From an uncultured archaeon (lineage in GTDB: Archaea; Altiarchaeota; Altiarchaeia; IMC4; QMZM01): a stretch of DNA of 15,702 bases. The notes below the pieces were generated by a model. That model worked only from the letters and a program-made list of their open reading frames with translations. It did not search any database and had not been told where the DNA came from. Shown piece by piece: positions 1 to 15,702 of this stretch (position 1 is the stretch's first letter; every line of letters starts with the position of its first letter). Position numbers and translations under genes: made by a program. The stretch is taken from the NCBI GenBank assembly GCA_964549685.1, contig CAZJVE010000018.1, forward strand, positions 1-15,702. The letters run 5' to 3'.

Positions 1-7
1 TTGAGGC

Positions 8-20
8 AAAAAGAATAAAT
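8..20 (-). terminator. Candidate archaeal oligo-T terminator of the cdh operon
   Basis: Minus strand reads ATTTATTCTTTTT immediately after the cdhE TAG stop. Confidence 0.4.
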
Positions 21-1397
21 CTACTTCCAGTTCTCCTTCAGGAAGCTGCCAATCATGGAGGAGTCCTGAGGTCCGATGATGACCTCCCAGCCTGTTGCAT
101 CTTCGATTGCCCCAGAGATTCTTGCAAGGACTCCCGGCACTATCAGCTTCTTGTGCTTCACCTTCTCTGCAACCTTGTTGTCCTTCAGCGCCTTCTTGAT
201 TGCGGAGGGGTTGAGCTTGTCGGCCGCGAGAGCAACGGTAACTGCAAGGCCCTCGGTATCGACGACGAGGAGGTAGCAGGGAAATTTCATGTTCTCCAGG
301 TCTCCTGCGACGTTGAAGTATGTCAGAGCAAAGTTCGATGTGACAAAGACGGGAGAATTCTCGTCCGGGGAATTTATTTCATATAGCTTCGGCTCTGTCG
401 ACGGCTCAACCCTTGGGTCGGTATAGATGTTCTGTTTCAAGACGACCGATGTCAGGAAGGACCATACCTCTGTTGAATGGAAGACGATGAGGCTTACGAA
501 GCGGTCAAGGAGCATGGCAACGAGGTTGGACTCGTAGAGGGCTGCCTGGGTTTCGTCCTTGGAGCTCTGCCAGACCGGGAGGGTGGAACCCATCAGGGGA
601 TAGCGAACCTCCCCGACCTTGTGGAGGGCTGCCTTCCTGAGCTGGGTGAGGTTGTCGAGGGTTCTGGCAAGTCCCGCGCCATTGGGCTCTATGCCCGGGT
701 CGAGGACAAGGTTCTTGAAGCCTGTTGCAGAGATATTGCCGGCTATGGTTCCCAACTCTGAGAGGTCGGTCGAGTGGACCGCCAGGGGGCAGTCGAATTT
801 CCTTGCTATGGCGAGCATCTTTTCCCAGTTCTTCGAGTTGGCTGCATAGAGGAGAGGTCTCCTGCCCTTAACGGCCTCCGCTCCTGCCTGCAGAACCTCC
901 GGGCTGAAGGAGCAGAGCACCAGGGGGCCCTTGAATTCCCCGGCAACTGTTTCAACGACCTTCTTGAATTTCCCGGCATCTCCAGAGGCGGCCCTTATTG
1001 AGATTCCATCGAGGCTCAGTTTTTCTCCGATTCTTTCGAATTCAAAATTATTTACCAAATCCACCCGGCTCTTGATTTCCTTATCATCCATCAAATCGCT
1101 GACGTCGAGCATTAGTGCCGTTGGATTGAAGAAGCGCAGCTCGTGGCGGTACATGACCTCCTCGCCGCCCAGTGTAAGTGCTGAGTCTCCCTTCCCCATC
1201 ACAACGTCCCTGACGGGAGGAGTTGTTGCCTCTACCAGCTTCTCCAGCTCTCCGGGCCCAAATTCCGGGCAGTCGGCGGGCTTCTTTTCCCTCTCAAGGA
1301 GCTTTATGGCGAAGGCCATGCAGGTGTCCTCACCGCATTTGGCGCAGTTCTTCTTTGGAAGATACCCGTAAACCTGAAGTGCCGTAAGCCTTTTCAT
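21..1397 (-). CDS. cdhE: ACDS gamma subunit (corrinoid Fe-S protein, large subunit)
   Basis: N-terminal LPKKNCAKCGEDTCMAFA...CP [4Fe-4S] motif; GGEEVMYRHE, NIYTDP and TSNFALTY motifs; 458 aa; ATGA overlap with cdhD. Confidence 0.97.
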   Translation of the reverse strand: MKRLTALQVYGYLPKKNCAKCGEDTCMAFAIKLLEREKKPADCPEFGPGELEKLVEATTPPVRDVVMGKGDSALTLGGEEVMYRHELRFFNPTALMLDVSDLMDDKEIKSRVDLVNNFEFERIGEKLSLDGISIRAASGDAGKFKKVVETVAGEFKGPLVLCSFSPEVLQAGAEAVKGRRPLLYAANSKNWEKMLAIARKFDCPLAVHSTDLSELGTIAGNISATGFKNLVLDPGIEPNGAGLARTLDNLTQLRKAALHKVGEVRYPLMGSTLPVWQSSKDETQAALYESNLVAMLLDRFVSLIVFHSTEVWSFLTSVVLKQNIYTDPRVEPSTEPKLYEINSPDENSPVFVTSNFALTYFNVAGDLENMKFPCYLLVVDTEGLAVTVALAADKLNPSAIKKALKDNKVAEKVKHKKLIVPGVLARISGAIEDATGWEVIIGPQDSSMIGSFLKENWK

Positions 1398-2542
1398 TTT
1401 GCCTTAATCCATGATTCGTAGTTGAATGGTTTGCCCTTCTTCGTGTCCGAGAAGAGGTAATCTGATATCTTCTCGACCGTTTCTATTGCGAGGGGGTGGA
1501 GCATCATGAAGAGGTCCGCTCCCGAGAGCAGTGCTGCGAGGGCGGTGTTGCCCTCCCATAATGGACCGCGGTATTCCCTGGAACCAATCTCGTCTTTGTC
1601 AATCCAGGCCTCTCTGGCGCTCCATGAGTTTGAGGTTGCTGAAACGATGGGCATCATCAGGTTTGCATCCCCTTTAAGGCCTGCCAGCCGGCACCTCTCC
1701 ATGGCCGATATTGAGTATTCGATTCCGTAGCCTACCCCGCCGGTAAAGAGGTCCATCACTATCTGCTCCTGTTTCAGGCCCTGCTTCATCAGATTCTTGT
1801 TGAGCCTTCTCATTTCATCGGGGTTCATTGAGACCAGCGAGAGGACTGAGTGTCCGTGCTCGACTGCAGCCTTTGCCACTCTTTTGTAGTCCATGTCCGG
1901 GTCGACTGTGGAGAGAAGGGCCTTCTCCTCGGCGCAGATTTCAGCGGCTTTTTCGAGAAGCTCCGGGTCTTTCTCGGGGTTTCCGGAGCCGCCGATTATG
2001 ACAGGGACCTTAACCTGCTGGATGAAGTCCTCTATAAGCTTGCATGACTCCTTTATGGGAGTGTCCTTGACAGTGGGGTCCGAGCTCACGAAATGCAGGG
2101 TAATCATCTGGGCGTTGAATTTCTTCACCCTGAATTTCGCCCACTCTATGGGGTCTTCCATCACGTCAGGGAAGTATTTTCTCACGTGGGTTGGCAGTGA
2201 AATGGGCATGTCAAAGACGTCCTGGGATATCAGAGGCCTGTTCGGGAACTTTCCCTCGAAGAAGTAGAATGGTGGGGCTGTCTGGCCGCCGATTTTATGG
2301 CTTATGGACCGGGTGCCGCCCTCTTTCTTTGTTGCGCCGAGCTGAACCTCGGCTATGGCGAATTTGTATTCGTCCTTGGAAGGAGAGAATTCAAAGTGGG
2401 TTAATTTTTTTTTTCCTTCCGCGCTTATGGGCTGGGAGATAATCTGCAGTTCCAGTTCTTCTGCCTCGAGGTCGAAGTTCTCAATCTCAAGCTCCTTGCT
2501 CTCTCCGAGGAGTTTCTTTAGTTTCTCTGTGAGTTCATCCAT
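1394..2542 (-). CDS. cdhD: ACDS delta subunit (corrinoid Fe-S protein, small subunit)
   Basis: GGSGNPEKDP, GYGIEYS, REAW, RGPLWE and GADLFMMLHP motifs; acidic N-terminal ELEIENFDLEAEELEL segment; located between cooC and cdhE. Confidence 0.96.
   Translation of the reverse strand: MDELTEKLKKLLGESKELEIENFDLEAEELELQIISQPISAEGKKKLTHFEFSPSKDEYKFAIAEVQLGATKKEGGTRSISHKIGGQTAPPFYFFEGKFPNRPLISQDVFDMPISLPTHVRKYFPDVMEDPIEWAKFRVKKFNAQMITLHFVSSDPTVKDTPIKESCKLIEDFIQQVKVPVIIGGSGNPEKDPELLEKAAEICAEEKALLSTVDPDMDYKRVAKAAVEHGHSVLSLVSMNPDEMRRLNKNLMKQGLKQEQIVMDLFTGGVGYGIEYSISAMERCRLAGLKGDANLMMPIVSATSNSWSAREAWIDKDEIGSREYRGPLWEGNTALAALLSGADLFMMLHPLAIETVEKISDYLFSDTKKGKPFNYESWIKAK
2405..2414 (-). repeat. A10 homopolymer (coding strand) in the cdhD N-terminal linker
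   Basis: T10 at 2405-2414 on the plus strand; coding strand reads GGA AAA AAA AAA TTA (GKKKL). Confidence 0.9.
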
Positions 2543-3296
2543 TCTTGGTTAATTTCGAAGCTATGTTTTCGGCCTCCTTGTAGGCCGGTGATTCCGGACT
2601 TATGCCCGTTATTGGCTTGCCCCTGAGGTCGAAATCGCTCACCTCTGGGTCGTCGGGAATCGAGCCGATTACCTCGATGCCGAGCTTCCCGGCCTCCTTT
2701 TCGAGTACGCCTTTGTTCTTGGAAGTAACTCTGTTGATTATTAGGTATAAGTTATTGAATGTTATATTGAGTTCACGGGTTAAATCCTTGATTCTCTTTG
2801 CCGTGTCCAGCCCTTTCTTTGATGCGTCGCTTATCACAAGGAGTGAGTCGACGTTCTCTGTGGTCCTCCGGGACAGGTGCTCAAGACCGGCCTCGGCGTC
2901 TATCACTATGTAGTCGTAGGACTTTGTGATGTTGTCCACAATCTCCCGGAGCATATGATTTATGGCACAGTAGCACCCCTGCCCCTCTGGCCTGCCCATA
3001 ACAAGCAAATCGAAGTTGTCTGTCTCGACGGTAATCTCAAAGACCTTTGCGTCGAGGTATTTCTTCTTCTCAACCCCGGGGGATGGCTTCTCTCGGAGCA
3101 TGTCCTCCCGTATATCCCCAACGGTCTTCTGGAATTCAACACCGAGGGATTCCGCAAGATTTGAGTCGGGGTCGGCATCTATTGCAAGGATTGATTTCCC
3201 CGGCTGCGAGTCACCCAGTATCCTTATCAGCAGGGCGGAAAGCAGGGTTTTCCCGACTCCACCCTTGCCGGTTACCGCTATTGTTTTGCCTTTCAA
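2535..3296 (-). CDS. cooC: CooC/AcsF-family nickel-insertion ATPase (ACS-associated type)
   Basis: Deviant Walker A GKGGVGKT, IDADPDSNL, GQGCYC Ni-binding CxC, DAEAGLEHLSR; TTG start overlaps the upstream small-ORF stop (TTGA). Confidence 0.93.
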   Translation of the reverse strand: MKGKTIAVTGKGGVGKTLLSALLIRILGDSQPGKSILAIDADPDSNLAESLGVEFQKTVGDIREDMLREKPSPGVEKKKYLDAKVFEITVETDNFDLLVMGRPEGQGCYCAINHMLREIVDNITKSYDYIVIDAEAGLEHLSRRTTENVDSLLVISDASKKGLDTAKRIKDLTRELNITFNNLYLIINRVTSKNKGVLEKEAGKLGIEVIGSIPDDPEVSDFDLRGKPITGISPESPAYKEAENIASKLTKNG

Positions 3297-3469
3297 TGTG
3301 CTCTCTTGATTATAACCTTCTCCGCGTAGACCTTTGCGTTCTTGAGGATTATGGTTATTCCCCCTGCGGTTGACTCGATATCCCCTGCCATGGCCGGCTC
3401 CGCGCCTTTGCCCTTAATCTTCAGCTTCAACGGCTTCTTGATGTTCAGCTTCAGTGGTTTCTTTTCCAT
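3293..3469 (-). CDS. 58-aa basic protein carrying the detached CdhC C-terminal motif (absent from the ORF track)
   Basis: Hand translation: MEKKPLKLNIKKPLKLKIKGKGAEPAMAGDIESTAGGITIILKNAKVYAEKVIIKRAH*. It fills the cdhC-cooC gap exactly: ATG 2 nt after the cdhC TAA, TGA overlapping the cooC TTG. GGITIILKNAKVYAEKVIIKR resembles the C-terminus of archaeal CdhC proteins. Confidence 0.85.
   Translation of the reverse strand: MEKKPLKLNIKKPLKLKIKGKGAEPAMAGDIESTAGGITIILKNAKVYAEKVIIKRAH
3416..3463 (-). repeat. Imperfect 24-nt tandem duplication (KKPLKLNI / KKPLKLKI)
   Basis: AAGAAACCACTGAAGCTGAACATC followed by AAGAAGCCGTTGAAGCTGAAGATT; differences are mostly synonymous. Confidence 0.85.
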
Positions 3470-3471
3470 TT

Positions 3472-4836
3472 TTATCCGAGAACTCCATCCTCCTGGAGTT
3501 TCTCTATTATCTTCATCAGCTCATCCTCGGTTATGCCCAAATCCTTGGACGCCTCATCAGGATATATCTCACCGTCCTTTTCCTGTATGTAGCTTATTAC
3601 CTTATCCCTAAGGTCATCGCCCTTGGCGCCCCACCTCTCAACCACCGGGTGTCCCTTCTCCTGCAGGAATTTCTTGAGTTCGTCGAGATTCGTGACTTCC
3701 TTTTCCGTTGCAATCTTGTCATAGACGTCTTTCGGGACCGCTTCCTTGACCCTCTCCTTTATGTGGGAGGGGAGCCATACTATCCTATCCCAGCCACCCT
3801 CGGCATTAAAGAATTTTGCCGATTGCATCCACTCGACTCCGAAGCCCAGGAATCCCTCTGCCTGTTCCCCGCCGCCTGTCTGGGTCGCCATGGCGGAGAA
3901 TTTAAGGCCGTTGACTGCAGCTTCATTGTAATTCCGGTCCACTATACCTATACCCTCAACCTCCGGGATGAAGAATGCTATGGCTTCAAAACAGCCGCAG
4001 CTCGTATGGGGGTAGCCGAACATGGAGTACATGAAGAAGCGGTCGTTAGCGCCGTTTGTGGCCTTCTTTATTGCCTCATTCACTCCTGAGTATTCGCCGG
4101 TCTTCTCGTCCAGCAATTCCCCCTTATCAACGGCAAAGTTCGGACCGTCCGGGTCTACGTTTGCTGCTGCCCTGGCATCAATCCAGGATATGGAGCCGCA
4201 TAGAGAGACTCTCTGAGGGGATATGACGCAGACGTGGTTCGGCGCAAAGGACTGGCATAGAGTGCATGCGTAGAACACATCAACATCCTCGTCCTTCATT
4301 CCTCTCACTCTCTTGTCCCTCTCCTCGTAAATCTTTACGGCCATGTCGTGATGCTCCTTGACCTTGGCCTCGTCTGTCATGAAGGTTATCTGGCTCTTCT
4401 CGATGAATGGAAACGCGGTCTTGAATAGATTCAGAATAGCCGTTCCAATATGCTCGAAGGTAAGGCCCTTCTCCTTCGCGTCCTTGCTTACCCTGCACCA
4501 GATGTCATATCTCTGGTTGAGGTGCATGAAACCCTGGATATAGTTGAGGAAGTCGTGAACCCTTCTCTCGATAACCCCTTCCAGTTCCTTCTCGACCTTC
4601 CCGCCGTAAATGTCTACGAGAATTCCAAAGGACGACCTGTCCCCCTCGCCGAATTCCGGGATGTCCTTCCCTAGGACAATTACCTTTCCGTCCTCAATCT
4701 CGTCTGCCTTCCTTACCTGCACCAGTTCCGCCTTGTATTTGACCTTTGGTCCTCCAAGCTCAAGGAACATGTCAGGGCCTCTAATTCTTTCACCTTCGTG
4801 TACGATTCCTACCTCTACCGGAATTTTGTCTGTCAT
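3472..4836 (-). CDS. cdhC: ACDS beta subunit (acetyl-CoA synthase) with an atypical C-terminal winged-helix-like domain
   Basis: EGERIR, ERRVHDFLNY, A-cluster motifs CTLCQSFAPNHVC and HTSCGCFE, GGWDRIVW; GGAGG Shine-Dalgarno upstream; ATGA overlap with cdhA. Confidence 0.97.
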   Translation of the reverse strand: MTDKIPVEVGIVHEGERIRGPDMFLELGGPKVKYKAELVQVRKADEIEDGKVIVLGKDIPEFGEGDRSSFGILVDIYGGKVEKELEGVIERRVHDFLNYIQGFMHLNQRYDIWCRVSKDAKEKGLTFEHIGTAILNLFKTAFPFIEKSQITFMTDEAKVKEHHDMAVKIYEERDKRVRGMKDEDVDVFYACTLCQSFAPNHVCVISPQRVSLCGSISWIDARAAANVDPDGPNFAVDKGELLDEKTGEYSGVNEAIKKATNGANDRFFMYSMFGYPHTSCGCFEAIAFFIPEVEGIGIVDRNYNEAAVNGLKFSAMATQTGGGEQAEGFLGFGVEWMQSAKFFNAEGGWDRIVWLPSHIKERVKEAVPKDVYDKIATEKEVTNLDELKKFLQEKGHPVVERWGAKGDDLRDKVISYIQEKDGEIYPDEASKDLGITEDELMKIIEKLQEDGVLG

Positions 4837-7166
4837 TTTTTGCCTCCGCTTAATCTTCTAACGAGTGTTGGGTCGGGCGTCTTCTCGACCGGCTTCCAGC
4901 CCTGTTTACTCAAGACGTCCATTAACTCCTCCTTTTGTGTTAGAGGGATGTCTGCCTCGGTCCTTACGAATCTGTGCAAATCCTCCGGCAGCTTTCCGTG
5001 AACCTTTTTATGCAAGTCGATGTAGTGGGCCAGCTTTATCTGCCTTCCCTTGAAACCGTCCGATGCCCTTAAACAGAGCTTTGGAACCAGCATCATAACC
5101 TCCTCCTTTGTCTTGGCGACATAGCTGAGATGCTCCGGGACGGGACCGACATCGTACTTTCCTTCGCCCCTTGTGTCGAAGACGCCCCAGTCCGTATTCT
5201 CATCACTTAGAAGCTCCCTCCTGTATTTGATTCCCGAGGGGCCCCAGATGACGGGAATTCCAAGGCGCATGACTCCGGCCCCTATAGAAACTGCCTTCTG
5301 GGAGTAGGTTCCCCAGACAAGTCCCACTGCTCCGAGCCTGTTCAGGATGTAGTCTGCAATCTCCTCGAAGTTCTCCCTGAGGGGCCTCTTTGCGAATATG
5401 TTTGCGACCTTCATTGCAGCTCCTGTAATGTGGGAGTTGGCAACGCATGAGCCCACGTTTACTAGGTTCCCTGCATTGAATTCTCCCCCGTATTTTTCAT
5501 AGAGGTTGTGAGCAGGACCTGAGTAATCGGTTGCGAGGGCCATGGCGGAGCATCCTGAAGTAGTAACAATATAATTCCTTTTCAGGAACTCCTCGACTAT
5601 TTCGCCGAGTTCCTTTCCTCCGTGAGGCCATAGCGAACAGCCGACCGGAGCCAGAATCCCTGGAATCTCACCAAAGACTACCGGGGCTCCGACGTTTCTG
5701 ATTTCGACATCCTGAATTGCTCCTCTTCCCGGGCTTATCTTTGCCTTGTCGTTCTCGAATCTCTTCTTGTAGACGGCTGAGTAGGCAGAGGTAATCTCAA
5801 TCTTCTTCGGGCACCAAGACTCGCACCTTCCGCAGAATACGCAGGTTCCAATGACATCAAGGAGCTTGTCCTTGGGGATTATCTCGGGCTTCTTCTTTTC
5901 CTTGCCTCCCGCCTTTGGCTCTATGCCGTTGAAGTGCTTGTTGATGCTTGCGACTATGCTCGTGACATTTAAGCCAACCGGACATGCCTGCGAACAGAGG
6001 CCGCAGCTTATGCAGTCCTTTGCGGAATCAAGGCCGTCCTCGGGCTTCTTCTTGCCCCTCTTCTTTACACCGATGGCAGTCTTTACAGCAATCTCTCCGA
6101 GCTTATCCAGATCTGGGATGAAGCATCCGTCAATCTCCCCGGAAACGAGTTTCTTGACGACCTCCTCGGGGTCCTCCTTCGAAAGGTCAGGGAACCCACC
6201 AGCATTCTTTTCAGATACGGTTATTACAGGTATTCCGAGTTTCTTTGCATTCTCTGCAGTGTCAAGCCTGATACACTGCGCGTCAAGGACTATGACATCA
6301 GCAATGCCGGAGCGAACGAACGGGAGCTGATAGGAGAGCTGGCCGACTATCTTCGACTTGGTGTCGTACCTACCCATATCAAGGGCAGTGCAGCAGATTC
6401 CCGCAATCTCGACGTCCTTTTTGTTATCGTTTGCATAGTCGATTATCTCAACGCCTCCAGCGACGTTGTGGCCGATGCAGAGAACTACGGGCTTTTCCTT
6501 GTTTACTGAGCCAAAGCCAATCTCCACGAGCTCGGGATTTGGGTCACCTTTGGGAAAACCAAGTGCAGCAACCTGTGCGATGTCTGCTATCTCCATACCA
6601 AGGTGGTCTACCATGCCTGCATGTAGGGCCTTGGAATTGAAGTCTATATCGCTTGACTCCTGGCCCATGTGCAGTGCAGCCGATAGGTGGGTTAGTTGCT
6701 CCTCGACATAGTCAAGGCCCTCTTCAAGGTCTGACAATGTCTCCGGCCTTTTCCCAATAAGCGTTCTGAACCATGGGGCCTCAACCTCGGTATTCTCAAC
6801 GTGAAATACCTCCTTGTTCCTGCCGAATTTCTCCATCATCCTGTCGAGGATGTGCCTTGCGTGGGCCGTATGGCAGGCTGAGCCGGTAATTGACAGAAAG
6901 AGGTTCTCCCGGGCCATCTGCTTGTCCAGTGTTATGCCGCAGGAGCCTCTCCTGTTGGCAGACAGGTCGCAGGGCCCATATGCGCAGAACTGGCACTGCT
7001 TTATGAAGGCGTGGTACTTGGGCTTGTATCTATTTAGCAATGTATGGTCCCACTCCCTCAAATGGGTAACGGATGGCTTCTTATCCGGGCCCTTCTTCTC
7101 CGTCCATTCATCCTCCTCCTCGACTTCACCTATGTCTATTCTGACATTTTTACCTTTGATTCTCAT
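4833..7166 (-). CDS. cdhA: ACDS alpha subunit (archaeal Ni-CO dehydrogenase)
   Basis: LREWD; B-cluster C58/C61/C66/C76; CHTAH; C-cluster ligands in GHN, ICC, AQC, VGC, GCSA and GSC; two ferredoxin motifs CISCGLCSQAC and CVFCGRCESWC; YSQKA; C-terminal PDPT. Confidence 0.97.
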   Translation of the reverse strand: MRIKGKNVRIDIGEVEEEDEWTEKKGPDKKPSVTHLREWDHTLLNRYKPKYHAFIKQCQFCAYGPCDLSANRRGSCGITLDKQMARENLFLSITGSACHTAHARHILDRMMEKFGRNKEVFHVENTEVEAPWFRTLIGKRPETLSDLEEGLDYVEEQLTHLSAALHMGQESSDIDFNSKALHAGMVDHLGMEIADIAQVAALGFPKGDPNPELVEIGFGSVNKEKPVVLCIGHNVAGGVEIIDYANDNKKDVEIAGICCTALDMGRYDTKSKIVGQLSYQLPFVRSGIADVIVLDAQCIRLDTAENAKKLGIPVITVSEKNAGGFPDLSKEDPEEVVKKLVSGEIDGCFIPDLDKLGEIAVKTAIGVKKRGKKKPEDGLDSAKDCISCGLCSQACPVGLNVTSIVASINKHFNGIEPKAGGKEKKKPEIIPKDKLLDVIGTCVFCGRCESWCPKKIEITSAYSAVYKKRFENDKAKISPGRGAIQDVEIRNVGAPVVFGEIPGILAPVGCSLWPHGGKELGEIVEEFLKRNYIVTTSGCSAMALATDYSGPAHNLYEKYGGEFNAGNLVNVGSCVANSHITGAAMKVANIFAKRPLRENFEEIADYILNRLGAVGLVWGTYSQKAVSIGAGVMRLGIPVIWGPSGIKYRRELLSDENTDWGVFDTRGEGKYDVGPVPEHLSYVAKTKEEVMMLVPKLCLRASDGFKGRQIKLAHYIDLHKKVHGKLPEDLHRFVRTEADIPLTQKEELMDVLSKQGWKPVEKTPDPTLVRRLSGGKK

Positions 7167-7180
7167 TTTTGTCTTTTATT

Positions 7181-7210
7181 TGTAATTATTGATAATTATA
7201 GATTAAAAAA
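7181..7210 (-). promoter_or_regulatory. Putative cdh operon promoter region with a 7-2-7 inverted repeat
   Basis: Very AT-rich 72-bp spacer. Palindrome TAATTAT-TG-ATAATTA at 7183-7198. TTTTTTAAT on the minus strand about 40 nt before the ATG could be TATA-like or the terminator of the upstream genes. Confidence 0.5.
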
Positions 7211-7238
7211 TGGGCTTAATTAGGGATGCATAAACGAA

Positions 7239-7976
7239 TTATTTGATGTTTTTTAGCAGTTTATCTGCTAATTCGTCTACGGATTTTTGAAATTCATCGG
7301 ATTCCAATTCGCTTTCCCGGTCCATGGAGGATTTCATCACGGCAGATGAGAAGGGGAGTGCATGGAAAATATCGAATTTCCCGGCTAGATGTTCCAGCTG
7401 CTCTTCATCGACCTTGTTTGCTATGACGTAGGACTTTTCTATCTCTAAATCCCTGGAGAATTCCAGCAGCTTCTTTGTTACGGAGATAGAGCCGAGATTG
7501 GGCTCAGTGACAGCTATAATTGCATCGATGCCGCGAAGAGTGCCCCTGCTCATTATCTCGAGTCCGGCTTCCATGTCCAAGATTACGATTTCGTTTCTCT
7601 GAAGGACCAGCTCCTGCATCAGTGCCTTGAGGAGGGAATTTTCGGGGCAGAGGCAACCGGAGCCAGCCCTGCTCACTCCCCCCAGCAGAAGCAGCTTCAG
7701 GTTCTCTGCTATTGACGCAGAGTATTCGTCAATGAGGTCATGCACATCTGGGTTCAGATTGACAAGAACATCAGATATTCTTGCCCTCTTGTCAACAAGC
7801 TCCTTGATGGAGCCTATGGGCTTCTGGTCTTCATGCCCAAAGTAGGAGGCGAGGTTGAGACTGGAGTCTGCATCAACCGCAATAACATTTAGATTCTTCC
7901 TGGCGTAGATTCTGGAGAGATGGAATGCAAGGGTTGTCTTCCCGGTGCCGCCTTTGCCGGTTACTGCTATTTTCAT
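7239..7976 (-). CDS. cooC: Second CooC-family nickel-insertion ATPase (CODH-associated type)
   Basis: MKIAVTGKGGTGKTT, VDADSSLNL, GSGCLCPE, DMEAGLE. Start moved to ATG 7976, which gives an ATGA overlap with the mch stop. Confidence 0.9.
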   Translation of the reverse strand: MKIAVTGKGGTGKTTLAFHLSRIYARKNLNVIAVDADSSLNLASYFGHEDQKPIGSIKELVDKRARISDVLVNLNPDVHDLIDEYSASIAENLKLLLLGGVSRAGSGCLCPENSLLKALMQELVLQRNEIVILDMEAGLEIMSRGTLRGIDAIIAVTEPNLGSISVTKKLLEFSRDLEIEKSYVIANKVDEEQLEHLAGKFDIFHALPFSSAVMKSSMDRESELESDEFQKSVDELADKLLKNIK

Positions 7977-8845
7977 ATTAGCCTGTTCAGGAGTTCGTTG
8001 TTTACGCATCCAACACGGTAGTCGTTCCCCTCAAAGGATATGTGAAGCTTGGCCGGGGCAAATATTTCCGGGTCTATCTTGAAGAAGTCCCCTCCCGCTT
8101 CATTGAATATCTCTTCAAAACTCCTGCCATAGAATTTCGATGCCTGGGATACTGAAACCTCTGTGAGCTCCGGGTCCCAGTCATTGACTTCAATCCTCAC
8201 CGAGCTGCCGTAGATTATTGCATCGTTTGAGGTAAACATAATCCTGTCGTCGAGCTTTGGTATCGGAGCAGTCCCCTCGGCGGAGATTATCTGGTTCGTG
8301 TCATAGCCCAGATTGTCAAGCCTGAACAAGGCCATCTCAACGACCCTTGCCATTATGTTGACGAGGCCCACCTCGGAATTGCCCCTGAAGGCGGCAATTA
8401 TCAGTTCCTTTGCCCCCGTCTCTTCCAGGATGTAGTTACAGGTTTTTTCATCGGGGAGAACGGATGTCTCGATTGCGATTGCGGCCTTGTCGGATTTTTC
8501 ATGGTAAGCAATCCTGTCAATGATGTCCGAGGGCTTTTTTGCCAGAATTCTTGCAGGACCGGAGCCCAGCTTGTTCTTGCCCCCAATAGGAATCGCCCAA
8601 CCAGCGAGCTGGCAGCTCAGGCATGCAACGGATGGTTTCTCAGGGATAGTGACATGGATTTTGGTATCCTCAAGCCGGGCCTCCCCGAGAGAGCCCATGG
8701 TGACCTGCGCAACCTTGATTGCGGCCTCTTTGCCAGCGTCTTTATTAATTCCAAGGTCAAGGACTCTGGCGTTGCCGTATTCCGTTACTTCTGCAACACC
8801 CTCAAGCTCCTTGAGAATCCCGTAGCATTTTTTGTTAAGGTTCAT
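7973..8845 (-). CDS. mch: Methenyltetrahydromethanopterin cyclohydrolase (compact, divergent)
   Basis: CQLAGW, GSGPARILA, ARVVE, NDAIIYG and FNEAGGDFFKIDPEIFAPA motifs. Confidence 0.92.
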   Translation of the reverse strand: MNLNKKCYGILKELEGVAEVTEYGNARVLDLGINKDAGKEAAIKVAQVTMGSLGEARLEDTKIHVTIPEKPSVACLSCQLAGWAIPIGGKNKLGSGPARILAKKPSDIIDRIAYHEKSDKAAIAIETSVLPDEKTCNYILEETGAKELIIAAFRGNSEVGLVNIMARVVEMALFRLDNLGYDTNQIISAEGTAPIPKLDDRIMFTSNDAIIYGSSVRIEVNDWDPELTEVSVSQASKFYGRSFEEIFNEAGGDFFKIDPEIFAPAKLHISFEGNDYRVGCVNNELLNRLI

Positions 8846-9413
8846 CTTCTAAATCCTCTGGGTTATTGATGTTTTTGAATGTCATTAAATTGGGATCGTA
8901 TTCTTTTATCTTGGCTGCGGGGATTAATTTTACGTCCATGCCGTCAATCAGGTTCGTTACCTTTCCGCCACTGAGGCAGAGGTCCTCCAGCTCCAGGACC
9001 TTCTCCCGCCTGTAGACTGCGTGCAGCGGCTCCGGGAGGTTTTCGCTGTTTAGCGGCACTACTCCGTCCTTTTCTGCCTCGCTGCAGAGGAATTCTATAA
9101 CAGCCTGGTTAAGGAAGGGCATGTCGCAGCCAGTCACGAAGACGTATTTGCTACTTAGATTCTTCATGCCCTCGAGGATTCCACCCAGGGGCCCTATGTT
9201 GAGGTCCTCGAAGATTATTGGTGATTCGGGGATTAATTCCTTCATCCTTGGTTCAATTCTTTTATTGCATACAACTAAAACATCTGGAAAGATTTTCTTC
9301 AAAATTCCATAGCCGTGCAACAACAGTTCCTTGCCCCTGAATCCTGCGAACGGCTTGTCCGGGATTCTCCTGCTCTCTCCCGCGAGCATGATTACCTGGG
9401 TCTCAGTCGCCAT
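8835..9413 (-). CDS. mobA: Molybdenum/tungsten cofactor guanylyltransferase
   Basis: LAGESRR..DK, GPLGGI, CDMPF, EPLHAVY and NINNPEDL motifs. Confidence 0.88.
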   Translation of the reverse strand: MATETQVIMLAGESRRIPDKPFAGFRGKELLLHGYGILKKIFPDVLVVCNKRIEPRMKELIPESPIIFEDLNIGPLGGILEGMKNLSSKYVFVTGCDMPFLNQAVIEFLCSEAEKDGVVPLNSENLPEPLHAVYRREKVLELEDLCLSGGKVTNLIDGMDVKLIPAAKIKEYDPNLMTFKNINNPEDLEDEP

Positions 9414-9903
9414 GTAGCAGCTCCTCCATGGGCTTTCTTTCCGATGTCCTTTGCTTCTCCGCGGGATGGCCGACTGCGATGACTGCCATCAGCTCGAATT
9501 CCCCCGGCACATTGAGAATCTCCCTGACCGCCTCCTTCTTGTTCAGAATCTCTCCAAGCCAGCAGGTTCCGAGGCCGAGGGAATGTGCTGCAAGGAGCAT
9601 GTTCTGGATGCACGCACCCATGGCCTGCACATCCTTTGTGCGGTCGTAGCCGGCTGAGTTGTCAAGGAAGACAGCAATGCTTATTGGCGCTCCTTGGATT
9701 ATGTGGCCGTACTTGGTCTGCTTCGCAAGGCCGTCCTTCAGCTCACTATCCCTGACGACGGCAAAACGCCAGGGCTGGTTGTTCAGGCCGGAGGGTGCCC
9801 ACCTGCCGGCATCGAGAATCTTTTCTATGAGGAAGTCATCGACCTCCTTGTCAAGGAATTCTCTCACACTTCTTCTATTTTTTATAATATCAAGAATTTC
9901 CAT
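9403..9903 (-). CDS. Nitroreductase-family FMN-dependent oxidoreductase
   Basis: NRRSVREF, APSGLNNQPWRF, QNMLLAAHSLGLGTCW and AVGHP motifs. Confidence 0.93.
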   Translation of the reverse strand: MEILDIIKNRRSVREFLDKEVDDFLIEKILDAGRWAPSGLNNQPWRFAVVRDSELKDGLAKQTKYGHIIQGAPISIAVFLDNSAGYDRTKDVQAMGACIQNMLLAAHSLGLGTCWLGEILNKKEAVREILNVPGEFELMAVIAVGHPAEKQRTSERKPMEELLHGD

Positions 9904-9904
9904 C

Positions 9905-10903
9905 TTAGCATACTCTCGGAACCGGGTCGCCGGACGGCTTTTCGAGGTGCCTTTTTCCGCCTATGACGGTCTCCATGATTACTCCCTTGCCCTTCTCGAC
10001 CTCCCCGATAATCTCCGCCTCCTTTCCAAGGGGGTTCTTTCTCAGTCTCTGGAGAGCCTTTTCTGCGTCCTCTTTTGCAACGCCTATCAAGACCTTGCCC
10101 TCGTTTGCTACTGTGAGGGGGTCGATGCCCAGCATTTCCGACGCTGATTTTACCTCCTCCCTGACAGGGATTCTGTCCTCGTGAACGAGAATTCTATTAC
10201 CTGACTTATCGGCCATCTCGTTGAGGGCGTTGGCAATTCCTCCCCTGGTTGGGTCCTTCATGGCATGGATGTTGAGGCCCAGTATTTCATTAACCAGTTT
10301 CCAGAGCGCTGCGCAGTCCGACTCCAGGGGTGTGTCGAACTCGATGCCCTTTCTCTTTGACATGATTGCCATGCCGTGGTCTCCCACGGTGCCTGAGACT
10401 ATGATTCTGTCACCTTCCTGAAGTCCGGAGTTCCTTATGACTCTCTCAGCGATTCCAATGCCAGTAGTGTTTATCAGCATGTCAATGTCGGAGTCTATTA
10501 CTTTCGTGTCTCCTGTCACGACGGGCAGGGAATTCTCTTTTGAGATTCTATTTATTGATTTAACAATTTTTTCAATCTTCTCTATCTCGAATCCTTCCCC
10601 CATGATAAATGCAGTTGAGATTGCAACGGGCTTTGCTCCCATAACAGCCAGGTCGTTTATAGTGCCCGCTATGGACAGCTTGCCTATATCTCCTCCAGGA
10701 AAAAAGAGCGGCTTCACTGTGTAGGAGTCTGTTGTGAAAACAAGATTCTTTCCTTCCAGCGGAATGACTGCGGAGTCCTCGAATTCGTCCAGGCCGACTC
10801 CGTCTTTGACCTTCCTCAGCTCTACCGCTGATAAAACCCGGGAGAGGAGCTTCTCCATCGCCTCTCCGCCGCCGCCGTGAACCGACTTTATGTAGTCCTC
10901 CAT
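9905..10903 (-). CDS. hypE: Hydrogenase maturation carbamoyl dehydratase
   Basis: HGGGG, TTDSYTV.PLFFPGGDIG, GDTKV, KDPTRGG, ANEGK and C-terminal PRVC. Confidence 0.97.
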   Translation of the reverse strand: MEDYIKSVHGGGGEAMEKLLSRVLSAVELRKVKDGVGLDEFEDSAVIPLEGKNLVFTTDSYTVKPLFFPGGDIGKLSIAGTINDLAVMGAKPVAISTAFIMGEGFEIEKIEKIVKSINRISKENSLPVVTGDTKVIDSDIDMLINTTGIGIAERVIRNSGLQEGDRIIVSGTVGDHGMAIMSKRKGIEFDTPLESDCAALWKLVNEILGLNIHAMKDPTRGGIANALNEMADKSGNRILVHEDRIPVREEVKSASEMLGIDPLTVANEGKVLIGVAKEDAEKALQRLRKNPLGKEAEIIGEVEKGKGVIMETVIGGKRHLEKPSGDPVPRVC

Positions 10904-10920
10904 TTTGATAAGATAGGTAA

Positions 10921-13185
10921 TCAGCCATAAAATGCCGAGAAATAGGCCTGCCCCAGGGAAATCCCTCCGTCCCCGGGGGGAATTTGATTATGCTGTATGA
11001 ATTTTAAATCGGAATCATTTACGACGTCTGATGCCTTTTTGACAATAACGTTATTGTAAGCAACTCCACCGGAAATTCCAATGAATTCTACCCCCCTCCT
11101 TTTTGCTTCCTTCACAGCGATATTTGTCAGGCCCTCTGCGATTGCGGCCTCAGCTGAAAATGCTATGTCAGCAGTCATTTTGCCTTCCTCCTTCAGGGAG
11201 AGGACATGAACAAGGATTCCGGTCGTGTCCAGGACGCCGTCCTTTATGGATATTGGGAAGTCGAGCTGCTTTCCCTTATTTCCTGCCGAGTCGAGCTTCA
11301 TAGCCGGCTCCCCGTCGTAGCTCCTGTAGTTGCAGAGACCGAGGACTGCGGAGACGGAGTCCAGAACCCTGCCCGTCGATGTCGTAAGGGGAACATTGAC
11401 GTCCTTCTCCAGCTGCTGGAGGACGACGTCGATTTCCTTCTCACCGTGCTTGAAATTCAGATTGTTTTTAATTGCAATTTTTTTCAACTCATCATTAGAA
11501 TAGGTTTCAGAAAGAATTCCCAAAACCATTCTTCCGGGATAGTAGGCAGCGAGGTCGCCGCCTGGCATCCTCTGCTCCTTCAGATGTCCGGTTCTGGTGA
11601 ATTCCCCGTCTTTGCAGGAGATGATTTCGCCGCCCCATGTGTTGCCGTCCTCTCCATAACCGGCGCCATCGCAGCAGATTCCAACCATGCTGTCGGCTCC
11701 GGACTCGGCCATCAGCGATGCCAGATGGGAGTAATGGTGCTGCACCCTCACGAGGGGGACGTTGAATTCCTTGGCGAGAGTTTCTGCGAGCTTCGTTGTA
11801 TGGAATTTTGGATGTAAATCACAGGCTATCCTGTCCGGCTTTGAGGTCGTGATTTCCAGGAGGTGCCTTGCTGAGTTCTCCAGGAACTCCACGGTGTCGG
11901 GGCTGTCCGTGTCTCCGATGAACTGGGTGAGGAATGCTCTGTTCCCCTTGAGGAGGCACACCGTAACATTCTCCTCCGCTCCCAGGGAGAGGATTTTCTC
12001 CTTTGATTCTTTTTTGATAGAGATGGGCAGTGGCACAAATCCTCTGCTTCGCCTTATGAACGTCCCAATATTGTTTACACTTTTGATAACAGAATCATCA
12101 CAGCGGTTCTCTATCCGGAGGTTGTGGAGGAGGCAGTAGTCTGCGATTTTTGATTCCGCAGCCTCTTCGTTGTCGATGAACATCGGCTCCCCGGGCAGGT
12201 TTGCCGAGGTCATGACGAGGGGCTCTTTGAGGCCCTGAAAGAGGATTTCATGCAGCCCTGTGTATGGCAGCATGACTCCGATGGTGTCAAGGCCGGGAGC
12301 CAGGTTTTGAGATAGGGAGAATTCCTTTTTCTTCTTTAGAACAATGATGGGTCTCTCTTTGGAGAGGAGTAATTTTTTCTCCTTTTCAGATATTTCTGCG
12401 AATTCTTCCACCATGGCGAGCGTGGCCATTATCGCGAATGGCCGCTGCGGCCGGTTGAGCCTGCGCCGGAGCTCTTCGATGGCTGCATCGTCGGTGGTGC
12501 TGCATGCAAGGTGCATGCCGCCGATGCCTTTTATGATTAGGATTCTTCCATTTTTCAGGAAGTTTATGGAAGTCTCAATGGGGTCCGGAATTCTTTTTCC
12601 TTCATCATCAATCAAAAAATAATCCGGGCCGCATTTCTCGCAGGCTATTGTCTGGGCGTGGAACCTCCTGTCCTCCGGGCTGGAGTATTCTCCCTCGCAT
12701 TCCCTACATGGCGGGAACTCAGCAAAGGCCGTATTCTGCCGGTCGTATGGAATCCCCCGGATTGTCGTGAATCTGGGGCCGCAGTCAGTGCAGGTCGTGA
12801 AGGGATAGTTGTGTCTCCTGTTTTTGCTGTCGAGAATGTCATCGATGCAGCGGGGGCATACTGAGATGTCGGCGGGCGTTATGCCCTCGATGCCCTTGCC
12901 ACCGGACTTTATTATTTTGAAATCATCAAAATTCCCCGGCGAATTCTTCCACTCTATTTTGATATCGTCTATCCTGGAATTCGCTGGCTTTTCCTTTTTT
13001 AGAATATCTATGAATCTCAGTATGTCCTTTTTGCTGCCCTCCAGCTGCACCTCGACCCCGGCGTCGCCGAGGTTCCTGACCCAGCCGGGCAGTCCGATTT
13101 TCTTTGCAGTCCTGTAGACGAAGGGTCGGAAGCCGACTCCCTGGACAACGCCCGAAATCCTGATTATTGATAAGTGCTGCCGCAT
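10921..13185 (-). CDS. hypF: Hydrogenase maturation carbamoyltransferase
   Basis: Acylphosphatase-like GVVQGVGFRPF, two zinc fingers (CPRC..CTDC, CREC..CEKC), KGIGG, TSAN, QHHYSH and GDGGISLGQ. Confidence 0.97.
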   Translation of the reverse strand: MRQHLSIIRISGVVQGVGFRPFVYRTAKKIGLPGWVRNLGDAGVEVQLEGSKKDILRFIDILKKEKPANSRIDDIKIEWKNSPGNFDDFKIIKSGGKGIEGITPADISVCPRCIDDILDSKNRRHNYPFTTCTDCGPRFTTIRGIPYDRQNTAFAEFPPCRECEGEYSSPEDRRFHAQTIACEKCGPDYFLIDDEGKRIPDPIETSINFLKNGRILIIKGIGGMHLACSTTDDAAIEELRRRLNRPQRPFAIMATLAMVEEFAEISEKEKKLLLSKERPIIVLKKKKEFSLSQNLAPGLDTIGVMLPYTGLHEILFQGLKEPLVMTSANLPGEPMFIDNEEAAESKIADYCLLHNLRIENRCDDSVIKSVNNIGTFIRRSRGFVPLPISIKKESKEKILSLGAEENVTVCLLKGNRAFLTQFIGDTDSPDTVEFLENSARHLLEITTSKPDRIACDLHPKFHTTKLAETLAKEFNVPLVRVQHHYSHLASLMAESGADSMVGICCDGAGYGEDGNTWGGEIISCKDGEFTRTGHLKEQRMPGGDLAAYYPGRMVLGILSETYSNDELKKIAIKNNLNFKHGEKEIDVVLQQLEKDVNVPLTTSTGRVLDSVSAVLGLCNYRSYDGEPAMKLDSAGNKGKQLDFPISIKDGVLDTTGILVHVLSLKEEGKMTADIAFSAEAAIAEGLTNIAVKEAKRRGVEFIGISGGVAYNNVIVKKASDVVNDSDLKFIQHNQIPPGDGGISLGQAYFSAFYG

Positions 13186-13195
13186 TTTTCTGCAT

Positions 13196-13222
13196 TGATT
13201 ACTCTATATTATAGAGTATTCA
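13196..13222. promoter_or_regulatory. Palindromic operator and/or shared promoter between divergent hypF and hypC
   Basis: TGAtTACTCTATA-T-TATAGAGTAtTCA: perfect 9-1-9 core at 13200-13218, 12 of 13 pairs overall, with TATATTATA at its centre. Confidence 0.7.
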
Positions 13223-13236
13223 GGGGTAAAATCAGG

Positions 13237-13461
13237 ATGTGTCTAGCAATTCCGGCAAAGATTCTGAAGATAAACGGGAATTCAGCAGAGGTGGACTTCG
13301 GAGGGGTTAAAAGAGAGGTGAAGCTTGACCTCGTCGATGCGGAAGAGGGGGACTGGGTCATTGTGCATACCGGTTATGCCATACAGATTATGAGCGAGGA
13401 AGATGCCAAAGAGACGCTCAAATACTTTGAGGATATTCTAAAACTGCAGGATGATAACTGA
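13237..13461 (+). CDS. hypC: Hydrogenase maturation chaperone
   Basis: MCLAIPAK N-terminus (Cys2) fixes the start at 13237; GDWVIVHTGYA motif; 74 aa. Confidence 0.95.
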   Translation: MCLAIPAKILKINGNSAEVDFGGVKREVKLDLVDAEEGDWVIVHTGYAIQIMSEEDAKETLKYFEDILKLQDDN

Positions 13462-14524
13462 GTTCAGGGACAGGGAAACGGCAAAGAAGGCGTGCGACAG
13501 GATTAAGGAGATTGCCAAGAACCTCGACCATGCCAAGATTATGCACGTCTGCGGCACCCACGAAGATACGATAACCAGATATGGGATTCGTTCCCTGCTG
13601 CCTGAGAACGTTGAGGTTATATCAGGGCCGGGGTGCCCTGTTTGTGTGACAACTGGAAGGGAGATAGACGAGGCCATTGCTCTGGCTGATAAGGGGCTTA
13701 CTGTTACAACCTTTGGAGACATGCTCAAGGTCCCAGGGAGCGAGGATTCGTTGGAGGGCGTGAAGGCGAAGGGCGGCGATGTAAGAGTAGTATATTCGAT
13801 TACCGACGCAGCGAGGATTGCTGCGGAGAACCCTGAGAAGGAGGTCGTGCATATCGCAATCGGGTTTGAGACGACTGCCCCCTCGACGGCTGCCGAGCTG
13901 AAGACGGCACCAGGGAATTTCTCCGTGCTTTGCTGCCACAGGACAATCCCGAATGCCATGGACCTGCTCCTCAGTTCTGGAGATGTAAAGGTAAACGGCT
14001 TCATAGACCCGGGCCATGTTTCAGCGATAATAGGTTTAGGGCCCTACAGGCCCCTGACTGAGAAATTCAACGTGCCCCAGGTTATAGCGGGCTTCGAGCC
14101 GCTGGATGTGCTCTTGGGGATTCTTCTCATACTTGAGATGTTGAGGGAAGGTAAAGCAGAGGTGAAAAACGAATATTCAAGGGTTGTCAGGGATGAAGGA
14201 AATCCGAAGGCCCTGAGGATTATGGGTGAAGTGTTTGAACCGTGTGATGTCAGGTGGAGAGGATTCCCCATAATTCCTGGTTCTGGTCTTGAATTGAAAG
14301 AAGAATTCTCACAATATGACGCAAGAAAGAAATTCAATATCAAGGTAGAGGATAAGGGAGAGCCCGCAGGCTGCAGATGCGGAGACATCCTGAAGGGGCT
14401 GATACGGCCTGATGAGTGCCCTATCTTTGGAAAGGGGTGCGCCCCCGATAAACCGGTTGGGCCCTGCATGGTCTCAAGCGAGGGGGCCTGCGCCATAGCG
14501 TATAAATTCAATAAAAATGCATGA
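13451..14524 (+). CDS. hypD: Hydrogenase maturation Fe-S scaffold
   Basis: HVCGTHE, GPGCPVC, GFETT, PGHVS and GPCMVSSEGAC motifs. Confidence 0.97.
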   Translation: MITEFRDRETAKKACDRIKEIAKNLDHAKIMHVCGTHEDTITRYGIRSLLPENVEVISGPGCPVCVTTGREIDEAIALADKGLTVTTFGDMLKVPGSEDSLEGVKAKGGDVRVVYSITDAARIAAENPEKEVVHIAIGFETTAPSTAAELKTAPGNFSVLCCHRTIPNAMDLLLSSGDVKVNGFIDPGHVSAIIGLGPYRPLTEKFNVPQVIAGFEPLDVLLGILLILEMLREGKAEVKNEYSRVVRDEGNPKALRIMGEVFEPCDVRWRGFPIIPGSGLELKEEFSQYDARKKFNIKVEDKGEPAGCRCGDILKGLIRPDECPIFGKGCAPDKPVGPCMVSSEGACAIAYKFNKNA

Positions 14525-14876
14525 ACTATCTTTTGCCCAGGGCGTTCTGGACAGCATCCTAGAGGAGGCGGAGAAGAACAGCGCGAAGAGGGTGAAAAGC
14601 ATTGAGATTGAGATGGGCGACCTTGCCCTGGTAACGGCGAAGGAGCTGGAGTCCGCCCTGAAGATGATTATTAACGGAACGATTGCCGAGGGAATGGAGA
14701 TAAGCATAGAAAGAATTCCCACCAGGGTCAGGTGCGAAAAGGGGCACGAGAATGAAATCAAAGTCGAGAGGGACCACCATCACATGATGCCCGAGCTGAA
14801 GTGCCCTGAGTGCGGGGGCTCTGTGAAGGTCCTGCAGGGCAACGAATGCATTCTAAAGAAAATAATTGCAGAGTAG
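14517..14876 (+). CDS. hypA: Hydrogenase nickel metallochaperone
   Basis: MHELS Ni motif; Zn site CEKGH...CPEC; His-rich loop; GNE near the C-terminus. Confidence 0.92.
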   Translation: MHELSFAQGVLDSILEEAEKNSAKRVKSIEIEMGDLALVTAKELESALKMIINGTIAEGMEISIERIPTRVRCEKGHENEIKVERDHHHMMPELKCPECGGSVKVLQGNECILKKIIAE

Positions 14877-14896
14877 ATTAGAATAACTGCGGTAGA

Positions 14897-15700
14897 CTAC
14901 TCAAACATCTTGGGGTCTACCCTGGCTCTGTTCTGCTCAAGGCCAAGGTCCTTTGGTTCGTAGCCCATTGCCAGGCCAAGGAGCTGCGGATAATGCAGGA
15001 CAGGAATCTTGAACTCCTCTCCAAGGGCTGTTTCGACTGCTTTCTGGTTTGCGTCGTACATTACGTTGCAGAAGGGGCATACCGTAACCATTGCATCGGC
15101 CCCGGCCTTCTTTACGTTCTGGAGTTTCTGGCCGGTCATGGTGTAGGCAATGTCCTTGTCCGCTGCAAGGACGTAACCGCCGCAGCACTGTGCCTTGTCG
15201 TAGTAGTCTATCGATTTGGCTCCGGTCGCCTCTATCAGTTCGTCAAGGCTTGCCGGGTTCTTTGGATTGTCGAACACAATCTCTTCCGAGGGTTTCAGGA
15301 TGTGGCAGCCGTAGTGGGCCGCGACCTTCAGGTTCAGGGGCTTGGTTACCTTCTCCTTTATCTTGTCAACTCCTAAATCCTCCCAGAGGACCTTTACGTA
15401 GTGCTTGACGTCTATAGTACCCTTGAACTGCCGGTCTATGTCAGCAAGAATCTCATTGACCTCGTTCTTGAGCTCGGGGTTCTCCTTCAGCTTTTTGTTT
15501 GCCCTGAAGAGCGAGCCGTTGCAGCCATTGCATAGGACCATCAGGTCGAGCTTCAGGTCCTCAGCCATCGAGAGAACTCTTGCGGCCATCGCAAGGTATG
15601 TCTTCTCATTGATAAGTTCATAGTAGAGACCGCAGCAGCCTGCGTCGGGCATGTCGACCAGCTCTATGCCCAGCTTGTCCATGACCTTCCTTGTGGAAAG
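14897..15700 (-). CDS. hdrB: Heterodisulfide reductase subunit B-like protein (5' end outside the window)
   Basis: Two CCG domains: GCCG...CNGC and HYGCH...CCGG...CPFC; YPQLLGLAMG. The frame stays open to the window edge (LSTRKV before the track's Met). Confidence 0.88.
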   Translation of the reverse strand, partial: LSTRKVMDKLGIELVDMPDAGCCGLYYELINEKTYLAMAARVLSMAEDLKLDLMVLCNGCNGSLFRANKKLKENPELKNEVNEILADIDRQFKGTIDVKHYVKVLWEDLGVDKIKEKVTKPLNLKVAAHYGCHILKPSEEIVFDNPKNPASLDELIEATGAKSIDYYDKAQCCGGYVLAADKDIAYTMTGQKLQNVKKAGADAMVTVCPFCNVMYDANQKAVETALGEEFKIPVLHYPQLLGLAMGYEPKDLGLEQNRARVDPKMFE

Positions 15701-15702
15701 GT

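Follow-up and report, generated by a model that had tools for sequence, protein, structure and literature searches.

A stand-alone gene for the CdhC tail and a paired C-terminal domain on CdhC in an archaeal cdh operon

Archaeal ACDS complexes are assemblies of roughly 2 MDa. In the cdh operon studied here, a short open reading frame lies between cdhC and cooC, and an earlier note on the same DNA read it as the C-terminal tail of the beta subunit CdhC, encoded as a protein of its own. The question raised by this locus is whether the beta subunit is really split or whether the split is merely apparent, and, if it is real, how a separately made tail could still serve the complex. The window, i.e., the whole stretch of 15,702 nucleotides that was analysed, is the entire 15.7-kb contig of its source genome (G000; 1.17 Mb in 27 contigs, 85% completeness), in which cdhC occurs once and the small ORF has a single significant copy. 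The features of the operon are collected in Table 1.

The small gene and its relationship to the CdhC tail

Table 1. Features of the cdh operon, with positions as in the window
Feature	Position	Strand	Evidence
cdhE	21..1397	(-)	
cdhD, with conserved acidic N-terminal segment	1394..2542	(-)	
cooC-type P-loop ATPase gene, TTG start	2535..3296	(-)	
Small gene for a putative stand-alone CdhC-tail protein, 58 aa	3293..3469, stop codon included	(-)	ATG start, homologues, profile match, dN/dS
Tail motif of the small protein, residues 36-55, homologous by alignment to the C-terminus of fused CdhC	3305..3364	(-)	Alignment, profiles
Weakly conserved linker of the small protein, residues 20-35, including M27	3365..3412	(-)	Orthologue alignment
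Basic repeat of the small protein, residues 3-19, Leu/Ile alternating with Lys, Pro before each half	3413..3463	(-)	Family consensus KPLKLxIKKPLKL
Junction: cdhC stop TAA at 3472-3474, 2-nt spacer, small-gene ATG at 3467-3469	3467..3474	(-)	Sequence; contigs cross without gaps
cdhC, 454 aa, acetyl-CoA synthase core (PF03598, PF19436) without tail	3472..4836	(-)	Domain matches, profiles
Acidic three-helix domain of CdhC, predicted as winged-helix-like without wing, residues about 405-454	3475..3624	(-)	Models, charge, Foldseek
cdhA, 777 aa, cdhC directly after	4833..7166	(-)	

The small ORF was described earlier as tightly coupled to both of its neighbours, and this description holds. Its start lies 2 nt past the cdhC stop, and its TGA shares 4 nt (3293-3296) with the TTG start of cooC. 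In one contig of a related strain (X5), 3 bases within 3295-3299, i.e., in the overlap between the small-gene stop and the cooC start, were skipped in-frame.

Stand-alone homologues were found in relatives with E-values of 1.7e-31 to 1.7e-6, and a search of public proteins gave 19 stand-alone small proteins of 58-78 aa at E <= 0.01 (26 candidates). The family is conserved at both ends, in the N-terminal basic repeat as well as in the tail, and invariant residues occur in both modules. The window protein is a single copy in which the Pro-containing basic motif is duplicated, and the net charge of its first 22 residues is +8. The median dN/dS of the small gene was 0.19, as calculated from the 19 of 66 pairs with 0 < dS < 3, the remaining 47 being saturated or undefined. 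Judged by these substitution ratios, the small gene has been kept by purifying selection, and, as far as sequence comparison goes, the ORF is confirmed as a genuine gene, beyond chance. A shorter form starting at the internal ATG (M27), which was also suggested earlier, is rejected because M27 is not conserved; among the 12 aligned orthologues it is confined to the window's genus, and it lies downstream of a conserved N-terminal motif.

A Pfam scan of the small protein returned no family, and a PDB sequence search returned no match at E <= 10. The ESM Atlas gave no usable match. A word-index search for longer proteins gave none at E <= 0.01 among 83 candidates, which is weak evidence. One protein of 506 aa (P0100), which shares a 90% cluster with a small protein, proved to be unrelated.

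The relationship to the CdhC tail emerged from two NCBI profiles of CdhC. The CdhC of the window covers positions 1-410 of the 464 positions of NF003379, in agreement with the earlier claim that this protein lacks the usual tail, and residues 27-57 of the small protein cover positions 430-460 of the same profile (E = 7.1e-5). Similarly, the small protein matches positions 435-460 of the 460 positions of TIGR00316 (E = 8.2e-4). Both matches are below the whole-protein cut-offs of these profiles, as expected of a fragment. When used as a query, the small ORF also matched the ends of CdhC frames of 468-505 aa in three relatives (G026, G031, and G022), with which it is alignable too. Alignment of the peptide to CdhC C-termini had been proposed as a check, and similarity was found both in the profiles and in the fused CdhCs of relatives; by this comparison, residues from about 27 to 57 of the small protein are homologous to the CdhC C-terminus.

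A scan for the tail pattern was run over 185,579 species genomes, and the best 80 of 165 relatives were kept. Among the 87 complete CdhC ORFs collected, 71 carried a terminal tail motif, 3 carried a diverged tail, and 13 ended in another domain without a tail; the domain and a fused tail occurred together in none of the 87. Fused CdhCs ending in the tail motif were found in records of Methanobacterium, Methanospirillum, Methanocella, Hydrothermarchaeales, Bathyarchaeota, and Asgard. The basic N-terminal motif is conserved among the small proteins and absent from the fused tails. The tail is not a covalent part of the beta subunit here; in 12 of 12 genomes its ORF stands apart and starts at an ATG of its own. 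The profile and alignment matches, together with the intact ORF in all 12, support the earlier view that the beta subunit is split and that its tail, preceded by a new Lys-rich N-terminus, would be a protein of its own.

The earlier note went too far in describing the tail as implicated in oligomerisation. A role has been proposed in passages of a 2026 preprint (PMC13370988), in which the CdhC extension would hold ACS to a CdhD-centred scaffold with the CdhA N-terminus, but the same passages state that biochemical data on this region are lacking. In passages of PMC11474084, the canonical CdhC extension is described as disordered and unresolved in cryo-EM.

Occurrence of the split in two phyla

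CdhC was present in 18 of the 61 genomes of the window's phylum. In 12 of these 18 it ended in a domain like that of the window's CdhC, with the small gene directly downstream in every case, and the order cdhA-cdhC-small-cooC-cdhD-cdhE was found wherever the contig reached. Related genomes had been suggested earlier as a place to look for a conserved separate ORF in the cdhC-cooC interval, or for its disruption; all 12 genomes with the same CdhC ending have such an ORF, and it is intact in each. CdhC was not found in the other 43 genomes of the phylum, including G002 of the same genus (85% complete), and the pathway is apparently patchy or the bins are incomplete.

A split of this kind could be caused by an assembly or sequencing frameshift, the true gene being a fused cdhC with a false stop arising from the A-run at the junction. 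The junction does fall within five consecutive A, and relative to cdhC the small ORF occupies the -1 frame, which is open for just 17 codons upstream of the ATG. However, the split is kept in 12 genomes of several families with differing junction sequences, frames, and spacers; the reading frame of the small gene relative to that of cdhC is -1, 0, or +1 depending on the genome, and the spacers measure 1 to about 17 nt. Moreover, a complete conserved domain closes CdhC right before the stop, and the same layout occurs at 20 more loci in another phylum. An indel that would fuse the ORF to cdhC, as considered in the earlier note, was not listed in the contigs of three other runs (X2 record 11, X3 record 14, and X5 record 20), which span position 3470 with 0 gaps; one of the three is possibly the run of the source sample. 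A frameshift of this origin is thus regarded as extremely improbable.

The split would also be merely apparent if recoding, by a programmed frameshift or by stop read-through, yielded a fused CdhC-tail protein. The 2-nt gap and the -1 frame in the window are compatible with this, and so is G006, where the small gene is in frame past one stop. On the other hand, the frames and spacers vary as described, several junctions have their own GGAGG (7-9 nt ahead of the ATG in 3 of the 10 junctions displayed), no conserved slippery site was seen, and both the ATG and the N-terminal motif are conserved. This variation of frames and spacers between genomes excludes a sequencing error common to all of them as well as a conserved recoding site, and a fused product made by recoding is considered highly unlikely.

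The domain-ended CdhC and the split tail co-occur in the 12 genomes of the window's phylum and also at 20 of 20 loci in a second phylum. The latter is that of G061; it was reached via L040 (labelled Halobacteriota) and sampled with 401 genomes, of which 265 have CdhC and 23 a domain-ended CdhC. A downstream tail gene is present at all 20 loci examined, intact at 19 and frameshifted at one (L171). In L171 the small gene is frameshifted inside the Pro/Thr-rich linker as compared with the intact, near-identical P0039, which could be either an assembly error or a pseudogene. This frameshifted copy would fit the idea that the small gene is a functionless remnant of a broken cdhC 3' end, still decaying. 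However, such a remnant would hardly be intact in 12 of 12 genomes and at 19 of 20 loci in two phyla, with a dN/dS of 0.19 and invariant residues in both modules, and this explanation can practically be dismissed. Two tandem tail genes, with the same basic N-terminus and different tails, were found at 9 of the 20 loci (L173-L177, L179, and L181-L183), and therefore the ratio of tail protein to CdhC need not be 1:1.

Further forms came from a profile search of 1.84 billion representatives, which gave 72 matches, mostly stand-alone proteins or C-terminal fragments; among them were additional stand-alone forms with one basic motif and an Ala/Pro-rich linker. A fusion of domain, basic motif, and tail, of roughly 520 aa, was not among these 72 matches, a list that is no census because full-length fused CdhCs are also missing from it. 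In a protein of 3288 aa (P0023), residues 94-117 match the tail profile with 70.8 bits. On a metagenome contig (L168), a CdhC of Methanosarcinales-like type has the same domain at its end, and a tail gene for 71 aa comes next. Proteins identical to the small proteins are annotated as 'hypothetical protein' at NCBI and as 'CO dehydrogenase/acetyl-CoA synthase beta subunit' at JGI, under the organism labels Methanothrix, Ca. Methanoliparum thermophilum, Ca. Methanolliviera, Methanocellales MAGs, and 'Methanosarcinales archaeon Met12'. In a Methanobacteriaceae MAG (L051), an ORF of 73 aa has a terminal tail and an acidic linker without the basic motif; in this long-read assembly it is probably a fused cdhC broken by a frameshift.

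Trees were built on the CdhC core domain alone, after removal of the terminal domain and the tail. In them, the 18 CdhCs from the window's phylum grouped in one supported clade, within which the split forms fell into two groups beside fused forms. The domain/split trait required 3 changes on a quick IQ-TREE tree (87 rows) and at least 4 on a FastTree tree (106 rows). In two sequences of the second phylum (L187 and L189), the core grouped with a fused, Methanocellales-labelled CdhC, and the terminal domain and small protein were of the window type. From this placement, the terminal domain and the small gene seem to behave as one adjacent module that is moved between cdh operons or lost from them. 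The co-occurrence of domain and split could therefore reflect the descent of one adjacent piece of DNA and not a functional need, and the change counts on these sequence trees would fit module transfer as well as repeated selection.

The terminal domain of CdhC and the other subunits

The core of the window's CdhC is a regular acetyl-CoA synthase, with matches to PF03598 (E = 6.7e-60), PF19436 (E = 3.1e-87), and 9c0s_E (E = 6.5e-160), and with the Cys-Gly-Cys motif of the A-cluster (C280, G281, and C282) invariant. It ends at a conserved His-Pro near residue 397 and is followed by a conserved domain of about 47 residues. According to the structure models, the split CdhC has gained a C-terminal helix-turn-helix-like domain, which was overlooked by the earlier reading and always accompanies the split. 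In the AlphaFold2 model of the full-length protein (pLDDT 70.5), helices are predicted at 407-419, 426-432, and 437-449, without strands, and a model of the domain only, from 26 sequences (pLDDT 76), has the same three helices and again no strands. The beta-hairpin that would form a wing after helix 3 is absent from both models, and the protein stops about 5 residues past this helix.

Foldseek comparison of the domain with the PDB gave TM-scores of about 0.7 to Zalpha, Lrp/AsnC, and 2xvc_A at 1.2-1.4 A, with a best E-value of only 0.19. Of the sub-cut-off Pfam matches, NirdL-like_HTH reached 19.6 bits against a cut-off of 27 in the window's CdhC and HTH_Mga 17.2 against 23; these families match 11 and 9 of 14 members, respectively, all below the cut-offs, and the NCBIfam matches of the domain to LrpA and CdvB are below them as well. 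The fold class rests on the TM-scores of a 57-residue model with pLDDT 76, because the Foldseek E-values are 0.19 or higher and the Pfam helix-turn-helix matches are below gathering scores. A search with the C-terminal region of CdhC found just 3 proteins, of 454-458 aa.

In all 26 sequences compared, the domain is acidic (net charge -4 to -11), and it has no basic DNA-binding surface. In the small proteins, residues 1-22 have a net charge of +1 to +10 (23 of 23). The linker of the fused type (n = 56) measures 46 aa at the median, with a median charge of -9; the domain is alike in length and charge, and therefore it replaces a segment of like size and charge. The weak matches to helix-turn-helix families of transcription factors, taken with the Lys-rich peptide, might suggest that domain and peptide form a regulatory pair that binds nucleic acid and regulates the cdh operon. 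The negative charge of the domain in every sequence and the lack of a wing in the models are not in concordance with this, and the other half of the small protein is an ACDS tail, so that a regulatory pair appears very improbable. In a two-chain prediction of CdhC 398-454 with the small protein, ipSAE was 0.02 and 0.01 against a mark of 0.32, the partner's own fold being uncertain.

With respect to the rest of the operon, the epsilon gene cdhB is absent between cdhA and cdhC in every operon read in the phylum, and PF02552 is nowhere above cut-off in G000 (a genome 85% complete). The N-terminal segments of CdhD and CdhA are conserved in split and fused genomes. Those of CdhD are strongly acidic in both types alike, and the CdhD motif of fused-type genomes is the same. 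CdhA is variable in its Fe-S insert; the window's CdhA is without some 83 residues with extra Fe-S motifs that are present in G013 (CdhA variation was seen at 4833-7166 of the window, 1251-3830 of L156, 1530-4070 of L163, and 6874-9426 of L165). The CdhAs of G049 and G031 have a helix-turn-helix-like insert near residues 432-476 (TrmB, 24.3 bits, slightly under cut-off), which does not track the split because G031 has a fused CdhC. Upstream of cdhA, another CooC-like P-loop ATPase, which shares 34% identity with the cooC product of the operon, and a methenyl-H4MPT cyclohydrolase (PF02289) are encoded at 7239-8009 (-) and 7973-8845 (-), and hypE-, hypF-, and hypD-like genes lie at 9905-14524.

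A possible detachable tether and comparable systems

Based on the results of this study, the small gene is probably a translationally coupled gene of the cdh operon, and its product a separately made CdhC tail of 58 residues, a putative ACDS subunit with a tether role. As an extra subunit, the small protein would take over with its tail the role proposed for the fused tail, holding ACS at the terminal regions of CdhD and CdhA in the core of the complex. Its N-terminus looks strand-like because hydrophobic residues and Lys alternate and are preceded by Pro, and this basic strand-like segment would re-attach the protein non-covalently to the acidic domain on CdhC; the tether would therefore be detachable. 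Docking of the basic N-terminus on the CdhC domain, possibly as the missing wing by analogy with the E3B peptide of CdvA on CdvB, is put forward tentatively as one possibility. The acidic N-terminus of CdhD is an equally plausible partner of the basic segment.

As the main alternative, the tail might act without binding CdhC, as a cap, an assembly factor, or a competitor at the site of the CdhD/CdhA core, with ACS untethered or held by the new domain alone. The conservation of the tail would be compatible with this, as would the acidic CdhD N-termini of split and fused genomes, which could bind the basic N-terminus, and the loci with two different tail genes per cdhC. However, the basic N-terminal motif occurs only where CdhC carries the acidic domain, whereas the CdhD motif is the same in fused-type genomes, and the completion of a wing-less winged helix by a partner peptide, as described in passages on 2xvc (PMC12909875), fits the CdhC domain. 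A free tail of this kind is considered rather unlikely.

If the tether reading is extended to all the lineages concerned, a second widespread ACDS architecture could be envisaged in parts of the Altiarchaeota, Methanothrix, Methanoliparia, and some Methanocellales-labelled MAGs. The small protein would act there as a detachable adaptor between ACS and the core of the complex: its basic N-terminal strand or strands would fill in the wing-less winged helix, in the manner of CdvA on CdvB, and its tail would plug into the CdhD/CdhA termini, with tail dosage as a separate variable. This full scheme is possible but doubtful, and the suggestion of the earlier note that the split allows tail stoichiometry or docking to be regulated is speculation.

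Methanothrix is a major acetate-splitting methanogen, and Ca. Methanoliparum degrades alkanes. Since identical small proteins are recorded under both names, the variant is not a curiosity of one uncultured lineage. The CO dehydrogenase of Methanothrix was historically purified without the full five-subunit complex, which the detachable-adaptor architecture, if true, could explain.

The tail is known as a sequence element. In the literature searched, which for PMC13370988 and PMC11474084 covers passages of the main text, no paper connects CdhC with a tail that is split off, with a small protein, or with a helix-turn-helix domain, and within this scope the split, the basic N-terminus, and the domain paired with it on CdhC are undescribed. 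The split isolates the tail as a protein of 56-74 residues, which makes the tether proposal in the passages of PMC13370988 directly testable, and it points to a specific candidate for a docking domain on CdhC. Moreover, clades are scored by presence or absence of the CdhC extension in the phylogeny given in the same passages. Such phylogenies would be affected because a domain-ended CdhC would be counted as tail-less, although the tail is encoded next door.

Among the closest known counterparts is the canonical CdhC extension (residues 398-472 in M. thermophila, PDB 9c0s/9c0t, and 401-470 in M. acetivorans), of which the last 20-30 residues are homologous by alignment to the small protein. The tail is at the same position in both, past an acidic segment of about 46 residues, and has the same place in the operon before cooC. 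In contrast to the canonical extension, the tail here forms a polypeptide of its own, with a start codon and, at the N-terminus, a basic repeat, and a domain predicted to fold into three helices replaces the acidic linker on CdhC. The best structural matches to this domain are the winged helices of Lrp/AsnC and Zalpha (TM 0.67-0.73, rmsd 1.2-1.4 A); unlike them, the CdhC domain is acidic, has no wing hairpin, is terminal on a metabolic enzyme, and falls under every family cut-off.

The 'broken' winged helix of CdvB (2xvc_A; Foldseek TM 0.69/0.70 over 45 columns, rank 9) is likewise a C-terminal, three-helix, winged-helix-like domain with an incomplete wing, and in passages of PMC12909875 it is completed by the CdvA E3B peptide (PDB 2xvc). 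The weak NCBIfam matches of CdvB to the CdhC domain region (E = 0.075 and 0.0074, far below cut-off) and a Foldseek E-value of 0.41 amount to no significant sequence relationship. CdvB belongs to a different cellular system, and completion by a peptide at CdhC is a proposal by analogy. As for the split itself, passages of PMC4975002 describe gene fissions in Altiarchaeales, namely of pheT and diphthamide synthase, and do not mention cdhC. Those fissions occurred in the same lineage, lie between domains, and have both halves conserved, whereas the split of cdhC is also found outside that lineage.
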